From an uncultured Candidatus Rokubacteria bacterium (GTDB lineage Bacteria > Methylomirabilota > Methylomirabilia > Rokubacteriales > CSP1-6): DNA of 64,000 nt. Positions 1-64,000 of the stretch are shown here, in pieces. The number at the start of each line of letters is the position of its first letter. Position 1 is the first letter of the stretch. The notes beneath the pieces were generated by a model. That model made no database searches, was not told the DNA's origin, and saw only the letters and a list, made by a program, of their open reading frames with translations. Both the position numbers and the translations under genes were made by a program. The DNA is taken from contig CAVYTA010000007.1 of the NCBI GenBank assembly GCA_963771355.1, positions 480,001-544,000 on the forward strand. The letters run 5' to 3'.

Positions 1-399
1 TGGCCGCCGAAGACCGCCGAGTTCATCCGCGAGATGAAGTCCGAGATCGTCAATCCCTTCCCGTTCGTCCCCGAGGTGCAGCCCGGCAAGATCGGGCCCA
101 TTTTCGAGATCCGCTACTACACGCTCAAGGGGGGCACGCTCCCCGACACCATGAAGGGCTGGGAGGCCAAGCTGCCCGAGCGGATCAAGCTCTCGCCGGT
201 AGTGCTCGCGGGCGGCGTCGAGTTCGGCGCCGCCAACGGCTTCGTGCACATCTGGGCCTATCAGAGCCTCGAGCAGCGCGGCCAGGTGCGGGATGAGGCG
301 AGGAAGACGGGGGTGTGGCCGCCGCCGGGCGGCGGCGACCGGCTCCTCACGCAGGAGAACAAGATCGTTCTGCCGGCCGCCTTCTCACCGTTGCAGTGA
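1..399 (+). CDS. NIPSNAP family protein (5' truncated by the window edge)
   Basis: Frame is open from base 1. FEIRYYTLK...HIWAYQSLEQR...WPP...QENKIVLPAAFSPLQ is the typical NIPSNAP C-terminal repeat. Confidence 0.85.
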   Translation, partial: WPPKTAEFIREMKSEIVNPFPFVPEVQPGKIGPIFEIRYYTLKGGTLPDTMKGWEAKLPERIKLSPVVLAGGVEFGAANGFVHIWAYQSLEQRGQVRDEARKTGVWPPPGGGDRLLTQENKIVLPAAFSPLQ

Positions 400-1007
400 T
401 TGCCCGGCCGCTCCGGGTGCTGCTGCTGGGCGCCGCGCTCCTCGCGGCGCTCGCCCCCGCCGGCGCCGCGCAGACGCCGGCGCGGGTGCGCGGCAGCATC
501 GCGGAGCTGGTCGGCCCGGTGCTCATGATCAAGACCCGCGAGGGTCCGACGGTGCAGGTGCGCCTCCTGGAGGGCCTCACCGTGCTCGGGGTCGGCAAGG
601 CCGTCCTCGCCGACGTGAAGCCGGGCGCGTACGTCGGGGTGGCCGCGGTGAAGCAGGCCGACGGGACCTACCGCGCGCAGGAGATCACGATCTTCCCCCA
701 CATGGCGCGCGGCAGCGCCGAGGGGCATACCCCGTGGGACCTCACCCCCGACAGCACCATGACCAATGCCACGGTGGACGCCATCGTGGTCCGGTCGGCG
801 GGTCATCTCCTCACGCTCAAGTACAAGGACGGCGAGCTCAAGGTGACGGTCCCGCCGCGCACGCCGGTGGTGACGTTCAATATCGCCACCCATGCGCTGC
901 TCGCGCCGGGCGCCCACGTCTTCGTCCCCGCGGTGCGCCAGCCCGACGGCAGCCTCGCCACCAACCGCATCCTGGTGGGCAAGGCCGGCGTGGTACCGCC
1001 CATGTGA
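396..1007 (+). CDS. Exported hypothetical protein (DUF5666-like beta-rich repeats)
   Basis: GTG overlaps the upstream TGA (GTGA). Signal peptide (RVLLLGAALLAALAPAGAA) and a PWDLTPDSTMTNATV motif. Confidence 0.7.
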   Translation: MIARPLRVLLLGAALLAALAPAGAAQTPARVRGSIAELVGPVLMIKTREGPTVQVRLLEGLTVLGVGKAVLADVKPGAYVGVAAVKQADGTYRAQEITIFPHMARGSAEGHTPWDLTPDSTMTNATVDAIVVRSAGHLLTLKYKDGELKVTVPPRTPVVTFNIATHALLAPGAHVFVPAVRQPDGSLATNRILVGKAGVVPPM

Positions 1008-1028
1008 GGTCGATCCCCCCGACCGCTC

Positions 1029-2123
1029 CTAGCCGCCGCGCGAGCTCGCGCGCAGCAGCTCGCGCACCTTGGCGGTGAAGGTGTCGGCCTCGAACGGCTT
1101 GCCGAGGAAGTCGGCCTCCTCCCCCTCGATGGCCTCCCGCGCGCTGCCCTCGTCCACGATCCCGGAGATGTAGAGCACCCGCACGCCGGGCCGGAGCTTG
1201 GTGAAGCGCTGCGCGAGCTGCCGTCCGTTCATGCCCGGCATCATCATGTCGGTGACGAGGAGATCGATCTTCCCCGTGTGCTGTCCCGCGCGGTCGAGCG
1301 CGGCCTGGCCGCTTTCCGCCTCGAGGACGTGGAAGCCCGCCGGCCGCAGGATATTGGCGGCCACGAACAGGAAGCTCGGGTCGTCGTCCACGAGGAGCAA
1401 GGTGCCGACGGCGGTGCCCGGCGCGGGGTCGGGCTCGCGCTTGCCCAGGGGCGCCGGCGCGGGGACATCGGCGACCGGCGCCGGCGCGATGACGGGCGCG
1501 GGAGCCGCGGGGGGTGCTGGCGCGGGGGCCGGGGCCGGAACCGGGCGCGGCGGCGCGGGCGGCGCCGACGCGGGCGCGGGTCGCGGGGGTGGGGCCGCCG
1601 GTCGCAGGGGCGGGGCCGCCGGGGGTGCGGCCGCTGGTCGCGGCGGCGCGGCAGGGGCCGCGGTGACGGCGGGTTCCGGGGCCCTCGCTGGCGCCGGCGC
1701 GGCGGCGGTGGCGGCCGGCGCCGCGGTGGGCGGGCGGCGTGCCGCCTCCAGGTCCTTCCTCAGCCGCTCGACCTCGGCCCGGCTCTCGCGCAACGCCATC
1801 TCGGACTGCTTCTGCCGGTCGGCGACGGCCTCCGCGGCGCGCGCCCGCTCCTCGGATTCCCGCTGCTGGCCGAGCGCCCGCTGGAGATCCAGGCGCATCC
1901 GCTCCGTCTCGGCCTGAATCCCGGTGAGGCGCTGGTCGCGGCTGGCCGCCGACGCGCGCAGGCGCTCCAGCTCGGCGGCACCCTGGCCCCGCGCCCAGAA
2001 GATGAGCCCGAGGCCGATGACGCCCAGGACCACGAGGGCGGCGACGGCGGGTGTCTCGTGATCGGCAACGGTCAGGGCGCCGGCGCCGAGCACGGTGGCG
2101 AGGATCATGACGACGACGGGCAT
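1029..2123 (-). CDS. Membrane-anchored response regulator (2 TM, coiled coil, Pro/Ala linker, REC)
   Basis: C-terminal receiver domain (LLVDDD, DLLVTDMMMPGMNG, FLGKPF). AGGAGG lies upstream; alternative GTG start at 2132. Confidence 0.75.
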   Translation of the reverse strand: MPVVVMILATVLGAGALTVADHETPAVAALVVLGVIGLGLIFWARGQGAAELERLRASAASRDQRLTGIQAETERMRLDLQRALGQQRESEERARAAEAVADRQKQSEMALRESRAEVERLRKDLEAARRPPTAAPAATAAAPAPARAPEPAVTAAPAAPPRPAAAPPAAPPLRPAAPPPRPAPASAPPAPPRPVPAPAPAPAPPAAPAPVIAPAPVADVPAPAPLGKREPDPAPGTAVGTLLLVDDDPSFLFVAANILRPAGFHVLEAESGQAALDRAGQHTGKIDLLVTDMMMPGMNGRQLAQRFTKLRPGVRVLYISGIVDEGSAREAIEGEEADFLGKPFEADTFTAKVRELLRASSRGG

Positions 2124-2144
2124 GTGGCGCACGCGGCCTCCTTT

Positions 2145-2183
2145 GCCTCGGGCATGGGCCTCGGGCATGGGCCTCGAGCATGA
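2145..2183. repeat. 13-bp tandem repeat GCCTCGGGCATGG x3 (third copy degenerate)
   Basis: Copies at 2145-2157, 2158-2170 and 2171-2183. Confidence 0.7.
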
Positions 2184-2313
2184 GCTCCGAGCACGTCTCG
2201 GGCCCGACTCGCGGTGGGCTGACGTTAGCCCCGAGGGTGGGGGAAGGTCAAGAAACGGCGCATGCCTCGGGTGCGGTAGAATCCCCCCGCCATGCAGGAC
2301 TGCTCTCCACTCT

Positions 2314-2350
2314 ACTGAGCGGCGTCTTCTCTGGACTGAGCGGCGTCTTC
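2314..2350 (+). repeat. Exact 16-bp direct repeat ACTGAGCGGCGTCTTC, 21-bp period; possible operator
   Basis: Copies at 2314-2329 and 2335-2350, just upstream of the SDR RBS. Confidence 0.6.
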
Positions 2351-2368
2351 GACCAGAAAGGGATTCCC

Positions 2369-3175
2369 ATGGGCGTGCTGGACGGCAAGGTGGCGGTGGT
2401 GACGGGCGCGGGCCGGCGGCGCGGGATCGGCCGGGCCACCGCGGTGGCGCTGGCCGAGCTGGGTGCCGACGTGGTGGTGACGGGGACGGGTCGCGACCCG
2501 TCGTCCTATCCGGACGACGAGAAGAAGGCGGGCTGGAAGGACGTGGAGAGCACGGCGGCGCAGATCCGCGCCGTCGGCCGTCGCGCCCTCACCTTCACCG
2601 GCGACGTGAGCGAGGCCGCCACCGCGAAGCGCCTGGTGGAGACGACCGTGAAGGAGCTGGGCCGACTCGACGTGCTGGTGAACAATGCCGCGTATCCGCG
2701 GGGCAACGATCGCGTCCCGATCTCCCAGCTGGACGAGGGCATCTGGAGGAAGGTGCTCGACATCAAGCTCACCGGCGCCTTCCTCCTGTGCCAGCAAGCG
2801 GTGCCCATCATGACGAAGCAGAAGTGGGGCCGCATCATCAACATCTCCTCCATCGCCGGGAAGCGCGGCAGCCCCAACACCGCCGCCTACAATGCCGCCA
2901 ACTTCGGCATCCAGGGTCTCACCCAGTCCATCGCCCAGGAGGTCGCGCGGCACGGCGTCACCTGCAACGCGGTGTGCCCGGGCACCATCGACACCGCGCG
3001 CATGGACGTGCTGGGGCGCGGCGAGGGCTGGCAGAAGCAGCTCGAACGTATCCCCATGGGCCGCGCCGCCACCGACGAGGAGGTGGCGGGGCTCATCGGC
3101 TTCCTGTGCTCGCCGGCGGCGGCGTTCATCACCGGACAAGCCATCAACATCGACGGCGGGGTGGTGATGTGGTGA
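2369..3175 (+). CDS. SDR family oxidoreductase
   Basis: TGAGRRRGIG, VNNAA, YNAAN (YxxxK with K replaced by N), NAVCPG and ITGQAINIDGG. Confidence 0.9.
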   Translation: MGVLDGKVAVVTGAGRRRGIGRATAVALAELGADVVVTGTGRDPSSYPDDEKKAGWKDVESTAAQIRAVGRRALTFTGDVSEAATAKRLVETTVKELGRLDVLVNNAAYPRGNDRVPISQLDEGIWRKVLDIKLTGAFLLCQQAVPIMTKQKWGRIINISSIAGKRGSPNTAAYNAANFGIQGLTQSIAQEVARHGVTCNAVCPGTIDTARMDVLGRGEGWQKQLERIPMGRAATDEEVAGLIGFLCSPAAAFITGQAINIDGGVVMW

Positions 3176-3247
3176 GGTAGAGTATCCAGGCCGCACCGGC
3201 GGGCAGATTCACGGAATGCCGCAGGGACCCACAAAGGAGAGCGGAGC

Positions 3248-4309
3248 ATGGCCGCCAAGTACAAGGTCGTCGTCCAGAAGCCGTCCGGCGGGATCACGTA
3301 TGATCTGGCCGACCCCAGCTACTCCATCGAGCGCGAGGCGCTGGATCCCATCGGCGCCGAGATCGTCGAAGTGCCGGCGAAGACGGAGGAGGAGTTCATC
3401 GCGGCGGCGCGGGACGCCGACGCGCTCATCGCGCGCAATCGCCGCATCTCGGCCGCCATCATCAAGAGCCTCCGGAACTGCAAGGTGATCGGGCTCGGTA
3501 GCGTGGGCGCCGACACCGTGGACGTGGACGCCGCCACCGAGGCGGGCATCGTGGTCACCAATGTCCCCGACGTCTTCATCGACGAGGTGGCCGACCACAC
3601 CATGGCCATGTTCCTGGCCGCCCACCGCCGCCTGCGGCTGATGCATCAGCTCACGGTGGAGGGGAAGTGGATGGAGGGCCGGCCCCACTTCAAGGACATC
3701 CCACGCCTGTACGGCCAGACCATCGGGCTCATCTCCTTCGGTAACGTGGCCAAGGCAGTGGCGCGGCGCTGCCATGCCTTCGGCCTGCGCGTGATCGCGT
3801 TCGATCCCTTCCTCGGCGAGCTCGAGATGACGGCGGTGGGGGTGGAGCCGGTCACCAGCCTCATCGAGCTGTGCCAGCGCTCGGACTTCCTCTCCATGCA
3901 CGCGCCGCTCAATGCCGAGACCCAGCACCTGATGGGCGAGCGCGAGTTCCGCGCCATGAAGCCCACCGCCATCTTCATCAACAACGGCCGGGGCCCCACC
4001 GTGGACGAGCGGGCCCTCACCGAGGCGCTTCGCCAGGGCTGGATCGCCGGCGCCGCGCTCGACGTCTTCGAGACGGAGCCCGTCGACACCGCCAACGCGC
4101 TGCTCGCCATGGACAACGTCATCGTCACCCCGCACATCGCCTCCGCGACGGCTCGGATGGCGCCGGAGACACGGCGCCGGCTGGGGCGCGAGATCGCCAC
4201 CGTGCTGCAGGGCAAGTGGCCGCGCTCGGCGGTGAACCCCGGCGTGCTCCCGCGCACCGGCCTCATTCGCTGGCAGCCCTATCCCATGGGCCGGGGACCG
4301 AACCGGTAG
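3248..4309 (+). CDS. D-2-hydroxyacid dehydrogenase (CtBP-like)
   Basis: VTNVPD, HAPL, INNGRG, AALDVFETEP and TPHIA. RBS AAAGGAG. Confidence 0.9.
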   Translation: MAAKYKVVVQKPSGGITYDLADPSYSIEREALDPIGAEIVEVPAKTEEEFIAAARDADALIARNRRISAAIIKSLRNCKVIGLGSVGADTVDVDAATEAGIVVTNVPDVFIDEVADHTMAMFLAAHRRLRLMHQLTVEGKWMEGRPHFKDIPRLYGQTIGLISFGNVAKAVARRCHAFGLRVIAFDPFLGELEMTAVGVEPVTSLIELCQRSDFLSMHAPLNAETQHLMGEREFRAMKPTAIFINNGRGPTVDERALTEALRQGWIAGAALDVFETEPVDTANALLAMDNVIVTPHIASATARMAPETRRRLGREIATVLQGKWPRSAVNPGVLPRTGLIRWQPYPMGRGPNR

Positions 4310-4317
4310 CCACCCCC

Positions 4318-5310
4318 ATGCGCCACGTCCGCCTCGGCCGCACCGGGCTGCAGGTGTCGCGGATCTGCCTGGGCACCATGACCTTCGGCCTGCAGTGCGA
4401 GGAGCCGATGGCGGTGGCCATCCTGGACCGCGCGGCGGCAGGCGGCGTCACCTTTCTCGACGCGGCCGACGTGTATCCGGTGGGGGGCAGCCTCGACACG
4501 GTGGGGCGCACCGAGGAGATCCTCGGGCGCTGGCTGGCGGGACGCCGCCACGACTTCGTGCTCGCCACCAAGTGCGCGGGGGTGATGGGCGCCCGGCCCT
4601 GGGACCGCGGACTGTCCCGCAAGCATATCCTCGACGCCATCGACGCCTCCCTGCGCCGCCTGCGCACCGACTACGTGGATCTCTATCAGCTGCACTCACC
4701 CGACCGCGAGACGCCCCTCGACGAGACCCTGCGCGCGCTGGACGACGTGGTGCGGGCGGGGAAGGCGCGCTACGTGGGCTGCTCCAACTTCCTGGCCTAT
4801 CAGGTGGCGCGCGCCGTCGGCCGCAGCGAGGCGCAGGGGCTGGTCCGCTTCGACTCGGTGCAGCCGCGGTACAACCTCCTCTTCCGCCAGATCGAGCGCG
4901 AGCTGCTCCCGCTGTGCCGGGAGGAGGGTATCGGCGTCATCCCGTACAATCCGCTGGCGGGCGGCTTCCTCAGCGGCAAGCACCGGCGGGAGACGGGCCC
5001 CACCCCGGGCACCCGCTTCACCCTGGGCAGCGCGGCGAAGCGCTATCAGGATCGGTACTGGCACGAGCGCGAGTTCGCCACCGTCGAGGCGTTGCGGCCG
5101 CTGGCCGCGGAGGCGGGGATCTCGCTCACGCGGATGGCGGTGGCGTGGGTGCTCGCGCATCCGGCCGTCACCGCGCCCATCATCGGGGCCAGCCGCCCCG
5201 AGCAGCTCGACGACGTGCTGCCGGCGGTGGACAAGGACCTCGGCGCCGACATCAAGGCGCGGCTCGATACCCTCACCGCCGGCTACCGCCTAGGCGACGA
5301 TCCCCGCTGA
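4318..5310 (+). CDS. Aldo/keto reductase
   Basis: LGRTGLQVSRICLGTMTFG, DAADVY, LATK, SLRRLRTDYVDLYQLH and YNPLAGG. Confidence 0.92.
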   Translation: MRHVRLGRTGLQVSRICLGTMTFGLQCEEPMAVAILDRAAAGGVTFLDAADVYPVGGSLDTVGRTEEILGRWLAGRRHDFVLATKCAGVMGARPWDRGLSRKHILDAIDASLRRLRTDYVDLYQLHSPDRETPLDETLRALDDVVRAGKARYVGCSNFLAYQVARAVGRSEAQGLVRFDSVQPRYNLLFRQIERELLPLCREEGIGVIPYNPLAGGFLSGKHRRETGPTPGTRFTLGSAAKRYQDRYWHEREFATVEALRPLAAEAGISLTRMAVAWVLAHPAVTAPIIGASRPEQLDDVLPAVDKDLGADIKARLDTLTAGYRLGDDPR

Positions 5311-5329
5311 GCGGAGGGAGGCTCTCGGC

Positions 5330-6280
5330 ATGGCGCGCGTGGCGATCCTCGACGACTATCAGGGCGTGGCCCTCGGCCTGGCGGACTGGAAGAGCCTCCC
5401 CGCCGGGACCGACGTGCAGGTCTTCTCCGACCACCTCGACGCACCCGACGCGCTCGCGAAGCGGCTGGCCGACTTCGACGTGGTGATGGCGATGCGGGAG
5501 CGCACCCCGTTTCCGCGCGCGCTGCTGGAGCGTCTCCCGCGGCTGCGCCTCCTCGTCACCTCGGGGATGCGCAATGCCTCCATCGACGTGAAGGCGGCGA
5601 CGGAGCGCGGGATCACCGTGTGCGGGACCTCGGGGCTCCCGTATCCCACCGCCGAGCTGGCCTGGGGACTGGTGCTCGCCCTCTTCCGCCGCATCCCCGT
5701 CGAGGACCGGGCCACGCGCGACGGCCGCTGGCAGACCACCGTCGGGCTCGGCCTCAACGGCAAGACCCTGGGCGTGCTCGGGCTGGGGACGCTGGGGTCG
5801 CGGGTGGCGCGGTACGGACGCGCCTTCGAGATGGACGTGCTGGCCTGGAGCCAGAACCTCACCGCCGCCCGGGCGGCGGAGGTGGGCGCCACCCTGGTGG
5901 ACAAGGACGAGCTGCTCGCGCGCTCGGACGTGGTGAGCATTCACCTCGTCCTGGGGGACCGGACCCGTGGCCTTCTCGGGGCCCGCGAGCTCGGGCTCAT
6001 GAAGCCCACCGCCTACCTCGTCAATACCTCGCGGGGCCCCATCGTGGACGAGGCGGCCCTGATCCGGGCGCTGCGCGAGGGGACGATCGCCGGCGCCGGC
6101 CTCGACGTCTTCGAGCCGGAGCCGCTGCCCGCCGACCATCCGTTCCGCCGGCTTCCCAACACCGTGATCACGCCGCACCTGGGCTACGTCACCGAGGAAA
6201 CCTACCGGGTCTTCTTCGGTCAGGCGGTCGAGGACATCAGGGCCTTCCTCGACGGCAAGCCCGTCCGCGTCCTGAGCTGA
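5330..6280 (+). CDS. D-2-hydroxyacid dehydrogenase family protein
   Basis: AILDDYQ, MRERT, GLGTLG, VNTSRG, AGLDVFEPEP and TPHLGY. Confidence 0.9.
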   Translation: MARVAILDDYQGVALGLADWKSLPAGTDVQVFSDHLDAPDALAKRLADFDVVMAMRERTPFPRALLERLPRLRLLVTSGMRNASIDVKAATERGITVCGTSGLPYPTAELAWGLVLALFRRIPVEDRATRDGRWQTTVGLGLNGKTLGVLGLGTLGSRVARYGRAFEMDVLAWSQNLTAARAAEVGATLVDKDELLARSDVVSIHLVLGDRTRGLLGARELGLMKPTAYLVNTSRGPIVDEAALIRALREGTIAGAGLDVFEPEPLPADHPFRRLPNTVITPHLGYVTEETYRVFFGQAVEDIRAFLDGKPVRVLS

Positions 6281-6285
6281 CCGGA

Positions 6286-6882
6286 TCAGGCGGCGTCAAG
6301 CCGCCGGGCCACGCGCGGGTACTCGAGCACCAGCCCGTCGGCGTCCGTGCGGATCTCCTCGACGAAGTCGGTACCCAGGCCCTCGTAGCGCCAGCGACTC
6401 TCGGCGGCGCTCCGGGAGAGCAGGGTATAGCGCTGACGCGCGGGGGCCAGCTCGAGGGTGGGCAGGGCGATGTAGACCACCCGGATCTCCGCCGCATCCC
6501 CCGGCTCGAGGCGGAGGCGGCGCATGGGGAGCGTGTTGGTGAAGGCGGACGCGTAGAGGTCCACGTCGACGCAGCCGTCAAGGGCGGCCAGGGGCTCACC
6601 ACCCCGAAGCCGCCAGTGACCGACGCCGTCGGCGAGCAGATCGAGGACGCGCCCCGGCAGCGCGTCCGCCTCCACCCGCACCTCCCGAGCCCGCCACGCC
6701 GCATCGCAGCGGATGACATAGTGCACCCGCACCAGCCGACCTGCGTGCACGCCGAGCATCTCGCCGTCCGCCAAGGGCTCGCCGGCGTCGAGGCGGAGGG
6801 CGAGGTGCTCGAGCCCGGGCTCGTCCCAGGCCTCCCAGAGGAGATCGAGGGAGCGGTTTTCCGGGGGGCCGGCGGCGCTCAC
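6286..6882 (-). CDS. Putative glycolipid-binding domain protein
   Basis: GLEHL, GCVDVDL, FTNTLPMRRL, QRYT and DADGLVLEYP motifs of this family. Confidence 0.8.
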   Translation of the reverse strand: MSAAGPPENRSLDLLWEAWDEPGLEHLALRLDAGEPLADGEMLGVHAGRLVRVHYVIRCDAAWRAREVRVEADALPGRVLDLLADGVGHWRLRGGEPLAALDGCVDVDLYASAFTNTLPMRRLRLEPGDAAEIRVVYIALPTLELAPARQRYTLLSRSAAESRWRYEGLGTDFVEEIRTDADGLVLEYPRVARRLDAA

Positions 6883-6983
6883 AGCGCCGCCTCGGGCCGG
6901 GACCGTCCCCGGCTGGCGCCCTTGAGGGGTCGCGTCCTTACGTTGGGGATCAAGCGGAGCTGGTGTACCAGAGGATGTGGCAT
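6879..6983 (-). pseudogene. 34-aa ORF MPHPLVHQLRLIPNVRTRPLKGASRGRSRPEAAL; possible gene remnant or leader peptide
   Basis: Strong RBS (AAAGGAGG). Its TGA overlaps the GTG of the next gene. Not in the ORF track. Confidence 0.4.
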
Positions 6984-7202
6984 CGCCCCTCCTTTGTCAC
7001 GGCTCTAGCCTAGATTCCTGTCAGCAATGCCGGGTGAGTTATAATTGGTCGCTCGAAATTGAAAAAATCGAAGAAAGTGAAACAAATCGAACGCCAAGCC
7101 CCTATTACTACCGCCGCAGCGGCCGCCCACTGTCACGTATCGATTCCCACCTTTAAGCGCTGGATCGAGCGGGGCGCCGCGGGCCAGGCGAGCTGACATG
7201 CC

Positions 7203-9620
7203 ATGGATACTATTCGCGTGCTCTACGCCGAGGACGATCCCACTGACCGCGAGCTGACCACCCGTCATCTCGCGCGCCACGCCCCTCATCTCAAGCTGGA
7301 GCTGGTCACCACGGTCGCGGCGGCCCTCGACGTCCTGGAGGGCGGCGGGGTCGACCTCGTGCTGTCGGACTTCCGCTTGCCCGATGGGACCGGGCTCGAC
7401 GTGCTGGAAGCGGTGACGACGCGAAGCCTGTCCCTGCCGGTGGTGCTGGTGACGGGATCCGGTGACGTGGAGTCGGCGGTCCGCCTGCTCAAGGCGGGCG
7501 CCGCCAACTACGTGGTGAAGCGGCCGGGCTATCTCCAGACGCTGCCCACCGTGATCACCGACGCGTGCCGGTGGTACGCCTCCTCGCGCGAGCTGCGGCG
7601 GGCAACCGTCCGCGTCCTCTACGTCGAGCATGAGCCGGCGGACATCGAGCTGACGCGCCGGGCCTTCCAGGAGCACGGCCGTCACCTCGAGCTCGAGGTC
7701 GTGGCCCGCGGCCGCACCGCCATCGAGCGGCTCCGCACCATGCCCTGCGACCTCCTCCTCCTCGACTACCGCCTGCCGGACATGACCGCCATCGAGATGC
7801 TCAAGATGATCCGAGAGGAAGGCCTGCGGGTGCCGGTGGTGATCGTGACCGGCCAGGGAGACGAGGAGACGGCGGTGCAGGCCTTCAAGCTCGGGGCGGC
7901 GGACTACGTGGTCAAGCGTCCCGGCTATCTCGCCAGGCTCCTCTCCACCCTCGAGATGGTCCTCGGCCAGCAGCGGCTGGCCGATGAGAAGGACGCGCTG
8001 CTCGTCCTCAACAGCCTCACGCGCTCCATCGCCACCGTGCGCGAGCTCGGAGACCTCACCGCGCGGGTCACCCGGGCGGCGGTGGAGCTGCTGCACGCGG
8101 AGAGTGGCGTGCTGTGGCTCCTGCAGGAGGGCGAGCTGCGCCCCCGCGCGTGGGTGGGGCTCGACGACGCGGCCGCGCGCGCCCTCGTCCGCCCGCTGGA
8201 TGCGGTGGCCACCGCGCGCCTGGTCTCGGACCGTCGGGTGGACGTCGGCGCCCTCCTCGGCGCGGCGACGCTCGCGCCGCCGGCCTCGCCCGATCTGGTC
8301 GAAGCCGAGCAGACGGCGGCTGTCTCGCTGGAAAGCTCCGGCACGCTGGTGGGGGTGCTCGCGATCTCCAGCCGCCGGCCCCGGCAGTTCAAGCCGCTCG
8401 AGGAACGGCTGCTCACTGCGCTCGCCGACCACTCCGCGGTGGCCATCGAGAACACCCGCCTCTACGAGGAGCTGAAGAATCGGCACGAGGAGCTGCGCCG
8501 CACCCAGGACCAGCTCCTCCAGACGGAGAAGATCGCCGCGATGGGGCAGCTCCTGGCCGGGGTCGCCCACGAGCTGAACAATCCGCTGTCCGTGGTCATC
8601 GGGCAGGCCCGGCTCCTGGAGATGAAGACGAAAGACGCCGGAGACGTCGAGCGCTCGCAGAAGATCGCCGCGGCGGCGGACCGCTGCGGCCGCATCGTGA
8701 AGAATTTCCTGGCGCTGGCCCGCCAGCATTCGCCCGAGCGCCAGGCGGCGGATCTGAACCAGGTGGTCCGCGACGCGCTGGAGCTGGTGGACTATCAGCT
8801 CCGCGTGTCCGGCGTGGAGGTCACCGTCGACCTCTCGGCGCCGTCCCCCGCCCTGTGGGCCGATCCGCATCAGCTCCATCAGGTGGTCCTCAATCTGGTG
8901 ACCAATGCCCACCACGCGATGCGGGAAATGGCGTCGCCGCGCCAGCTCCGCGTGGCCACCCGCTTCGACGCCACCCACGCCAACATCGAGGTGACCGATG
9001 CCGGCCCCGGCATCCCGGCCCACGTGCTGCCCCGCATCTTCGAGCCCTTCTTCACCACCAAGCCCGCCGGCCAGGGCACCGGGCTCGGGTTGCCCCTGTG
9101 CCAGGCGATGGTCGAGGCCCACGGCGGCACCATCCGGGTGGCGAGCGAGGTGGGTCGGGGCACCACCTTCGTGGTGTCGCTGCCCATCCAGACGCTGTCC
9201 GCCCTCACCATGGAGTCCACCCCGCGCGTGAAACCGGCCGAGGTGCGCCCCGGCCGTATCCTGGTGGTAGATGACGAGCCGGTGGTGCTCGAGGTGCTGG
9301 CCGGGCTGCTCGGGCTGCAGGGACACGAGGTCGAGACGGTGGGCAGCGGGACCGCCGCGCTGGAGAAGATCGCGGCGATATCCTACGATCTCATCTTCAG
9401 CGATGTCCGCATGCCGGGTCTCGACGGGCCCGGCCTCTATCGGGAGATCTCGGAGCGACATCCCGCGCTGCTCGCCCGGCTGGTGTACATCACCGGCGAC
9501 ACGCTGAGCCCGGACGTGGAGGCCTTTCTCTCGCGCACCGCCGTCACCTGCCTCGCCAAGCCGTTCGTCTTCGACGATCTGGAACGGGTGGTCGGCCGCT
9601 TTCTGTCCACCGGCACCTGA
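7203..9620 (+). CDS. Hybrid histidine kinase REC-REC-GAF-HisKA-HATPase-REC
   Basis: Two N-terminal receivers, a GAF domain (LADHSAVAIEN), H-box AHELNNPL, FFTTK..GQGTGLGL and a C-terminal REC. Confidence 0.92.
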   Translation: MDTIRVLYAEDDPTDRELTTRHLARHAPHLKLELVTTVAAALDVLEGGGVDLVLSDFRLPDGTGLDVLEAVTTRSLSLPVVLVTGSGDVESAVRLLKAGAANYVVKRPGYLQTLPTVITDACRWYASSRELRRATVRVLYVEHEPADIELTRRAFQEHGRHLELEVVARGRTAIERLRTMPCDLLLLDYRLPDMTAIEMLKMIREEGLRVPVVIVTGQGDEETAVQAFKLGAADYVVKRPGYLARLLSTLEMVLGQQRLADEKDALLVLNSLTRSIATVRELGDLTARVTRAAVELLHAESGVLWLLQEGELRPRAWVGLDDAAARALVRPLDAVATARLVSDRRVDVGALLGAATLAPPASPDLVEAEQTAAVSLESSGTLVGVLAISSRRPRQFKPLEERLLTALADHSAVAIENTRLYEELKNRHEELRRTQDQLLQTEKIAAMGQLLAGVAHELNNPLSVVIGQARLLEMKTKDAGDVERSQKIAAAADRCGRIVKNFLALARQHSPERQAADLNQVVRDALELVDYQLRVSGVEVTVDLSAPSPALWADPHQLHQVVLNLVTNAHHAMREMASPRQLRVATRFDATHANIEVTDAGPGIPAHVLPRIFEPFFTTKPAGQGTGLGLPLCQAMVEAHGGTIRVASEVGRGTTFVVSLPIQTLSALTMESTPRVKPAEVRPGRILVVDDEPVVLEVLAGLLGLQGHEVETVGSGTAALEKIAAISYDLIFSDVRMPGLDGPGLYREISERHPALLARLVYITGDTLSPDVEAFLSRTAVTCLAKPFVFDDLERVVGRFLSTGT

Positions 9621-9662
9621 CCCCGCCGCCGGCCCGCCTCGGGATCGAGTAGGATGGGGGCC

Positions 9663-10298
9663 GTGTCCGCGACCGACAATGGGCTGGGGTTCACCCCGCG
9701 CGAGCTGCGCGGGCTGCGCGCGCTCCGCACGCCCGCCGGGATCCAGCGCGCGATGGACGCCATGCCGTATCACCTCGCCGCCACCGCGTGGTCGCCGCGG
9801 CGGGTGCTGCGCGAGGGGACGGCCCACTGTCTCGAGGGCGCGATCTTCGCGGCGGTCGCTCTGCGCGTGCTGGGATTTCCCCCGCTGCTCCTGGACCTGG
9901 AGGCGGTGCAGGACTCCGACCACGTGCTCGCCGTCTACCAGGTGCGCGGGCACTGGGGCGCCATCGCGAAGTCGAATTTCTCCGGCCTGCGCTTCCGTGA
10001 ACCGGTGTACCGCTCGCCCCGCGAGCTGGCGTTGAGCTACTTCGACGACTACATGAACCTGCGGGGCGAGCGCACGCTCCGCGCGTATTCCCAGCCGGTG
10101 AACCTGGCCCGCTTCGACCGTGTCCGCCCGGGCTGGATGACGGGCGACGACGAGTGCTGGTGGATCGCCGAGTTCCTGGTCGGGGTGCCCCACACGCCGC
10201 TGCTCACGCCGGCGATGATCCGAGGCCTCAGCAACATGGGACCGCGCTCGCTACGCGCGGCGCTCGTCGGCCACCGCGGGTCCGGAAGAGCCCGCTGA
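9663..10298 (+). CDS. Conserved hypothetical protein, possible transglutaminase-like Cys-His fold
   Basis: AHCLEGA, DSDHVLA and WGAIAKSNF. GTG lies 7 nt after TAGGAT; alternative ATG start at 9654. Confidence 0.7.
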   Translation: MSATDNGLGFTPRELRGLRALRTPAGIQRAMDAMPYHLAATAWSPRRVLREGTAHCLEGAIFAAVALRVLGFPPLLLDLEAVQDSDHVLAVYQVRGHWGAIAKSNFSGLRFREPVYRSPRELALSYFDDYMNLRGERTLRAYSQPVNLARFDRVRPGWMTGDDECWWIAEFLVGVPHTPLLTPAMIRGLSNMGPRSLRAALVGHRGSGRAR

Positions 10299-10311
10299 CA
10301 GGAGGACCACC

Positions 10312-10749
10312 ATGTCCAGCGCCACCCCCGTCGACGCCCATCAGCCGCCCCAGGCCGTGCACGCGGACGCGCGCCCGTGGGAGACGCTGCGCTGGCCCGG
10401 CCAGTGGAGCAAGATGCTCTTCCACCCGCGGCCGGAGCGGCCCACCGAGCCCAACGCGGGGCTGGTGCGCTACGAGCCCGGGTCGCATCATCCCTTCCAC
10501 AAGCACGATTTTGCGCAGGTCTGGTACATCCTCGAGGGCGAGTTCCGGATCGGCGAGGCGACCTACGGGCCCGGCACCATGCTCTTCTATCCGGACCCGC
10601 ACTTCGAGCCGCCGCTGTCGACGAGCACGGGCGGCCTCATGCTCTTCGTCCAGTACCAGGGCCCGGACACCGGGGGGCGCCCGATCTACGACGGGCGCTT
10701 CAACATGACCGCGCGCAAGCCGGTGGAGCAGGAGAACGTCGAGCGGTGA
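10312..10749 (+). CDS. Cupin domain protein
   Basis: HPFHKHDFAQVWYILEGE cupin motif. RBS AGGAGG. Confidence 0.8.
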   Translation: MSSATPVDAHQPPQAVHADARPWETLRWPGQWSKMLFHPRPERPTEPNAGLVRYEPGSHHPFHKHDFAQVWYILEGEFRIGEATYGPGTMLFYPDPHFEPPLSTSTGGLMLFVQYQGPDTGGRPIYDGRFNMTARKPVEQENVER

Positions 10750-10752
10750 GCC

Positions 10753-11169
10753 TCAGAGCTTCATCGGCGGCCGGCCGAAGCGGGTGCGCACTCGGTTGAT
10801 GGCGCGCAGCACGACCGGCCGCGCGGCGAGCCGTCGCTCGAGCTTCCGCTTGCCGGGGTAGTCGAGCAGGATCAGGCCGATGACGATGGTGAGCAGCCCC
10901 TGGCCGGGTATGCCGGGAACGGACAGGAGGAGGCCCAGGGCGATGAGCGCGAGTCCGAGGATGTTCTTGGCGATTCGCCACACCCAGCGCAGGAGCGGGG
11001 ACCGCGGCCACTCGACGGGGGCGGCACCCTGCCGGAAGTAGTCGGCGGGCAGCGTCACCAGCACCGCGGTGACCGCGGCCAGGCTCAGCAGGGACGACGC
11101 GGCGAACAGGCCCACCCCCCACAGCACGCGCTCGGTGAGCGTGGTGTTCTCGAACAGGCGGGCCAGCAT
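10753..11169 (-). CDS. Small membrane protein (PGPGW-like)
   Basis: TM segments, KNILG...PGIPGQGLLTI and LRAINRVR. Confidence 0.75.
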   Translation of the reverse strand: MLARLFENTTLTERVLWGVGLFAASSLLSLAAVTAVLVTLPADYFRQGAAPVEWPRSPLLRWVWRIAKNILGLALIALGLLLSVPGIPGQGLLTIVIGLILLDYPGKRKLERRLAARPVVLRAINRVRTRFGRPPMKL

Positions 11170-11185
11170 CGATGGCGCGTCCGCT

Positions 11186-13219
11186 TCAGCCGCGGTGCGC
11201 CGCCACCTCCACCCGCGCATCGTTGTAGCAGGCGCCCTCGGCCAGGTCCGCGTGGTGCGCGGGCGCGAGCGCGGAGACGGTTTGCCCGTTGTCGCTGGTA
11301 CGGAACCACGCGCCCTTGAGCGAGCAGACCACCCCGGGGCGCACCGCGTCGGTGATGTGAAGCGGCAGGCGTACCTCGCCGAGGTCGTTCCACATGCGGA
11401 CGGTGTCGCCCTCCCGCAGGTCCCGCGCCCGCGCGTCCTCCGGATGCATCTCGAGCGGGGGCGTGGCGTCACTGGCCGGAAGGCCGCCGAAGGTCGAGGT
11501 GATCCGCTCGTCCGACGCGGGCGTGATGAGGGCGAGCGGGTAGGGGCTCGCGATCGGGCGATAGCTGGGTAGCCGCGCGCCGTACTTCCGCTCGAGGTAC
11601 TCGGAGGCAAGCTCCACCTTGCCGGACGGCGTCCGGGGGGCGACGCTCCGGAACAGCGCGGCCGGCTCGCCGCCCACCGTCATCGCGAGCGGCGTCTCCA
11701 GAGGAACCCGGCTCCCCGTGAATCCCCGCATGCGCGGATCCGCCGCATCCATCGCGTCATCCATCAGCTCGGCGTCGCCGGCACGGAAGGCGGGCTCCGT
11801 GAAGCCGAAGCGCGCGCAGAGTCGGCGGAAGATCTCGGTATTGGGCAGCGACTGCCCTTGCCACGGAATCACCGGCTCGGCGCGCTGCAGCCAGTGGGTG
11901 CCGTAGGCGGCATAGAGATCCGGATACTCGAAGTGGCTCCCCGCGGGCAGCACGATGTCGGCATAGGCGAGGCTGTCTGTCATCACCACGTCGCATCCCA
12001 CCGTGAAGAGGTCCTCGCGCGCGAGGCCCCGCTTGAGGCGGTTCTGATCGGGGTGCACGATCACCGGGTTGTGATTGTAGATGAAGAGGGCCTTGATGGG
12101 GGGCGCCAGCGCGGGATCGAGAAGGTGCCGGCCCACGTCGATGATGTTGAGCGTGCGCGTTCCCGCCGGTACGAGGTCGGGACGCACGAGGCGCGCGGGC
12201 GTCTTGGGGAACGCGTGGCCGGCGCCGTTCACCAGCCCGCCCCCCACCACGCCCCACTTGCCCGCGAGCGCGGGCAGCGCGAACACCGCGCGGATGCCGC
12301 TGCCGCCATTCTGGTTGCGCTCCAGCCCGTTGCCGACGCTGATGGCCGCGGGAGACAGCGTGTGATACCACGCGGCGAGCTGACGGATCTCGCCCTCGGG
12401 CACCCCGCAGATCCGGGCCGCCTCCGGGACGGGATACCGGCGCGCCTGCGCCATGAAGGCCTCGAAGCCCTCCACGTGACGCGCGATGAACTCGCGGTCG
12501 AGCCCGCCCTGCCGCTCGAGCTCGGCGGCGATGGCCCAGGCAAGCACCACGTCGGTCCCCGGCCGCAGCGCGATGTGCAGGTCGGCCTGCTCCGCGATCT
12601 TCACGCGCTTGGGGTCGATCACCACCACTCGCGCGCCGTCACGGCGGGCTGCGTTGATCAAGGGCGTGAGGTGGAGGTTGCACCAGGTGACGTTGTTGCC
12701 CCACACCACGATGAGCTTCGCCTCGCGCACTTCTTCCGGGGGGATACCCGGCGCCGCGCCGTAGGTGCCCATCCACGCCTCCCCGCGTATGCCTCCGCAC
12801 AGGGGCCGGCGGTCGAGCAGGGTCGCGCCCAGACGATGGAAGAACCGAAGGTCCATCGAGGCGCCCGCGAGCATGCCGTGGGGCCCGGCGTAGTTCAGCG
12901 GGACAATGGCCTGCGGCCCGTGCTCGGCGATGATCGTGCTGAAGCGGGCGTGGATGGCGTCGAGCGCGGCGTCCCACGAGATGGGCTCGAAGCGGCCCTC
13001 GCCCTTGGCGCCCACGCGGCGGAGCGGGGTGTGGAGGCGCCCCGGCCCATGAACCCAATCCGGGTAGGCCGCCGGGACCTTGGCACAGAGCACCCCGCCG
13101 GTATACGGGTTGACCTTCGAGCCGCGCACCTTGACGATGCGCTCCTGCTCCACCGTCACGGTCAGGCTGCAGGTGTCGGGACAGTCGAGGGGACAGACGC
13201 TGGCACGCTCCGCGATCAT
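11186..13219 (-). CDS. Molybdopterin-dependent oxidoreductase (DMSO reductase superfamily)
   Basis: CPLDCPDTC...LCAK Fe-S motif, PLRRVG, ISWDAA, LRPGTD, ADIVLP, TPSGKVEL and MHPEDA. RBS AGGAGG. Confidence 0.9.
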   Translation of the reverse strand: MIAERASVCPLDCPDTCSLTVTVEQERIVKVRGSKVNPYTGGVLCAKVPAAYPDWVHGPGRLHTPLRRVGAKGEGRFEPISWDAALDAIHARFSTIIAEHGPQAIVPLNYAGPHGMLAGASMDLRFFHRLGATLLDRRPLCGGIRGEAWMGTYGAAPGIPPEEVREAKLIVVWGNNVTWCNLHLTPLINAARRDGARVVVIDPKRVKIAEQADLHIALRPGTDVVLAWAIAAELERQGGLDREFIARHVEGFEAFMAQARRYPVPEAARICGVPEGEIRQLAAWYHTLSPAAISVGNGLERNQNGGSGIRAVFALPALAGKWGVVGGGLVNGAGHAFPKTPARLVRPDLVPAGTRTLNIIDVGRHLLDPALAPPIKALFIYNHNPVIVHPDQNRLKRGLAREDLFTVGCDVVMTDSLAYADIVLPAGSHFEYPDLYAAYGTHWLQRAEPVIPWQGQSLPNTEIFRRLCARFGFTEPAFRAGDAELMDDAMDAADPRMRGFTGSRVPLETPLAMTVGGEPAALFRSVAPRTPSGKVELASEYLERKYGARLPSYRPIASPYPLALITPASDERITSTFGGLPASDATPPLEMHPEDARARDLREGDTVRMWNDLGEVRLPLHITDAVRPGVVCSLKGAWFRTSDNGQTVSALAPAHHADLAEGACYNDARVEVAAHRG

Positions 13220-13428
13220 GGATGCCTCCTGTCGCCGCGCGCGGGCGCGCGCGGCGCCTCCAGCTATCGCACAGTCGCGGCGCGATCTCAACCGTCGTCG
13301 CTCCGGTGTCGCGCCGCGCCGCGGAAATGGCTGAGCGCGAACTCGACGCGATGGCCCTCTCACATTGGCCGGACGCCCGGCGAGACTTGACGCGGAGGCG
13401 GGGGTCGACCGATGATGCGGGCAGAGCC

Positions 13429-14118
13429 ATGGACGGGGTTCACGATCTCGGCGGGATGCACGGTTTCGGGCCGGTGGCGCGGGAGCAGAACGAGCCCGCC
13501 TTTCACGCCGCCTGGGAGGCGGCCGTGTACGCCATCATGCGCGCGAGCATGAGCAACGGTCTCTACAACCTGGACGAGTTCCGCCACGGCGTCGAACGGA
13601 TGGACCCCGCCCACTATCTCCGGTCCGGCTACTACGAGCACTGGCTGGACGGGATCACCCGCGTGCTGGTGGAGAAGGGCGTGGTCTCGGCGGCGGAGCT
13701 GGAGCGCCGCACGGAGTTCTTCACCGCCCGGCCCGATGCTCCCGCTACCACCGCGGTCCGCGCCATGCCCCCGAGCGCGCCCCCCCGTTTCGAGTGGATG
13801 GCGGAGCCCTCGGAGCGCCCGGCCACGGCCCCGCCGCGCTTCGCGCCCGGCGACGCGGTGGTCACGCGGAATCTCCACCCGCGCGGGCATACGCGCCTTC
13901 CGCGCTACGCGCGGGGCCGGAAGGGCGTCATTCACACCGTGCACGGCGCCCACGTCTTTCCCGACACCAACGCGCACGGCGGGGGCGAGCAGCCCCAGAC
14001 GCTCTACAGTGTCTGCTTCGACGCGCGCGAGATGTTCGGCGAGACGGCGGAGACGAATCAGAAGATCTACATCGATCTGTGGGAGCCGTATCTCGAGCCC
14101 GGAGCGCCCCGTGGGTAA
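13429..14118 (+). CDS. nthB: Nitrile hydratase beta subunit
   Basis: MDGVHDLGGMHGFG, YYEHW, GHTRLPRYARG and IDLWEPYL. Confidence 0.95.
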   Translation: MDGVHDLGGMHGFGPVAREQNEPAFHAAWEAAVYAIMRASMSNGLYNLDEFRHGVERMDPAHYLRSGYYEHWLDGITRVLVEKGVVSAAELERRTEFFTARPDAPATTAVRAMPPSAPPRFEWMAEPSERPATAPPRFAPGDAVVTRNLHPRGHTRLPRYARGRKGVIHTVHGAHVFPDTNAHGGGEQPQTLYSVCFDAREMFGETAETNQKIYIDLWEPYLEPGAPRG

Positions 14119-14707
14119 GAATCATCCAAACGTGGACAAGTACGTCGAGTCGAGGGTGCGGGCGCTGGAGTCGCTCCTCCTCGAGAAGGGCATCCTGCCC
14201 GCCGACGCGGTGGATCGCGTGATCCAGCGCTTCGAGGCGGATACCGGCCCCCTCATCGGCGCCCGCGCGGTGGCGCGGGCCTGGCGGGACCCCGACTACA
14301 AGCGGCGGCTCCTGGAGGAGCCGCGACGGGCCCTCGCCGACTTCGGGCTCGACTTCGACATGCTCCGCGTGGTCGAGAACACGCCGGCGGTGCACAACCT
14401 GGTGGTGTGCACGCTCTGCTCCTGCTACCCGTGGGCGGTGCTCGGGCTGCCGCCCACCTGGTACAAGATGCCCGCCTATCGCTCGCGCGCGGTGGTCGAG
14501 CCTCGCAAGGTGCTCGGCGAGTTCGGGGTCGAGGTTCCGGAATCCCGCGAGATCCGCGTCTGGGACTCGAGCGCCGAGCTGCGCTACATGGTGCTGCCCG
14601 AGCCCCCCGTGGGCTCGGCGCACCTGGACGAGGCCGGGCTCGTGCCGCTGATCTCGCGCGACGCCCTCATCGGCGTCGCGGAAGTCCGACTCCCGCCGCT
14701 CGGCTGA
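14111..14707 (+). CDS. nthA: Nitrile hydratase alpha subunit, cobalt type
   Basis: VCTLCSCYP active site (T and Y mark the Co type), GLPPTWYK and WDSSAELRYMVLP. Confidence 0.95.
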   Translation: MGKNHPNVDKYVESRVRALESLLLEKGILPADAVDRVIQRFEADTGPLIGARAVARAWRDPDYKRRLLEEPRRALADFGLDFDMLRVVENTPAVHNLVVCTLCSCYPWAVLGLPPTWYKMPAYRSRAVVEPRKVLGEFGVEVPESREIRVWDSSAELRYMVLPEPPVGSAHLDEAGLVPLISRDALIGVAEVRLPPLG

Positions 14708-14710
14708 GCG

Positions 14711-15577
14711 ATGTACGAGCGGCGCCGCAACCTCGTCGTCCGACCCGACGGCCGCCTCGTCAACGTCGCGCGTTCGCGCGGGCAGCTCTTCGTGTGCGCG
14801 AGCGGCTGCTGCTGTGGCCGGGTGGAGGACGGGTTCGCGCCCGTCCCCACCGAGCTCTTCCATCGCGAGTGGGAGCGACGGCGGCTCCGCAACGTCGTGC
14901 ATCTCACCATCGGCGGCTGCCTCGGACCCTGCGCGCTCGCCAACGTGGTCCTGCTCCTCTTCGACGGCCAGGCCCAGTGGTACCACTCGATCAATCGCGA
15001 CGGGCTCGTCCTTGCGCTCTACGACCACGTGGACCGCATGCTCGAGGCCGACGGCGTTCGGCCGCCACCCCCCGCGCTGGCGCCCTACCACTTCACCGCC
15101 TCGTCCTGGCAGGCGCGCCCGGACGGCCAGCCGGTGGATGACTTCCGGCCGCGCGCCGTCGGGGGCGTGGCGACCGGCATGCCGGTGGACGCCGCGCATG
15201 GCTGTTCCCCCGTGGCCGACGAGGTCGACGAGCGAAGCGGCGCCGCCGTGGTGGAGCGGCTCGTGGCCGACATGACCGGGCCCGCGGCGATGCCGCGGAA
15301 GAACGGCGAGTTGGTCTTCGCGGAGCCGTGGCAGGGACGGGCCTTCGGCATGGCGGTGGCGCTGTCCGAGCAGGGCGCCTTCGCGTGGGAAGAGTTCCGC
15401 CAGGAGCTCATCGCCCAGGTCGCCGCGGCCGAGCGGCGCGGCGGGTCCTTCGAGTACTACGAGGTCTGGCTGGCCACCTTCGAGCGCCTGCTCGCCGCCA
15501 AGGGACTCGTGAGCGGCGCCGAGGTGGAGGAGTGCGCCTTCCAGTTCGAGTTCGGCGAGCGCGACGAAGTGTTCTGA
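14711..15577 (+). CDS. Fusion of a Cys-rich thioredoxin-like (2Fe-2S) ferredoxin domain and a nitrile hydratase accessory protein
   Basis: N-terminus has CASGCCCG...GGCLGPC. C-terminus has PRKNGELVFAEPWQGRAFGMAVAL...WEEFR...YYEVWLATFERLL. Confidence 0.8.
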   Translation: MYERRRNLVVRPDGRLVNVARSRGQLFVCASGCCCGRVEDGFAPVPTELFHREWERRRLRNVVHLTIGGCLGPCALANVVLLLFDGQAQWYHSINRDGLVLALYDHVDRMLEADGVRPPPPALAPYHFTASSWQARPDGQPVDDFRPRAVGGVATGMPVDAAHGCSPVADEVDERSGAAVVERLVADMTGPAAMPRKNGELVFAEPWQGRAFGMAVALSEQGAFAWEEFRQELIAQVAAAERRGGSFEYYEVWLATFERLLAAKGLVSGAEVEECAFQFEFGERDEVF

Positions 15578-15718
15578 CGACGCGTCCCGCCTCTCGCGGA
15601 CGCGGGCAACAATCCTCGCAGGTCCCCTCGCTACCCCGTTGGGCCCCCGTTTGTCTCGGCCCCGTTTTCCTTTCTGAGAAGGGGCCGGAATCGCGCGCGT
15701 TTTTGACGGGATGTCCGT

Positions 15719-15734
15719 TGGCACCGCGGTTGCT
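15719..15734 (+). promoter_or_regulatory. sigma54 (-24/-12) promoter
   Basis: TGGCACCGCGGTTGCT matches TGGCAC-N5-TTGC. Confidence 0.8.
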
Positions 15735-15782
15735 CTCTACCCGGTCATGCGGCACCCAAACGCGGCACCGACGGAGGGGAAC

Positions 15783-15881
15783 ATGGCCAAGCCCAACTAC
15801 TCCAAGCTCTGCTGGACCGTGATGGCGCTGGGCGCGGTGATCTTCTTGACGCAGTCGGCGCTCCTCGCCTTCGCTCGCTAG
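15783..15881 (+). CDS. 32-aa single-TM small protein MAKPNYSKLCWTVMALGAVIFLTQSALLAFAR
   Basis: RBS GGAGGGG, downstream of the sigma54 promoter, hydrophobic core, followed by a hairpin. Confidence 0.6.
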   Translation: MAKPNYSKLCWTVMALGAVIFLTQSALLAFAR

Positions 15882-15923
15882 AGACATTCAAGCGGCGCCG
15901 CTGACGGCCCCGCTCGCTCGATA

Positions 15924-15971
15924 CCAGGCGTCGTCCTCCGTCACCGGAGCGGCGACGCCTGGACGGATTTT
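15924..15971 (+). terminator. Long GC hairpin after the small ORF; terminator-like
   Basis: CCAGGCGTCG..CTCCG-TCAC-CGGAG..CGACGCCTGG followed by ACGGATTTT. Confidence 0.45.
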
Positions 15972-16066
15972 GGTGGGCTTCGCGCACGGGGAAGGTTGGC
16001 AACCGTCCGATTTCACTAACCGGTCTCATTGGCTCACGATTTGCTCACTCTCGGGGTGGACCGATC

Positions 16067-17512
16067 ATGCGACTCGCTCCCAAGGTCTTTCTCGTTTCCG
16101 CCCTGGTGATCCTCGTGCTCGGCGGCGTTGCGGGCTGGAGTCTCCACGCCGTCAACGAGCTCGTCGAGGTCAACCGGGGCATCGCCACGCGCTCCGTCCC
16201 CGCGATCGAGGCTACCAGCGGGCTGCCGGAATCGTTCCGCCGGCTGGTGCGTCTGGAAGCCAAGTACTTCGTCCTCCGTGACCGCGCCTATGCCGATCTC
16301 TGGAATGAGCGGGCCACGCGCATCAGCAGCGAGCTCGACCGGCTGGGGACCTTGCTGGTCACCGACGAGGAGAAGCACTGGCACGCGGACGCGGTCGCCG
16401 CCTTCACGCGCTATCGCGCGCTGGTGGAGCAGGAGCGCGTGCTCCTCACCCGCGGGGAGACGGCGCGCGCCGAGCGGATTTCCAGCCGGGACGCGCGGGA
16501 GGCCGCCGATCACGCCGAGGCGAGCGTGGTCAAGCTCATGGCGGCGACCAACGCCGCCCTCCGGCGCGCCCAGGCGGAGGCGGGGGCGCTCGCCGGCCGT
16601 ACCTGGAACGCGGTGGTGTGGGCCCTCGTGGGCAGTCTCGGCGCCGCCCTCGCCGCCACGGGGTTTCTCGCGTTCCGGATGACGCGCGCGCTGCGCCGGC
16701 TCTCGCGGGCCACGCGTGACCTCGCCGACGGCTCGTTCACCGAGCCCTTGCCGACGAACCGGAAGGACGAGATCGGCGACCTGGCCCGCGCGTTCAACCG
16801 CATGGCCGTGCGGCTCAAGGAAGTGGACACGCTCAAGGAGGAGTTCTTCTCCCACATCTCGCACGACCTGCGAAATCCCCTCACCGGGATGCGCGGGGCG
16901 GCGCAGCTCCTCGTGCAGGGCCGGACCGGCCCCCTCCAGGAGCGGCAGATGAAGATGGTGGGGGTCATCGCCGAGAGCGCGGAGCGGATGCTGGCGATGG
17001 TGAACCAGATCCTCGAGTTCACCCGGCTGCGGGCGCATCTCATGCCGCTCGAGCGCCGGCCGGTGGACCTCGCCAAGGTCGTCGCGCGCGCCCTCGACGA
17101 GGTGCACCCGCAGGCGGAGGATGCCGGCATCGCGCTCACCACCACCACCAGCGGCGGGGACTTCTCCGTTCTCGGGGACGAGGCCGCCCTCATGCGAGTG
17201 GTGGTGAACCTCGTCAGCAACGCGGTCAAGTTCACGCCGCGCGGCGGATCCGTCCTCGCGCAGGTGCGTGACTGGGGCGCGGAGGTCGAGCTCCGGGTGA
17301 CGGACACGGGGGTCGGCATTGCCGCCGCCGAGATCCCTCACATCTTCGATCCCTACCGGCAGGCCCATACCGGCCGCAAGGGGTCCGGCCTCGGTCTCGC
17401 CGTGGTCAAGGGCTTGGTAGAGACCCACGGCGGTCGGGTGACCGTCGAGTCCGACCCCGACAAGGGAAGCTGCTTCGCGGTGACCCTGCCCCGCGCGGGG
17501 AGTCCGTCGTGA
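16067..17512 (+). CDS. HAMP-domain sensor histidine kinase (QseE/GlrK-like layout)
   Basis: 2 TM, helical periplasmic domain, HAMP (DEIGDLARAFNRM), SHDLRNPL, NAVKFT and GSGLGL. Confidence 0.9.
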   Translation: MRLAPKVFLVSALVILVLGGVAGWSLHAVNELVEVNRGIATRSVPAIEATSGLPESFRRLVRLEAKYFVLRDRAYADLWNERATRISSELDRLGTLLVTDEEKHWHADAVAAFTRYRALVEQERVLLTRGETARAERISSRDAREAADHAEASVVKLMAATNAALRRAQAEAGALAGRTWNAVVWALVGSLGAALAATGFLAFRMTRALRRLSRATRDLADGSFTEPLPTNRKDEIGDLARAFNRMAVRLKEVDTLKEEFFSHISHDLRNPLTGMRGAAQLLVQGRTGPLQERQMKMVGVIAESAERMLAMVNQILEFTRLRAHLMPLERRPVDLAKVVARALDEVHPQAEDAGIALTTTTSGGDFSVLGDEAALMRVVVNLVSNAVKFTPRGGSVLAQVRDWGAEVELRVTDTGVGIAAAEIPHIFDPYRQAHTGRKGSGLGLAVVKGLVETHGGRVTVESDPDKGSCFAVTLPRAGSPS

Positions 17513-18072
17513 GCCGCCCGAGTGCCGCCGCCCTGGTCGCCACGGTGGCTCTCCTTGGGTCCGGCTGCGCCACCAGCGAGTGGAAATGGCCGTCGTTGCC
17601 CTGGCCCGGCCAAACGTCCGCCAGCCCCCCGCCGTCCGCGGTCGCGGGGCCGCCCTCCCCGCCGCCGGTGCCGCCGTCCCCGCCGCCGGTGCCGTCCAGC
17701 CGCGTCGACGACCCCGTCCAGCTCGTGACCCGCGCGAACGAGCTCGCGCGCGACGGCATGCCGCTGACGGCCCGTGACGTCTACGAGCGGGTCATTCGCG
17801 ACTATCCCGAGCATCCGGTGCGTGCGGGTGCGCTCTTCGGCCTGGGGCAGCTCCAGGCCGACCCCGCCGGCCCGCTCCGGGACTACCGCGTCGCCTATCT
17901 CACTTTCGGGCGGGTGTTCGCGGAGCATCCGCGCAGCCGCTGGGAAGCCGAGGCGCGGGTCTGGCGGGGGATTCTCAACGAGCTCCTGGCGCGCGACGAC
18001 GAAGCCCAGCGGCTCCGTGCTCAGCTCCAGAAGCTCCGCCGCATCGAGGTCGATCTGGACAAGTCGCGCTAG
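17509..18072 (+). CDS. Helical/TPR-like lipoprotein with C-terminal coiled coil (QseG-like)
   Basis: Lipobox-like GSGC, Pro-rich linker, TPR-like helices and a C-terminal LQKLRRIEVDL. GTGA coupling to the kinase. Confidence 0.7.
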   Translation: MSRPSAAALVATVALLGSGCATSEWKWPSLPWPGQTSASPPPSAVAGPPSPPPVPPSPPPVPSSRVDDPVQLVTRANELARDGMPLTARDVYERVIRDYPEHPVRAGALFGLGQLQADPAGPLRDYRVAYLTFGRVFAEHPRSRWEAEARVWRGILNELLARDDEAQRLRAQLQKLRRIEVDLDKSR

Positions 18073-18089
18073 CCGGCGCCGCGGGAAAC

Positions 18090-18118
18090 TTGACAGTCGG
18101 AGTCCCGGATACCATGAT
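18090..18118 (+). promoter_or_regulatory. sigma70-type promoter; likely leaderless transcript
   Basis: TTGACA-N17-CATGAT, with the ATG 6 nt downstream at 18125. Confidence 0.6.
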
Positions 18119-18124
18119 CACGGC

Positions 18125-18865
18125 ATGAACAGCCTACAGCGCGCCGAGGCCGCCGATCATGCCGCCATCGAGGAGCTGGACCGCCTGGTCATCGTCAAAT
18201 CGACCATCTATACCTCCGGCGAGCGCGACCCGCGTCAGGCGCCGCCACGCCCGCCCGATCAGGGCCGGACGTACCTCATGGGGCATGACCCTCGACTGCC
18301 GAGGATGCCCGAGAAGCCGACCCTGTTCGACTTCTTCAAGTACCGCTTCGGGCCCGCCAATCACGTGCTCCAGAGCGCGCGGCTCGCCCAGAAGAACGGG
18401 ATGAGCGAGAAGATCGTCCTGGCCTGCCTGCTCCACGACATCGCCATCAGCGGGTTCATTCGCGCGGATCACGGGTACTGGGCAGCCCAGCTCCTGGAGC
18501 CCTACGTGGATCCCGAGGTGACCTTCGCCATCCGGTACCATCAGGTGCTGCGGTTCTACCCTGACGAGTCGGTGGGCTACCGCTATCCGGAGCTCTACGT
18601 GAAGCTCTTCGGCCCCGAGTTCCGTCCCGAGCCGTACCTGCACCGGGAGTACGAATACGCGACCCGCCACAAGTGGTACATGTCGGCGCGCTTGCTCACC
18701 GTGAACGACCTCTACTCCTTCGACCCCAACGCGCGTGTCGAGCTGGAGGAGTTCACGGACGTGGTAGGCCGCCACTTCCGCCAGCCGCCGGAGGGCCTGG
18801 GCCTCGACGCGAGCGCATCGGCGCACATGTGGCGGACCATCATGTGGCCGACGCGCTACCTCTAG
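18125..18865 (+). CDS. HD-domain hypothetical protein
   Basis: NHVLQSA...ACLLHDI...DHGYW...YHQ...NDLY metal-binding pattern. Confidence 0.75.
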   Translation: MNSLQRAEAADHAAIEELDRLVIVKSTIYTSGERDPRQAPPRPPDQGRTYLMGHDPRLPRMPEKPTLFDFFKYRFGPANHVLQSARLAQKNGMSEKIVLACLLHDIAISGFIRADHGYWAAQLLEPYVDPEVTFAIRYHQVLRFYPDESVGYRYPELYVKLFGPEFRPEPYLHREYEYATRHKWYMSARLLTVNDLYSFDPNARVELEEFTDVVGRHFRQPPEGLGLDASASAHMWRTIMWPTRYL

Positions 18866-18871
18866 CCGCGG

Positions 18872-19528
18872 CTACCGCAGCGCGTGCGCGAAGGCGAGAT
18901 ACCGGAAGCTGACTTCCTCGGCGTATCGGTCCTGCGGCCGGTTCTCGGTGGCCTTGTCGGGGTTCCGGTTGTACGCGCGGAGCGCGGTGGCGTTGAAGCC
19001 ATAGCGCTGGATTTGCCAGCGTAGGTAGGTCGTCCCCACCCGGATATTGAACTTGGGATCCGCCAGCGATCCCAGCGACGCGTAGGTCCCGTTCTTCCCC
19101 ATCTCCGGCGGCGTGTACGGAAGTCCCATCCGCTTCACCACCAGCTCGGCGGTGGACGGCATGATCTGCATGAGCCCGACCTCGCCCGACTTGCCGATGG
19201 CGTCGGGCTTGAAGCCGCTCTCCTTGTCGGCGATGGCGAGGACGATGCGGAAGTCGAGGTCCGAGGCCTGGGTGATCTCGAGCAAGGTGTGCGGGAAGCC
19301 CGCGAAGTCACGGATGGTGGCCTGAGGATTCCGCTCCACGATCAGCGCGATGATCCGCTGCTCCAGCTCCACCCGCCCCTGATCGACCCGTTCCTGGGCG
19401 AGCCGTCCCTGCGTGATGCCACCCGCGTAGAACAACGGTACGGCGGCGATCAAGAGCACGAGCGCGATGACCTGAAGCCACGCGCTGCGACGCTCGACGA
19501 ACCGTCGGGCGATTGCCGTTGCCTGCAT
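18872..19528 (-). CDS. Lytic transglycosylase (SLT domain) with N-terminal TM
   Basis: AIADKESGF, GLMQIMP, NIRVGTTYL and ALRAYN. RBS GGAGG. Confidence 0.88.
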   Translation of the reverse strand: MQATAIARRFVERRSAWLQVIALVLLIAAVPLFYAGGITQGRLAQERVDQGRVELEQRIIALIVERNPQATIRDFAGFPHTLLEITQASDLDFRIVLAIADKESGFKPDAIGKSGEVGLMQIMPSTAELVVKRMGLPYTPPEMGKNGTYASLGSLADPKFNIRVGTTYLRWQIQRYGFNATALRAYNRNPDKATENRPQDRYAEEVSFRYLAFAHALR

Positions 19529-19602
19529 GGTCTTGGTTCCTCCGGATTGAATTTCGTTCATCTTTCGTGCGCGATGCTGCGGCGTTGACGAGCAGTAAAG
19601 GG

Positions 19603-19617
19603 GCAAGCGGTGTGCCA
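19603..19617 (-). promoter_or_regulatory. sigma54 promoter for the SLT gene
   Basis: Minus strand reads TGGCACACCGCTTGC. Confidence 0.78.
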
Positions 19618-19764
19618 TGGAGACGCCCCGCGGGAAGGCTGCGACTACAGCGACATGACACCGCGCAAGTTGTTCATGCTTCAAGGTTGTCAGATCCGCC
19701 GACACCCCGGACGGGGCCCGGGGACCTTTCGGGGCGCTCCCACGAGGGAGAGGGCCTCCGCCGG

Positions 19765-19790
19765 GGGGGCCCTCATTTTCGAGGGCCCCC
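19765..19790. repeat. GC-rich palindrome (REP-like)
   Basis: GGGGGCCCTC-ATTTTC-GAGGGCCCCC; a related copy is at 63561-63581. Confidence 0.55.
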
Positions 19791-19866
19791 TCTCAGACCG
19801 CGGGAACCCCATCGCCGACGAAAGAATTGCAGCCAACAATTTCAGCTACTTGACGGTCATTTTCGC

Positions 19867-19882
19867 TGGCAGCGACCTTGCT
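19867..19882 (+). promoter_or_regulatory. sigma54 promoter for the FecR-domain gene
   Basis: TGGCAGCGACCTTGCT, with IHF-like TTTCAGCTACTTG at 19840-19852. Confidence 0.72.
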
Positions 19883-19927
19883 ATTCAGGTGGTCAAGATG
19901 TCGTCATCCCTGAAGGAGGACCACCTG

Positions 19928-21258
19928 ATGCGTGCCCACTCCTCGAGATTCGCGGCCGCGCTGCTCGCGCTGGCACTCGGCCCTACTTCTGTATTTGCTC
20001 AGACTCCCGACGCGGTCGGGGTCGTGACCACGCTGTCCGGCCACGCCACCGTGGCCCGGGTCGGCCTGACCGAGCCCGCCTCGATGCGGTTCCGCGATCC
20101 TGTCTTCACCCGGGACCGCATCAGCACCGGCGAGAAGTCCATTGTCCGGGTGTTGCTGGGCGGCAAGGCCGTGGTGACCGCGCGCGAGCTCTCCGTCCTC
20201 ACCATCAATGAGGAGCCCCTCCGCTCCACGGTCATCCTCGGCTCGGGGAAAGTGGGCGCGAGCGTGCTCAAGGACCGCATGAAGTCCGGCGAGACCATCG
20301 AGTTCCGGACACCCAATGCGGTGGCGGTGGTGCGGGGCACGGTCCTGGTGGTGGAAGTGACCGAAGGTCCGGTCCCGGCCAGCGGCGGCCCGGCACCGGT
20401 CACCACGACGGTGTCCGTGATTCACGGCGCGGTGGACGTCTTCGCCCTCAAGGGGGGAACGATGACGCCCGTGCGCGTGGGCAGTCAGGAAAGCGTGCGC
20501 GTGACGGAGGGCCGACTGGGCACACTGCAGACGCTCACGCCTCCGGAGTCGCGTGCCCTCACCGCGGACCTCGAAGTGGCCCCGGACCGGCAGCACCAGA
20601 CCAAGAGTGTCCCCCAGGACGTCCGGCGGGCGATCGGCGCGCGTGAGCAGGCCAAGGCGGCGGCGCTCGTCGGCGCTCTCGCTCCGGCGGCGGGGACAAG
20701 CGGTGCGACACGGGCCGACACCTCCGCGCTCACCGCGGACGCGGTGAAGGGCGTGACCGGCACGCTGGACGGCGAGGTCGGGTCCGTGGACAACGTGCTC
20801 CTCGAGGCCAGCCGCCCCGTGCTCGAACTCGGCGGCAAGGTCGTCGGCACGGTGGGCACCGTGGTCACCGCGACCACCGACACCGTGCTCGGGCAGGGCA
20901 CCGTCGGCACCGTGAGTGGCTCGAGCGGCAACACCGTAGGGGGCGTCGTGACTGGTATCAGTACCTCGGTAGGCGGGAGCCTCACAGGCGGCAGTCTTAC
21001 GGGCAGTAGTCTCAAGGGCAGCAGTCTCACCGGCAGCAGTCTCACGGGCACCAGCCTCACTGGCAGCAGTCTCACCTGGCAGCAGTCTCACGCGGCAGCA
21101 GTCTCACCGGCACCAGCCTCACCGGCACCAGTCCCACCAGTGGCGGTGGCGTCACCAGCACCGGCGGCGGGACCAGCCTTTTGGGTGGCGTCACGGGCAC
21201 TGTGACCGGAGTGGTGGGCCCCGTCACCGGCGCGGTGGGCGGGCTGCTGCGACGCTGA
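19928..21258 (+). CDS. Secreted FecR-domain protein with a Gly/Ser/Thr pentapeptide-repeat tail; two +1 frameshifts in the repeat (stop at 21205 as read, 21258 if restored)
   Basis: RBS AAGGAGG, signal peptide and FecR motif DRISTG...TPNAVAVVRGT. The GSSLT repeat continues in the shifted frame to ...GAVGGLLRR*. Confidence 0.75.
20972..21138 (+). repeat. 11 x 15-bp coding tandem repeat (GGCAGCAGTCTCACC; GSSLT)
   Basis: Counted directly. Units 7 and 8 are 16 bp long (extra bases at about 21077 and 21093). Confidence 0.9.
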
Positions 21259-21289
21259 GCTCCCTTTTTCTCCGCGCTACAATGATAGG

Positions 21290-22084
21290 GTGAAGGTCTC
21301 GCTTCTCGCGCTGGGGATGTCCCTGCTCGTCTCCACCGCCGCCCTGCCGGCCAGCGCGCAAAAGCGCGTGCCGGCGAGCGGCACCGCGCCGGCGGCGCGG
21401 CCCCAGGGCCCGGTGCGCCCACGTGAGACCGACACTGCGCGGCTTGAGCGCCTGGCCGCCGAGGTGGTTCGTACCACGCGGGAGTACCGGGCAAGCCTGG
21501 AGCGAATGCTCGTCATCTACCAGGGCGAGGCCGAGAGTCTCGCCGAGCTCGTCGAGGTCCGGCGCGATCTCCACCAGCGCGAGATCGTCTCCAAGCACGA
21601 GCTCGAGATCGCGGAACGCTTGCTCGCCGAGGCGCAGGCCAAGGTGACGGAGACCGAGCGCTGGATGCAGGACGCCGACAAGATCATCGGCGAGGCCACG
21701 GTGCACAGCGAGATCGCCAAGCTGCCACCGCTGCCCTCGGGCGGTTATCTCGCCACCAGCGTCTTCATTCGCTTCAACGGCTCCGCGCCCTTCTCGCTCG
21801 CCGAGGTGCCCCGCCTGGAGCGCTTCTTCGCGGGCCGTTTCGGACGCCCGCTGCCCATCAGCGCGCTCGGCCAGAGCCAGGCGCACGACCGCATCGGCTT
21901 CGACCATCGCAATGCGGTGGACGTCGCGGTGCATCCTGACAGCCCGGAGGGCCTGGCGCTGATGGGCTATCTCCAGGGCCAGAGCATCCCGTTCGTGGCC
22001 GTGCGCCAGGCGGTGCCCGGCTCGGCCACCGGCGCCCATATCCACATCGGCCAGCCGTCGCGGAGAATCGCCGGTCGACCCTGA
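21290..22084 (+). CDS. Secreted coiled-coil protein with a putative C-terminal Zn-peptidase-like domain
   Basis: Signal peptide, long helical region, DHRNAVD and SATGAHIHIG. Confidence 0.7.
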   Translation: MKVSLLALGMSLLVSTAALPASAQKRVPASGTAPAARPQGPVRPRETDTARLERLAAEVVRTTREYRASLERMLVIYQGEAESLAELVEVRRDLHQREIVSKHELEIAERLLAEAQAKVTETERWMQDADKIIGEATVHSEIAKLPPLPSGGYLATSVFIRFNGSAPFSLAEVPRLERFFAGRFGRPLPISALGQSQAHDRIGFDHRNAVDVAVHPDSPEGLALMGYLQGQSIPFVAVRQAVPGSATGAHIHIGQPSRRIAGRP

Positions 22085-22135
22085 CGGATTCCGGTATATT
22101 GGCGGCGATTCCGGTTTCGTCGACCGGAGGAACAC

Positions 22136-23539
22136 GTGGACGCCGCCGACTCTACCCGCACGATTCGTCCTGCCATCCTGGTGGTCGACGACGACCCCGG
22201 CCTCCGGGAGTCGTTCCGCCTGATCCTCGAGGACGAGTACGAGGTCCTCGACGTGCCGGACGGCGCGCAGGCTCTGGACATCGTCCGCTCCTACCAGGTG
22301 GATCTGGTGCTCCTCGACATCCGCCTGCCCGGCATGGACGGGCTCGAGGTCCTGGAGCGCATCAAGGCCCTCGACGAGCAGCTCGACGTGATCCTGGTCA
22401 CCGCGATCAAGACCGTCCGCACCGCGGTGTCGGCCATGAAGCTGGGCGCGCTCGACTACCTCACCAAGCCCTTCGACGAGGAGGAGGTGCTGGCCGTCAT
22501 CCGTCGGGCTCTCGAGAAGCGCGCCCTTGAGCGCGAGGTGGTCTTCCTGCGCTCCGAGCTGGCCCGCCGGGAAGACCTCTACGAGATGATCGGGCAGTCC
22601 GCCGAGATGCGGCGGCTCCACGGGCTGGTGGCCCAGGTGGCGCGCACTACCGCCACCGTGCTCATCACGGGGGAGAGCGGCACCGGCAAGGAGCTTCTCG
22701 CCCGCGCCGTTCACCGGCAGGGACCTCGCCGGGACCGGCCCTTCGTGGCGGTGAATCCGGCCGCCATCGCCGAGTCCCTCATGGAGACCGAGCTCTTCGG
22801 CCATGAGCGCGGCGCGTTCACGGGCGCGTACCAGCGCAAGCTCGGACGCTTCGAGCAGGCGCAGGGCGGCACGCTTTTCCTGGACGAGATCGGCGCGCTC
22901 CGCCCGGAGATGCAGGCCAAGCTCCTCCGCGTGCTCCAGGAACGGGAGATCGAGCGCGTGGGCGGTACCCACACCGTCAAGCTGGATCTGCGAATCATTG
23001 CGGCCACCAATACCGATCTCAAGCAGGCGGTGGCGGTCCAGACCTTCCGGGAGGACCTTTACTACCGCCTCAACGTCGTGCAGATCACCATGCCGTCCCT
23101 GCGTGACCGTCGGGACGACATCGGCGCGCTCGCCGACCACTTCGTCCGCCGCTATCGCCAGCAGTTCGGCAAGCCGATCGTGGGGGTGGCGCCCGACGCC
23201 CTGGAGACGCTGTCCGACTACTCCTGGCCGGGCAATGTGCGCGAGCTCCAGAACGTCATCGAGCGCTGCGTGGCCCTCGCGGAGGGTCCCCTCATCCGTC
23301 TCTCCGACCTGCCGCTGGAGTTCATGATCCCCGACGCGCGCAGCCGCGCGGACGCGGCCGGCAGTCTGGACCTCGAGGAAGCCCACGAGCAGTTCGAGCG
23401 GCAGATCGTCCGGCGCGTGCTGGACCGCGTGGACTGGAACCAGAGTGAGGCGGCCCGTCTCCTCGGTCTCCATCGCAACACGCTCAAGGTGAAGATGGCG
23501 CGCTGGAACCTCAAGCGGAGCGCGCCGGACTCGCGCTGA
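22136..23539 (+). CDS. sigma54-dependent response regulator (NtrC family: REC, AAA+, Fis HTH)
   Basis: GESGTGKE, ELFGHERGAFTGA, LFLDEIG, WPGNVREL and NQSEAARLLGLHRNTL. RBS GGAGG. Confidence 0.95.
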   Translation: MDAADSTRTIRPAILVVDDDPGLRESFRLILEDEYEVLDVPDGAQALDIVRSYQVDLVLLDIRLPGMDGLEVLERIKALDEQLDVILVTAIKTVRTAVSAMKLGALDYLTKPFDEEEVLAVIRRALEKRALEREVVFLRSELARREDLYEMIGQSAEMRRLHGLVAQVARTTATVLITGESGTGKELLARAVHRQGPRRDRPFVAVNPAAIAESLMETELFGHERGAFTGAYQRKLGRFEQAQGGTLFLDEIGALRPEMQAKLLRVLQEREIERVGGTHTVKLDLRIIAATNTDLKQAVAVQTFREDLYYRLNVVQITMPSLRDRRDDIGALADHFVRRYRQQFGKPIVGVAPDALETLSDYSWPGNVRELQNVIERCVALAEGPLIRLSDLPLEFMIPDARSRADAAGSLDLEEAHEQFERQIVRRVLDRVDWNQSEAARLLGLHRNTLKVKMARWNLKRSAPDSR

Positions 23540-23744
23540 GCCTGCCCTGAGGGCCTCCGATGCACTGTCGGCAGGGCACGAGTTCTAAGCGCGCGTCGGA
23601 GTTGGAGAATTCGGATCGAGATCCGCCGTTTCCCACGGAGCTGCCCTGCGCGTGGGGCAGCGCGTCATGCAAGCTTCGGGTTCATGACGGTGAAATTCTC
23701 TGACGCCATGGCCACTTGGCGCGCAGGCGCGCCGCGCATATTCG

Positions 23745-23760
23745 TGGCGCTCGATTTGCT
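23745..23760 (+). promoter_or_regulatory. sigma54 promoter upstream of the peptide ORF and SBP-kinase operon
   Basis: TGGCGCTCGATTTGCT (GG-N10-GC, with TTGCT). Confidence 0.72.
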
Positions 23761-23834
23761 CTATCCTCCCGCGCAGGCGGGCGCCTCATGGTGAGGTCCT
23801 CCCCGCCCAAACCTTTTGCTTGGGGGGAAGACCA

Positions 23835-23972
23835 ATGGTCAGGCTCGTTGCGATGCTAGCGATGCTCGCGTCCTTTCTGCTGGTGGGACCAGTGATCGAG
23901 TCGGGCACGTCGGAGTCCACGCAGATCTTCCAGGCCATCGGCACCGCGGACGGAAGCGGCGGGGGGGATTAG
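23835..23972 (+). CDS. 45-aa putative secreted peptide precursor MVRLVAMLAMLASFLLVGPVIESGTSESTQIFQAIGTADGSGGGD
   Basis: RBS-like GGGGGGAAG. The N-terminus is signal-like (Arg plus a hydrophobic core) and the C-terminus is polar. It lies between a sigma54 promoter and a hairpin. Not in the ORF track. Confidence 0.6.
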   Translation: MVRLVAMLAMLASFLLVGPVIESGTSESTQIFQAIGTADGSGGGD

Positions 23973-24029
23973 GACACGCGGTATCGCTCCGATGCAGGCT
24001 GGGATGGAGCCCGCTGCCCGGTCGGGACG

Positions 24030-24058
24030 AAGGGGGGCTTCGGCCCCCCTTTGCTCTT
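24030..24058 (+). terminator. Perfect hairpin with a cUUCGg tetraloop; attenuator or terminator-like
   Basis: AAGGGGGGC-TTCG-GCCCCCCTT followed by TGCTCTT. Confidence 0.55.
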
Positions 24059-25652
24059 CGCCGGCTTCGTGCTCGCGGCCGCGCTCCTGGTATGCGGTCA
24101 GCTCGCTCCCGCGACGGGGCAGGAGCGCCCGCCGGGCTCGCCCACGCTGTCCGCGGTCTACCGTCGACCGCTGGGCAACGATCCCGGCACGCTCGATCCG
24201 CCGCGCATCAGCGACACGTATGGCCGCTCGGTGGCGGAGCAGATCTTCGACGGCCTGGTTCAGTTCGATCAGACTCTCACCGTCAGCCCGGCGCTGGCCC
24301 GCTTCTGGAAAGCCTCGCGCGACGGCCTCACCTGGACCTTCAACCTTCGGCAGGGCGTGCGCTTCCATCACGGTCGGGAGCTCACCTCGGAGGACGTGGT
24401 CTACTCCCTCACCCGGCTCCTCGATCCGCGCCTCCGATCGGGCGCGGCCGAGCAATTCGCCGTGATCCGCGGCGCGCGAGAGTTCCGGGAGGGCAAGGTG
24501 AGCCGGGTGGAAGGCCTCCGCGCGATCGACCGCTATACCGTGGAGGTCTCGCTCACCGAGGCCTTCACGCCCTTCGTCTCCGTCCTCGCGGTCGGCCACG
24601 CGAAGATCGTTCCCAAGGAGCTGGCGGAGGCGCAGGGGGAGGCCTTCGGCACGCAGCCCGTCGGCACCGGACCCTACAAGTTCTCGCACTGGGAACGGGG
24701 AAAAGAGATCGCGCTCGTCGCCAACGGGGACTACTTCGGGGGCGCGCCCCAGCTCGCGCGCGTGCTCTATCGGATCTTCCCGGGGGAATCCAGCGATCAG
24801 ATCTGTCGGGAGTTCGAGCAGGGCAACCTCGAGGAGAGCCCGGTGCCCCCGGTCTGCCGGGGCAAGGTGGGCGACTCTCGCTACCTTCACGTGCAGCGCC
24901 CCACCTTCAGCGTGCGGTTTTACGGCTTCAACACGCGCTTCAAGCCGCTCAGCGACGAGCGGATCCGGATGGCCATCACGCATGCGCTGGACCGGGAACG
25001 GATCCTCCAGGAGATCTTCGCGGGCCGGTTTCAGGCCGCCCGTAGCATCCTCCCCCCGGGGATGCCGGGCCACAATCCGAGCATCAAGACCCCGCCGCAC
25101 GACCTGGCGCGGGCGCGGGCGCTGCTCCGCGCGGCGGGGTATCCCGAGGGCAAGGGGATTCCCGTCATCCCGATCTGGTCGAGCGTGAGGAGCCCGCGGA
25201 TCGAGAGCGAGCTCGCCGCGATCAAGACGCAGCTCCACGCGATCGGCATCCACGCGGAAACCAACTTCGAGACCGACTGGCCAGTCTTCTCGAAGCGCCT
25301 GGTCGAAGGTCGGCTGCCCATGTTCCTCTATGCGTGGCACGCGGAGCTGCCCGATCCGGACAGCTTCCTGTTTCAGCTCTTCCACTCGAAGAGCCCGCGT
25401 AACCCCACCGGGTATGCCAATCCCGTGGTGGACGCGCTGCTCGTCCAGGCCCGCCGGGAAAAAGACATCCTGCGCCGGAAGGAGATCTACCAGCGGGCGG
25501 AGCCTCTGATCCTCGAAGATGCCCCGGTGATCCCGGTGTGGCACTACGCCTACGAGCGGCTCTTCCAGGGATATGTCCGCAACGTCGAGGTCAGCGGGCT
25601 CGGCGAGGCCTATATCCCCCTCCGCAAGATCTGGCTGGAGGACCGTCGGTGA
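24051..25652 (+). CDS. Family 5 (OppA/DppA-like) extracellular solute-binding protein with no permease; start uncertain
   Basis: TLDP, IFDGLV, PALA..W..S.DGLTWTFNLRQGVRFHHG, PVGTGPY and WHAELPDPD. Confidence 0.9.
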   Translation: MLFAGFVLAAALLVCGQLAPATGQERPPGSPTLSAVYRRPLGNDPGTLDPPRISDTYGRSVAEQIFDGLVQFDQTLTVSPALARFWKASRDGLTWTFNLRQGVRFHHGRELTSEDVVYSLTRLLDPRLRSGAAEQFAVIRGAREFREGKVSRVEGLRAIDRYTVEVSLTEAFTPFVSVLAVGHAKIVPKELAEAQGEAFGTQPVGTGPYKFSHWERGKEIALVANGDYFGGAPQLARVLYRIFPGESSDQICREFEQGNLEESPVPPVCRGKVGDSRYLHVQRPTFSVRFYGFNTRFKPLSDERIRMAITHALDRERILQEIFAGRFQAARSILPPGMPGHNPSIKTPPHDLARARALLRAAGYPEGKGIPVIPIWSSVRSPRIESELAAIKTQLHAIGIHAETNFETDWPVFSKRLVEGRLPMFLYAWHAELPDPDSFLFQLFHSKSPRNPTGYANPVVDALLVQARREKDILRRKEIYQRAEPLILEDAPVIPVWHYAYERLFQGYVRNVEVSGLGEAYIPLRKIWLEDRR

Positions 25653-27565
25653 TCGGGGGCCGCGTCCATCGCCGCCTCGGCCTCCGCCTGGGCTCGCTCC
25701 AGGCGCGCTTCCTGTTGGGCTCCGTCCTGATCTTCCTGGTGGTGATGACGGGAGTGCTCGCGGTGGTGGAGTACGGGCAGCGCGCGGCCATCATCGAAGA
25801 AGTGCTGCGCCGGGGAGAAGTGATCACGCGCGATCTGGCCGCCATCTCGTCCCCGTCGCTCCTGCTCTACAGCTTCACCGATCTCGAGCAAAATGTGGAC
25901 CGGGTGCGGGCCAATGCGGACGTGGTGTACGCCATCATCGTGGACGCCGAGGGCAAGGTGGCGGCCCACAGCGGGCGTCCGGAGCTGGTGGGCCGGGTGC
26001 TCTCGGCGCCGCTGGACCGGCGCGCGGTGGCCACCGACGTGCTCCTCGTGCAGGAGACGCTGCGGCAGAGCCGCCACGACGGCGTGTATGACTTCGCCGT
26101 CCCGGTGCTGGTGGGCGCGCAGCGCTGGGGGACCGCCCGGGTCGGGTTGTCCAAGCGGCGCATGGAGGACCAGATCTTCCGGACCCGTCTGGAGCTGGCC
26201 GGGCTCACGGTGATCACGCTCCTCGTCGGCGGCCTCGCCGCCGCCCTGGTGGCTCGCCGCATCGCGCGCCCGGTGCGCGAGCTGGCCGCCGGCGCGGAGG
26301 CCATCGCGCGCGGGGAACTGGACCAGCGCATCGCGCCCACCGGACTCGGCGAGATCGGCCAGCTCGCGCTGGCCTTCAATCACATGGCCGCGCAGCTCCT
26401 CCAGCAGCGGAACGATCTCGAGGCCACCCACGCCGAGGTCCGGGTCCGCTTTCAGGAAGTCGCGGACCTCAAGCGCTATACCGACAGTATCCTGTCCTCG
26501 ATCACCAGCGGCATCGTGACCCTGGATCTGGACGGACGCGTGGCCACGATGAATCCCGCCGCCGAGATCCTCACCGGGCTCTTCGCCGAGGAGATCACGG
26601 GGCGCTACTGCGCGGAGGTCTTCGCCCACACCCCGGAAGTGGCGGAGATCCTCATGGAAACCCTGTCCAGCCGGTCGGGTACCGCCAACGTCTCGCTCAC
26701 CCTGCGCCGACTCAACGGCACCACCGTGCCGGTCGAGATGGGGACCGCCCCTCTTCGGCGGCTGGAGGGCAAGGACCTGGGCGTGGTGGGCGTGTTCCGC
26801 GACGTCAGCCAGGTCCGCGAGCTGGAGGGACAGCTCCGGCGCTCCGACCGGCTCGCCGCACTGGGCACGCTGGCCGCCGGCCTCGCGCACGAGATCAAGA
26901 ACCCGCTCGCCTCCCTGCGCACCTTCACCCGCATCATCCCGCGCAAGTTCGAGGACCCGCGCTTCCGCGAGACCTTCATGCGCGTGGTGCCGCACGAGCT
27001 GGAGCGGATCAACGGCATCGTGGAGCAGCTCCTCGAGCTCGCCCGGCCCAGCCGGCTCCGCCCGGCTCCCACCGCGATCCCGGTGCTGCTCGACCGGGTG
27101 CTCGAGCTGTACGCCAACGAGCTCGACACCAAGCAGGTGGTGGTGGTGCGCGAGTACGCGCGCGACCTGCCCACCCTCGGCGCGGACCAGGACCGCCTCT
27201 ACGAGGCGTTCGTCAACCTCGTGAGCAATGCGCTGGAGGCGATGGAAACGGGCGGACGGCTCACCGTCCGCACCGGCTGGCACCGCGGCGCCGAGGCGGA
27301 GGCGGGCGGCACGGGCCGGCGACGGATGCGCGTCGAGATCGAGGATTCGGGCAGCGGCATCTCTCCCTCGGAGGCCGACAAAGTGTTCGATCCGTTCTTC
27401 ACGACCAAGGCGGCGGGGACCGGTCTCGGGCTTGCGCTGACCCACAAGATCATCGAGGACCACGGCGGCAGCATCAGCTTCCGCAGTGCTCCCGGCGTGG
27501 GCACCACGTTCACGGTGGTGCTGCCCATGGTCGCGGAGCGGCCGTCGGGAGAGCGCGATGCCTAA
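25649..27565 (+). CDS. Membrane sensor histidine kinase (periplasmic sensor, HAMP, PAS, HisKA, HATPase; NtrB/AtoS-like)
   Basis: GTGA overlap with the SBP stop, 2 TM, HAMP, PAS (MNPAAE), AHEIKNPL and FFTTKAAGTGLGL. Confidence 0.92.
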   Translation: MIGGRVHRRLGLRLGSLQARFLLGSVLIFLVVMTGVLAVVEYGQRAAIIEEVLRRGEVITRDLAAISSPSLLLYSFTDLEQNVDRVRANADVVYAIIVDAEGKVAAHSGRPELVGRVLSAPLDRRAVATDVLLVQETLRQSRHDGVYDFAVPVLVGAQRWGTARVGLSKRRMEDQIFRTRLELAGLTVITLLVGGLAAALVARRIARPVRELAAGAEAIARGELDQRIAPTGLGEIGQLALAFNHMAAQLLQQRNDLEATHAEVRVRFQEVADLKRYTDSILSSITSGIVTLDLDGRVATMNPAAEILTGLFAEEITGRYCAEVFAHTPEVAEILMETLSSRSGTANVSLTLRRLNGTTVPVEMGTAPLRRLEGKDLGVVGVFRDVSQVRELEGQLRRSDRLAALGTLAAGLAHEIKNPLASLRTFTRIIPRKFEDPRFRETFMRVVPHELERINGIVEQLLELARPSRLRPAPTAIPVLLDRVLELYANELDTKQVVVVREYARDLPTLGADQDRLYEAFVNLVSNALEAMETGGRLTVRTGWHRGAEAEAGGTGRRRMRVEIEDSGSGISPSEADKVFDPFFTTKAAGTGLGLALTHKIIEDHGGSISFRSAPGVGTTFTVVLPMVAERPSGERDA

Positions 27566-28715
27566 GCCGGCCATCGCGGACCCGCAGGTCGAGCGGCGCA
27601 TCGCGCGCTCCGAGGTGATCAGCAAGGTCGCGGGGGGCGTGGTTCACAACTTCAACAACATCCTCTCGGTGCTGCTCGGCCGCGTGGAGCTGATGCTGGG
27701 CCAGGTGGATGGCGGCCGGCTGGACCCCACCCAGCTCCGCAAGGGGCTCGTGTCGATCCAGAAGGCGGCGCTGGATGCCGCCGAGCTGCTGACGCGCCTG
27801 CGCGATCTCGCCCGGCCTCCCCAGGACGTGCCCTTCTCCACCTTCGACCTCAACGCCGCCGTGGCCGAGGCCATCGACTTCATCCAGCCTCACCTCATGA
27901 CGGTGGCGCAGGGTATGGGGATCACGGTACGGCTCACGCCGCGACTGGCGCCCCCGCCGGTGCTGGTGTCCGGGCAGTCCAGCGCCCTGCGCGAGGTGCT
28001 GGTGAACCTGATCCTCAACGCCATCGAGGCCATGCCCGAGGGCGGCGATGTGGGCATCGAGACGCGGCGCGACGGCCCGTGGGTGAAGCTCCAGGTGTCG
28101 GATACCGGGATCGGCATGACGGAGGAGGTCCGCGCCCAGGTCTTCAGGCCGTTCTTCACCACCAAGTCGGCCGGCTCCACCGGCCTGGGCCTTTCCTCGG
28201 CCAAGGACCTCATCACCGGACACGGGGGCACGATCTCGGTGGCGAGCACGCCGGGGCGGGGCTGCACGTTCACCATCGCGTTGCCGAGCGCGGAGAGCCG
28301 CCCGGGTCCCGTCGATGCCGCCGCGGAGCCGGCGCTGCCGCCGGGCCTCCGGGTGCTGGTGGTGGACGACCAGCGTGATTTTGGCGACATCCTGCGCGAG
28401 TTCCTCGGGGCCAAGGGCTGCTCGGTTGCCATCGTTCGAAGTGGCCGGGCCGCCCTCGAGGCCCTCGAGCGGCACCGGTTCGACCTCGTGCTCACCGATC
28501 TGCTGCTGCCCGAGGTGAGCGGCTGGGAGATCGCCCGCGTGGCCAAGCGCCGGTCGCTCGGCATCCGCGTCATCCTCATGTCCGGCAATATCGTGGCCGA
28601 GGATCTCTGGAGCGCGGCCAGCGTGGACGCGTGCCTCATGAAGCCCATCGACCTCAACAAGCTCCTCGGCGTGATGGCCGAGGTGCTCGTCGGGGTCCCG
28701 CGCCGCGACGCCTGA
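27558..28715 (+). CDS. Cytoplasmic hybrid histidine kinase (HisKA, HATPase, REC) with no sensor domain
   Basis: VHNFNNIL, NLILNAIEAM, FFTTK..STGLGL and a C-terminal REC. Overlaps the upstream gene by 8 nt. Confidence 0.88.
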   Translation: MPKPAIADPQVERRIARSEVISKVAGGVVHNFNNILSVLLGRVELMLGQVDGGRLDPTQLRKGLVSIQKAALDAAELLTRLRDLARPPQDVPFSTFDLNAAVAEAIDFIQPHLMTVAQGMGITVRLTPRLAPPPVLVSGQSSALREVLVNLILNAIEAMPEGGDVGIETRRDGPWVKLQVSDTGIGMTEEVRAQVFRPFFTTKSAGSTGLGLSSAKDLITGHGGTISVASTPGRGCTFTIALPSAESRPGPVDAAAEPALPPGLRVLVVDDQRDFGDILREFLGAKGCSVAIVRSGRAALEALERHRFDLVLTDLLLPEVSGWEIARVAKRRSLGIRVILMSGNIVAEDLWSAASVDACLMKPIDLNKLLGVMAEVLVGVPRRDA

Positions 28716-28758
28716 CCGCGGTCTCGCCCCGGACCGGGATCGAGTACACTTGGGCGTC

Positions 28759-29523
28759 ATGAACCTGGTGTCCTGGAACGTCAACGGGCTGCGCGCGGCG
28801 TGGAAGAAGGGCTTCGTGGATTTCCTCAGCGCCCGCGAGGCGGACGTGGTCAGCGTGCAGGAGACCAAGCTCCAGGCCGATCAGCTCACCGAGGAGATGC
28901 GCACGCCGGCCGGCTACCGCTCCTACTGGAGCTTCGCCGAGAAAAAGGGGTATAGCGGCGTCGTCACGTACTTGAAGGACGAGCCCGTGCACGTGGCCAC
29001 GGCGTCGTTCGGCACGCCCGCGCTGGACGTCGAGGGGCGAATCGTCCACACCGAGCTGCCGGAGTTCCACCTCCTCAACGTGTATTTTCCCAACGGGGGC
29101 ATGGGGCCGGAGCGCCTGGCCCACAAGCTCAAGTTCTACGACGACTTCCTCGGGCTCACCGAGGGCCTCCGGAAGGGCGGCAAGGGCGTGATCGTGTGCG
29201 GCGACGTCAACACCGCGCATACCGAGATCGACCTGGCCCGCCCGAAGGAAAACGAGAAGACGTCGGGCTTCTTGCCGGCCGAGCGCGAATGGGTGACCCG
29301 CTTCATCGATGCCGGCTTCACCGACACCTTCCGGCTCTTCACGAAAGAGTCCGGCCATTACACCTGGTGGGACATGAAGACGGGCGCGCGCGCCCGCAAC
29401 GTGGGCTGGCGAATCGACTACTTCCTGGTCTCCGAGGAGCTGCACGGGCGGGTGCGCGACGCCGGTATTCTTCCGGACGTCCAGGGCTCCGACCACTGCC
29501 CGATCACGCTGACCCTGGAGTAG
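28759..29523 (+). CDS. xth: Exodeoxyribonuclease III
   Basis: SWNVNGLRA, QETK, GYSGV, GDVNTAH, GWRIDY and GSDHCP. Confidence 0.95.
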   Translation: MNLVSWNVNGLRAAWKKGFVDFLSAREADVVSVQETKLQADQLTEEMRTPAGYRSYWSFAEKKGYSGVVTYLKDEPVHVATASFGTPALDVEGRIVHTELPEFHLLNVYFPNGGMGPERLAHKLKFYDDFLGLTEGLRKGGKGVIVCGDVNTAHTEIDLARPKENEKTSGFLPAEREWVTRFIDAGFTDTFRLFTKESGHYTWWDMKTGARARNVGWRIDYFLVSEELHGRVRDAGILPDVQGSDHCPITLTLE

Positions 29524-29674
29524 GGGACTCCGCGGACCTCTTTCATCGCGGCCTCCCGCGAGCTCTTCCGCGGCCTACGCGCCGGGGATCGCATCGCCTT
29601 CGGCCTTCATGCGACCCCCGACGCACTGCTGGTGGTGTTCCTCGAGCGAGTGTTTCCGCCCGCTCGACCCGCGA

Positions 29675-30289
29675 CTAGCGCGAGGCCGTGCGCTCCGCCC
29701 GCTCGAGGCCGGCGCCTTCGAGCTCCTTGTGGCGGAGCTTCTTCACGAGATCCTCGTACGAGGTCTTCGAGATGATCCGGTTGAACTGGCTCCGGTAGTT
29801 CCCCACGAAGCTGACGCCCTCGATGAGCACGTCGTAGATCGCCCAGCGCGAGCTCTGCTGATGGAGTCGGTAGCTCAACGCGATTTCCGAGGTGCGCCCA
29901 GTCAGGATCTTCGAGCGCACGGTGGCGAAGTCGCCATCCACCGTCTCCCCGAGATACACGATGTGCTCCCCGGAGTAGTGCTCGAGTCGGGACAGATAGG
30001 AGCGTTCCAGGAGGTCACGGAACAGCGCCACGAACTCCTCCCGCTCGCTCGGCGTGCGATCGCTCCAGTGCCGGGCGAGGGTGCGGCGGGCCATCTCCTC
30101 GAAGTCGAAGAGCCGCCCGGCCGCGCGGCGAATCTCGAGGCGGCGCTTCTCCGCGGCCGCCGGATGGGATGCATCGAAATCCTGCACCGCCTGCACCACC
30201 TGCTCGATGCCCGTCTTCACCACTTCGGTCGGGCTGGGCGTGGCGGCCGGCGCCATTGCTAGCAGTATCAAGGCCAGGGCCTTGTGCAT
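29675..30289 (-). CDS. mlaC: MlaC/Ttg2D family phospholipid-binding protein
   Basis: FDFEEMARRTLARHW and WAIYDVLIEGVSFVGNYRSQF. RBS GGAGG. Confidence 0.85.
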   Translation of the reverse strand: MHKALALILLAMAPAATPSPTEVVKTGIEQVVQAVQDFDASHPAAAEKRRLEIRRAAGRLFDFEEMARRTLARHWSDRTPSEREEFVALFRDLLERSYLSRLEHYSGEHIVYLGETVDGDFATVRSKILTGRTSEIALSYRLHQQSSRWAIYDVLIEGVSFVGNYRSQFNRIISKTSYEDLVKKLRHKELEGAGLERAERTASR

Positions 30290-30345
30290 TGATGTCCTCC
30301 CTGGTTCAGGGTCGGCGGCAGCAGCCCGCCGTCGGGTCCTGGTAG

Positions 30346-30361
30346 AGCATGGGTAGTGCCA
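30346..30361 (-). promoter_or_regulatory. sigma54 promoter for the mlaC-like gene
   Basis: Minus strand reads TGGCACTACCCATGCT, with IHF-like AGTCAGTCAGTTG (minus) at 30377-30389. Confidence 0.7.
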
Positions 30362-30422
30362 GATTGAGTCCTCCGGCAACTGACTGACTTTCCATGCCTT
30401 TCGGCGGCAAGCCAGCCGGGAG

Positions 30423-30464
30423 CCCGTCAGGGGCGGGACAGGCTCCCGTCAGAGAGCGGACAGG
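30423..30464. promoter_or_regulatory. Tandem CGTC-N8-GACA sites; putative enhancer for a sigma54 activator
   Basis: CCCGTCAGGGGCGGGACAGG and CCCGTCAGAGAGCGGACAGG, 22-bp period. Confidence 0.5.
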
Positions 30465-30498
30465 AGAGGCGGCGCGCGGGCGTGCTATGTTGCAGGGC

Positions 30499-31707
30499 AT
30501 GTCTCGGACCGCCGACATCACCGTCATCGGGGCCGGCATCGTCGGCCTGGCCACCGCGGTCCACCTCACCGAGCGGCATCCGCGCGCGCGCGTGGTGGTG
30601 CTCGACAAGGAAGCGCGCATCGCCACGCATCAGACGGGGCACAACTCGGGCGTCATCCACTCGGGCATCTACTACAAGCCGGGTTCCTACAAGGCGCGCC
30701 TGTGCGTCGAGGGCGCGCGGCTCATGACGGAGTTCTGCGACGCCCACGGCATCGGCTACGAGCGCTGCGGCAAGGTGATCGTGGCCACCGAGGAGGAGGA
30801 GATCCCCCGGCTCAACATGCTGCACGAGCGCGGCACCGCGAACGGCGTGCCCGGGCTCAAGCTCGTCTCCGGCGACGAGATACGGGAGTGGGAGCCGCAT
30901 GTCCGCGCGGTTCGCGGCATGCTCTCGCCCGCCACCGGCATCGTGGACTATATCCAGGTGGCGGCCAAGATGGGCGAGCTCATCACCCAGCGCGGGGCGG
31001 AAGTCGTGACGGGAGCGGGCGTCCGCGGCATCCGGCGGGACGGGGCCCTCCTCACGCTGGAGACGGACGCGGGCCCGGTGAGCACCCGTCACCTCATCAA
31101 CTGCGCGGGCCTGCACTCCGACCGCGTGGCGGCGCTGATGGGGATCCGGCCGGAGGTGCAGATCATCCCGTTCCGCGGCGAGTATTACATGCTCAAGCCC
31201 GAGCGCCGGTCCCTGGTGCGCGGGCTCATCTACCCGGTGCCCGATCCGCGCTTCCCCTTCCTCGGCGTCCACTTCACCCGCACCGTCCACGGCGACGTGG
31301 AGGCGGGTCCCAACGCAGTGCTGGCCCTGGCCCGCGAGGGCTACACCATGGGCACGGTGCGGCCCCTCGAGGCCCTGCGCACGTTCATGTACCGGGGGTT
31401 CTGGAACATGGGGCGGCGCTACTGGAAGATGGGCGCCTACGAGGTCTACCGTTCCCTCAGCAAGGCGGCCTTCGTGGCGTCGCTCCAGCGTCTGGTGCCG
31501 GACATCCAGGCCGCGGACATCGCGCCGGGCGGCGCAGGGGTGCGGGCGCAGGCGGTGAGCCCGGACGGCTCGCTGGTGGACGACTTCAAGATCAGCGTGA
31601 CGGAAGGCGCCATCCACGTGCTGAATGCGCCGTCGCCCGCCGCCACCGCCTCGCTGGCCATCGGCCGGCATATCGCGGGGCTGGCCGCGGAGAGCTTCAA
31701 GCTCTAG
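30499..31707 (+). CDS. lhgO: L-2-hydroxyglutarate oxidase
   Basis: GAGIVG, HQTGHNSGVIHSGIYY, PFRGEYY, YPVPDP, GVRAQA and NAPSPAATASL. Confidence 0.93.
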   Translation: MSRTADITVIGAGIVGLATAVHLTERHPRARVVVLDKEARIATHQTGHNSGVIHSGIYYKPGSYKARLCVEGARLMTEFCDAHGIGYERCGKVIVATEEEEIPRLNMLHERGTANGVPGLKLVSGDEIREWEPHVRAVRGMLSPATGIVDYIQVAAKMGELITQRGAEVVTGAGVRGIRRDGALLTLETDAGPVSTRHLINCAGLHSDRVAALMGIRPEVQIIPFRGEYYMLKPERRSLVRGLIYPVPDPRFPFLGVHFTRTVHGDVEAGPNAVLALAREGYTMGTVRPLEALRTFMYRGFWNMGRRYWKMGAYEVYRSLSKAAFVASLQRLVPDIQAADIAPGGAGVRAQAVSPDGSLVDDFKISVTEGAIHVLNAPSPAATASLAIGRHIAGLAAESFKL

Positions 31708-32141
31708 GCGCTGCCCTTCAGCCGGTCCTCGGCGGCCCGGGCGCGCTCCTCGGCCGCGCGGAGGCGCTCCTCGGCGGCGCGCGCGCGATCCTCCGCCTCC
31801 AGCATGCGCGTGGCGAGCTGCTTGATGATGGCGATGGCGAGCGCGGGATTCGAGCGCACGAGGTGCTCGAGCCGGTTGGAGGGGATGAGCAGCAGGGTGA
31901 CCGGCTCGGCCGCCACCGCGTTGGCCGAGCGAGGCGCGTTGCGGAACAGCGCGAGGTCGCCGAGCAGGTCGCCCTTGCCGAGCACACGCAGCACACGATC
32001 CTCGTCGCCGAAGTGGCGCCGGATCTCCACCTTGCCGTCCTGCACCATGAAGGCCTCGCCCTTGGCGTCGTCGCCCTCCCGGAAGATGAACTCTCCGGGC
32101 TTGAAGCTCTTGGTGGGCATTTCCCCGATCTGACGGCTCAT
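31704..32141 (-). CDS. Cyclic-nucleotide-binding domain protein with a C-terminal heptad coiled coil and no HTH
   Basis: IFREGD, GDLLGDLAL..PRSANAVA and AE(D/E)R(A/L)RA repeats. Alternative start at 32120. Confidence 0.82.
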   Translation of the reverse strand: MSRQIGEMPTKSFKPGEFIFREGDDAKGEAFMVQDGKVEIRRHFGDEDRVLRVLGKGDLLGDLALFRNAPRSANAVAAEPVTLLLIPSNRLEHLVRSNPALAIAIIKQLATRMLEAEDRARAAEERLRAAEERARAAEDRLKGSA

Positions 32142-32172
32142 GCCAGGCCCTCGGTAGTATAGAATTGGCGCA

Positions 32173-33807
32173 GTGTCCCTTATGGTACGCCGAATCGCCA
32201 TCGCCGTGACAGGCCTCGTCGGGCTCCTGACCGGCCTGGCCTCGCCCGCCGGAGCCCAGAAGCCCGTCACCGTCCAGGAGATCGTGCTGCGGGCCAAGCC
32301 CGGGGTGGTCCTCGTGGTCGCGGAGGTCGCGGCCGAGGTGACGCTCGACTGCGGCAGCGGCGTCCAGACGGTCACGCCCCCCGTGTTCCGCGAGACCGGC
32401 ACCGGTTGGTTCATCGACAGCCGCGGCTGGATCATCACCAATGGCCACGTCGTCCAGCCCGCGCATACGCCCCCGCGCTGGCTGGTCAATCAGCAGGCCC
32501 AGCGCGCGGTGTCTACCGCCTGCCTGCCCAAGGTTCTGGCCGCGCGGGGCATCAATCCGGGCGAGAAGCCCGAGCTCGAGGACGCGATCAAGCGGAAGCT
32601 CCTCGATACCGTCCTCCCAACGACCAAGGTGAAGCTCACCCCCTCGGTGGTCGTGGTGGTGTCGAGCGGGACCCGGCTCAAGGCGGAGGTGAAGAAGTAC
32701 AGCGCCCCCTTGAGCAATGAGCCCGGGGCCATGTCGGGACGCGACCTCGCCCTTCTCAAGGTCCCGGGGGAGGTCTTTCCCGTCCTGCCGCTGACCGACA
32801 GCAAGATGGTGCAGATCGGCGACCCCCTGCACATCCTGGGGTTCCCCGGCGTGGTGCTCTCGCACGAGCTGCTCAACAAGTCGGCCTCGGTGGAGGCCAC
32901 CATCACCAATGGCGCGGTGTCCGGCTTGAAGGAAGACGTATCCAATCAGCCGGTGATCCAGACGGACGCGTCCGCCTCCTTTGGCAATTCCGGCGGACCC
33001 GCGGTCAACCAGAAGGGGCAGGTCCTGGGCGTGCTCACCTTCGTCTCGCTCGCGCCGGGCCCCGAGGGCGCCCTCGTCCAGGGCTTCAACTTCGTCATCC
33101 CCGCCGACGCCGTCCGCGAGTTCCTCAAGGGCACCGAGGTCCGGCTCGACGGCACCAGCAAGTTCACGGAGGCGTGGAACCGGGGGCTCCGCGACTTCTT
33201 CTCCGAGGACGACCCGGCCGCGGTGCGGTCGTTCGAGCTGGCCGATCAGCTCGTCCCCGGTCTGCCGGACGTCAAGCGGCTGCTCGCCGAGGCGCGCGAC
33301 AACGTGAAGAACCCGCGGCCGCGCCCCTTCCCGTGGTTCTGGGTCGCCATCGGCGTCACCGTCCTGAGCGTCGCCGGCTTCGGCGCCCAGTTCCTCCTGC
33401 GCTGGCAGAAGAACCGCTACCGCGTGAGCCCATCCGACGTGATCAAGATGCAAGAGAGCGGCAAGGATCCGCAGATCCTCGACGTCAGGGAGGCGGCGGC
33501 CTACGATGCTCTTCCCCTCAAGATTCCGCGCTCGATCCGCCTCGCCCCGGAGGAGCTGGCCAGCGGGGTGAGCGGCCTCGAGCTGGATCTCACCCGGCCG
33601 GTGGTAGCCTACTGCACCGCGCTCCAGGAGGCCACGAGCGCTCGGGTCGCGAAGGATCTCCGCAAGCTGGGCTTCAAGGACGTCCTCGTCCTCAAGGGCG
33701 GGCTGGGCGCCTGGACCAATTCGGGGCTGCCCATCGAGACGCGCTCGGACATCTCGGCCGTCGGGCTGGAGCTCTACAAGGCCCTGGCGGGCGGCACCGC
33801 TTGCTAG
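32173..33807 (+). CDS. Trypsin-like serine protease with a TM helix and C-terminal rhodanese domain
   Basis: TNGHVV, RDLALL and GNSGGP triad; TM WFWVAIGV...; ILDVRE..AYC..LKGGLGAW. Confidence 0.88.
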   Translation: MSLMVRRIAIAVTGLVGLLTGLASPAGAQKPVTVQEIVLRAKPGVVLVVAEVAAEVTLDCGSGVQTVTPPVFRETGTGWFIDSRGWIITNGHVVQPAHTPPRWLVNQQAQRAVSTACLPKVLAARGINPGEKPELEDAIKRKLLDTVLPTTKVKLTPSVVVVVSSGTRLKAEVKKYSAPLSNEPGAMSGRDLALLKVPGEVFPVLPLTDSKMVQIGDPLHILGFPGVVLSHELLNKSASVEATITNGAVSGLKEDVSNQPVIQTDASASFGNSGGPAVNQKGQVLGVLTFVSLAPGPEGALVQGFNFVIPADAVREFLKGTEVRLDGTSKFTEAWNRGLRDFFSEDDPAAVRSFELADQLVPGLPDVKRLLAEARDNVKNPRPRPFPWFWVAIGVTVLSVAGFGAQFLLRWQKNRYRVSPSDVIKMQESGKDPQILDVREAAAYDALPLKIPRSIRLAPEELASGVSGLELDLTRPVVAYCTALQEATSARVAKDLRKLGFKDVLVLKGGLGAWTNSGLPIETRSDISAVGLELYKALAGGTAC

Positions 33808-35444
33808 AAGCCCAGCGCTCCGCCGTCCGCGCGCGGATCTGATCCGCCGCTGAAGCCGCCCTCCTCCCGCCAGATGCAGTGCGCGTGCCCGAAGAGATCG
33901 TCCCACTCCTCGCCCACCCGCACGTCGTGTCCGCGCGCGGCGAGCTCCCGCGCGAGCGCCCTCGGATAGCGGCCCTCTACGCTGAGCGCGCGGGTGGCCA
34001 CTCCCCAGGTGCGCCCGTAGAGCCAGCGCGGCGCCTCCACGCTGGACTGCGCGCCGAGCCCGCGGTAGAGGCGCCGGGTGAGCAGCGCGGCCACCGTCTG
34101 GGGCTGACCCTCGCCGCCCATGGTCCCGAGGGTGGCGCGCGGCCGGCCGCCCTCGAGATACATGGCCGGGGTGAGGGTGTGGAGCGTGCGCTTGCCGGGC
34201 GCGAGCGCGTTGACGTGGCGGGGATCGAGGGCGAAGAACGCGCCGCGGTTCTGGAGCAGGATGCCGGTGTCGCCCGCAATCAGCCCCGCACCGTAGGTGT
34301 AGTAGAGCGACTGGATCAGCGAGACCACGTTGCCGGCCGCGTCGGCGGTGACGATGGCGACGGTGTCGCCGCCCGTGGATGTCGCCGCCGCCTCGGGCGT
34401 CATCGTGCGGTCGAGCGCGATGCGGCCGCGGAGGCGGGCCAGCCGCGCCCGATCGAGCAGTGCCGCCGGCGTCACCGTCATGGCGGTGGGATCGGTGAGG
34501 TGCCGGTCGCGGTCGGCAAAGGCGAGCTTGGTCGCCTCCACCATCACGTGGACGTAGTCGGTTTCCGCGAGCGCGGCGAGGTCGAAACCCTCGACCAGCC
34601 CCAGCAGCGTGAGGAGCGACAGGCCCTGGGTGGGCGGGGGAAAGCTCGCCGCGATCCCGTCGCCATAGGGAATGGTCAGGGGCTCCATCCATTCCGAGCG
34701 ATGGGTGGCGAGGTCCTCGGGCGTCAGCGGGCTGCCCGCCGCCGCCGCGGCGGCCACCAGGCGCTGGCCGAGCGCGCCGCGATACAGGGCCTGGGCGCCC
34801 CCGTCGCGGATTTCCTCCAGCGAGCGCGCCAGGTCCGTCTGCACGAGCGGCCCGCGGGCGAGCGCGTCCGGATGATAGAGGGGCCAGAGCCCGCGTCGCA
34901 GCTCGGGGGTCGCGGCAGGGCCGAAGAGATCGGGCTCGCGCGGGGGCGGCCGCCGCTGGCCCTCGGAGGCGGAGAAGCCCTCGCGCGCGTAGACGACGGC
35001 GTCGGCGAGAAGGGCCTTCCAGGGGAGCGGCGAGCCCAGCCCTTCGGCGCTCAGCCGATGGGCCTGCCACCAGCCGTCCACCGCGCCCGGCACCGTGAGC
35101 GCGGCCAGGCCCCCCCGGGCGGGCAGGGCGCCGGTGATGCCGCGCGCGGCGTACCAGGCGATGGTGGCGGCGGCGGCGGCCCCGCCCGCGCCACAGAGCG
35201 CGCGCAGCCGCTGGGCACGTGCGTCCCAGATCAGCCAGAAATTGTCTCCCCCCACGCCGTTGGTGTGCGGATAGACGACGGCGATGGTGGCGGCGGCGGC
35301 GATGGCGGCGTCGAGCGCGGTGCCGCCCGCCCGCAGAGCCGCCACGCCTGACTGCGAGGCGAGCAGATGGGGGGAGGCCACCATGCCGCGCGGGGCGCGC
35401 GACTCGGGCCAGCGGGTGGGGGCGGGCGGAGCGAGGGCTGACAT
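33804..35444 (-). CDS. ggt: Gamma-glutamyltransferase family protein
   Basis: GGTALDAAIA, GGDNF, VPGAVDGW, GGDT (Thr nucleophile), LQNRG and GSDPRADG. Confidence 0.9.
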   Translation of the reverse strand: MSALAPPAPTRWPESRAPRGMVASPHLLASQSGVAALRAGGTALDAAIAAAATIAVVYPHTNGVGGDNFWLIWDARAQRLRALCGAGGAAAAATIAWYAARGITGALPARGGLAALTVPGAVDGWWQAHRLSAEGLGSPLPWKALLADAVVYAREGFSASEGQRRPPPREPDLFGPAATPELRRGLWPLYHPDALARGPLVQTDLARSLEEIRDGGAQALYRGALGQRLVAAAAAAGSPLTPEDLATHRSEWMEPLTIPYGDGIAASFPPPTQGLSLLTLLGLVEGFDLAALAETDYVHVMVEATKLAFADRDRHLTDPTAMTVTPAALLDRARLARLRGRIALDRTMTPEAAATSTGGDTVAIVTADAAGNVVSLIQSLYYTYGAGLIAGDTGILLQNRGAFFALDPRHVNALAPGKRTLHTLTPAMYLEGGRPRATLGTMGGEGQPQTVAALLTRRLYRGLGAQSSVEAPRWLYGRTWGVATRALSVEGRYPRALARELAARGHDVRVGEEWDDLFGHAHCIWREEGGFSGGSDPRADGGALGF

Positions 35445-35569
35445 GAGGGAACGAGCCGGGCTCCGATCTTAGCGGAGGCCGGCTCGGGGGGCTAGCGGGT
35501 CGACCTGACCCCTAGAGGACTGGCAGCCGGAACGCTAGGGGTGCACCGGCGCCGGCTGCGCCTGACGCG

Positions 35570-36517
35570 TCATTGCGGCAGCGTGGCCAGCCAGCCCGGC
35601 TGCATCCCGAGCTCACCGAGCGTCCTGATGACCCGCCGCGAGGTGCCCAGGTCACGCCAGGACACCGCCCCCGACAGTCGCATGGCGGCGAGCCTCGTGG
35701 GGCACCGCTGGAGCAGCTCGCGGGAGAAGCTGGCGCGCGGCGCGAACTGGTAGGCCTGACCCACCGCCCATCGCTCATGCTCGGTGCCGAGGAATCTCTC
35801 GAGGCGGACGAGGCGTTCGTGCAGCAAGGGCAAGTATTCGCGCCCGGTCTCGACGAGCGTCGACACCGTGCCTCCGAACACGAACGTGTTCCAGAGGGCG
35901 GAGCCGCCTTCGAACAGGGTCTTCGCCGTTGCCTCGTCCGGCTTCTCTATGAACCCGAGTACTCGATAGAGAGGGGTCTTCTCGGGATCTCCCGACGGCT
36001 CTCCCAGATCGATCCAGCCGTAGTCGGTCTCGGGCTCGCTCGGCTCCGCCCCGAGCAGCACGATCTGTGCCGGGCTTCGCTCGACGGCGTCGGCGACCTC
36101 GGCAACCCTGTCAATGAAGAGCGCGTCGTCGCTGACGAAGTGGTCGGACGGCATGACGATCATCGCTGCTTCCGGGTCGCGCGCCCGTATCCAGAGGGCG
36201 GCGAGGAGGATCGCCGCCGCGGTGCCTCTATCGCCCGGCTGCTGGAGCACGTGAAGCGCCGGCGACTCGTTTCTGAGCTCCGCCGCCAGGTAGCGGGTTT
36301 GCCCGGCCATCGTCATGACGACCGTTCTCTCCGGCGGAAAGCGCAGCCGTATCCTCGCGAGGGTCTGCCGCAGGAACGACGTGCCGCCGGTCAGAGCGGC
36401 GTACTGCTTGGGCCTGTCCTCACCGTAGATGTGTCGGGTCAGATCCCGAAGGCGGATGCCCGCGCCGCCGGCCAGGACCACGGCCCAAGTCTGCGAGAGT
36501 CCGCGCGAGAGAGTCAT
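35570..36517 (-). CDS. Mannose-1-phosphate guanylyltransferase-like sugar nucleotidyltransferase
   Basis: VLAGGAGIRL, PKQY, RGTA, PSDH, YGWI, FIEKP, WNT and WRDLG. Confidence 0.85.
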   Translation of the reverse strand: MTLSRGLSQTWAVVLAGGAGIRLRDLTRHIYGEDRPKQYAALTGGTSFLRQTLARIRLRFPPERTVVMTMAGQTRYLAAELRNESPALHVLQQPGDRGTAAAILLAALWIRARDPEAAMIVMPSDHFVSDDALFIDRVAEVADAVERSPAQIVLLGAEPSEPETDYGWIDLGEPSGDPEKTPLYRVLGFIEKPDEATAKTLFEGGSALWNTFVFGGTVSTLVETGREYLPLLHERLVRLERFLGTEHERWAVGQAYQFAPRASFSRELLQRCPTRLAAMRLSGAVSWRDLGTSRRVIRTLGELGMQPGWLATLPQ

Positions 36518-36535
36518 GGGACTGCTGGCGTGAGG

Positions 36536-36550
36536 GCAACCTTTGTGCCA
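36536..36550 (-). promoter_or_regulatory. sigma54 promoter for the nucleotidyltransferase
   Basis: Minus strand reads TGGCACAAAGGTTGC. Confidence 0.8.
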
Positions 36551-36734
36551 AGGGGGGGCGAGTCCTTTCTGGCTGGCTCCGCGCACGTTTTCTCACGCCC
36601 GGGGACCGCGCGCCGCGACGCGGGGGACGAAATTGCTCGGTAATAAGTGCCGGCGACCCCTCCTGGCCACTCTTCCTCACACCTCCCCGAAGGTGCAACG
36701 CCCTGAAAGTCCGAGGGGTGTGACGCCGAGGCCA

Positions 36735-36750
36735 GGGCACACCGATTGCA
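36735..36750 (+). promoter_or_regulatory. sigma54 promoter for the tre/glg operon
   Basis: GGGCACACCGATTGCA, with IHF-like TTTCAGGGCGTTG (minus) at 36696-36708. Confidence 0.7.
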
Positions 36751-36774
36751 CTCCCTGCCGCGACGAGACTGTCG

Positions 36775-39700
36775 ATGACGTACGCCCATGCGCTCTTCGC
36801 CGAGGCGGTCGCCCAGCTTCGGCAGCCGGGCACCGCGACCTACCGGTTCCAGCTTGGGCCATCGCGGGGATTCGAACACGTCGCCGCCCTCGCCGAGTAT
36901 CTCGACACCCTTGGTGTCACCGACGTCTACCTGTCGCCTTGCTTCAAGTGTGCTCCCGGCAGCACGCACGGCTATGACGTGACCGATCACAACGCCTTCA
37001 ATCCCGAGATCGGAAGCCCGATCACGTTCGACCGGATGACTGCGACCCTCGACAAGCGCGGCATGGGGGTCATTCTCGACATCGTGCCCAATCACATGGG
37101 CGTGGCGGGCGACACCAACCCCTGGTGGATGGACGTCCTCGAGAATGGCCCCAGCTCCCCCCGCGCCGCCTTCTTCGACATCGAGTGGGCACCTCCGAAG
37201 GCCGAGCTACGGAACAAGGTGCTCCTGCCCGTGCTCCCGGACCAGTATGGGCAGGTCCTGGAGGCGGGCCAGCTCCAGCTCGAGCTGATCGACGGCGCGG
37301 TCCGGCTGCGCTGCGAGGGCGCCGGGCTGCCCATACGCCCCGAGTCGTACCCCCGGATCCTCACCCATCGCCTCGAGGACCTGGCGTCACGCCTCGGGGA
37401 AGACCATGTCCACCTCCGGGAGCTCAGGAGCATCCTCACTTCGCTGACCCATCTGCCCGACCGGGGCGACGCGGATCCGGCGCGCATCGACGAGCGACTC
37501 CGGGAAAAAAAGGTCGTGAAGAGCCGGCTCGCTGCGCTCCTCAAGGAGTCGGCGGACATACGCGACTTCGTCGACGACAACCTCCGGGCCTTCAACGGAA
37601 GGGTGGGCGAGGCCGCCAGTTTCGACTTGCTGGACTCCCTGCTGTTCGAGCAGACGTACCGCCTCGCCGACTGGCGGGTGGCCGGCGACGAGGTCAACTA
37701 TCGGCGCTTCTTCGACATCAATCATCTCGCCGCCATCCGGATGGAGCGTCCGGAGGTCTTCGCGGAGAGCCACCAGCTGGTCCTCCGGCTGGTCGGCGAG
37801 GGCAAGGTCGTGGGCATCCGGGTGGATCACCCGGACGGTCTCTACGGGCCCGGCGAGTATTTCCGGCGGCTGCAGGAGGGCGCCATCCTCGCCACCGCGC
37901 GCCGCCTCCACCCCGATCTCGACCCCGCGTCCGCCTTTGCCGTGTCCGCCGAGTACCGGGCGGCGGTGGCGGCCGATCCGGGGAACGCGACCGCGCGGCC
38001 GCTCTGGATTGCCGCGGAGAAGATTCTGAAGCCCGACGAGCCACTCCCCGAGTGGTGGCCGGTGGCGGGCACGACGGGCTACGATTTCCTCGGCTCGGTG
38101 AACGGCCTCTTCGTCGATCGCAGCACCTCGCGCCAGCTGACGGCCGCCTACTCCCGCTTCGCCGGAAATACCGAGCCCATGGCGGAGCTGAGCTACTCCG
38201 CCAAGCGGCTCATCATGCAGGTCTCCATGGCCAGCGAGATCACGCAGCTCGGCCTTGCGCTCGATCGCATCTCGGAGCGCAACCGCCTCTCCCGCGATTT
38301 CACGCTCGCGAACCTTATCCGCGCGATCCGGGAGGTCATCGCGGCCTTTGCCGTCTACCGCACCTATATCGGCGACCTCGGGGACGAGCCGAGCAGCCGC
38401 GACCGGGCCTGCATCGACCGCGCCCTCGCCGAGGCCAAGCGCCGGAATCCCACCATGAGCGCCTCGATCTTCGAGTTCCTGCGCGACGCCCTGCTGCTGC
38501 ACCATCCGCCTCGAAGCGACGAGTCCGCGCGCGCCGAACGCCGTCACTTCACGATGCGCTTCCAGCAGACGACGGGGCCGGTCACCGCCAAGGGGGTGGA
38601 GGATACGGCGCTCTATCGCTACCACCGGCTCGTCTCGCTGAATGAAGTGGGCGGGGACCCGGCGCGGTACGGCGAGCCGGTCGCCTCCTTTCACGAGAAG
38701 AACGCGCGGCGGCGGGAGCGCTGGCCCGATTCGCTCGTCTGTACTTCGACGCACGACACGAAGCGTGGCGAGGACGTGCGGGCCCGGATCAGCGTCCTCT
38801 CTGAGATACCGGAGGTCTGGGTTTCGCACGTCCGCCGTTGGCGCACAATCAACCGCCGATTCAAGCGGGACGTCGACGGGCGCAGCGCGCCCGATCGCAA
38901 TGACGAATACCTTCTCTATCAGACGCTGGTCGGGGCCTGGCCGGCTCGAGACGATGACGAGTCGACCGAGACGCTGGTCAACCGGATTTCCGAGTACATG
39001 GAGAAGGCGGCGAAGGAGGCCAAACGGCGCACGAGCTGGATCAATCCCGATGCTGGGTACGACCAGGCCCTCCGGACCTTCGTCGGCGGGCTTCTGTCCA
39101 CAGGAAGTCCGTTTCTCGAGGTCTTCACGCCGTTCCAGCGCCGTGTGGCCCTCTACGGCTCGGTCAACTCCCTGGCGCAGACCGCCCTCAAGATCGCCGC
39201 CCCCGGCATTCCAGATTTCTACCAGGGCTCCGAGCTGTGGGATCTGGCCCTGGTCGACCCCGACAATCGCCGGCCGGTGGACTACGTTCGGCGACAGACG
39301 CTGCTGGAGGATATGAGGGCGCGCATCGAGGAGCCCTCCGACGATCTGGCGTCCGTGTGCGACGAGCTCTGCGGTTCCTGGCCCGACGGTCGCGTCAAGA
39401 TGTACGTGACCCTTCGCGCACTGACACTCCGGCGGCAACTTCCGATGCTGTTCCGCTCCGGACGCTACGAGGCCCTGTCGGCGGAGGGGGAGCACGCGGA
39501 GCATATCGTGGCCCTGACCCGACGGGATGATACGGACTCCGTCGTGGTGGTGGTGCCGCGGCTGACCGCTCGCCTGACGGCGTTCGTGGGCCGATATCCG
39601 CTCGGGGATTCCGTCTGGAAGGACACACGGATCGTGCTGGATCGCCCCGGGCTCGAGGGGATCTATACGGACCGGTTCTCCGGCCTCCACATCGCCACCG

Positions 39701-39789
39701 GGCGGCGGAACGGGACGCCCACGCTTCCCGTCGCGGCGCTCTTGGCCCGCTTCCCCGTCGCCATGCTCAGGCGCGAGGCGACTCCGTGA
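36775..39789 (+). CDS. treY: Malto-oligosyltrehalose synthase
   Basis: [41 protein letters not shown] and STHDTKR. Confidence 0.95.
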
Positions 39790-41936
39790 CATCTCCTCGC
39801 ACACGGCCGGGCGCGCCGTATCCGCTCGGCGCCACGTGGGACGGCGCCGGCGTCAACTTCGCGCTGTTCAGTGAGCACGCGACGGCGGTGGATCTCTGCC
39901 TCTTCGCCCCCGAGGGCCCCCGGCGAGAGCGTCACCGCATCCGCATGCGCGACCGCACGAATCAGGTGTGGCATGTCTACCTACCCGAGGCGCGACCGGG
40001 GCTCCCGTACGGCTATCGCGTACATGGCCCGTACGCGCCCGAGGAAGGCCACCGCTTCAATCCGGCCAAGCTCCTGCTCGACCCCTACGCCAAGGCCATC
40101 CAGGGATCTCTCCAGTGGCATGACGCGCTCCATGGTTACCGTGTGGGTGATCCCGCTGAGGACCTGGCGCCGGATGACACCGACAGCGCGCCTTTCATGC
40201 CGAGGAGCGTCGTCATCGACCCCGCCTTCAGCTGGGGAGCCGACCGGCGACCCCGGACACCATGGCACAAGACGGTCATCTACGAGCTGCATGTCAAGGG
40301 CTTCACGGCCCGCCATCCCGACGTGCCCCGTCCGCTGCGCGGCACCTACGCCGGTCTGGCCGCCCCCGCCGCGGTGGAGTACCTGACGCGGCTCGGGATC
40401 ACCGCGGTCGAGCTGCTGCCCGTGCATTACTCGGTCGTGGACAGGCACCTGCTGGAGCGCGGGCTCACGAACTACTGGGGCTACAATTCGATCGGATTTC
40501 TCGCCCCCGACTCTCGATTCGCCGCCTCGCGTAGGGTGGGTGACCAGGTCGCCGAGTTCAAGACCATGGTGAAAACCCTCCACGAGGCCGGGATCGAGAT
40601 CATCCTCGACGTGGTCTACAACCACACCGCGGAGGGCAGTCACCTGGGGCCGACCCTGTCCTTCCGCGGCATCGACAATGCCGCCTACTACCGCCTGGTG
40701 TCCGACAGTCCGCGCCACTACATGGACTACACGGGCTGCGGCAATACACTGAACATGACCCATCCGCGCACCCTCCAGCTCATCATGGACAGCCTGCGCT
40801 ACTGGGTCCTCGAGATGCATATCGACGGCTTCCGCTTCGACCTGGCGTCCGCCCTCGCGCGCGAGTTCCACGACGTGAATCGTCTCTCCGCCTTCTTCGA
40901 CGTCATCCAGCAGGATCCCGTGATCTCCCAGGTCAAGCTCATCGCCGAGCCCTGGGACCTGGGCGAGGGCGGCTATCAGGTCGGCAACTTTCCGCCGGGA
41001 TGGGCGGAGTGGAACGGGCGCTACCGGGACGCCATCCGCCGCTACTGGAAGGGCGACGAGCGGCAGGTGGCCGATCTCGGCTATCGGCTCACCGGCTCGA
41101 GCGACCTCTACGAGCAGGACGGCCGCCGGCCGTCGGCGAGCGTGAACTTCGTCACCGCCCACGACGGCTTCACGCTGGCGGATCTGGTGTCCTATAACGG
41201 CAAGCACAACGAGGCCAATGGCGAGGACAACCGGGACGGCACCGACGACAATGAGTCCTGGAACTGCGGCGCCGAGGGGCCGACGGATGACCCGGCCGTC
41301 CTGGCGCTTCGCGAGCGTCAGCAGAGGAATTTCCTCGCCGCCCTGCTCCTGTCGCAGGGTATCCCCATGCTCCTGGCCGGCGACGAGAGCGGACGGACGC
41401 AGCACGGCAACAACAACGCGTACTGTCAGGACAACGAGCGGTCGTGGCACAGCTGGCCTTTGCCGCGCACGGCCCTGCGCCAGCTCGAGTTCACCCGCCG
41501 GCTCATTCGCCTCCGCCTCGACAATCCGGTCTTCCATCGACGTCTCTTCTTCCAGGGCCGCCACATTCACGGCTCTGCCGTCAAGGACCTCTCGTGGTTC
41601 CGCCCCGACGGCAAGGAGATGACGGACGACGAATGGAGCAACGGGTTCACGCGCTGTCTCGGGCTGCGGCTGGCCGGGGATGCCATCGAGGAGACGGACG
41701 AGAAGGGGCAACCGGTCGTGGGCGACACGTTTCTCCTGCTCCTGAACGCACACCACGAGCCGATCCCGTTCATCCTGCCCGCTCACCGGGCCCGCGTGCG
41801 CTGGGACCTGATCCTGGACACGCGGGACTGGGACCTCGGCAAGCGCGTTTCGACCTTCCGCGTCGGGGAGAGCTATCCTCTCGATGGGCGCTCGCTCGCG
41901 GTGCTGCGACTGCGGCGTCCCCGGGACCGGTCATGA
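39786..41936 (+). CDS. glgX: Glycogen debranching enzyme (isoamylase)
   Basis: [38 protein letters not shown] and AHDGFTL. Confidence 0.95.
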
Positions 41937-43891
41937 GGTGGCGGAGGCTCCCGATCGGCGCGGAGCGCTCGGTCGACGGTGGGGTGCATTTTCGCGTCTG
42001 GGCGCCGCGGCCGAAGCGGGTGACGGTGGTGCTGGGGCACGAGCGGGATCGACAGGCCGTTCCGCTCGCCGCCGAGGGCAATGGATACTTCGCGGGCGTC
42101 TCGGCCGAGGCCGGCGTCGGCACGCTGTATCGCTTCCGTCTCGACGATGACGACACGCTGTATCCCGATCCCGCGTCGCGCTCTCAGCCGGAGGGCCCCG
42201 CCGGCCCCTCCCGCGTGATCGACCCCACGGAGTTCGCCTGGACGGACGCGGGCTGGGGGGGCGCCCCCCTCCACGGGCAAGTGATCTACGAGATGCACAT
42301 CGGCACGTTCACGCGCGAGCGCACATGGGCGGCGGCGGCGCGAGAGCTCGGCGAGCTGGCGGCCCTCGGGGTGACCTGCCTGGAGATGATGCCGATCGCC
42401 GAGTTCCCCGGGCGATTCGGCTGGGGCTACGACGGCGTCGATCTCTTCGCGCCCACCCGCCTCTACGGCGAGCCGGACGACCTGCGCCGGTTCGTGGATC
42501 AGGCGCATCGCCATGGGCTGGCCGTCATCCTGGACGTCGTCTACAACCATCTCGGGCCGGACGGCAACTACCTCAAGCAGTTCTCGCCGGACTACTTCAC
42601 CGACCGGTATGCCACGGACTGGGGGGAGGCCATCAACTTCGACGGCCCCGCCTCGGGACCGGTGCGCGAGTTCTTCCTCGCCAATGCCCGCGCATGGATC
42701 GAGGAGTTCCACTTCGACGGGCTCCGGCTGGACGCCACCCAGGCCATTCACGATGAGTCCCCCGAGCACATCGTGTCGGCCCTCGCGCGCGAGGTGCGCG
42801 CCGCCGCCCGCGGGCGCGCGACGCTCATCGTCGCGGAGAACGAGCTACAGCATTCGGACCTCGTCCGCCCAGCCGACCGCGGGGGCGGCGGTCTCGACGC
42901 GCTCTGGAACGACGATCTGCATCACAGCGCCGTGGTTGCGCTCACCGGCAAGAAGGAAGCGTACTACACCGACTACAACGGCTCGCCCCAGGAGCTCATC
43001 TCCGCCGCGAAGTGGGGCTTTCTCTACCAGGGCCAGCGGTACAAGTGGCAGCGACAGCGGCGCGGCCGACCGGCCCTCGATCTGCCGCCGGCCCACTTCG
43101 TGAGCTTCATCGAGAACCACGATCACGTGGCCAACGCCGCCGAGGGCAGCCGTCTGCACCGCCTGACGAGCCCGGGGCGCTACCGCGCGATGACGGCGTA
43201 TCTGCTGCTGACCCCGGGTACCCCCATGCTGTTCCAGGGGCAGGAGTTCGCTTCGTCGGCGCCGTTCCTGTACTTCGCGGATCACCGCGGCGAGCTCGGT
43301 GTCGCCGTGCGCAAGGGCCGCGCCGAATTCCTCGCGCAGTTCCCGAGCATCGCCACGCCGGAGATGATGGCGGCCCTGCCCGATCCGACCGCGGCCGACA
43401 CGTTCGAGCGCTGCACGCTCGACTTCGGGGAGCGGCGGCGCCATGAGAGCATCTATCGTATGCATCGCGACCTCCTGCGGCTCCGGCGCCACGATCCGGT
43501 GGTGAGCGCGCAGCGGCCGCGCGGCGTGGATGGCGCCGTGCTCGGGCCGGAGGCCTTCGTCCTGCGCTTCTTCGGAGAGGGAGGCGGCGACCGGCTGCTC
43601 GTCGTGAATCTGGGCGCCGATCTCACGTTCAATCCCGCGCCGGAGCCTCTCCTCGCGCCGCCCGCCGCCGCGCTCTGGCAAATCCTCTGGTCGAGCGACG
43701 ACGTTCGCTACGGGGGCGCGGGGGTGGCGCCGATCGAGATGCGGCAGAACTGGTGTATTCCCGGCCACGCGGCTGTCCTGCTCGAGCCCCATCCGGCGGC
43801 GGGGGCAGACGATCCGGCCGGCGGCGAGGGGGAGGAGACGGAGGAAGAGGAAACTCGCCGGGACGGGCGACGGCGATTGGGGGCCGCGTAG
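41933..43891 (+). CDS. treZ: Malto-oligosyltrehalose trehalohydrolase
   Basis: [34 protein letters not shown] and ENHD. ATGA overlap with glgX. Confidence 0.93.
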
Positions 43892-43893
43892 TG

Positions 43894-45960
43894 ATGGAGG
43901 TCGCCCGCGCCCTCGCCTGCGCCGGAGAGCGAGAGCGCGACCCCGGCTCGCTGCTCAGCCGCGAGTGGCTGGTCACCAACGGGCTCGGTGGCTTCGCGGC
44001 GGGGACGCTGGCGGGCATCCCGACGCGCCGCTACCATGGGCTGCTCGTGGCGGCGCTCCCCACGCCGCTCGGACGGACCGTCATGCTGAATCACCTGTCC
44101 GAGTGGCTCCGGCTGGCCGATGGCACGCGCTTCGAGATCGGCGGGCAGGAGCGCGCCGGCAGCGGGCTCGAATGGCCCGGCGCGCGACACCTCGTCGAGT
44201 TCAGGCTCGAGTACGGCTTGCCCCGGTGGCGCTACGACATCGGCGACACGACCATCGAGAAGTCCGTGGGGATGCCGCACCAGCAGAACACCGTGCACGT
44301 CACGTATCGCCTGCTCCGCGGCGAGTCCGTCCGGCTCAAGCTCCGTCCGGCCCTCCACGTCCGCCCGCTCGAGGGCTCGGTGCATGGGGCGATCGCCGAG
44401 CCCTACACGATCACCGCCGTCGAGGATCGTCTGGAGCTGGCGACGGCGCGCGGCTACCCGCCGCTCCGTCTCAAGATCTACGGCCGCCGAGCCACCTTCG
44501 CGCTGGACAGCGCCCGGCTCCAGAACGTCCACTACCGGGCCGAGGCCGAACGAGGCTATGCGGACGCGGGCGAGCTGTGGAGCCCCGGCTACTTCAGCAC
44601 CGACCTCAGCCCGGACGCGAGCACGACCCTGATGGCCTCCACCGAGCCGTGGGACACGCTCGGGGCGCTCTCCCCAGAGGCCGCGGAAGAGGTCGAGCGC
44701 GAGCGTCGCGAGTGGCTACTCGCCAGCGCCCAGCCGGCGGCACCCTCCGGCGTGGGCGCCGAGCTCGTCCTTGCCGCCGACCAGTTCGTCATCACACCCT
44801 CGAGCCGGCGCGAGGATGCCGCCCGCGCCCGTGCCACCGGCGGCGACGTGCGCTCGATCATCGCCGGCTATCACTGGTTCACCGACTGGGGCCGCGACAC
44901 GATGATCGCCCTCGAAGGGCTCACGTGCGTGACCGGCCGCCACGTGGAGGCGGGGTACATCCTGCGCACGTTCGGCCAGCACGTGCGCGACGGCCTCATT
45001 CCCAACATGTTCCCCGACGGCAGCAACGAAGGTCTGTACCACACGGCGGATGCCACCCTGTGGTTCTTCCATGCGATCCATCGCTATCTCGTGACCACCG
45101 GGGATTCGGCGACCCTGGCCGCGCTCCTTCCGAAGCTCTGCGATATCGTCCACCGCCACCTCGAGGGCACGCGCTTCGGCATCCACGTCGATCCGAAGGA
45201 CGGCCTGCTGATCCAGGGAGCGGAAGGCTATGCGCTCACCTGGATGGACGCCAAGTGCGACGGGTGGGTGGTGACGCCCCGCCGCGGCAAGGCGGTCGAG
45301 ATCAATGCGCTCTGGTACAACGCGCTCCGACTGCTCGAGGGCTGGACGCGCGAGTCGGGGGACGATGGGGCGGCGGGCGTGCTCGCCGCTCACGCCGACC
45401 AGTGCCGCCGCTCGTTCAACCAGCGTTTCTGGAGTCCCGAGGCCGGGTATCTCCATGACGTGGTGGAGAGCGCCGACCTGGCGGGTGCGGACGACCGCGC
45501 CTGCCGTCCGAACCAGCTCCTCGCCATCTCGCTCCCGCACCCCGTGCTCGACGAGTCGCGCTGGGCCGCAGTCGTCGAGACCGCGCGCGCCCGTCTCTTG
45601 ACCCCGGTGGGGCTGCGCTCGCTGTCGCCCGACCACCCCGATTTCAAGCCCTCGTACCACGGCGACCTGCGGACGCGAGACGCGGCCTATCACCAGGGCG
45701 CGGTGTGGGCATGGCTGATCGGCCCGTTCATCGACGCATGGCTCAAGGTGCATCCGGACGACCGCGTGGGCGCGCGCCGCTTTCTCGACGGCTTCGTGCC
45801 GCATCTGGACGAGGCGTGCATCGGAACGATCGGCGAGATCTTCGACCCCATTGACCCGTACCGGCCCCGCGGCTGCGTCGCTCAGGCGTGGAGCGTCGCC
45901 GAGGTGCTGCGCTGCTGGGTCCATACCGCGCCCGTGGCCGCCCCCTCGGGGACGCCGTGA
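43894..45960 (+). CDS. Amylo-alpha-1,6-glucosidase (GDE_N/GDE_C debranching enzyme)
   Basis: EWLVTNGLGG, IAGYHWFTDWGRDTMI, TWMDA, EINALWYN and QAWSVAE. Confidence 0.92.
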   Translation: MEVARALACAGERERDPGSLLSREWLVTNGLGGFAAGTLAGIPTRRYHGLLVAALPTPLGRTVMLNHLSEWLRLADGTRFEIGGQERAGSGLEWPGARHLVEFRLEYGLPRWRYDIGDTTIEKSVGMPHQQNTVHVTYRLLRGESVRLKLRPALHVRPLEGSVHGAIAEPYTITAVEDRLELATARGYPPLRLKIYGRRATFALDSARLQNVHYRAEAERGYADAGELWSPGYFSTDLSPDASTTLMASTEPWDTLGALSPEAAEEVERERREWLLASAQPAAPSGVGAELVLAADQFVITPSSRREDAARARATGGDVRSIIAGYHWFTDWGRDTMIALEGLTCVTGRHVEAGYILRTFGQHVRDGLIPNMFPDGSNEGLYHTADATLWFFHAIHRYLVTTGDSATLAALLPKLCDIVHRHLEGTRFGIHVDPKDGLLIQGAEGYALTWMDAKCDGWVVTPRRGKAVEINALWYNALRLLEGWTRESGDDGAAGVLAAHADQCRRSFNQRFWSPEAGYLHDVVESADLAGADDRACRPNQLLAISLPHPVLDESRWAAVVETARARLLTPVGLRSLSPDHPDFKPSYHGDLRTRDAAYHQGAVWAWLIGPFIDAWLKVHPDDRVGARRFLDGFVPHLDEACIGTIGEIFDPIDPYRPRGCVAQAWSVAEVLRCWVHTAPVAAPSGTP

Positions 45961-47447
45961 GGTTCGCGCGGTCGAGCGGCGTACTCCTCCATCCTACGTC
46001 CCTGCCGGGCCCGTTCGGCGTCGGCGACTTCGGCCGGGAGGCCCGCGGCTTCGTCGACTTCCTGGCCGGCGCCGGGCAGACCTTCTGGCAGATCATGCCC
46101 CTCGGCCCTCCCGGCTACGGCGGGTCGCCGTATGCGTCCACCTCCGCGTTCGCGGGCAACGTGGAGCTGATCAGTCCCGAGGAGCTGGTCGCCGGGGGCC
46201 TCCTCGACGAGACGGACGTCGGCGGTCCACTCAAGCGCGACTTGCTCGAGCGAGCCTTTCATCGCTTCAAGGGCCGCGTCCAGGGTGACCGCGAGCTCCG
46301 GCACGATTACGAGAGCGTGCTCGCGCTGGCGGCATCCTGGCTCGACGACTACGTTCTGTTCGCCGCGCTCAAGGACGTTCACGACGGCGCCGGCTGGCTC
46401 TCGTGGGAACCCGCGTCCGCGCGTCGCGAGCCCGCCGGGCTCGCCCAGGCACGGCGCGAGCTCGGCGATCGGATCGAGGCGCACCGCTTCTTTCAGTACG
46501 TGTTCTTGCGGCAGTGGCTCGATCTCAAGCGCTACGCCAATGAGCGGGGGATCCGGATCGTCGGCGACATTCCTGTCTTCGTCGCCCACGACTCCGCCGA
46601 CGTGTGGGCGCGTCCGCACCTGTGGAAGCTCGACACGGATGGGCGGCCGACCGTCGTGGGCGGGGTGCCGCCGGATGCCTTCAGCGCCACCGGGCAGCTC
46701 TGGGGCAATCCGCTCTACGACTGGGACCGTCTTGGCGCCGAGGGGTTCGGGTGGTGGATCGACCGAATGCGCGAGACCCTCAAGCTCGTGGACGTGGTGC
46801 GGCTCGACCACTTCCGCGGGTTCGCCGCGTACTGGGAGGTGCCGGCGACCGCCCGCACCGCGGAGCACGGACGGTGGGTCGAGGCGCCGGGACGCGCGCT
46901 GCTGCGGGCGATCACCGGCGCGTGCGGCGGCAGCGACTTGCCGATCATCGCCGAGGATCTCGGCACCATCACGGCAGACGTGCACGCGCTGCGCGAGGAG
47001 TTCGGCTTCCCCGGCATGCGCGTGCTCCAGTTCGCGTGGAACGGCGATCCCCACGATGCCCACCTGCCCCACGAGTACCCGACGCACGTCGTCGCCTACA
47101 CGGGCACGCACGACAACGACACCGTCGTCGGCTGGTTCGCGCACCGCTCGGGCGAGACCGCCACCGAGGCGGAGCGTCTCGAGCGCGCGAGATGCCTGCG
47201 CTATCTCGGCGGCGCCGGCGCCCACATCCACTGGGACTTCATCCGCGCCGTCCAGATGTCGGTGGCCGACGTCAGCATCGTGCCGATGCAAGACCTCCTC
47301 GGCCTCGACTCCACCGCTCGCATGAACACGCCCGGCCGCGCCTCCGGCAACTGGTCCTGGCGGTTCCCACCCGGGGCGCTCACCGCGGAGCTTCGCGCGC
47401 GGCTGCGCGAGAGCACGGAGACCTACGGGCGCCGGCCGTCGCCCTGA
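45957..47447 (+). CDS. malQ: 4-alpha-glucanotransferase (amylomaltase)
   Basis: SGVLLHPTSLP, GVPPD, GQLWGNPLY, RLDHFRGF, AEDLG, YTGTHDN and RMNTPG. Confidence 0.95.
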   Translation: MRFARSSGVLLHPTSLPGPFGVGDFGREARGFVDFLAGAGQTFWQIMPLGPPGYGGSPYASTSAFAGNVELISPEELVAGGLLDETDVGGPLKRDLLERAFHRFKGRVQGDRELRHDYESVLALAASWLDDYVLFAALKDVHDGAGWLSWEPASARREPAGLAQARRELGDRIEAHRFFQYVFLRQWLDLKRYANERGIRIVGDIPVFVAHDSADVWARPHLWKLDTDGRPTVVGGVPPDAFSATGQLWGNPLYDWDRLGAEGFGWWIDRMRETLKLVDVVRLDHFRGFAAYWEVPATARTAEHGRWVEAPGRALLRAITGACGGSDLPIIAEDLGTITADVHALREEFGFPGMRVLQFAWNGDPHDAHLPHEYPTHVVAYTGTHDNDTVVGWFAHRSGETATEAERLERARCLRYLGGAGAHIHWDFIRAVQMSVADVSIVPMQDLLGLDSTARMNTPGRASGNWSWRFPPGALTAELRARLRESTETYGRRPSP

Positions 47448-47463
47448 CGGTGGGGAGAGACAC

Positions 47464-47509
47464 CCCGGCCACTCGCGAGAACGTCATCGAGCGCTCGGTG
47501 GTGCTTGCC
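47464..47509 (+). pseudogene. Relic fragment of a sigma54 activator gene (PG...RENVIERSVVLA)
   Basis: 18 nt (47478-47495) are identical to the NVIER-coding segment of the intact NtrC gene at 23250-23267. Confidence 0.45.
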
Positions 47510-47660
47510 TCCCGAGGCTCGCGAGAGGGAGCGAGACCACGCTACGCTCTTGACGCCGCCCTGGCGACGGAGCAGTATCGGTCCCGCCCGACCCGCTCGG
47601 CGTCTTGAAGCCGAGTTTTAGGCCCGCACGGCGCGGTGAACCCGAGACGAAGGAGGCGCC

Positions 47661-49352
47661 ATGATCGACGTCGACGCTCGCCCCGAAGACCCCCGATCCG
47701 GCTCTCGGTCGCTCTCGCGCCGCGAGATGCTCGGACTGCTCGCCACGACGGGCGCGGGGACGATGCTGGCACCCATCATCTCGTCCGGCGCCGCGCTCGC
47801 CGCTGAGACCCCGAAGAAGGGCGGCCAGATCGTGGTGGCGCTGTCCCAGGAGCCCACTGTCTTCAATCCCAACCGGCCACACATCGAGGTGGATCGCGGT
47901 GTCCACTTCGGCCTCTTCGACAGTCTGTGGCGGGTGGACGAGAAGGCCCAATTCCTCCCCAACCTGGCCATAGAGATGCCGACCGTGAAGAACGGCGGTA
48001 TCCAAAAGAACGGCCTCGAGTATCTGGTGAAGCTCCGGAAGGGCGTCAAGTGGCACGACGGCAAGCCGTTCACCTCGAAGGACGTGAAATTCACGCACGA
48101 GTTGATCACGAATCCCAAGTTCGGGGCCTACAGCAAGGTGGGGCACGATCAGGTGGCCAGCGTCGAGACGCCGGACGAGTCCACCGTGCGGATCCGACTC
48201 AAGGAGCCCTTCGCCCCCTTCATGACGGCGTGGGGAGACACCTACATCGTGCCCGCCCACATCCTGGAGGGCGTGGCTGATCCCAACACCGCCGAGTTCA
48301 ACAACAAGAGCCCGGTGGGCACGGGGCCATTCAGGCTCGGTAGCCGCGTCGCCGGCGACCACCTCCTCCTCGTTGCCAATCCCGCGTACCACATGGGAGC
48401 GCCCGCCCTCGAGCGAGTGATTTTCAAGTACATTCCGGACCTCACCGTCCTGTACACCCAGTTCAAAGGCGGCGCGGTGGACGTGACGGGCATGCAGGGT
48501 ATCTCGGCGGAGTTCTATAGCGAGGCCAAGAGTCTCCCCGGCGTGGCCATCCACTTACATTATTCGCCCTCGGTGGAATACATCTACTTCAATCACGGCA
48601 ACCCGAAGTTCACGGAGCGGGCGGTCCGGCAGGCGCTTTACTACGCGATGGACAAGAAGGCCATCATCGACCAGGTCTACTACGGCCTGCCCAAGCCGGT
48701 GGAAGGATACCTGCCGCCCACGTCCTGGGCCTACAATGCCGAGCTACCCAAGCACGAGTACAACCCCGACAAAGCCAAGCAGATCCTGGAGGAGGCCGGA
48801 TGGAAAGCGGGCGGCGACGGCGTGCGGGCGAAGGGCGGCGTGCGCTTGTCCTTCACCAACGCCACCACCGCGGGTAACAAGCTCCGCGAGCAGACGCAGG
48901 CGCTCGTCCAGCAGAACTGGCGGGCCATCGGCGTGGAGATGCAGATTACCAACATGCCGGCGGCCGTGATCTGGGGCGAGTACTACGTGAAGTCCAAGTT
49001 CGAGACGCTGCTGGTCGGGATCCAGGCTTCCGTGGGCGACGATCCCGACTGCCTGAACCGAATCCACAGCAAGTACATCGCCGCCAAGACGGGCTCGGGC
49101 CGGAACGTGAGCCAGTACGAGAACCCCACCGTCGACAAGCTCCTCGAGGACGGCGTGCGGGAGATCGACCGCGCCAAGCGCCGCGCCATCTATCTCAAGC
49201 TCCAAGAGGTGATCCGCACCGATCTCGCATACCTCCCCATCTTCAGCTACGTGCGCATCGAGGGCGTGAAGCAGGGAATCGTCAACTACACGCCCAACAG
49301 CAATACGCTGACGAATAGCTGGAACATGCACGAGTGGGGGTGGAAGGCCTGA
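47661..49352 (+). CDS. Peptide/nickel ABC transporter substrate-binding protein with Tat signal
   Basis: SRREMLG twin-arginine motif, KWHDGKPFT and PVGTGPF. RBS AAGGAGG. Confidence 0.92.
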   Translation: MIDVDARPEDPRSGSRSLSRREMLGLLATTGAGTMLAPIISSGAALAAETPKKGGQIVVALSQEPTVFNPNRPHIEVDRGVHFGLFDSLWRVDEKAQFLPNLAIEMPTVKNGGIQKNGLEYLVKLRKGVKWHDGKPFTSKDVKFTHELITNPKFGAYSKVGHDQVASVETPDESTVRIRLKEPFAPFMTAWGDTYIVPAHILEGVADPNTAEFNNKSPVGTGPFRLGSRVAGDHLLLVANPAYHMGAPALERVIFKYIPDLTVLYTQFKGGAVDVTGMQGISAEFYSEAKSLPGVAIHLHYSPSVEYIYFNHGNPKFTERAVRQALYYAMDKKAIIDQVYYGLPKPVEGYLPPTSWAYNAELPKHEYNPDKAKQILEEAGWKAGGDGVRAKGGVRLSFTNATTAGNKLREQTQALVQQNWRAIGVEMQITNMPAAVIWGEYYVKSKFETLLVGIQASVGDDPDCLNRIHSKYIAAKTGSGRNVSQYENPTVDKLLEDGVREIDRAKRRAIYLKLQEVIRTDLAYLPIFSYVRIEGVKQGIVNYTPNSNTLTNSWNMHEWGWKA

Positions 49353-49407
49353 TCGAAGGTCTCTCCGCGCGGAGCGGGGCGTTGGCCGCGCCGGCTTCGA
49401 CACGGCA

Positions 49408-50361
49408 GTGAGACAGTACTTCGCGCGGCGGGTAATCCAGGCGGTCGTGGTGCTCTGCCTGGTCTCGCTCGCCGGGTTCTCCCTCCTCCATCTGGCGCCG
49501 GGCGGGCCGGCGGCCATTTACGCGCTCAGCCCCACCATGAGCGCCGAGGATCTCGACCGGATCACCCACGAGCTCGGGCTCGACCGGCCGATCCACGTCC
49601 AGTACCTCTCCTGGGCCAAGGGTTTCCTCAGCGGCAACTGGGGTCGCTCTTACCGTGACGGGCGGGTGGTCCTCGAGGTGATCGTCGATCGGGTCCCGGC
49701 TACGGTCATTCTCATGCTGAGCGCTTTCTCGGTGGCCGTGCTCCTGGGCCTGGCCAGTGGGATCGTGAGCGCCGTCCGCCAGTACTCGCTCTTCGACCAC
49801 CTGGCCACCCTCGGCGCCATGGTGGCGCTGTCCATCCCTACCTTCTGGCTGGGCCTCATGGCCATCTACGTGTTCTCGGAGCTGCTCCACACCCTTCCTC
49901 CCGGCAATATCGGGACGGTAGGCGCGCCGTTCGCCCTCGCCGACCGTCTGCGTCACCTGATCCTGCCGGCGGGAACGCTTGGCATGGTCATGGTGGCGAC
50001 GTGGAGCCGCTATACGCGGGCCTCCATGCTGGAGGTGATCGGCGAGGACTACATCCGCACCGCGCGAGCCAAGGGCGTGTCGCAGGGCTGGGTCATCCTC
50101 AAGCACGCGCTCAGGAATGCGCTCATCCCGCTGGTGACGCTGGCCGGCCTCCAGCTCCCTTTGGTGTTCAGCGGCGCGCTGGTAACGGAGACCATCTTCA
50201 CATGGCCGGGCATGGGCCGGCTCTTCGTCGACTCCATCGGCTACCGCGATTACCCGGTGCTCATGGGGATCCTGATGTTCACGGCGACGCTCGTCATCCT
50301 GGGGAATCTGGTGGCGGACCTCGTCTACGCGGCCATCGACCCGCGGGTGCGCCACTCGTGA
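49408..50361 (+). CDS. Peptide ABC permease (DppB/OppB-like)
   Basis: LGLDRP, DYIRTARAKG, HALRNA and DPRVR. Confidence 0.93.
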   Translation: MRQYFARRVIQAVVVLCLVSLAGFSLLHLAPGGPAAIYALSPTMSAEDLDRITHELGLDRPIHVQYLSWAKGFLSGNWGRSYRDGRVVLEVIVDRVPATVILMLSAFSVAVLLGLASGIVSAVRQYSLFDHLATLGAMVALSIPTFWLGLMAIYVFSELLHTLPPGNIGTVGAPFALADRLRHLILPAGTLGMVMVATWSRYTRASMLEVIGEDYIRTARAKGVSQGWVILKHALRNALIPLVTLAGLQLPLVFSGALVTETIFTWPGMGRLFVDSIGYRDYPVLMGILMFTATLVILGNLVADLVYAAIDPRVRHS

Positions 50362-51260
50362 GCGCGGCCGTGGTGGCTGCCGCGGCTCCCGCGAAGACCG
50401 CCGCGCCGGAGGCTCTCGCCGGCATCTTCTGGGCGCGCTTCGTGCGCCACCGGCCCGCCGTGATCAGCGCGGTGGTGATCGCACTCCTCGGGCTGGCCTC
50501 GATCTTCGCCGGCTCGATCGCCATGCGCGATCCGCTCCAGATCGAGATGGCCCACAAGTTCGCGCCGCCCCTGGCCAAGGGGCATCTCCTGGGCGCCGAC
50601 GAGCTCGGGCGCGACGTGCTCTCGCGCCTCCTTCACGCCGGACGCATCTCGCTGACGGTGGGACTTGCCGCCATGGCCGTGACCGTCATCGTGGGCGCCG
50701 TCCTGGGTACCATGGCCGGGTACGTCGGCGGGGTGGTGGACACGGTGCTGCTCCGGCTCACCGACGCCATGCTCTCGTTCCCCCCGATCTTCATGCTGCT
50801 GGCGTTGGCCGCATTCGTCCGGCCCTCGCTGGCCTCCATGACACTCATCATCGCGACCACGTCGTGGATGGACGTGACGCGCATGGTACGGGGCCTGATC
50901 CTCACGCTCCGGGAGCAGGAGTTCGTGACGGGCGCGCGGGGGCTCGGGGCCTCGGGGGCGCGAATCATGACGCGGCACCTTCTACCCAACACGGTGGGGA
51001 TCATCGCCGTGGCTGCCACCCTCTCGGTGGCCCGCGCGATCCTGCTTGAGTCCTATATCAGCTTCCTCGGCTACGGTATCCAGCCACCTCTGGCGAGCTG
51101 GGGCAACATGCTCAACAATGCCCAGAGCTACTTCACGACCGCTCCATGGGTGGCGATTTTCCCCGGGGTGATGATCACGCTGGCGGTGACGAGCTTCAAC
51201 TTCCTCGGCGACGGGCTCCGCGACGCCCTCGATCCCCGCCACATCCGCTCGCGGACCTGA
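50358..51260 (+). CDS. Peptide ABC permease (DppC/OppC-like)
   Basis: HLLGADELGRD, SWGNML and GDGLRDALDPR. GTGA overlap. Confidence 0.93.
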   Translation: MSAAVVAAAAPAKTAAPEALAGIFWARFVRHRPAVISAVVIALLGLASIFAGSIAMRDPLQIEMAHKFAPPLAKGHLLGADELGRDVLSRLLHAGRISLTVGLAAMAVTVIVGAVLGTMAGYVGGVVDTVLLRLTDAMLSFPPIFMLLALAAFVRPSLASMTLIIATTSWMDVTRMVRGLILTLREQEFVTGARGLGASGARIMTRHLLPNTVGIIAVAATLSVARAILLESYISFLGYGIQPPLASWGNMLNNAQSYFTTAPWVAIFPGVMITLAVTSFNFLGDGLRDALDPRHIRSRT

Positions 51261-51299
51261 GCGGCAGCCGGCTCAAGCGCTCCGTAAGGGTCCGCCATC

Positions 51300-54200
51300 T
51301 CAGGAGCAGCCAGTGGTGGTGCCGCAAGTCACGCACTTGAGACAGGTGCCGTTGCGCACCATGGTGAACTGGCCGCAGTCTCCGCACGGATCCCCCTCGT
51401 AGCCCTTGAGCTTCGCGATCTCGGAGGCCGAGAGGGCGCGCGTCTCCACCACCGCGCCGCTGCCGCCGGACAAGGGCACCGCCGCGCGGGCGGTATGGAT
51501 CGGCTCGCCCAGGGGCAGAACGGCGGCCGTGGTGACGGGGATCATCGCCACCGGGCCCTGCCCGATCTTGGTGCCAATGGTATCGCTGCGGAGATCCTCG
51601 TCCGGCACATGGGAGAGGTCGGTGCGGCCGAGATAGGTGATGGCCAGCTCGCGGAAGACGTAGTCGATCACGGACGTCGCCATCTTGATCCGGTCATTGC
51701 CGATGACCATCCCGTTGGGCTCGAAGCGCGTGAACACGAAGGCGTCCACGAACTCGTCGAGGGGCACGCCGTGCTGGAGGCCCAGAGAGATGGCGATGGC
51801 GAAGCAGTTCATGAGGCTGCGGAAGGCGGCGCCTTCCTTGTGCATGTCGAGGAAGATCTCGCCCAGCGAGCCGTCCTCGTAGTTCCCCGTGCGGAGATAG
51901 ACCTTGTGGCCGCCCACCACCGCCTTCTGGGTGTAGCCGGCGCGCCGGTCGGGCAGCCGGTGCCGCTCGCGGATGTACTTGGTGATCACCTTCTCCGTCA
52001 TCTTCTCCGCCACCGCCTCCACGTCGGCGGCCGCGGCGGCCTCCGCGTCGGTGGTGGAGTTGAGCGGCTGGGAGAGCTTGGAGCCGTCGCGGTACAGCGC
52101 CACCGCCTTGAGCATGCTCCGCCACGAGGTGTGATAGGCCTGCTTGACGTCTTCGATGGTGGCGTCCGCGGGCATGTTGATGGTCTTGCTGATGGCGCCG
52201 GACAGGAAGGGCTGGGCCGCCGCCATCATCCGGATATGAGCGTCCACCGCGATGAAGCGCTGCCCCTTCTTGCCACAGCGGTTGGCGCAGTCGAAGACGG
52301 GGAGGTGCTCGCTCCGGAGATGCGGGGCGCCTTCCACCGTCATGGTCCCGCAGACATAGTCGCTGGCGGCCTCGATCTCTGCCGCGGTGAACCCGAGCGC
52401 GCGCAGCAGATTGCCATTCCACTCCGCCAGGCGGGCCTCGTTGATGCCGAGCCGCTGCTGCACGTAGCCATCGCCCAGCGTCCAGGCATTGAAGGCGAAG
52501 GTGAGGTCGAAGGCGCCCTCCAGCTCGTCCTCCACCCGGGCCAGCCCCTCCTCGTCGAAGCCCTTGGCGCGCAGGGACTGGGGATTGATGTGCGGCGCCC
52601 CGCGCAGCGTCTTGTGTCCCACGCAGTAGGCCACGATGTCGTCGATGGTGTGGGCGCCGTAGCCCAGCGCGCGCAACGCCAGCGGGATGCTCTGGTTGAT
52701 GATCTTGAAATAGCCGCCGCCGGCGAGCTTCTTGAACTTCACCAGGGCGAAGTCCGGCTCGATCCCGGTGGTGTCGCAGTCCATCACCAGCCCGATGGTG
52801 CCGGTGGGCGCGAGCACGGTGACCTGGGCGTTCCGGTACCCGTAGCTCTCGCCGAGGGTGAGGGCCCGATCCCATGTCTCGCGCGCCGCCTGCACCAGGC
52901 CGCTCGGGCAATGCGAGGGGTCGATGCCCAGGGGCTTGATGGTGAGGCCCTCGTACACCGAGGGCGCCGCATGGTAGGCGGCCCGGCGGTGGTTGCGCAT
53001 CACCCGCAGCATGGCCTCGCGGTTCCGGGCATAGCCGGGGAAGGGGCCCAGGTCCTTGGCGATCTCCGCCGAGGTCGCGTACGCCTCGCCGTGCATGATC
53101 GCGGTGATCGCCCCGCAGATGTTCACCGCCTCGGGCGAGTCGTAGGGGATGCCCTGACGCATCAGCACCGTGCCCATGTTCGCGTAGCCGAGGCCGAGCG
53201 TGCGGTAGTGCCAGCTCCGCTCGGCGATGGGCGGGCTCGGGTAGGCCCCCATGAGCACGCTGATCTCGAGCACCAGCGTCCAGAGCCGGCAGGCGTGCCG
53301 ATAGCCCTCCACGTCGAAGGTGCCGTCGGACCGCAGGAACTTGACGAGGTTGATCGAGGCCAGGTTGCAGGCGGTGTCGTCCAGGAACATATATTCAGAA
53401 CACGGATTCGAGGCGTTGATGCGCCCGTCCTCGGGGCAGGTATGCCACTCGTTGATGGTGGTGTCGTACTGCACGCCGGGATCCGCGCACGCCCACGCCG
53501 CGTAGGCGATCTCGTTCCAGAGATCCTCGGCGGGCACGCGCTTGGACACTTGCTTGTCGGTGCGGCGGCGCAGCTCCCACTCCCCCCCGCGCTCGAGCAC
53601 GTCGAAGAAGCCGTTGGGCACGCGGATGCTGTTGTTGGAGTTCTGGCCGGCGACGGTGAGATAGGCGTCGCTGTCCCAGTCGGTGTCGTACTCGGGGAAG
53701 ATGAGCTCGGTGATGCCCTGGGCCGCGAGCTGCACCGCCCGCTGGATATACCCCTCGGGCACCATGGCCGCGCGGGCCTCGCGGAGCGCCGCCCGGAGGG
53801 CCGCGTTCCGCTTGGGATCGGCGTCGATGTGGGTCGGGTCGAGCTTGTCGGGCCGGCACGCCGCCATCACTGCCTGGAGCCGGCGCTTGCCCAGGCGCGA
53901 GCCCGCCACCAGCGCGGCGACCTTCTGCTCCTCGACGACCTTCCAGCGGATGAAGTCCAGCACGTCCGGGTGGTCGAGGTCGAGGCAGACCATCTTGGCG
54001 GCCCGTCGGGTCGTGCCGCCCGACTTGATGGCGCCGGCCGCCCGATCGCCGATCTTGAGGAAGGACATCAGTCCGGAGGACTTGCCGCCGCCGGACAGGG
54101 GCTCATTCTCGCCGCGAAGCTGGGAGAAGTTGGATCCCGTGCCGGAGCCGTACTTGAAGATGCGCGCCTCGCGCGTCCAGAGGTCCATGATCCCGCCTTC

Positions 54201-54782
54201 ATTGACGAGATCGTCCCTCACGGACTGGATGAAGCAGGCGCTGGGCTGGGGCCGCTCGTAGGCCGAGGTCGCCCGGGTGAGGGCGCCCGTGGCCGGCTCG
54301 ACGTAGAAGTGGCCCTGCGCCGGGCCGGTGAGGCCATACGCCCAGTGCAGGCCCGTATTGAACCACTGGGGCGAGTTCGGCGCCGCCACCTGCGCCGCGA
54401 GCATGTGGCAGAGCTCATCGTAGAACGCGCGGGCGTCGGCAGGTCCGTCGAAGTAACCGTGGCGCTCGCCCCAGTGCGTCCACGTGCCGGCGAGCCGGTG
54501 GAAGACTTGCCGGGCGTCCCGCTCGCCGCCGATCAGGGGACGGCCCGCGTTGTCGAGGAGCGGCTTGCCGTCGTTGTCGACCTGCGGCACCCCCGCCTTC
54601 CGGAAATATTTTTGCGCGAGGATGTCGGTCGCGACGGCCGACCACGCGGAGGGCACCGCGATGCCGTCCTGACGGAAGACCGTCGAGCCGTCCGGGTTCT
54701 TGATCTCCGAGGTTCGGCGATCGAAGTCGATCCCGTGATAGGGGCTCTGGCCTTCAGTCGTGTATCGGCGGGGGATCTTCAT
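51300..54782 (-). CDS. nrdJ: Class II (adenosylcobalamin-dependent) ribonucleotide reductase
   Basis: [47 protein letters not shown]-like region and a C-terminal CxxC..CxxC..GCS. Confidence 0.95.
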
Positions 54783-54855
54783 ACTGCCCTCCTCGAAGTG
54801 GTCTCAGCGCGTTACCGGATCGTGTCTAGAACGTTACGGGTCAAATTGGAACGAA

Positions 54856-54903
54856 CCCCAAGATATTGTGGTGGCTCGGACCAAGTCAACCTTTATTTAG
54901 TGC
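54856..54903 (-). promoter_or_regulatory. Two NrdR boxes overlapping the nrdJ promoter
   Basis: CCCCAAGATATTGTGG (54856-54871) and AACCTTTATTTAGTGC (54888-54903), 32-bp period. A minus-strand TTGACT-N18-TATCTT overlaps them. Confidence 0.75.
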
Positions 54904-55051
54904 TTGTGCCCATCTTCCCAAACACGGTCGCGGTGGAAAGATGTGGATGGCGGTGGATATCGCAACGAGCGCTCGCGCCACGCGAGTTTCCGACGCGGAG
55001 CGCATGTGGATGAAGCGTAGAATCGTGTCCGGCCCGCACTGGGCATCGTCC

Positions 55052-55597
55052 ATGCATTGGCTCGTCGACGGCTACAATCTGATCCGCCGCGATCCCGCGC
55101 TCGCTTCGCGCGAGGCCGAGAGCCTCGAAGCGGGACGCGTCGCGCTATGCCGGCTGCTCGCGCAGGCCGCGCGAGTCTCCGGTGACCGCTTCACCGTGGT
55201 CTTCGATGGACGCGGCGCGGGCGGGAGCGGCACCGGCGTCGCGGGCGTGGGAGTGGTGTTCTCCAGTGCGCGTGAGACCGCCGATCGCGTGCTCGCGCGC
55301 CTCGCCGTGGGCGGGGGCGCGGTGGTGTCCAACGATCGCGAGGTGCGCCGTGCCGCCGCGCGTGCGGGCGCCATCTCGGTGACGGCCGACGAGTTCCTCG
55401 CACGGCTGAGGACCGGCGCTGCGTCAGGGACGACACCGGCTGCGGACGGCGTCGGTGCTCAGGATCTCCCGTATGAGAAGGATGAGGATGAGGGGACGGA
55501 ACGCCGGGGACCGCGCAAGGGCAATCCCCGTCGCCTTCCTCGGAAGCAACGCGCCGCGTCGCGCGCGCTCGATCGGCTAAGGCCTCCGAAGCATTGA
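55052..55597 (+). CDS. YacP-like NYN domain protein
   Basis: LVDGYNLI, VVFDG, ETAD and VVSNDRE. Confidence 0.85.
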   Translation: MHWLVDGYNLIRRDPALASREAESLEAGRVALCRLLAQAARVSGDRFTVVFDGRGAGGSGTGVAGVGVVFSSARETADRVLARLAVGGGAVVSNDREVRRAAARAGAISVTADEFLARLRTGAASGTTPAADGVGAQDLPYEKDEDEGTERRGPRKGNPRRLPRKQRAASRALDRLRPPKH

Positions 55598-55633
55598 CCG
55601 AATCACTCGGACCACGATCAACAGGAGACTCCC

Positions 55634-56515
55634 ATGAACGTCGGCTTCGTCGGCACCGGAAACATGGGTCGCCCCATGGCGGCGAACATCCTCAAGGCCG
55701 GCCACCAGATGACGGTGTTCGACCTCAGCCCCGCGGCCACCGCGCCGCTGGAGCGATCGGGCGCCACGCGCGCCGCCGACCTGCCTGCGCTCGCGCGGGC
55801 CGTGCGCGTGACCATGCTGAGCCTGCCCGATGCGCGGGCGGTGGAGGCCGCGCTCTTCGGGTCGCCGGCCGCGCCCGGGCTCATGGCCGGAGCCCGAAGC
55901 GGCGATTTCTTCTTCGATCTCTCCACCGTGGGGCCCGAGAGCACGCGGAGCCTGGCCGCCCGCGCGGCGTCGCAAGGGGTGCGCGTCGTGGACGCGCCGG
56001 TGAGCGGCAGCGTGAGCGGGGCCGAGGCAGGCACGCTGGCCGTGATGATCGGGGCGCCCGAGGGGGACGTGAAGCCCTTCGAGGGCATCCTCCGCGCCAT
56101 CGGGAAGAACCTCTTCTTCCTGGGCGAGGTGGGGAAGGGCAATATCCTCAAGCTCCTCAACAATTACGTTGCGCTGACGAATCAGGCCGCGCTCTGCGAA
56201 GCGATGGCGCTGGCCGACCGGCTCGGGGTGCCGCGGCAGACCGTGGGCGACGTGGTGGGCAAGAGCTCGGGCGCCAGCTTCATCCTCGAGCGGAAGCTGG
56301 CCGCGCTGGTCCAGCATGACTATCGGGCGGGTTTCTTCGTGGATCTGGCGCGCAAGGATCTGGGACTCGGGCTCGAGCTGGCCAAGGAGGTCAAAGGGGA
56401 GAGCGTGGTGGGCCGAGCCGCGTGGGAGCTTTACGGCCGCGCGAGCGAGGCGGGGTTCGGCCGGCTGGACAGCTCGGGCCTGCTGGGTCTCCTGGAACCC
56501 CGGGCTACTGCCTGA
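55634..56515 (+). CDS. 3-hydroxyisobutyrate dehydrogenase family NAD(P)-dependent oxidoreductase
   Basis: GFVGTGNMGRPMA, DAPVSG, KLLNN and KDL. RBS AGGAG. Confidence 0.9.
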   Translation: MNVGFVGTGNMGRPMAANILKAGHQMTVFDLSPAATAPLERSGATRAADLPALARAVRVTMLSLPDARAVEAALFGSPAAPGLMAGARSGDFFFDLSTVGPESTRSLAARAASQGVRVVDAPVSGSVSGAEAGTLAVMIGAPEGDVKPFEGILRAIGKNLFFLGEVGKGNILKLLNNYVALTNQAALCEAMALADRLGVPRQTVGDVVGKSSGASFILERKLAALVQHDYRAGFFVDLARKDLGLGLELAKEVKGESVVGRAAWELYGRASEAGFGRLDSSGLLGLLEPRATA

Positions 56516-57554
56516 TCTGTCGCGCCCGGCGCTGGAGGTAGCCGTTGCGCACCGAGGTATAGAGGTCGACCGTGCTCTCCTCGACGCCCTCGAACAGCTC
56601 GAGGTTGAGCGACCGTTCGTTGATCATGTTGCCGATCCGCATCAAGAGGCGATCCCAGATGAAGGGGATGTAGTAGGCAAGCGGATCCATGGCCCCGTCC
56701 ACGGCGATGCCAATGCCGTCGCGGACGGTCGTCGGGGCCATGAACGGCAAGACCAGAAAGGGGCCGGGTCCGAGGCCCCAGGTGCCGAGCGTCTGCCCGA
56801 AGTCTTCCCGGCTGGGCTCGATGCCCCATTCCTGCTTGGCCATGTCCCAGAGCCCGCCGATGCCCACCGTGGAGTTGATGAGGAAGCGTGCCAGCTCGCG
56901 CCCGGCGCCCGACCACTTGCCCTGGAGCACGCTGTTCACGAACCGCGGGACGAAGTTGATGTTGGTGAAGCCGCGGTCCACCATCTTCTGCAGCTCGTCC
57001 GGCATGACGAAGTTGTAGGCCTTGGCGATGGGCTTGAGCACGTACTTGTCCACGCGATAGTTGAACGCGAACATCTTCTCGTTGAAGGGCTCCCAGGGGT
57101 CGTACTCCTCCAGCGGCGGCTCCAGCGGTGGTCCTTCCGAGCGGTCGGACTGAGCCGGTCGGTCGGTCTGAGCCTGGGCGAAGGACATCGACTCGGCCAG
57201 GGCGAGGAGTCCCGGCGCCATCTCGGCCTCGGTGATCGGTTCGACGGTCAGCGACGTGTCGGCGGCCTGCGCCACTGCCTCCGTCGAATCGGCGGTCAGC
57301 TCGTCGGCGACGACGGCCGTAGCCTTCTCGGTCTCGGCCGCCGTCGACACGGACACGAGGTCGCCAGGCGCAGCGGTGGGCATCTCGGCGGCCACCGTCG
57401 CCGGCAGGGTGGGCGCGGCCAGCGCCAGGCGTTCCCCGCGCGGCGAGCCATGAAAGGTACCGCAGCCGGCCAGCGTGAGCGCGGCCAGCACGAAGCCCAG
57501 GGCCTGGATTTTCGGACGCAACGTGGCTCTCCCTCCGAGACCGGCGGTTGACAC
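56505..57554 (-). CDS. mlaA: MlaA/VacJ lipoprotein with a long acidic N-terminal extension
   Basis: LAGC lipobox, DPWEPFNEKMF, RFLINST.GIGG, EDFGQTLG and YTSVRNGYLQRR. Confidence 0.88.
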   Translation of the reverse strand: MSTAGLGGRATLRPKIQALGFVLAALTLAGCGTFHGSPRGERLALAAPTLPATVAAEMPTAAPGDLVSVSTAAETEKATAVVADELTADSTEAVAQAADTSLTVEPITEAEMAPGLLALAESMSFAQAQTDRPAQSDRSEGPPLEPPLEEYDPWEPFNEKMFAFNYRVDKYVLKPIAKAYNFVMPDELQKMVDRGFTNINFVPRFVNSVLQGKWSGAGRELARFLINSTVGIGGLWDMAKQEWGIEPSREDFGQTLGTWGLGPGPFLVLPFMAPTTVRDGIGIAVDGAMDPLAYYIPFIWDRLLMRIGNMINERSLNLELFEGVEESTVDLYTSVRNGYLQRRARQIRQ

Positions 57555-57773
57555 TCCGGCGAGAGTAGCCTGAATCCCGCCCGACTGCTACCTTCTCCGC
57601 CCATCTTCCGAGGGGCGCCACCGAGGTCCTACCCGGACACCGCGCGCGATCCCCGCCCCGATCTCACTGACAAGGCACGGCTTTTCGGTCCCGGACTCGC
57701 CACCTGACCAACGGCCCCTCCCGCCGCGGCGTCAGAGCTTGTCAGACCGCGGGCGGGGAGCGCCGGGGGTGCG

Positions 57774-57802
57774 TTGACAGGTCTCGCGCCCGGGCGTAGG
57801 GT
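57774..57802 (+). promoter_or_regulatory. sigma70-type promoter
   Basis: TTGACA-N17-TAGGGT. Confidence 0.6.
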
Positions 57803-57830
57803 GCGGCCAGAACTCCCCGGGAGGCCAGGC

Positions 57831-59687
57831 ATGAAGCCATTCGTCATCAACCGCTACGGCCGCATCGTCTTTCCCGAGAGCTTCTTCCCCGAGCTGGACT
57901 TCTCCGTGTTCGACACCCTCGAGCAATTTGCCGCGGTGATCAAGCGGGACTTCGAGGAGAAGGCGCCGAGCGAGACCGACATCGTGGCGCGCGTGGAGGC
58001 GCGAGAGTACGGCGGCCGCTACGAGCTGCTCCGTGACCTCGCCCTGAACCTCTTCTGGGTCAACCGCTATGCCATGACGATGTACGAGAAGCGCCCCACG
58101 CGGTGGCGCGACGTGGCCCGCCAGCGCGACGACGTGTTCCTCCCGGTGTTCAAGCCGTGGGACGGCTCCGAGCTCACCGCGGCCATCGAGACGGGCTACC
58201 GCTCGCTCAAGGCGTCCTGGGACGAGGGCACCGAGGACAAGATCTGCCGCATCCTGCTCGACGTGTTCCGCCACAAGAAGGGCGCGGGAGCGGAGCTGCC
58301 CGCCATCAAGCCCACCGTGGCCGAGCTCCTCGCCCGGCCGAAGGGCCTCACCTATCACCTCCTCGCCTTCGACCCGGACTATCCGGGCTATGGCCACGAC
58401 GACATCATCGAGTACGCGCATGCCGTCCCCGAGCTGGAGGCGGTGATGCGCCAGGCCATGGTCCTGCACAACCAGTACCGCTGGGACCGCGCGCGGACGC
58501 GCCTCACCGAGGTGGGCCAGCTCCACGACGACGACTACGTGGTGGTGTTCCACCCGCGCAACGAGGACGTGCTGCAGTTCATCCGGCGGGTGAAGTCCGG
58601 GCAGCGCGCCCGCCTCCGCCGGCCCGCGCCCGCCGAGTCGGTGCGGCCCATCGCGCCCTATCCGCCGGTGGTGGTGAGCAAGCGCTACAGCGTGCTGCCC
58701 CGCCTCGAGGCCCTGGCGGTGTACAAGGGGGAGCGCCCCTGCACCAACGAGGATCTCATCCGCAACGCGGCCTATTGCTGGTCCCCCATGAGCGCGGATG
58801 AAATCCTCAAGAAGACCGGCATCCAGCAGCGGGTGTACACCGAGCTGGATCTCGACCACATCGCGCTCCTCGCCGCGCGTCGCGCGCTGGAGAAGTCGGG
58901 GCGGCGGGCGGAGGAGATCGGCGCGGTGATCTTCTGCTCCTGCACGAGCGTGAAGATGATGCCGTCGCTGGCCACCTGGCTCTCCGGCCAGCTCGGCCTC
59001 TTCCAGACCCATGCCTCGGTGGACATGGTGGCCGCCTGCGCAGGACTGCCCTATGGACTCTCGGAGGCGGTGCGCCTGCTCCAGGAGGTCGAGCGCCCGG
59101 TGCTGGTGGTGTGCGGCGAGAAGTTCTCCGACAAGATCGGCACCGTGCGGACGTCCCGGATGATCTTCGGCGACGGCGCCGCCGCGCTGGTGCTCGCGCC
59201 CGCCCCACCCGGCGCCGCCAGCGACATCGAGGTCTACCAGACCTATGCCTCGGGGCCCATGGCGGAGGTGGACTCCATCATCTGGCCCAATCCGAGCTTC
59301 GACAACAACATCACCGTGTACGGCCCGGAGGTGCGCGCCCTGGTGAAGCGCTATCTCGGCCAGATGATCGACGAGATGCGCGAGCTGCCGAACACCGAGG
59401 GCGGCCCCGGCTCGCTGCTCGACGCGGTGGACCTCATCGTGCCGCACCAGGCCAACAAGGTGATGGTGGTCAATATCGCGAAGGCGGCGGGGGTCGCACC
59501 GGAGCGACTCTATTTCAACGTCGACTCGGTGGGGAATACCTCGTCGGCCAGCATTCCCATCGCCATCCACGACGCGGTGCGGGACGGCGTGATCAACCGG
59601 CCGATGCGGATCTTCGCCCCCGGATTCGGGGCGGGCGCGGTGGCGGGCTACGTGGTGATGCGCATCGACCCGGCGATCATGGCCTGA
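57831..59687 (+). CDS. 3-oxoacyl-ACP synthase III (FabH-like) with a roughly 280-aa N-terminal extension
   Basis: AACAG (Cys), FGDGAAA, PHQAN, GNTSSAS and GFGAG. RBS GGAGG. Confidence 0.85.
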   Translation: MKPFVINRYGRIVFPESFFPELDFSVFDTLEQFAAVIKRDFEEKAPSETDIVARVEAREYGGRYELLRDLALNLFWVNRYAMTMYEKRPTRWRDVARQRDDVFLPVFKPWDGSELTAAIETGYRSLKASWDEGTEDKICRILLDVFRHKKGAGAELPAIKPTVAELLARPKGLTYHLLAFDPDYPGYGHDDIIEYAHAVPELEAVMRQAMVLHNQYRWDRARTRLTEVGQLHDDDYVVVFHPRNEDVLQFIRRVKSGQRARLRRPAPAESVRPIAPYPPVVVSKRYSVLPRLEALAVYKGERPCTNEDLIRNAAYCWSPMSADEILKKTGIQQRVYTELDLDHIALLAARRALEKSGRRAEEIGAVIFCSCTSVKMMPSLATWLSGQLGLFQTHASVDMVAACAGLPYGLSEAVRLLQEVERPVLVVCGEKFSDKIGTVRTSRMIFGDGAAALVLAPAPPGAASDIEVYQTYASGPMAEVDSIIWPNPSFDNNITVYGPEVRALVKRYLGQMIDEMRELPNTEGGPGSLLDAVDLIVPHQANKVMVVNIAKAAGVAPERLYFNVDSVGNTSSASIPIAIHDAVRDGVINRPMRIFAPGFGAGAVAGYVVMRIDPAIMA

Positions 59688-59755
59688 CCACCGGGCACGC
59701 CCTGACCGGCGCGCATGGCCTGAGAACGGCGCATGGCCTGACCGGCATGGCCTGA
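59678..59755 (+). repeat. Five copies of CATGGCCTGA (the gene's 3' end), spacing 18/18/18/14
   Basis: Copies at 59678, 59696 (degenerate), 59714, 59732 and 59746. Confidence 0.7.
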
Positions 59756-60012
59756 CCAGCTCGGGGGGAGGAGGGTCGGCTTCCGCCGGCCCTCCTGCCA
59801 ACCCCCTGGTCTAGGCGCCGCCTCAAGCGGCGCGTCCCCGACTAGCGTCGGGCTCTGCGTTTCGCAGTGGAGGGCGCCGCCTGCTTCGGCGCTCGCCGCG
59901 AAGGCGGGATCACCGAGCCGACGGCGCCACTGACGAGTCCGGTGGCGTATCCATCGTGAGCTCAGTTGGCGCCGCTCCCGTCCCCATGTCAAGGGGTCAC
60001 TGAGCAGATCGG

Positions 60013-62169
60013 TCAGCGCTGCGCGTCGAGCTCCACGCGCAGCAACGTGTCGAGGATGCTGACGCCCGTGCCGCGCTCGCCCACCGCCACCGGATTGAGG
60101 TCCATCTCTGTCACGCCTGCCGCGGCGAGCGCCCGCGCGGCCGCGCCGAGCCGCACGAGCAGATCCGCCGCCGCAGCGAGATCGAGCGGCGGCCGGCCGC
60201 GCACGCCGTCCCAGAGCGCGGCGACCCGGAGCGCGCGCAGCGCCTCCTCCGCCGCCACCGTGTCGATGGGCGGCACCAGGAGATGGAAGTCGCGCAGTGT
60301 CTCGACGAGCACGCCCCCCGCCGCGACCATCACCACCGGACCGAAGACCGGATCGCGCTTGACGCCCAGCGCCAGCTCGAGCTCGCCCTTCGCCTGGCGC
60401 TGGACGAGCAGTCCGTCCAGGCGCGCGCGCGGCGCGTGCGCGGCGACGGTATCGAGAATGCGGCGTGCCGCCTCGCGCACCGCGGCGCCATCGCCGAGGC
60501 CCAGCGCCACTCCGCCCACGTCGGACTTGTGCGGCAGATCCGGCGAGCAGATCTTCACCACCACCGGATAGCCGAGCGCCTCGGCCGCCGCCGCCGCCGC
60601 GTCCGGATCGGCGGCGAGCCGGCTCGCGACCAGCGGCAGCCCGAAGGGCTCGAGGCGGCGCCGGCTCTCCCACTCGCTGAGAAAGCCGTCCGCCGAGACG
60701 CGCGGCGCCGGCCCGGAAAGGGGCGGGGGCGTCGGCGCGGGCGCCGCCGCGGCGGCGGCGAGGCGCGCCTGCCAGCGTGGCCGTCGGCGCGTGACCTCCG
60801 CCAGGCAGGCCAGCGAGCGGAGCGCCACCGTGGAGTCGTCGAAGGCGAGCACGCCCGCCTCGCGGAACAGCGCCACCACGTGGGGCTGCGGGCACGACAT
60901 GGCGACGACCTTGCCGGTGGTCGCCGCCACCCGACCCACGTCGCGGGCGAAGCGCGCGACGTCGGTGGCGGCACCGAAGAGCGCGACCTGGAAGACGATC
61001 ATGTCCACGCCGGGATCGGCTTCCAGCACCGGCAGCACCCGCATGAGCATCCCGGGATCGGTGAGGATCTGCGCGGTGAGGTCCACGGGATTCTGCGGGG
61101 CCGCGAAGTCGGGGAGGGCGGCGCGGAGGCCGGCGGTGGTCTCGGCGGAGAACTCCGCCGGGATCAGTCCCAGATCGACGCACAGATCCACCGAGAGCAC
61201 GCCCAGCCCGCCCGAGTTCGAGACGATGGCCACGCGGCGCCCCGCCTCCGCATAGCGGAGGAAGGCCTGCGGCAGGCGGAGCAGATCGGCGGGGTCGGCG
61301 GCGCGCAGGGCGCCCCAGTCGCGGAATACCGCGTCGTACACCGCGTCCTCGCCGGCCAGAGAGCCCGTGTGCGAGGCGGCCGCGCGCTGGCCCTGCGCGC
61401 TGCGCCCGGATTTCAGCACGAAGACGGGCACGCGGTGGCGGTGCGCGCGCGCGAGGGCTCCGCGGAAGCGCTCCGCGTCCTTCACGTCCTCGAGATAGCA
61501 GCAGGCCACGCGCGTCTCTCCGTCCGCGACGACCTCGGCGAGGATGTCCGCGGCCTGCACGTCCGCCTCGTTTCCCGTGCTCACCCAGTAGTTGAGGCCG
61601 AGCCCCTGCGTCCGCGCCAGCTCGTAGAGCATCCCCGCCATGGCGCCGCTCTGGCTGACCATCGCGATGGGGCCGATGCAGAGCGGTTCGTCGAGGAAGC
61701 CGGAGGCGAAGGTGGTCATCAGCCGCGTCGGCAGGTGCGCGATGCCCTGGCAGTTCGGGCCCACGATGCGGAGTCCGGTGCGGTGGGCCAGCGCGGTGAG
61801 GCGGGCCTGCGCCTCGCGCCCGGCTCCACCCACTTCGGCAAATCCGCTGCTGAAGACGATGGCGGCGCGCACTCCGTGGACGGCGGCCGCCTCCAGGGCG
61901 GGCTCGACGGCCTCGGCGGGCACCACCACCACCGCGAGGTCGACCGGCGCGGGCACGTCCGAGATGGACGCGAAGGCGGGAAGCCCCTGCACGGTCGTGC
62001 GCGACGGGTTCACCGGGTAGACCTTTCCGGCATACTGATAGCGGAGGAGAAAGGCCAGCGGCCGGCCCCCGATCTTGACGGGGTCGTCGGAGGCGCCGAG
62101 CACCGCGATGGCTCGGGGCGCCAGGAGCGCGCGGAGGCCGGGATCGCCCGGCACGGACGGAGGCGTCAC
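60013..62169 (-). CDS. ADP-forming acyl-CoA synthetase (acetate-CoA ligase family)
   Basis: IAVLGAS, YPVNP, GPNCQG, SQSG, SHTG, NPVDL, HKSDVGGV and EMDLNP. Confidence 0.9.
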   Translation of the reverse strand: MTPPSVPGDPGLRALLAPRAIAVLGASDDPVKIGGRPLAFLLRYQYAGKVYPVNPSRTTVQGLPAFASISDVPAPVDLAVVVVPAEAVEPALEAAAVHGVRAAIVFSSGFAEVGGAGREAQARLTALAHRTGLRIVGPNCQGIAHLPTRLMTTFASGFLDEPLCIGPIAMVSQSGAMAGMLYELARTQGLGLNYWVSTGNEADVQAADILAEVVADGETRVACCYLEDVKDAERFRGALARAHRHRVPVFVLKSGRSAQGQRAAASHTGSLAGEDAVYDAVFRDWGALRAADPADLLRLPQAFLRYAEAGRRVAIVSNSGGLGVLSVDLCVDLGLIPAEFSAETTAGLRAALPDFAAPQNPVDLTAQILTDPGMLMRVLPVLEADPGVDMIVFQVALFGAATDVARFARDVGRVAATTGKVVAMSCPQPHVVALFREAGVLAFDDSTVALRSLACLAEVTRRRPRWQARLAAAAAAPAPTPPPLSGPAPRVSADGFLSEWESRRRLEPFGLPLVASRLAADPDAAAAAAEALGYPVVVKICSPDLPHKSDVGGVALGLGDGAAVREAARRILDTVAAHAPRARLDGLLVQRQAKGELELALGVKRDPVFGPVVMVAAGGVLVETLRDFHLLVPPIDTVAAEEALRALRVAALWDGVRGRPPLDLAAAADLLVRLGAAARALAAAGVTEMDLNPVAVGERGTGVSILDTLLRVELDAQR

Positions 62170-62229
62170 GGGGAACGAGTATAGCAATGTTGGAGTACGC
62201 CGCACTTCGTGGGATGCTGGCCGAGCCTT

Positions 62230-63237
62230 ATGACCAGAGGCGACCAGGTCACCCGGCCGGATCCGGGCTCCCGGACGATACTCGTCGTCGAGGACGAGGC
62301 CGCCGTCCGTGACACCCTATCGGAAGCGCTGCGCCTCTTCGGCTACCAGGTGGCCACCGTCGACTCCGCGGAATCCGCCCTCCTCGAGATGGAGCGCTCC
62401 GTCCCCGACCTCGTCCTCACCGACGTGCACATGCGGGCCATCAGCGGCGTGGAGCTGTGCCGCCGCCTCAAGAATGATCCTCGGTTCGCGCTGGTGCCGG
62501 TGGTGATCCTCACCGGCGTGGCGGATCTCGCCGCGCGCGTGGCGGGGCTGGACGCGGGCGCGGACGACTTCTTCGCCAAGCCGGTGGAGTTCACCGAGCT
62601 GCGAACGCGAGTGGGGGCGCTGCTGCGCGTGAAGGGCCTCGTGGACGAGCTCGAGCACGCCGAGGGTGTCATCGGCACGCTCGCCCTCACCATCGAGGCG
62701 CGCGATCCGTATACCATGGGCCACTGCGAGCGACTGTCGCACTACGCGGTGACCCTGGGCCGCGAGGTGGGCGCCGAGCGACCCTTGATACGCTCGCTGC
62801 AGTGGGCGGGCTATCTCCACGATCTCGGCAAGATCGCGGTGCCGGACGGCGTGCTGCTCAAGCCGGGGCCGCTCACCGCGGAGGAGCGCGTGATCATCAA
62901 CCGGCATCCGGCGGCGGGCGCCGACCTCGTGAGCGGACTCCACACCCTCGACGACGTCCGGCCCATCATCCGCCACCACCACGAGCGCTGGGACGGCTCC
63001 GGTTATCCGGATGGCCTCGCCGGCGAGGCCATCCCGCTGGGCGCGCGGATCATGGCGGTGGTGGATGTCTTCGACGCGCTGCACACCACGCGGCCGTACA
63101 AGCGGTCGATGGCGCTCGACGAGGCGCTGGATATCCTGCGGCGGGAAGCCGACCGGGGCTTCTGGGAGTCGCGCATCGTCTCCACCTTCGCCGACCTCGT
63201 ACGGGACGGCCTGGTGAAGGCAGAGCCGCGGGCCTGA
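62230..63237 (+). CDS. REC-HD-GYP response regulator (putative c-di-GMP phosphodiesterase)
   Basis: REC domain, LHDLGK, HHERWDGSGYP and RPYK. Confidence 0.92.
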   Translation: MTRGDQVTRPDPGSRTILVVEDEAAVRDTLSEALRLFGYQVATVDSAESALLEMERSVPDLVLTDVHMRAISGVELCRRLKNDPRFALVPVVILTGVADLAARVAGLDAGADDFFAKPVEFTELRTRVGALLRVKGLVDELEHAEGVIGTLALTIEARDPYTMGHCERLSHYAVTLGREVGAERPLIRSLQWAGYLHDLGKIAVPDGVLLKPGPLTAEERVIINRHPAAGADLVSGLHTLDDVRPIIRHHHERWDGSGYPDGLAGEAIPLGARIMAVVDVFDALHTTRPYKRSMALDEALDILRREADRGFWESRIVSTFADLVRDGLVKAEPRA

Positions 63238-63261
63238 CCCCCTCGCGGTAGGTCCGGTATC

Positions 63262-63534
63262 ATGGGGCCCGCGATGTCGCGCCCGCCCCCTCGGCCCACC
63301 GCCTACGGCCTGCTCGTCGCCGCCACCGCGCTCCTGCTCCTCGTCCTGGGCGCGGGGCTCGCGAGCCAGGTCGGCCGGCCGTATCCCGGCTTCACCGCCG
63401 CGGTGGCGCCCGAGCTCATCACCTGGCCGTTGCTCGTCGAGACCTTCGGCGCGTATTTCCTCGTCTCCGCCCTGATGCTGGCGGCCGGGATCCTGGTGTA
63501 CCGGCAGAATCCCGCCGCGCGGCCCAACCGATAA
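63262..63534 (+). CDS. Small 2-TM protein; possibly a truncated sensor N-terminus
   Basis: Two hydrophobic helices around GRPYPGF. Confidence 0.45.
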   Translation: MGPAMSRPPPRPTAYGLLVAATALLLLVLGAGLASQVGRPYPGFTAAVAPELITWPLLVETFGAYFLVSALMLAAGILVYRQNPAARPNR

Positions 63535-63604
63535 GCAAGGAGAGCAGACGGGGGGAGAGCGGGGGCCATTTCGAGGCCCCCGCTGATGGTATAGACTGCC
63601 CGCC

Positions 63605-64000
63605 ATGCCGACCATGACCAAGCGCGAACGAGTGCTCGCGGCCACCACGCGGCAGCCGGTGGACCGGCCGCCGGTGGCCTTCTGGCGCCATGCTCCCCAC
63701 GTCGACCACACCGCGTCCGGTCTCGCCGGCGCCATGCTCGACTTTCATCGCCGATGGGATCTCGACCTCATCAAGATCATGTCGAGCGGCGTCTACTGCG
63801 TGGAGGACTGGGGCTGCCGGGTCGCCTATCAAGGCTCGCCGAACGGAGCCAAGATCTGCACGGAACACGCGGTGAAGACGACGACGGACTGGGACCGAGT
63901 CCGGGCGCTCGACCCTGGCGCGGGGGCGCTGGGGCGCGAGCTGGAAGCCCTGCGCCTCATCGTGCGGGGCCGCGGCGACGACGCGCCCGCGCTCCACACG
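63605..64000 (+). CDS. Uroporphyrinogen decarboxylase (URO-D/methyltransferase) family protein, 3' truncated by the window edge
   Basis: MTKRERV...VDRPPVAFWRH...DLDLIKI...EDWG, open to the window end. Confidence 0.8.
   Translation, partial: MPTMTKRERVLAATTRQPVDRPPVAFWRHAPHVDHTASGLAGAMLDFHRRWDLDLIKIMSSGVYCVEDWGCRVAYQGSPNGAKICTEHAVKTTTDWDRVRALDPGAGALGRELEALRLIVRGRGDDAPALHT

Follow-up and report, generated by a model that had tools for sequence, protein, structure and literature searches.

The locus lies on the forward strand of a 64,000-nt stretch of DNA (the window) from contig CAVYTA010000007.1 of an uncultured Candidatus Rokubacteria bacterium. It begins with an NtrC-type sigma54 activator (22136..23539) carrying a REC domain with D61, an AAA+ domain with GAFTGA at residues 226-231 of the protein, and an HTH_8 domain. 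A sigma54 -24/-12 promoter (TGGCGCTCGATTTGCT, 23745..23760) then precedes an ORF with its own RBS, encoding a 45-aa precursor ending in ADGSGGGD (23835..23972), followed by a perfect 9-bp cUUCGg hairpin with a pyrimidine tail (24030..24051) and a family-5 binding protein (24051..25652) that has the OppA/DppA fold and belongs to a clade associated with kinases. The TGA of the binding protein gene (ending at 25652) overlaps the GTG, at 25649, of a membrane histidine kinase of sCache_3_2-HAMP-PAS-HisKA-HATPase architecture (25649..27565), which in turn overlaps a sensorless hybrid kinase (27558..28715) by 8 nt; no permease gene follows the hybrid kinase at the locus. All features listed in an earlier note on this DNA were found at their reported positions.

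The activator, enhancer and promoter, 45-aa ORF, family-5 binding protein, and sCache kinase form a unit conserved across Methylomirabilota. The activator lies 5′ of the binding protein in 81 of the 84 loci having enough DNA, and the kinase lies directly 3′ of it in 84/87, giving the co-encoded binding protein and membrane kinase without adjoining permease that characterizes sensory pairs. A phospho-Asp REC domain, a GAFTGA-containing AAA+ domain, a Fis-type HTH, a -24/-12 promoter, and palindromes together place the activator among group-I sigma54 enhancer-binding proteins. All listed matches to the NCBIfam equivalogs AtoSC, NtrBC, ZraSR, DppA, and OppA fell under the curated cut-offs. The hybrid kinase, which the earlier note had included in the circuit, is a genus-level accessory: an orthologue (at least 60%) was present in just 5 of 70 loci, all within the window's genus, ruling it out as a core gene.

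The strict promoter pattern was found 75-113 nt 5′ of the ORF in 65 of 80 loci, and a relaxed form in 13 more, against a background of 0.7% per 200 nt. A motif search also revealed two enhancer-like palindromes (TGC[A/C]C-N8-G[T/G]GCA), one distal (-184; 23561..23578) and one proximal (-103; 23642..23659). Perfect sites were present in 30 of 65 loci versus 0.3% in the background, the motif having been derived from the same loci; in held-out loci, sites with at most one mismatch were found in 11/11 full-length Tectomicrobia loci and 11/12 loci of family f7. The same motif occurs 5′ of a Fis-like gene in genomes without the unit, where a paralogue of the activator, sharing its HRN[T/S]L helix, has been retained next to DegP; the adjacent activator is therefore not the sole candidate binder. 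Four promoters stand out in the window's own genome (scores of ~30 versus 16 for the next of 1525), assignable to the adjacent activator or its paralogue alike. As for the hairpin, it likely serves as a leaky terminator or as a stabiliser, increasing the amount of peptide relative to receptor. A clear stem and T-run occupy its position in loci L025, L340, and L363, and in most relatives of the window's family it falls inside the stretch encoding the signal peptide of the binding protein. Two-sided changes affected 7 of 15 pairs across 16 hand-picked loci, a covariation signal confounded by this coding overlap.

The 45-aa peptide was found in 124 of 251 Methylomirabilota genomes; peptide and clade binding protein occurred together in 112 and were both absent from 117. 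The 22 discordant genomes, where fetched, reflected contig ends, frameshifts, or divergent peptides, with the exception of G069. The earlier note had suggested searching upstream of homologous binding protein-kinase pairs for a conserved ORF that encodes a signal peptide and is preceded by a -24/-12 promoter, and this comparison, run as proposed, recovered exactly such an ORF. Judged by its substitution pattern, the ORF is under purifying selection, with pN lower than pS in 96% of 3321 pairs from 82 loci. This result and the codon-position pattern disfavour a non-coding RNA, and an Rfam search of the region returned nothing apart from one chance match (E=0.77). A read-through fusion of peptide and binding protein is not indicated because the ORF stop, in-frame with the binding protein here, falls in all three frames among relatives. 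RNA-library contigs from two studies cover the ORF at a depth of ~3-4, although such contigs cannot show transcription or its level. The precursor peptides matched no known family in Pfam or NCBIfam, and only unnamed clusters in the ESM Atlas. The ORF also occurs in tandem, as arrays of 2-5 copies that repeat every ~215 nt, and the tails were identical within the array in 11 of 12 cases.

The precursors are 40-48 aa long, within the 10-100 aa of RRNPP(A) small propeptides, and share a common build: a basic N-terminus and hydrophobic stretch directly visible in the sequences, a P-x-x-E motif, a spacer, G36-x-A38 (both residues invariant in 82/82 loci), and an acidic, Gly-rich tail. In the window, cleavage after A38 would yield the predicted mature peptide DGSGGGD (residues 39-45; 23949..23969). 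Tails span 4-10 aa, and 62 distinct ones were counted among 100 copies, of which 70 begin with D/E and 23 with C; 45 of 82 begin with DGG or EGG. Such tails are low-complexity, making strain-specific pherotypes doubtful. A C-terminal signal of 4-10 residues is also described as typical of RRNPP propeptides (PMC10075063).

Other features of the precursor count against a loop built on a cleaved tail. L15, P19, E22, and F32 of the N-terminal block are conserved as strongly as the cut-site residues, which would fit a membrane-tethered role. The G-x-A site lies ~17 residues beyond the hydrophobic stretch in Methylomirabilota precursors, a long distance for signal peptidase I, and we counted this distance too against the cleaved-tail loop. 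No protease gene lies within the unit. The 45-aa product could instead be an uncleaved inner-membrane modulator of the kinase, the binding protein sensing an external ligand. The remote G-x-A site favours such a role, as do E22, which is invariant, and P19, which is nearly so, both at the edge of the membrane. Size and layout also equal those of MgrB, a protein of 47 aa described as a feedback inhibitor belonging to its own regulon (PMC8404706). Free substitution of the hydrophobic stretch speaks against it, as do the carriers described below, and we consider this reading quite unlikely.

The binding protein of the window has no in-frame ATG, so that its start, TTG at 24051 or another weak codon, is uncertain; an assembly frameshift hiding an ATG was not supported, contigs from three sequencing runs (one possibly the window's source) being frameshift-free. 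The protein contains an SBP_bac_5 domain (PF00496, E=1e-83), and its predicted structure (pLDDT 91.8) superimposes on DppA/OppA structures with TM scores of 0.88-0.90. W429-H-A-E432 aligns with W433-T-G-D436 of DppA, where D436 binds the amino terminus of the peptide. The pocket W and D are each at least 90% conserved in 68 sequences, the window having E432 at the D position. The alignment shows, as newly reported here, that the acidic residue for the peptide amino terminus is retained; it is gapped at the position of DppA R383, the Arg that binds the carboxyl terminus.

In a quick tree, the kinase-associated binding proteins formed one clade (SH-aLRT 100), separate from ABC-linked paralogues. 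The binding-protein paralogues at the ~40% level are ABC-linked or kinase-free, and these were rejected as unit members, as the 14 loci fetched contained neither kinase unit nor peptide. A few loci depart from the common layout and count against the cleaved-tail loop: the clade binding protein stands without activator or peptide in L228 and likewise in L325, L297 has the kinase with neither peptide nor subtilase within 5 kb upstream, and no peptide was found within 1 kb in L324. Family-5 binding proteins are abundant in the window's own genome (68 tblastn matches, dozens of genes), and an Opp-type permease is encoded elsewhere in the window. Both observations would suit a binding protein that senses nutrient peptides or feeds a distant Opp/Dpp permease, the small protein being an unrelated output of the promoter, and DppA itself is described as serving transport and chemotaxis alike (PMC8050422). 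However, the separation of the clade from ABC-linked paralogues and the kinase found 3′ of the binding protein at nearly all loci make this explanation improbable, and the distribution of acidic-Gly carriers further weakens it.

Indeed, two further carriers, newly reported here, accompany this clade. One is a second family of precursors, found in Candidatus Tectomicrobia with the same gene layout and next to a kinase of the same type. It has A-x-A in place of G-x-A, and the acidic Gly-rich tail behind this motif is again variable and 4-10 aa long. A-x-A precedes the tail in 112 of 117 database homologues of this family, and the profiles of the two precursor families show a weak alignment (probability 82%). 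P-x-x-E is missing from the Tectomicrobia precursor, yet A-x-A, the acidic tail, and the same kinase type are kept, which speaks against an uncleaved membrane modulator. A third branch of binding proteins, where no small ORF was seen, lies beside secreted subtilases, found upstream in 17 of 22 loci. In all seven distinct subtilase types, the loop that follows the oxyanion Asn contains acidic-Gly motifs, in most cases as repeats, for example (GMAGE)n, (SEGGE)5, AAEGGE, and DDGGGD. Five unrelated subtilases used as controls had no such insert; these loops are low-complexity and the control set comprises only those five proteins. No loop-bearing subtilase was found in the 251 Methylomirabilota genomes at E<=1e-40, and the three subtilases of the window's own genome (~28-30% identical, loop absent) were rejected as candidate processing proteases. 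An acidic-Gly carrier therefore accompanies the binding protein in all three branches of the clade, and the recurrence of the motif in soluble proteins again argues against a membrane-bound modulator.

The direct observations are the order and co-occurrence of the genes, the constraint on the coding sequence, the conservation of promoter and enhancer, and the clade and fold of the binding protein; from them we propose the following model. The 45-aa precursor would be exported and cut after Ala38, freeing a short acidic Gly-rich peptide able to cross the outer membrane. The transporter-less binding protein would capture this peptide and, once loaded, contact the adjacent kinase to present the ligand. 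The kinase would then phosphorylate the adjacent activator, which would drive the same sigma54 promoter and close an autoinducing loop of positive sign. We estimate at slightly better than even (about 55%) the probability that the cleaved tail is the ligand and that the four-gene unit is self-amplifying. The earlier note had reached a similar interpretation, of which the conserved ORF, promoter, and binding protein-kinase pair stood, whereas the participation of the hybrid kinase did not. The proposed role of the C-terminal tail as ligand also gained comparative support from the variable acidic-Gly tails, the Tectomicrobia family, and the subtilase loops.

The same ligand and receptor may also operate within a single cell, the periplasmic tail reporting the cell's own export or protease activity, or its confinement, and possibly damping the loop. 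The tails are low-complexity and broadly shared, the third-branch motif sits inside a secreted protease, and the kinase H-box has E-x-x-N, a motif associated with phosphatase activity, all of which would be in agreement with this reading. By contrast, tandem amplification and a hairpin 3′ of the ORF suggest a high output relative to the receptor, and the tails are small enough for porins (~560 Da for DGSGGGD by hand calculation, for a size limit near 600 Da). We regard confinement to the cell as unlikely. The sign of the feedback nevertheless cannot be assumed, because liganded CBP is reported to inhibit ChiS kinase activity (PMC12704726).

Returning to the self-amplifying loop, it is likely that the unit is a peptide signalling loop resembling those known chiefly from Gram-positive bacteria, hosted here by uncultured soil bacteria of two diderm phyla. 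Literature searches found no description of such a unit, nor any paper on a peptide precedent that reportedly exists in Thermotoga. According to reviews, peptides serve as autoinducers in Gram-positive bacteria and small molecules do so in Gram-negative ones (PMC8895600, PMC10075063). If true, this division would no longer hold in two abundant, uncultured soil lineages, where a peptide encoded by the unit itself throughout a phylum would be read by a binding protein of the periplasm and a sigma54 two-component pair. A protease that carries a pheromone in its own loop would likewise represent a novel mode of signal encoding. Synthetic biology could also draw ready specificity pairs from the natural tail variants, which number 61-92 per lineage. 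A broader proposal, tentative and on balance doubtful, is that the dedicated family-5 clade is the receptor of an undescribed diderm class of peptide quorum sensing. Its short acidic Gly-rich signal would be encoded either as the tail of an amplified Phr-like micro-precursor or as subtilase-loop repeats self-released as pheromone, its output through sigma54 and a Fis-like protein would govern large secreted proteins of soil phyla that are abundant and uncultured, and the tail chemistry that these phyla have in common would allow cross-talk among them.

Among known systems, Rap-Phr and other RRNPP(A) members, including AimP, resemble the unit by their small Sec-type propeptide with basic and hydrophobic regions, the protease-freed C-terminal signal of 4-10 residues, and known pheromone duplications (PMC10075063, PMC11343458). 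Among 19 Tectomicrobia peptides, one gave a marginal match to the AimP model (E=0.009), a weak lead only. RRNPP(A) hosts are Bacillota, whereas the present hosts are diderm, and no TPR match (receptors of 250-500 aa) adjoins the precursor, its neighbours being the activator and SBP_bac_5. The signal would therefore be read outside the cytoplasm, unlike in RRNPP, by the neighbouring periplasmic binding protein and membrane kinase. MgrB-PhoQ likewise involves a ~45-aa single-helix protein expressed inside the very system under its regulation (PMC8404706), but MgrB requires its membrane segment and has no binding-protein partner, and the MgrB NCBIfam/Pfam models matched none of 70 peptides. In DppA-Tap, a family-5 peptide-binding protein stimulates a membrane receptor (PMC8050422); in that pair the membrane partner is a chemoreceptor, a transporter also uses DppA, and nutrients serve as ligands. 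Agr, ComCDE, and ComQXPA share with the unit a self-encoded peptide, a membrane kinase, and positive feedback on their own genes (PMC8895600). Their peptide, however, binds the kinase directly and is served by dedicated export or modification genes. Their regulators are also non-sigma54, whereas the window unit combines a family-5 binding protein, an HisKA/sCache kinase, and sigma54 output with no modifying enzyme; neither an Agr/ComCDE-type processing or export gene nor a LytTR- or NarL-type regulator is present at the locus. AioX-AioS, LuxP-LuxQ, CBP-ChiS, and TorT-TorS all have, as here, a dedicated binding protein encoded beside the kinase. AioR and LuxO are sigma54 activators, as in the window unit. 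The AioS sensor is sCache-like and CBP belongs to SBP_bac_5, again as observed here, and none of the kinase rows consulted in the same review has a peptide ligand (PMC8050422). These pairs respond to arsenite, AI-2, chitin oligosaccharides, and TMAO, none of which is a peptide encoded in the same unit as its receptor.

All of the features that the earlier note had named in the window were present at the sequence level. The sigma54 activator (22136-23539) comprises REC, Sigma54_activat and HTH_8 domains (Pfam), the binding protein (ending at 25652) SBP_bac_5, the membrane kinase (ending at 27565) sCache_3_2, HAMP, PAS, HisKA and HATPase, and the hybrid kinase (27558-28715) REC and HATPase. The 45-aa ORF (23835-23972) had zero Pfam matches, and among the NCBIfam matches listed, none reached its cut-off; the closest named relatives are from Methylomirabilota/Rokubacteria. 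No in-frame ATG was found for the window's binding protein, nor any frameshift in its start stretch in contigs from three sequencing runs. Directly 5' of the unit, in the window's genus and in genome G248, lies a 264-aa signal-bearing protein (21290-22084, +) without Pfam match, with a 65% paralogue at C7:229274-230050. It is preceded by a FecR-domain gene (19724-21500, +) encoding Ser/Gly/Thr-rich pentapeptide repeats, with an apparent frame shift near 21090-21205, and by a divergent lytic transglycosylase (18872-19705).

The binding protein was present in 101 of 106 fetched genome loci. The kinase came next in 84 of the 87 loci with downstream DNA (exceptions L134, L225 and L228), and the activator lay 5' in 81/84 (exceptions L114, L134 and L228). 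The hybrid kinase, previously proposed as a circuit member, must be dropped as accessory, since an orthologue occurs in 5/70 loci, all from the window's genus. The kinase-associated binding-protein clade was found in 122 genomes among the matches listed (about 48% identity or more, excluding 40 weaker rows). Among 251 genomes of the phylum, including the unpublished G030 and G135, 124 had a precursor-profile match, 112 both this peptide and a clade binding protein among the matches listed, and 117 neither; because related genomes are non-independent, these counts are descriptions, not tests. Where fetched, and G069 aside, discordant genomes reflected contig ends, frameshifts or divergent peptides. 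Binding-protein paralogues at about 40% were ABC-linked or without kinase (14 loci). Tandem pairs of clade binding proteins precede a single kinase at L188, L189, L306 and L309, which suggests two ligand specificities. Clade members without activator or peptide occur at L228, L325 and L360, followed at the first two by a Cache-HAMP-PAS protein.

The 45-aa ORF is a genuine gene. A profile built from 46 copies matched 1538 protein clusters; across 82 loci, pN was below pS in 96% of pairs, variation was highest at third codon positions, E22, G36 and A38 were invariant, and P19, L15 and F32 almost so. In twelve loci the gene is repeated in tandem, with 2-5 copies spaced about 215 nt apart, and one long-read array contains three frameshifted copies. 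Cut after A38, 100 copies would yield 62 distinct tails of 4-10 aa (DGSGGGD in the window, residues 39-45); this variety is of low complexity, whereas the leader is conserved. Tails in genus g35 (L115, L121, L125, L127, L128, L131, L185, L187) start with Cys and have Trp as their last residue; the initial Cys would allow disulfide dimers.

A different precursor of 37-41 aa (352 clusters), in the same layout, was found in 19 of 80 further loci, fetched via binding proteins 41-47% identical (cluster representatives) and assigned to Ca. Tectomicrobia solely because of two named binding-protein matches (87% and 69%). It ends in A-Y-A plus a short acidic, Gly-rich tail, with A-x-A in 112 of 117 homologues, a counterpart of the invariant G36-x-A38 and the tail seen in the window's family (profile match 82%). 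Signal peptidase cleavage follows small residues at -3 and -1. The Tectomicrobia binding proteins of L340 and L363 bear a lipobox-like Cys; in both loci the promoter is separated from the precursor by a long, hairpin-containing leader.

All binding proteins associated with the kinase fall into a single clade that excludes those linked to ABC genes (67 rows, quick tree, SH-aLRT 100), and kinases from each of its three branches have sCache_3_2 and HAMP. The third branch showed no small ORF; in 17 of 22 loci a secreted subtilase lies 5' of the binding protein. L309 has two subtilases downstream, L297 has none, and in three loci the upstream DNA is shorter than 250 nt. Many of these subtilases are near-copies, leaving seven types, all with an insert after the oxyanion Asn carrying acidic-Gly motifs: about nine G-M-A-G-E-type units, five S-E-G-G-E units, A-A-E-G-G-E, D-D-G-G-G-D or E-S-G-G-D/A. 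The insert was absent from three own-genome subtilases and two of Poribacteria. The loop subtilases (L299-L304, L306-L309, L319, L321, L323, L334, L336-L338, L361), whose repeats often lie between two Cys, have as neighbours an sCache kinase, a receiver-kinase hybrid and either a single clade binding protein or two. What argues most strongly that the acidic-Gly motif may be the ligand is that two unrelated carriers accompany one receptor clade and share only this motif; this is an association, the sequence involved is of low complexity, and the controls are few (five subtilases).

The binding-protein model (pLDDT 91.8) resembled DppA and OppA peptide complexes (TM 0.88-0.90), with W429-H-A-E432 aligned to DppA W433-T-G-D436. 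As this motif is conserved in all three branches and likewise in ABC paralogues, it speaks for peptide-binding capacity, not specificity. That the unit senses nutrients instead is improbable.

Upstream of the ORF, 65/80 loci have a strict -24/-12 pattern and a further 13 a relaxed form (background 0.7%). The upstream palindrome TGC[A/C]C-N8-G[T/G]GCA was perfect in 30/65 loci, the same loci from which it was derived, versus 0.3% background. In held-out loci, which adjoin activators with the same HRNTL helix, it occurred with at most one mismatch in 11/11 Tectomicrobia with full upstream DNA and 11/12 of family f7. Counter-evidence to its being exclusive to the unit's activator comes from genomes without a detected unit, where palindrome and promoter also precede a stand-alone Fis-like gene and single receivers, and where the best match in 4/5 tested was a DegP-adjacent paralogous activator. 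This paralogue (57%, same recognition helix; G000:C6:1755288-1756667 in the window's own genome, L234; L285-L288) follows a DegP-like protease and in most cases precedes another binding protein; no kinase was seen beside it at these loci.

In the own genome, 4 of 1525 promoter-like sites stand out: those of the unit, a 289-aa gene that we take to be hot-dog-fold dehydratase-like (G000:C6:2499584, -), its decayed duplicate amid kinase genes (C6:1626178, +), and the Fis-like gene. The dehydratase-like pair shares the unit's promoter/enhancer geometry (-184/-103). The Fis-like HTH protein (82-126 aa; G000:C5:768622, L232:5653-5925; also L238, L239, L242, L243, L247, L252, L254, L255, L258, L279, L280), with its sigma54 promoter and two palindromes, is kept across the family even without a detected unit. 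In relatives, many enhancer and promoter matches precede large, mostly signal-bearing proteins (L236, L253, L257, L262, L264, L273, L277, L281, L282), presumably NHL-, YD-repeat- and DUF2235-like; a secreted-protein regulon is possible. Family f4 (L265-L270, L284) has divergent sigma54 promoters with common palindromes between a ferredoxin and a roughly 400-aa signal-bearing protein. One enhancer-like palindrome precedes a minor pilin-pilMNOPQ operon (G000:C6:2110384, L233) adjoining a PilS/PilR-like pair and pilA.

The analysis establishes that the genes are inherited together, that the ORF is under coding constraint, how the promoter is built, and the receptor's clade and fold. With the hybrid kinase taken out and the tail alone as ligand, the circuit originally proposed explains the unit best. 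The precursor would be exported and then cut behind A38, either by signal peptidase I or by an additional protease; the spacer to the cut site is long, and a loop-bearing subtilase was not found in the 251 Methylomirabilota genomes. The binding protein would capture the tail and control the kinase, activator D61 would be phosphorylated, and transcription would be activated at 23745. The hairpin (24030-24051) likely allows peptide to be made in excess of receptor. We put the probability of a diffusible autoinducer at about 55%; a reporter confined to the cell seems unlikely.

The unit is real, phylum-wide and undescribed in the literature searched, where subscription papers were mostly outside coverage. 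The Ax21 paper (PMC3236232) has been retracted. The precursor would work like the Phr/AimP propeptides of RRNPP systems (PMC10075063, PMC11343458), but the unit lacks a TPR receptor and so falls outside RRNPP. MgrB (PMC8404706) offers the comparison for a modulator reading, which we consider quite unlikely. The loop resembles Agr/ComCDE (PMC8895600), whose parts are missing here. The sensor would work like AioX-AioS or CBP-ChiS (PMC8050422, PMC12704726); unlike theirs, the ligand here would be self-encoded.
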